Assembly (NCBI RefSeq): GCF_051962475.1
Contig: NZ_JBQCCF010000064.1
Location: 58,284 to 82,283 of the forward strand
DNA length: 24,000 nt
Origin: Dyella sp.
Lineage (GTDB): Bacteria; Pseudomonadota; Gammaproteobacteria; Xanthomonadales; Rhodanobacteraceae
Reading direction: 5' to 3'
A program made the position numbers and the translations under genes. The notes under the pieces were generated by a model, which was not told the origin of the DNA, ran no database searches, and saw only the letters and a program-made list of their open reading frames with translations. Of the stretch, positions 1-24,000 are shown piece by piece; the stretch's first letter is position 1; each line of letters starts with the position of its first letter.

Positions 1-519
1 GCAGTTGCGGGTGCCGCCGATGCCGCGCAGCGCCTGCTTGCCGAAGCGGTCCGACAGCGGGAAGTTGAGCCCGGAGTTCTGCAGCAGCGTGCTCTTGCCC
101 GAGCCCGGCGGGCCGATCACCACATACCACGGCAGCGTGTAGAGATTGCCGCCGCCGTGCTTGGCCTTGCGCAGCGTGTCTACCGCCTCCTGGAAACGCG
201 TGGCGAGCTGGGCGCGTTCACCGACGCTGCGATCGTCGCCGGTGCCGCCAACCGATGTCGCACCGGCATCGGCCCCGGCGATGTCGCCGGACATCTTTGC
301 GGTCTTGCTGCGCAGGCGCATCTGCTGGATCTGCAGCGCCACCACCCACACCACCAGCAGCACGATGATCACCACCAGCCGCGTCACCGGGCTGGCCAGC
401 GGCTGGCTGTCGCCGATGCCGAGGTAAGGACCGCCGAGCCAGATCAGCAGCGACAGCAGCAGCAGGCCGACCAGCGCGATGAACCAGCCGGACTTGAGCA
501 GGGAAAGAAACTTTTTCAC
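1..519 (-). CDS. tssM: TssM/IcmF-family T6SS membrane-complex protein, N-terminal 173 codons (the rest runs off the left window edge)
   Basis: Not in the ORF track because it has a GTG start and is truncated. My reverse-complement translation from the GTG at 517-519 reads VKKFLSLLKSGWFIALVGLLLLSLLIWLGGPYLGIGDSQPLASPVTRLVVIIVLLVVWVVALQ (two hydrophobic helices) ... LYTLPWYVVIGPPGSGKSTLLQNSGLNFPLSDRFGKQALRGIGGTRNC. Walker A GPPGSGKS and the LPWY / GGTRNC blocks are typical of TssM N-termini. The GTG lies 4 nt after the tssL stop, with GGAGGG inside the tssL 3' end. Confidence 0.9.
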   Translation of the reverse strand, partial: MKKFLSLLKSGWFIALVGLLLLSLLIWLGGPYLGIGDSQPLASPVTRLVVIIVLLVVWVVALQIQQMRLRSKTAKMSGDIAGADAGATSVGGTGDDRSVGERAQLATRFQEAVDTLRKAKHGGGNLYTLPWYVVIGPPGSGKSTLLQNSGLNFPLSDRFGKQALRGIGGTRNC

Positions 520-523
520 GCGC

Positions 524-1870
524 TCAACCCTCCGGGATGTACTTGATTTCCACACGCCGGTTGCGCGTGCGGTTGGCCGGAAGATTCGGCGGCAGCGCGA
601 TCGGCTGCGAAGAACCCGCGCCGCTCGATTCCAGCCGCGCCGGGTTGTCCAGGCCCTGGCTGAGGATCTCCAGCACCGAGCGCGCGCGCGCGGCCGACAG
701 CTCGAAGTTGTCCTTGAACTTCAGCGAGTGGATCGGCTGGTCGTCGGTGTGGCCGACCACGATCACCCGTCCGGCCACCTGGTTCAGCGCCGCGGTGATC
801 GCGTGCAGCACCGGCAGCTCGCTGGCGCTCACGTCCACGCCACCGGAAGCGAACATGTCGGCCGCGCCCAGGCGCACCAGCGCGGTGCCGTCGGGCTGCT
901 CGTCCACCGTGAGCTTGCCGGCCTGCTCCTCCGGAGCCAGCAGTTGCTTGAGGCTCTTGTGCGGCACTGGCGGCAGCGCGCGGGCATCCGGCGGCGTGGC
1001 GCTGTCCAGGCCGATCTGAGCGATCTGCGCACTGGCCGGCGCGGAGGCCGCGTTGAGCCGCGTGTAGAACACCACGAAGGCGACCAGCAGCACGCACGCC
1101 GCGGCCGCCGCGATCACCCACAGCGGCACGTAGCGGATCAGCGGGTTGCGCCGGTCCTCGATGCCGCGCCAGTGCGGCGCCAGTTCGTCGGCGGCCGGCG
1201 CGCGCTGCGCCTTGATGCGGCGGTAGAGGTCTTCCTGGATGTCGGCCAGCTTGGCGCGCCCGCCCGATTCGATCTGGTAGCGCCCGCCGAAACCCAGCGC
1301 CAGGCACAGGTACATCAGCTCGATCAGGTCGATGTGCCGGCTGAAGTCGGCGCACAGCCGCTCCAGGATCTGGAAGAACTTGGCACCGCCGTACGACTCG
1401 CCGTGAAAGGTGACCAGCAGGGTCTTCTGCGCCCAGCCGCTCTGCTCGCCCCACGGCGCGTTGAGCACCGACTCGTCGAGCATGGTGCACAGGACGTAGC
1501 GCGCCGCGGTGACCGTCTGCGCCGGCAGGCCGGCGGCGGTGGCGTGGCTCTCGAACTTGCGCACCTGCGCGATCACCTGGTCGCGCAGGTGGGTGGCATC
1601 CGGCGGCGAGACGCTGTGGCGCAGCTGCACGCCCAGCAGCAGCAGCGGGCTCGCGGTCTGCACCAGCGGGTTCATGCCGCCGCCGAGGAACTCGCTGATG
1701 TCCGCGCGCGCCGCCTCCATCGGTCGCGCTGCAATGGGTGCGGCGGCGGGCGGCGGTGGTGCGTAAGCCGGCGCGGCCGGCGTCGGTGCGGCACCGGCCT
1801 GCCCGCGTGGGCGCACCACGGTGGCGTCATCGGGAATGGGCGGGTTGCCGGGGCCGTTCGGTGTGTTCAT
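524..1870 (-). CDS. tssL: TssL (DotU/ImpK family) with a C-terminal OmpA-like peptidoglycan-binding extension
   Basis: 448-aa ORF. The central region is DotU-like (FHGESYGGAKFFQILERL, one TM segment PLWVIAAAAACVLLVAFVVFY). The C-terminus is OmpA_C-like (VVGHTDDQPI...NFELSAARARSVLEIL...NRTRNRRVEI). The ATG at 1870 lies 4 nt after the tssK stop, behind GAGGAGGG. Confidence 0.92.
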   Translation of the reverse strand: MNTPNGPGNPPIPDDATVVRPRGQAGAAPTPAAPAYAPPPPAAAPIAARPMEAARADISEFLGGGMNPLVQTASPLLLLGVQLRHSVSPPDATHLRDQVIAQVRKFESHATAAGLPAQTVTAARYVLCTMLDESVLNAPWGEQSGWAQKTLLVTFHGESYGGAKFFQILERLCADFSRHIDLIELMYLCLALGFGGRYQIESGGRAKLADIQEDLYRRIKAQRAPAADELAPHWRGIEDRRNPLIRYVPLWVIAAAAACVLLVAFVVFYTRLNAASAPASAQIAQIGLDSATPPDARALPPVPHKSLKQLLAPEEQAGKLTVDEQPDGTALVRLGAADMFASGGVDVSASELPVLHAITAALNQVAGRVIVVGHTDDQPIHSLKFKDNFELSAARARSVLEILSQGLDNPARLESSGAGSSQPIALPPNLPANRTRNRRVEIKYIPEG

Positions 1871-1874
1871 GTGC

Positions 1875-3215
1875 TCACCCTCCTCGGATAGCCCAGAGCT
1901 GCAGGTCGAGACCGGCGAACTCGCTGCCGAAATGGAAGGCGATGCCGCCGGAGGTCTTCAACTCGCGCCACATCGGCGAGTGCTTGTCGAACTCGAAGTA
2001 CAGATAGCCCGCGTTGTACGGGATCTGCCGCGGCGCCACCGGCATCGGGCTCACCCCGATGCCCGGCAGTTGCAGGTTGACCAGATCGCGAATCTTCTCC
2101 ACCGGGCCGATCTTGGACACCGCCGGCAGCTGCCGGCGCAGGTCCTCGGACTTCAGATCCGCCTTGGCCGCCAGCACGAAGGCGGCGGTGTCGAGCAGGG
2201 TGAGGTCCGGTACCACCGCCACCCATACGCCGAACTTGCGCTGCTGCAGCGGGATCGGCGTGGCGGTCTGCTCCATCACCGCGCTGAGACTGTTGCGCAG
2301 CGCGACGATCACCGGCTCGAAACTCTCGCGCAGCGCCTCGTGGCGATACGCGGGGAACGCGCTGGGCCGCTTGCCCGGCGCGGTGAACGTGGCCAGCTCG
2401 CCGGCCATCATCACCATCACGCGATACAGCTCCTCCGGATGCACCAGCGGCGCTTCGGCCAGGTGCGCCACCAGCGGCTGGCAGCGGTTGACCACCTGCA
2501 GCAGCAGGAAGTCGGCGATCTCCGCCGCGCCGCCGCGGTCGGTCACCGCTACGCGGCTGGCCAGCGCCTCGCCCCGCTGATGCAGCAGGCCGAGCAGTTC
2601 AGTGAGGAAGGTCACCAGCCGTGGCACCGCTTCCACGCTGAAGCCGCTGGGCATGAAGCTCTCATCCAGCATCACGCGACGGTCGGAGCGGCATTCCACA
2701 ATGCGCGCCAGCGGCAGCCGGGTGAGGCCCTCCAGCGGCTGCGATTCGGGCAGCAGGCGCGCGGTCATGCCGCCTACTTCGAGCAGCGCGGTGCCGTCGG
2801 TGCTGCCGGAGGCGTCGCGCACTTCGGCCTCACGCACGCGGTAGCGGAACAGTTTTTCTGCAGGCGCTTCGGGACGGCCGCTGTCGGGCTGGGTCGGCGA
2901 GCGCAGCGGCAGAGTGAGGTAGACGGTCTGGTCGCGCCAGTTGCCGTCCACGTCCAGCGGCGGCGGTAGCGGATCGTCGCCGGGCATGGCGAACGGCGTG
3001 CCGTCGGGAAATACGCCGCGCGCGCGCTTGATGCCGAGCTTGCCCACGGCGAGCAGGTCGGTTTCCAGCTCCAGCTCGGTGAAGCCCCAGGTGTAGGGAC
3101 GCAGCGCCCCGGCGCGCAGCTCGACGAAGCGCTCCAGGTAGCGCTCGTGCTGCTGCAGGTGCTGGGGCCGCAGAAACAGCCCTTCGCTCCATACCACTTT
3201 GTTGTTCTGCGTCAT
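1875..3215 (-). CDS. tssK: TssK baseplate protein (ImpJ/VasE family)
   Basis: The ORF track gives 1875..3254. I prefer the internal ATG at 3215 (MTQNNKVVWSEGLFLRPQHLQQHERY), which gives the usual short TssK N-terminus before the VWSEG(M/L)FLRPQH(F/L)QQ block. 3254 remains possible. Confidence 0.9.
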   Translation of the reverse strand: MTQNNKVVWSEGLFLRPQHLQQHERYLERFVELRAGALRPYTWGFTELELETDLLAVGKLGIKRARGVFPDGTPFAMPGDDPLPPPLDVDGNWRDQTVYLTLPLRSPTQPDSGRPEAPAEKLFRYRVREAEVRDASGSTDGTALLEVGGMTARLLPESQPLEGLTRLPLARIVECRSDRRVMLDESFMPSGFSVEAVPRLVTFLTELLGLLHQRGEALASRVAVTDRGGAAEIADFLLLQVVNRCQPLVAHLAEAPLVHPEELYRVMVMMAGELATFTAPGKRPSAFPAYRHEALRESFEPVIVALRNSLSAVMEQTATPIPLQQRKFGVWVAVVPDLTLLDTAAFVLAAKADLKSEDLRRQLPAVSKIGPVEKIRDLVNLQLPGIGVSPMPVAPRQIPYNAGYLYFEFDKHSPMWRELKTSGGIAFHFGSEFAGLDLQLWAIRGG

Positions 3216-3278
3216 TCGCTTTGCGCCCATCTCGAAAAGGTTCAACGTCGGCATGGCACCGACGCTTCGTGCATGCGC

Positions 3279-4655
3279 TTACCGTCGCGCGCTGTTGCGC
3301 CGCGCCGACTTCAGCCGCGCCAGCTGTTCCTCGTAGGCCCGCGCGAACTCGTCGCCGAACAGGCGCCGGAAGCAGTCGTCGGGGTTCTTGATCAGCGCCT
3401 CGAAGTTCTCGCGGTACTTCTCCCAGTACTTCGCCTTGCCGCCGAAGGCCGAGCGCTTGCCGCCATCGACCTCCTGCTCCAGCCGGTCCGGGCCGAAGTG
3501 CGCCAGCAGCGACTCGAACGCCGCGCGCACGCCGGCGAGCATCGCCATCTGATGGCAGCGGATGTCGTCGAACGCGTCGTCGAACGCGGCCGGTCCGGAG
3601 AGGAACGCAGCGTTGGGCGGCGAGAGGATCTTCTGCAGCGCCTCATCCGCATTCGGCGCGAACTTCAGCGGGTTGTTCTCCGAACGCTGGATGATGGTGA
3701 CCGGCAGGCGGAAGGTGTTCTTGATCTCGGCGCGCGCGCGCAGCACGTCCATCACGCCGTCGACCACGATGCCGAGCATCTGCTGCACGTCCGGCGACAG
3801 GGGCATGGCGCCGGACGGAGCCGCCATCGCTGGCGCCGACGCGGCCGGAGGCGGCGCGGCGGAAAACGGTGCGGCTGCCGGTGGCGCGAAGGCGGGCGCC
3901 GGAGCCGGGGCGGGAGCAGGCGACCGCGGCGCGAAATCGCCCACGGTCAGGTCCCAGTTCTCCGGCAGCGCCTGCGCCTGGCGCTGCCCCTCGGTGGTCG
4001 GCGGACGGAAGTGGTCTTCCATGCCCGCGCTGTGGTTCCAGCCGGGCGTGGCCGGCGTGGGACCGGCAGGGGCCGGCGCCGACGAGGCGAACGGCGCATC
4101 GAGAAAGCTCAGCGGATCGAGATCGGCGCCCCCCAGCGGCGAGGCGTCGGGTATCAGGCCGCCATCGCGCAGGCCACCGCCCGCCGGCGCCGCGGGCCCG
4201 AGGCCCAGATCCAGGAAGTCGTCCAGCGGATCGGCCGCGCGCGGAGGAAACGGCGACGACGAAGGCGGCGGCGAGGTGGCGAAGATGTCTACCGGCGCGG
4301 GCGCCGGGGCGGGAGCTGGCGCGACGGGCGCGGCCGCCTGCACGTTCACCGACACCTCGAACGAGTCGATCTGCAGGCGATCGCCGTGCTTGAGCGCGGA
4401 GGGCTCGCCCTTCACCAGCGGCACGCCGTTGAGCAGCATGCCGTTGGTGCTGCGGTCCTCGATGAAATAGATGCCGTTGAGGCAGCGGATCATGGCGTGC
4501 ACGCGTGACACGCCCGACGAGCTCAGCACCCAGTCGCAATCCTCCGAGCGGCCGATGCTGCCATCACGGCCTTCGAACGCCTTCTGGCTGCGGCTGCCGA
4601 ATTGCGCGGCATGCGCCCCGGTTACCGCCAGTACCAAGGTGGGTATCGTCGACAC
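3279..4655 (-). CDS. tagH: T6SS-associated FHA-domain protein TagH/Fha
   Basis: N-terminal FHA domain (GRSEDCDWVLSSSGVSRVHAMIRCLNGIYFIEDRSTNGMLLNG...LKHGDRLQIDSFEV), then a long Pro/Ala-rich linker and a conserved C-terminal block. I chose the GTG at 4653-4655 (VSTIPTLVLAV) because AAAGGGGAG sits just upstream. The track's ATG at 4688 would translate through that SD. Confidence 0.88.
   Translation of the reverse strand: MSTIPTLVLAVTGAHAAQFGSRSQKAFEGRDGSIGRSEDCDWVLSSSGVSRVHAMIRCLNGIYFIEDRSTNGMLLNGVPLVKGEPSALKHGDRLQIDSFEVSVNVQAAAPVAPAPAPAPAPVDIFATSPPPSSSPFPPRAADPLDDFLDLGLGPAAPAGGGLRDGGLIPDASPLGGADLDPLSFLDAPFASSAPAPAGPTPATPGWNHSAGMEDHFRPPTTEGQRQAQALPENWDLTVGDFAPRSPAPAPAPAPAFAPPAAAPFSAAPPPAASAPAMAAPSGAMPLSPDVQQMLGIVVDGVMDVLRARAEIKNTFRLPVTIIQRSENNPLKFAPNADEALQKILSPPNAAFLSGPAAFDDAFDDIRCHQMAMLAGVRAAFESLLAHFGPDRLEQEVDGGKRSAFGGKAKYWEKYRENFEALIKNPDDCFRRLFGDEFARAYEEQLARLKSARRNSARR
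3804..4340 (-). repeat. Pro/Ala-rich low-complexity linker inside tagH, with GC-rich (GCN/CCN)n microrepeats
   Basis: The translation contains APVAPAPAPAPAPV and PRSPAPAPAPAPAFAPPAAAPFSAAPPPAASAPA runs between the FHA domain and the C-terminal domain. This is a compositional repeat, not a discrete element. Confidence 0.5.
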
Positions 4656-4749
4656 GCTCAGCTCCCCTTTGCTGCTTGGGCCCGGCACGCCGGCGTCTGC
4701 GCGCCGTGTCGTGCCGCGGCCTGGTGATGACGCGGGTCGGCCAGCGCGC

Positions 4750-5289
4750 TCATGGCTCGCTTCCGCCGGCCTGCAGCAGGCTCATCGCCCGCTCGATGTA
4801 GCTGGTGCGGCGCGCCTCGAACTGCGTGGCATCGAGCGCGGCCATCAGGTTGATCGCGGCCACCGTGGCGCGCGCGGTGAGGTGTTCGGCCGGCGGCACC
4901 GGCGTTTCCTGCGCTGCCGGCGCCAGGCTGCCGCCCGACCAGCCTGCCGCCGCGGCGATCCACGCACCCAGCGCCTTGTAGCCGCCGGCGTGGGCGAACT
5001 CGAACGCGGCGCGCCGGTTGCTCTCGCTGGGATCGCGCACCCACTGTTCGGCCAGCGAGGCACCGATGCGATCCTCCTGCGACAGCGGCTGGTCGCGCGC
5101 GCACTGGCACAGCCAGGCCACCGCGTAGCGCTTGGGCATCAGCCGCGCGAGCAGCTTCAGTGCGTCCTGTGCCTGGCCGGCGGCAAGCAGCTCCTGCACC
5201 GCGGTCTGCGGCGACATGTCCGCACGCAGCCGGGCACTGGCGTCCGGGGTGAGTTCCATCTGGACCGAGGCGTGGATGACTGCCGACAT
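4750..5289 (-). CDS. Hypothetical 179-aa helical protein, translationally linked to vgrG
   Basis: The ATG at 5289 lies 14 nt after the vgrG stop, behind GGGGGA. The sequence looks Ala/Leu-rich and helical (QELLAAGQAQDALKLLARLMPKRYAVAWLCQCARDQPL...). I recognise no catalytic motif and no TM segment. Codon usage matches the core genes. Confidence 0.6.
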   Translation of the reverse strand: MSAVIHASVQMELTPDASARLRADMSPQTAVQELLAAGQAQDALKLLARLMPKRYAVAWLCQCARDQPLSQEDRIGASLAEQWVRDPSESNRRAAFEFAHAGGYKALGAWIAAAAGWSGGSLAPAAQETPVPPAEHLTARATVAAINLMAALDATQFEARRTSYIERAMSLLQAGGSEP

Positions 5290-5303
5290 GCCTGATTCCC
5301 CCG

Positions 5304-7388
5304 TCAGCCGATCATGATGATGCCGCCGGAGACCTGGGTCATGGCGTCACCCTTGACCGAAGTCATGGTGCCCTTGACCGTGGTCATGGCGGTGCCGGCC
5401 ACTTCGAGCATGCCGTCCGAGTGGGCCTTGAGACTGGCGCCGGCGCCCAGGTCCATGGTGGCGCCGGCCTTGATGCCGACCTCCACCTGCCCCTCGATCT
5501 TCACGCCGATGTCGCCGGTGATCTTGATGTTGAGGCCCTTGATCTCGATGTCGCCCGAGCTCTTCATCACGATGCTCGACGCGCCGGTGACCAGCTCGAT
5601 CTCGGTACCTGCACTGAGCTTGAACTTCTGCCCGATGCTGGTGGTGCCGTTCATCGTGACGTCGAGCGTGTCGCCGTTCTGCACGGTGACCTTGCGGTCG
5701 TGCTTGATCGTCTCGGTCTGGTCGTTGTTGACGGTGAGCGTCTGGTTGTTCTCCACCGTGGTGGTCTGGTCGTGCTTCACGGTGAGCGTCTGGTCGTTCT
5801 TGATCGTGCTGGTCTCGTCGTGGTCGATGGTGACCGTGTGGTCGTTTTCGACCTCCTCGACCATGTCCTTCTGCGCGTGGATGAAGAACTGCTCGGAGCC
5901 CTTCTTGTCCTCGAAGCGCAGCTCGTTGGCGTCCTCGGCCGTGCCGAGCAGGCTGCGGCTCTTGATGCCGCTCTGGGTCTTGTTGTCCGGCAGCGCGTAC
6001 GGCGGCATGTTGTCGGCGTTGTAGACGCTGCCGATGATCAGCGGGCGGTCCGGATCGCCTTCCAGGAAGCTCACCACCACCTCCTGCCCCACGCGCGGGA
6101 TGCTCACCGCGCCCCAGTTCTTGCCGGCCCACGATGACGCCACGCGCACCGGGCAGGAGCTCTGCGCCTTGTCCTTGTCCGGCTTGTTCCAGTGGAACGT
6201 CACCTGCACGCGGCCGTACTTGTCCACCGCGATCTCTTCGTCGGTGTCGCTGCCGCACACCACCGCGGTCTGCAACCCCACCACGCGGGTCTTGGCCACG
6301 CTGGGCAGGTTGCGGAACGGCGTCTTGGAGGTGATCGCCTCGAAGCGGCACTGGAACGGCTCGTCGCCCTGCTCCGCGCCGGCGTGGTAGCCGGGGTCGG
6401 ACAGATCGATGGTGGTGGCGGTGACCAGGTATTCCTGGTTGAGGTCGGCGAGCGGGAAGTCCTTCAGCGTGAACAGGCCGCCGGCGGCCATGCCACAGGC
6501 GTTGGTCTGCCCGTCGAACGCGCGGTGCCGCACGTTGAGCGCTTCCACTCGCACCTGGGCGTAGTGGCGGCCGTCGTCGGCGGTCGCGTGCATGCCCGGA
6601 TAGTCGAACACGTCCAGGCCGGACACGCCGTGGAAGCTGCTGCCGTCGTCGATGTTCTCGGTGCCCAGCAGCGAGGTCTTCGGGGTGAGCGGGTCGTAGT
6701 CGGTAAGCTGGTACTTCAGCGCGTGCACGCTCTCGGCTGCGCCCCACGAAAACACCGACGCCGCCTCGCGCTTGCCGTACTCCATCGGCGGGCAGTACGG
6801 GATCTGCGTAAAGCCGCTGATCGCCGCGTGCGCACCCAGCGCATCGGCCAGCACCATGGTGTGCGTGCTGGCGGTGTGGGTGAAGTAGTAGTAGATGCCC
6901 TCCTGTTCCATCAGGCGGGTGATGAAGTCGAACGTGCTCTCGCGGTACTGCACGCAGTAGTCGCGCGCGGCGTAATCGCCACTGAGGCTGAGCTTGACGT
7001 CGGCGTAGCCGATCTCTCCCAGCAGATCCTTGACGATGGTCGGCACGCTCTTGGCGGTGTAGATGCGGCAGTCCACCTTGCGCGTAAGCAGCCACGGCTT
7101 GGGTACCAGCTGCACGCGGTAGCGCGTGTAGCGCACCTTGCTGATCGTCTCGAAGCCGGTCTGCGCCGCCTCGCAGACGATGCCGTGGAAATGGCGCTGG
7201 TAGCCGTCGTCGGTCTTCAGCGTCACCACCATCGGCGTGCCGAGCAACTTGCGCAGCTTCACCGTGGGGTTTTCGCTCAGCAGCTCCACCTCGTAGGAGA
7301 ACAGCCGCCCGAGCTGCTCGCTGGCGCGCATCCGCACGAACAGCAGGGAGTTGTCGATATCACTGTGTACGGTGATTGCGTGGGCCAT
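5304..7388 (-). CDS. vgrG: VgrG spike protein (694 aa, no C-terminal effector domain)
   Basis: MAHAITVHSDIDNSLLFVRMRASEQLGRLFSYEVELLS..., a gp27/gp44-like N-terminal half, the OB-fold block RVASSWAGKNWGAVSIPRVGQEVVVSFLEGDPDRPLIIGSVYN, then a beta-helix repeat region. I chose the ATG at 7388 (GGAGA upstream). The track's 85-codon 5' extension overlaps the upstream gene. Confidence 0.95.
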   Translation of the reverse strand: MAHAITVHSDIDNSLLFVRMRASEQLGRLFSYEVELLSENPTVKLRKLLGTPMVVTLKTDDGYQRHFHGIVCEAAQTGFETISKVRYTRYRVQLVPKPWLLTRKVDCRIYTAKSVPTIVKDLLGEIGYADVKLSLSGDYAARDYCVQYRESTFDFITRLMEQEGIYYYFTHTASTHTMVLADALGAHAAISGFTQIPYCPPMEYGKREAASVFSWGAAESVHALKYQLTDYDPLTPKTSLLGTENIDDGSSFHGVSGLDVFDYPGMHATADDGRHYAQVRVEALNVRHRAFDGQTNACGMAAGGLFTLKDFPLADLNQEYLVTATTIDLSDPGYHAGAEQGDEPFQCRFEAITSKTPFRNLPSVAKTRVVGLQTAVVCGSDTDEEIAVDKYGRVQVTFHWNKPDKDKAQSSCPVRVASSWAGKNWGAVSIPRVGQEVVVSFLEGDPDRPLIIGSVYNADNMPPYALPDNKTQSGIKSRSLLGTAEDANELRFEDKKGSEQFFIHAQKDMVEEVENDHTVTIDHDETSTIKNDQTLTVKHDQTTTVENNQTLTVNNDQTETIKHDRKVTVQNGDTLDVTMNGTTSIGQKFKLSAGTEIELVTGASSIVMKSSGDIEIKGLNIKITGDIGVKIEGQVEVGIKAGATMDLGAGASLKAHSDGMLEVAGTAMTTVKGTMTSVKGDAMTQVSGGIIMIG
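5731..5826 (-). repeat. Imperfect tandem 48-nt repeat (2 units, 39/48 identical by my alignment) encoding VgrG beta-helix repeats
   Basis: Units at 5731-5778 and 5779-5826 both begin acggtgagcgtctggt. At the protein level they give KNDQTLTVKHDQTTTV / ENNQTLTVNNDQTETI. This is intrinsic to the gp5-like spike helix. Confidence 0.6.
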
Positions 7389-7413
7389 CGGTGATGTCTC
7401 CAGGGCAGCCGGC

Positions 7414-8796
7414 TCAGCCGCCGGCCGTCGTCGAAATGCAGCGCGCGCGCACCACCCAGCCCAGCACCGGCTTGCCCGCTTCGCGGCGCAGGGTGTCGGG
7501 GCGGATCGTGATCTGGTCAAAGCCGCTGGCTTGCAGCACGCGCTCCACGTAGGCGTGCGAGTGGCGATAGCGCCCGCTGGAAGTGAGCTCGGCCAGCTCG
7601 CCCTCTCCTTCGATCGCCTCCAGCGTGAAGCCCACCCAGCCACCCGGCCGCAGCGCGCCGGCGGCGGCGCTAAGCACCGGCCCCAGCTCGCCGAAATACA
7701 CCAGGGTGTCGGCCGAGATCACCAGGTCGAACGCGTCGCGGCGGGCGCCCAGCCAGGCGGTCAGCTCGGCCACCTCGAGCGCGTCGTAGCCGCCGCGGGC
7801 ACGCGCCTTGTCCACCATGCCGCCGGACAGATCCACGCCGACCAGCTGGCGCGCGCGTTCGCGCACCAGCGGCGCGCACAGGCCGGTGCCGCAGCCGGCG
7901 TCGAGCACGTCCAGCGAGGCGGGCGCGGACGGCAGTACCTCGTCCAGAAAGCCCATGAGCACTTCCGGCGCGCGGTAGCCGAGATTGTTGAGCAGCTGCT
8001 CGTCGAAGCTGTCGGCGAAGCCGTCAAACACGTCACGCACGTAATCGTCGGCGGCCCGCGGCGGCGCTTCGGCCGCACCGCAGGACGCGAGCATGTGGCG
8101 CGGCACCGGGTTGTCGGGCTCGCGCGCCAGCCAGTCGCGGTAGACCTCGGCGGCTGCCTCGTGGCGACCGAGCATGTACAGCGCGATGCCCACGCCCTCC
8201 AGCGCGCGCACGTTGCGGTCGTCGCAGCGGAACGCCTCGCGGAAGCATTCGGCCGACTGCTCCAGGTGCTCCTCGTTCTGCGCGTGGTTACGCAGGAAAA
8301 GGCCCAGCCGGTAGTGCCCGTGGGCATAACCAGGCGCCTGCTGCAGCAGCCTGGTATAGGCCTCGAACGCATCGTCCAGCCGCTCCTGCGCCTCCAGCAC
8401 CACGGCCAGGTTGCTCAACGCCTGGTAGTGGCCGGGGCCGCACTCCAGCGCGCGGCGGTAGCAGGCCTCGGCATCGGCCAGCCGCCCGCACTCCTTGTGC
8501 ACGTTGCCCAGATTGTTGTGCGCATCGGGATGACGCGGGGTGATCTTCAGCGCCGAGCCGATCAGCACCAGCGCCTCGTCGCTGCGACCGCGCTGATGGC
8601 TGAGCACCCCCAGGAAGTGCAGCGCATCGGGCTGCGCCACCTGCATGTCCAGCACCTCGCCATACAGGCGCTCGGCGTCGCCGAGATTTCCCGCCTGGTG
8701 CGCCTGGATCGCGCGCTGCAGCACCGGCGCATACGCCTTGGGCGCAGCCTTGGCGGCCTTGCGCGAGCGACGGAACGGGCGAGTGGCGGCGTTCAT
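7414..8796 (-). CDS. TPR-repeat / class I SAM-dependent methyltransferase fusion protein (460 aa)
   Basis: The N-terminal ~250 aa carry several TPR-like units (AERLYGEVLDMQVAQPDALHFLGVL, PDAHNNLGNVHKECGRLADAEACYRRALE, YQALSNLAVVLEAQERLDDAFEAY). The C-terminal half has methyltransferase motif I VLDAGCGTGLCAP, post-I VGVDLSGGMVDKA, FDLVISADTLVYF and LRPGGWVGFTLE. The architecture resembles what I recall as COG4976. The ATG at 8796 lies 11 nt after the PAAR stop, with GAGGAAGG spanning that stop. Its own stop is 25 nt before the vgrG ATG. Confidence 0.8.
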   Translation of the reverse strand: MNAATRPFRRSRKAAKAAPKAYAPVLQRAIQAHQAGNLGDAERLYGEVLDMQVAQPDALHFLGVLSHQRGRSDEALVLIGSALKITPRHPDAHNNLGNVHKECGRLADAEACYRRALECGPGHYQALSNLAVVLEAQERLDDAFEAYTRLLQQAPGYAHGHYRLGLFLRNHAQNEEHLEQSAECFREAFRCDDRNVRALEGVGIALYMLGRHEAAAEVYRDWLAREPDNPVPRHMLASCGAAEAPPRAADDYVRDVFDGFADSFDEQLLNNLGYRAPEVLMGFLDEVLPSAPASLDVLDAGCGTGLCAPLVRERARQLVGVDLSGGMVDKARARGGYDALEVAELTAWLGARRDAFDLVISADTLVYFGELGPVLSAAAGALRPGGWVGFTLEAIEGEGELAELTSSGRYRHSHAYVERVLQASGFDQITIRPDTLRREAGKPVLGWVVRARCISTTAGG

Positions 8797-8807
8797 GCAA
8801 GCCTTCC

Positions 8808-24000: not shown

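Follow-up and report, generated by a model that had tools for sequence, protein, structure and literature searches.

A TPR-methyltransferase encoded between PAAR and vgrG in a Dyella-like T6SS cluster: a candidate needle-associated protein methyltransferase

In a Dyella-like bacterium, the gene located between PAAR and vgrG of a group-3 T6SS cluster encodes a protein, here designated MT, in which an N-terminal TPR array is joined to a class I SAM-dependent methyltransferase domain. Phylogeny, signature residues and gene neighbourhoods assign MT to a distinct, T6SS-tied clade within a widespread family, the 'TPR repeat methyltransferases'. Our preferred reading, to which we assign a probability of roughly 45%, is that MT is a needle-associated, probably Hcp-directed protein methyltransferase acting in the producer cell; the protein nature of the substrate, its identity as a needle part and the site of action in the cell are the elements that we infer. 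Because members of the clade adjoin genes for Hcp, VgrG, PAAR and ClpV in many phyla, a part of the needle or its cargo is probably methylated, and the enzyme looks active, the predicted catalytic motifs being intact and conserved.

Genomic position of the gene

The window, i.e. the whole stretch of 24,000 nt that was analysed, is taken up entirely by a single T6SS cluster on the minus strand. The features relevant to MT are the following:

7414..8796, minus strand: TPR-methyltransferase (MT) gene, defined by ORF, translation, Pfam, AlphaFold2 (AF2) model and orthologues
8731..8796, minus strand: residues 1-22, basic disordered N-terminal tail, variable between orthologues (pLDDT 50-68)
8083..8730, minus strand: residues 23-238, seven TPR helical hairpins in a predicted OGT/SPINDLY-like superhelix (DSSP of the model)
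7432..8064, minus strand: residues 245-455, class I (Rossmann-fold) SAM-dependent methyltransferase domain (Pfam PF08241/PF13649/PF08242/PF13489)
7879..7902, minus strand: motif I, D299-A-G-C-G-T-G-L306, SAM-binding glycine loop (residue conservation)
8802..8809, minus strand: Shine-Dalgarno-like site of the MT gene, GAGGAAGG, overlapping the PAAR stop codon (read from the sequence)
8808..9095, minus strand: PAAR spike-tip gene, 95 aa, directly upstream of MT (Pfam PAAR_motif, E 9e-27)
5304..7388, minus strand: vgrG spike gene, 694 aa, directly downstream of MT (Pfam Phage_GPD, Phage_base_V (Gp5), Gp5_trimer_C)
4750..5289, minus strand: DUF6931 gene (orf179), downstream of vgrG (Pfam PF22011, E 8e-43)
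14944..17679, minus strand: clpV (Pfam AAA_2, AAA_lid_9, ClpB_D2-small)
22021..22521, minus strand: hcp tube gene of the same cluster, encoding a candidate partner or substrate of MT (Pfam T6SS_HCP)

The MT reading frame extends on the minus strand from the ATG at 8796-8794 to the TGA at 7416-7414 and comprises 460 codons for amino acids. The stop codon of PAAR is located at 8810-8808 and the start codon of vgrG at 7388-7386, leaving gaps of 11 nt and 25 nt, respectively. ORF, translation and Pfam thus agree with the first-pass annotation, which had described a 460-aa TPR and class I methyltransferase protein between PAAR and vgrG with exactly these gaps, and the four motifs cited there (VLDAGCGTG, VGVDLSGGM, FDLVISADTLVYF and LRPGGW) are all found in the translation. 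A TTG at 8832 was considered as an alternative start and rejected, since it overlaps PAAR, is not preceded by a ribosome-binding site and precedes a region in which orthologue alignments begin only at about residue 25.

Co-transcription of PAAR, MT and vgrG is likely, as no convincing terminator was found in the sequence of the two gaps. The further claim that MT is co-translated with, or translationally locked to, the spike genes was an overstatement: the three genes do not overlap, both MT and vgrG are preceded by Shine-Dalgarno-like sites of their own (that of vgrG is GGAGA at 7401-7397), and coupling of MT to PAAR or vgrG can only be inferred. No ORF for an immunity protein fits into the 11-nt or the 25-nt gap. 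A DUF6931 gene follows vgrG in clusters with and without MT.

Domain structure and sequence conservation

Above the curated cut-offs, Pfam detects TPR_1/2/8/16/17 and other TPR families at residues ~25-240 and Methyltransf_11/25/12/23/31 at residues 276-394; NCBIfam holds no specific model for the protein. The AF2 model of the full protein has a pLDDT of 93.9 and a pTM of 0.86. Residues 23-238 are predicted to form 14 helices arranged as tandem TPR repeats, and the best matches of this half in the PDB, in both sequence and fold, are the TPR domains of OGT and SPY. These matches are confined to the TPR half; a GT41 glycosyltransferase domain is absent and the C-terminal half is a methyltransferase. 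The N-terminal tail is not conserved beyond the genus, dN being 0.6-1.4 in comparison with more distant orthologues.

The model of the methyltransferase domain (pLDDT 94.7) shows the alternation of strands and helices typical of the seven-stranded, Rossmann-like class I fold, and the glycine loop D299-A-G-C-G-T-G is followed by the acidic residue D322 at the end of strand 2, as in class I enzymes. Foldseek matches the domain with a probability of 1.00 to many class I methyltransferases, among them the compact enzymes 3bkw, 3e23 (TM 0.76) and 8ys9, and the best profile match in the PDB is METTL27 (7qcb, E 3e-16). METTL27 and the structural-genomics methyltransferases 3bkw, 3e23 and 3g5l are the closest solved relatives of the domain; since none of them possesses a TPR arm and their own substrates are mostly unknown, they do not reveal the substrate of MT. 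A search for a substrate class by fold and profile likewise returned only generic class I neighbours, the nearest of which comprise small-molecule, lipid and protein methyltransferases.

In 62 sequences of the clade, which stem from many phyla, 32 alignment columns are invariant. These include D-x-G-C-G-T-G-L, G320-x-D322, D363, Y367, G369, E393, G408-R-Y410 and R437, and thus within motif I the residues D299, G301, C302, G303, T304, G305 and L306; in the TPR part, N95 is invariant and N129 is 98% conserved. Because the SAM-binding and putative catalytic residues are all invariant in these 62 sequences, catalysis appears to be under selection. Comparison with the nearest usable orthologue (G062) gave dN/dS ratios of 0.08 and 0.15 for the TPR and methyltransferase parts, respectively, which indicates that both domains are under purifying selection. 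The mean p-distance of MT (0.51) is close to that of VgrG (0.56), and MT distances correlate better with VgrG distances (r 0.88) than with those of ClpV (r 0.69); by this measure, MT evolves as a component of the cluster would.

Distribution and gene neighbourhoods

A search of 120 further Rhodanobacteraceae genomes detected orthologues with 58-98% identity in 23 of them, and PAAR lies upstream of MT in most orthologous loci of this family. The proposal that homologues might occupy the same slot in related clusters was clearly borne out, and more widely than expected: in 67 of 80 named loci from many phyla, T6SS genes are located within 10 kb of MT, so that its placement inside T6SS clusters is conserved across taxa, in the manner of Tag-type genes. 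The taxa include Dyella, Rhodanobacter, Frateuria, Xanthomonas translucens and X. sp. AmX2, Variovorax, Aquabacterium, Zoogloea, Nitrosospira, Desulfosarcina, Acidobacteria and Stieleria. The definition of the slot as lying between PAAR and vgrG proved too narrow, however, since in other lineages MT is mostly located directly after clpV and the usual arrangements are clpV-MT-vgrG, the commonest gene order, or hcp-MT. Among the 80 loci, 36 have a same-strand vgrG whose start is no more than 500 bp downstream, and in 21 the end of clpV lies at most 1.6 kb upstream; Hcp is encoded within 500 bp in 10, PAAR just upstream in 8, and tandem MT copies occur in 8. X. translucens has the order PAAR-MT-VgrG-DUF6931-Fha-TssK-TssL-TssM, and MT is also found in orphan vgrG, hcp or PAAR islands. 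The name X. citri is absent among the best 120 homologues.

MT is dispensable, as related T6SS clusters without the gene exist (the G132 and g12 clusters) and in one genome a deletion remnant of MT lies between intact PAAR and vgrG genes. Several candidates for a conserved partner were pursued and rejected. All-against-all BLASTP of the flanking ORFs yielded none beyond close relatives; jackhmmer hits for orf344, located upstream of PAAR in the window, were confined to Rhodanobacteraceae, Caldimonas and Aquabacterium, apart from one MT-less cluster; and a CheD-like deamidase of the cargo island, a possible partner in a CheR/CheD-style pair, is not conserved with MT outside Rhodanobacteraceae.

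Close homologues carry the source annotation 'TPR repeat methyltransferase', corresponding to the family 'Predicted TPR repeat methyltransferase' of JGI/COG-style annotation (Pfam TPR plus Methyltransf_11/25), which has the same two-domain architecture and catalytic core. Members of this wider family occur in 85 of 400 gammaproteobacterial genomes, mostly without T6SS neighbours; no neighbour family recurs beside these paralogues that could serve as a functional clue, and literature searches disclosed no substrate for any member. MT shares with the non-T6SS paralogues F257, D258, Y274, D299, G301-C-G-T-G-L, G320, D322, M327, Y337, Y367, E393, R409, H412 and R437. The T6SS/Hcp-linked members differ from the wider family in forming a clade of their own and in the signature residues W222 (98%), A300 (95%) and S361 (90%), to which A276 can be added. 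The first three are all present in the protein of the window and in none of 35 outgroup sequences; position 300 is leucine in 35 of 35 outgroup paralogues. In an IQ-TREE phylogeny, a clade of 40 members (support 100/98) contains all 36 T6SS-linked homologues, and the 35 unlinked ones fall outside. With L116, a further clade member found to have adjoining Hcp ORFs, 37 of 40 clade members and 0 of 35 sequences outside the clade are located beside T6SS genes. FastTree with cross-phylum members also separates the 62 clade sequences from the 35 outgroup sequences, with a low node support of 0.28. The scattering of homologues outside T6SS contexts, named beforehand as an argument against a T6SS role, is therefore true of the distant paralogues and does not hold for the clade. 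The occurrence of clade MTs goes along with T6SS: TssC is present in 7 of 8 genomes with a clade MT compared to 83 of 400 overall in the class sample, and where the clade MT lacks T6SS neighbours, TssC is encoded elsewhere in 8 of 10 genomes.

A third arrangement consists of stand-alone Hcp-MT pairs, as in Halieaceae bacterium GM1-29. In 14 genomes, which include Actinomycetota and Verrucomicrobiota bins, Hcp is the only T6SS-type gene retained beside MT; no TssC was found in 14 of 14 tested, several of which are metagenome bins of unknown completeness, and no TssF in the 5 tested among them. MT hence appears not to be restricted to genomes in which a T6SS could deliver it. In the pairs checked, MT has an intact ORF, and every invariant residue is retained in the seven pair MTs that alignments A1/A2 include. 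At the four loci checked, the neighbours of the pairs are housekeeping genes, and genes for Fha or kinases are absent from the pairs. A dedicated Hcp subfamily was considered and rejected, as the MT-adjacent Hcps are polyphyletic and belong to several Hcp lineages, and so was an MT-specific tail on VgrG or Hcp for TPR binding, as their C-termini resemble those of MT-unlinked VgrG and Hcp. The pairs suggest that MT works with the needle and not through it. It is possible, if doubtful, that Hcp and MT form a conserved functional pair with a role of its own, in which MT would methylate the tube protein or a client within the Hcp ring and thereby constitute a new layer of needle modification.

Role of the protein and competing explanations

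In the preferred reading, MT belongs to a clade that has become tied to the expelled parts of the type VI needle; it would be made along with PAAR and VgrG and would remain in the cytoplasm of the producer, where its TPR superhelix, following the domain logic of OGT and SPINDLY, would serve as the protein-docking arm of a SAM-dependent methyltransferase. This arm would dock onto a needle protein, with Hcp as the most likely candidate and VgrG, PAAR or a client that they carry as further possibilities, and the bound protein would be methylated before firing. MT would then be a modulatory, non-essential accessory enzyme and not a core part; since MT-less related clusters and one remnant exist, its role is at most modulatory.

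By analogy, the combination of TPRs with a catalytic domain, as found in OGT and SPY, both of which modify proteins, speaks for a protein substrate. The polypeptide on which OGT acts lies in the groove of its TPRs. MT resembles OGT and SPINDLY in having an N-terminal TPR superhelix and a C-terminal transferase domain and differs from them in that this domain is a Rossmann-fold SAM methyltransferase instead of a GT41 glycosyltransferase and that only seven TPRs are present; what they have in common is a design, and MT does not belong to their family. FliB, a flagellin lysine methylase, and PKMT1/2 of Rickettsia, which methylate OmpB, serve as a working analogy for which no homology is claimed: in each case a structural protein that is exported or located at the surface has a methylating enzyme of its own, or one encoded beside it, which acts before or during export. 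We are not aware of any report that Hcp, VgrG or PAAR is methylated, and we know of no methylated T6SS protein. Although T6SS clusters have been studied intensively, literature searches turned up no description of an enzyme devoted to the methylation of T6SS parts and, in full text, no characterised T6SS TPR methyltransferase, in agreement with the initial impression that none of this type had been characterised; one review flags the MT gene as conserved and of unknown function. Post-translational control of T6SS is established for the PpkA-PppA-Fha phosphorylation switch (PMC6653060). Adaptors and accessory proteins such as DUF4123/Tap-1, DUF1795/Eag, DUF2169 and TagJ are likewise encoded in T6SS clusters near vgrG or clpV. 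MT has no sequence match to any of these adaptors and accessory proteins or to PpkA-PppA-Fha. It differs from them in being an enzyme of another class, in its position upstream of vgrG and in occurring also with Hcp as the only T6SS-type neighbour where no sheath gene was detected.

Several observations speak against the preferred reading. The methyltransferase domain adopts a compact, generic class I fold, VgrG and Hcp C-termini carry no MT-specific feature and the adjacent Hcps come from several lineages, tandem copies and orphan islands are also typical of effectors, MT is dispensable, and several of the genomes without a sheath gene are metagenome-assembled bins.

The main rival explanation, which we regard as unlikely, is that MT is itself a delivered effector that rides on the spike or tube, holds on to PAAR, VgrG or Hcp with its TPR arm and methylates a conserved target by using the SAM of the target cell. 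Such a target would probably be eukaryotic, because the related group-3 T6SS of X. citri acts against amoebae, and self-immunity would therefore be unnecessary; a review assigns this T6SS group to the anti-amoeba type (PMC6653060). The position beside vgrG, hcp or PAAR, also in orphan islands and sometimes as tandem duplicates, the loss of MT from some clusters and, in the window, an adjoining cargo island of deaminases and a nuclease fit this explanation. So does the absence of an adjacent immunity gene; such a gene, expected beside antibacterial effectors, would not fit into the gaps. Tfe7 of P. fluorescens F113, so far an in silico effector prediction, is likewise a T6SS-linked methyltransferase-like protein without an immunity partner; it is set apart by its description as rRNA-methyltransferase-like and has no TPR arm (PMC7970981). 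What weakens the spike-bound effector, one of three functions offered by the first-pass annotation, are the intact Hcp-MT pairs with complete catalytic residues: as no TssC was found in their genomes, MT would have no delivery route there. In addition, the place upstream of vgrG is fixed across phyla and MT diverges about as VgrG does, unlike swappable cargo, and no adaptor gene travels with it.

Distinctly unlikely is a regulatory or protective methyltransferase with a target other than the needle, be it a T6SS regulator such as Fha or TagF, a nucleic acid or protein shielded from the cluster's own immunity-less toxins, or a small molecule or lipid. The nearest solved folds do include small-molecule and lipid N-methyltransferases, an acyl-carrier-protein-like gene follows tandem MT copies in one family, and the cluster of the window encodes toxins without visible immunity genes. 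However, the conservation of MT extends over clusters whose cargo differs considerably, the Hcp-MT pairs include neither Fha nor kinase genes, the acyl-carrier-protein neighbour is limited to that one family, and the TPR arm points to a protein partner.

Very improbable is a TPR adaptor or chaperone that loads or stabilizes an effector, PAAR or VgrG and whose methyltransferase domain is incidental or structural. Genes near vgrG often encode adaptors, the TPR half is slightly more conserved than the methyltransferase half in Rhodanobacteraceae, and weak sub-threshold matches to the type III secretion TPR chaperones LcrH/SycD and SctY were seen. An adaptor with a leftover enzyme domain is nevertheless difficult to reconcile with catalytic residues that are invariant throughout the clade; moreover, DUF4123, DUF1795 and DUF2169 are absent among the Pfam hits at E <= 0.01, no conserved client gene adjoins MT, and MT usually lies upstream of vgrG, whereas adaptors normally lie downstream. 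Of the three functions offered at the outset, a modifier of T6SS components is thus the one favoured. That MT is a housekeeping-type passenger hitch-hiking in T6SS clusters is hardly credible, since it is one particular clade that is linked to T6SS, and this linkage reappears in different phyla and in three arrangements, however common the mostly unlinked wider family is.

The occurrence of MT next to hcp, vgrG, PAAR or clpV in phyla that range from Proteobacteria to Acidobacteria and Planctomycetes, and next to Hcp only where no sheath gene was found, would mean either that methylation of the needle or its cargo has gone unrecognised or that a very widespread effector needs no immunity protein. 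In either case, MT may provide initial functional access to the large TPR repeat methyltransferase family, and also to the orphan Hcp genes of apparently T6SS-less genomes.

Gene order in the window

Every recognisable gene of the 24-kb window belongs to one T6SS cluster, and all of them are located on the minus strand. In transcription order, these are:

23988-22747, minus strand: tssC
22521-22021, minus strand: hcp
21972-21175, minus strand: tagJ
21159-20656, minus strand: tssE
20746-18764, minus strand: tssF
about 18909-17701, minus strand: tssG, assigned by position
17679-14944, minus strand: clpV
14871-9378, minus strand: cargo island with deaminase- and nuclease-like genes
9095-8808, minus strand: PAAR, directly upstream of MT
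8796-7414, minus strand: MT, the TPR methyltransferase gene considered here
7388-5304, minus strand: vgrG, directly downstream of MT
5289-4750, minus strand: DUF6931 gene
4688-3279, minus strand: fha
3254-1875, minus strand: tssK
1870-524, minus strand: tssL

The ORF at the tssG position has no Pfam or NCBIfam match at E ≤ 0.01; its homologues in related clusters occupy the TssG position (tblastn). A tssJ gene is absent between fha and tssK. The DUF6931 gene is kept in group-3 T6SS clusters with and without MT (genomes G132, G011, G091, G108 and Xanthomonas translucens). A 344-aa ORF upstream of PAAR (9954-10988, minus strand) has no Pfam match and behaves like mobile cargo; homologues with 60-83% identity are located in the interval from clpV to PAAR/MT of other Rhodanobacteraceae, of Caldimonas mangrovi (locus L188) and of Aquabacterium (L196), and the MT-less cluster L059 has one with 48% identity.

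The MT ORF extends from the ATG at 8796 to the TGA at 7414 (460 aa). The PAAR stop codon occupies 8810-8808 and vgrG starts at 7388, which confirms the intergenic gaps of 11 and 25 nt reported in the first-pass annotation, and all four motifs quoted there occur in the MT translation. Inspection of the three-gene stretch revealed no convincing terminator between PAAR, MT and vgrG, and MT and vgrG each possess a separate Shine-Dalgarno-like site; the three genes are thus likely co-transcribed. The further claim that MT is translationally locked and co-translated with its neighbours exceeds what can be read from the DNA. The cargo island is parted from PAAR by a 280-nt gap (9096-9377) with a terminator-like hairpin (9325-9313, minus strand), which suggests that PAAR-MT-vgrG may begin its own transcription unit.

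A T6SS-linked clade of TPR methyltransferases

MT homologues are present in 85 of 400 sampled gammaproteobacterial genomes. In a maximum-likelihood tree of 75 homologues, a 40-member clade (support 100/98, ultrafast bootstrap/SH-aLRT) contains each of the 36 homologues that lie within 10 kb of T6SS genes; none of the 35 outside it does so. In one of the four clade members without this label, Hcp ORFs adjoin MT. A cross-phylum scan, which used one genome per species, the clade alignment and the pattern D-[AGV]-GCGTGL and made no use of gene context, yielded 477 relatives, the best 80 of which were kept for a context count. Among these 80, any T6SS gene lies within 10 kb in 67, vgrG starts within 500 bp downstream on the same strand in 36, clpV ends within 1.6 kb upstream in 21, Hcp is found within 500 bp in 10, PAAR just upstream in 8, and tandem MT copies in 8. 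The organisms of the scan include Dyella, Rhodanobacter, Frateuria, Coralloluteibacterium and Xanthomonas sp. AmX2, the Betaproteobacteria Variovorax, Aquabacterium, Zoogloea, Niveibacterium, Nitrosospira, Caldimonas, Pelomonas, Leptothrix and Rugamonas, and beyond these Desulfosarcina and other Desulfobacterota, Acidobacteria, Planctomycetes (Stieleria) and bins labelled Rokubacteria, Gemmatimonadales, Verrucomicrobiota and Actinomycetota. The most frequent order across the scan is ...tssF-tssG-clpV-MT-vgrG; that of X. translucens is clpV, EEP phosphatase, deaminase, PknS-like kinase, PAAR, MT, vgrG, DUF6931, fha, tssK, tssL, tssM. A quick tree with the cross-phylum sequences still separates all 62 clade members from the 35 outgroup paralogues, with low support at the node. 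MT is part of a conserved, uncharacterised TPR-methyltransferase clade linked to T6SS and Hcp genes.

Three tandem paralogues with 41-46% identity to the window MT are located in genome G339 (L092:9292-13546) after clpV and a 'Bflower'-like gene, followed by acyl-carrier-protein-like and acetyl-CoA hydrolase/transferase-like genes; two MT copies in tandem are also seen at further loci, among them those of Desulfosarcina and Competibacter. In several lineages, at 7 of the best 80 loci in all, MT or vgrG adjoins a short ORF similar to the TssC/VipB N-terminal part (28-37% identity; L207:8398-9249, L215:8385-9236, L158:3244-4044, L196:8692-9393, L157:11344-12117, L180:1318-2163 and L113:6959-8338); for L113, Pfam confirmed a partial VipB domain.

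The closest named relatives of MT are those of Dyella ginsengisoli (93% identity), then of other Dyella, Rhodanobacter and Frateuria, and an orthologue with at least 58% identity is present in 23 of 120 other Rhodanobacteraceae genomes. The slot is shared: PAAR upstream and/or vgrG downstream was found within short flanks in almost all 23 loci, and all six loci extended to 19.5 kb (five whose short flanks lacked PAAR or vgrG and one with vgrG only) retain the order PAAR ... MT ... vgrG, with additional genes on either side. In genome G033 (L033:1460-2085), the gene was lost naturally: PAAR and vgrG are intact, and the deletion remnant between them comprises TPR 1-3 and then runs out of frame. 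In the related cluster of G132, from another family, PAAR directly adjoins vgrG without MT, and a second group-3 subtype lacking MT exists in one Rhodanobacteraceae genus. From these cases, the MT gene is conserved, yet dispensable.

Domain structure and conserved residues of MT

Pfam assigns, above cut-offs, a TPR array at about residues 25-240 and Methyltransf_11/25/12/23/31 at residues 276-394; NCBIfam holds no model specific to the protein. The AlphaFold2 model, with the 62-sequence alignment as input, is confident (pLDDT 93.9, pTM 0.86) and has seven TPR hairpins at residues 23-238 and a Rossmann-fold domain at 245-455, preceded by a basic, disordered tail (1-22). The TPR half matches TPR domains of OGT and SPINDLY. 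The best profile match of the methyltransferase domain is METTL27 (E 3e-16); this and the domain's other matches (3bkw, 3e23 with TM 0.76, a phosphatidylethanolamine N-methyltransferase, NTMT1) are all generic compact class I enzymes; the fold gives no reading of the substrate class.

Across the 62 aligned clade sequences, 32 columns are invariant, including D299, G301-C-G-T-G-L306, G320, D322, M327, Y337, D363, Y367, G369, E393, G408-R-Y410 and R437. Since most of the invariant residues also occur in non-T6SS paralogues, all members of the family probably share one chemistry. Clade-specific positions are W222, A300, S361 and A276, the counterpart of A300 being Leu in 35/35 outgroup sequences. 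Relative to the G062 orthologue, the TPR part has a dN/dS of 0.08 and the methyltransferase part one of 0.15. MT is a real, ordinary-looking enzyme gene; its genomic associations are not ordinary.

Stand-alone Hcp-MT pairs and the possible role of MT

Clade MT generally tracks the presence of a T6SS, with the stand-alone Hcp-MT pairs as the exception. The TssC sheath gene was found in 83 of 400 genomes of the class sample compared with 7 of 8 genomes with clade MT, and of the 10 genomes in which no T6SS gene lies near the clade MT, 8 carry TssC elsewhere. By contrast, TssC was not detected in any of the 14 tested genomes in which MT adjoins Hcp with no other T6SS gene nearby (L191, L198, L202, L208, L155, L159, L141, L147, L182, L116, L104-L106, L111; in the L1xx loci, MT spans about 10000-11300), and TssF was not found in the five tested for it. 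In all five such genomes searched for Hcp, an Hcp lies beside MT; one of them contains a further sequence that matches Hcp more weakly. Completeness values, given for five of the genomes, are 90-99%, and the 14 include one isolate, Halieaceae bacterium GM1-29. Housekeeping genes surround the pair in the four loci checked. Three Actinomycetota bins share a CO-dehydrogenase-flavoprotein-like gene upstream, which immediately precedes Hcp in two of them and lies one gene off in the third, and this context is therefore inherited and not a binning accident. In the seven stand-alone-pair MT genes included in the clade alignments A1 and A2, all residues that are invariant in the respective alignment are conserved. 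One subgroup of MT-adjacent orphan Hcps (L147, L141, L111, L159) carries a Cys-containing tail (...SNCP, ...GSCP, ...ETCQQ, ...GTCR), which canonical Hcps lack.

Hcp-MT pairs occur where no sheath gene was found, which argues that MT acts with Hcp and is not shot through a T6SS. The genes recurring beside MT are limited to clpV and those of the expelled needle parts Hcp, VgrG and PAAR. MT and VgrG diverge across clusters at a similar pace (mean p-distance 0.51 vs 0.56), and MT distances follow VgrG (r 0.88) closer than ClpV (r 0.69), a descriptive comparison of non-independent pairs. A transferase with a fused TPR arm is the architecture of protein-modifying enzymes (OGT, SPY), and MT has this design in common with them. 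In view of the pairs without a detected sheath gene, we tentatively favour, at a probability of about 0.45, a producer-side enzyme that would dock on a needle protein, with Hcp as first candidate, and methylate it or a client carried by it, in a modulatory, non-essential role.

The main rival, a delivered effector without an immunity partner, agrees with MT being sited next to vgrG, hcp and PAAR and copied in tandem, with the missing immunity gene, and with this T6SS group being reputed to act against amoebae (PMC6653060); it leaves unexplained the Hcp-MT pairs in genomes where no sheath gene was found and is considered unlikely. Somewhat less probable still is a regulatory or protective methyltransferase with a non-needle target. 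A pure adaptor conflicts with the invariant catalytic residues and is quite improbable, and a mere passenger gene is the least credible reading.

The literature searched contained no paper describing a T6SS-linked TPR methyltransferase. One review marks the gene as conserved with no assigned function, and the proteins of the two species concerned are among the homologues of the present searches; Tfe7 of P. fluorescens F113, an in silico predicted T6SS effector (PMC7970981), is a different, RNA-methyltransferase-like protein. MT would represent a T6SS accessory or cargo gene whose putative enzyme activity was found in no earlier report on T6SS.
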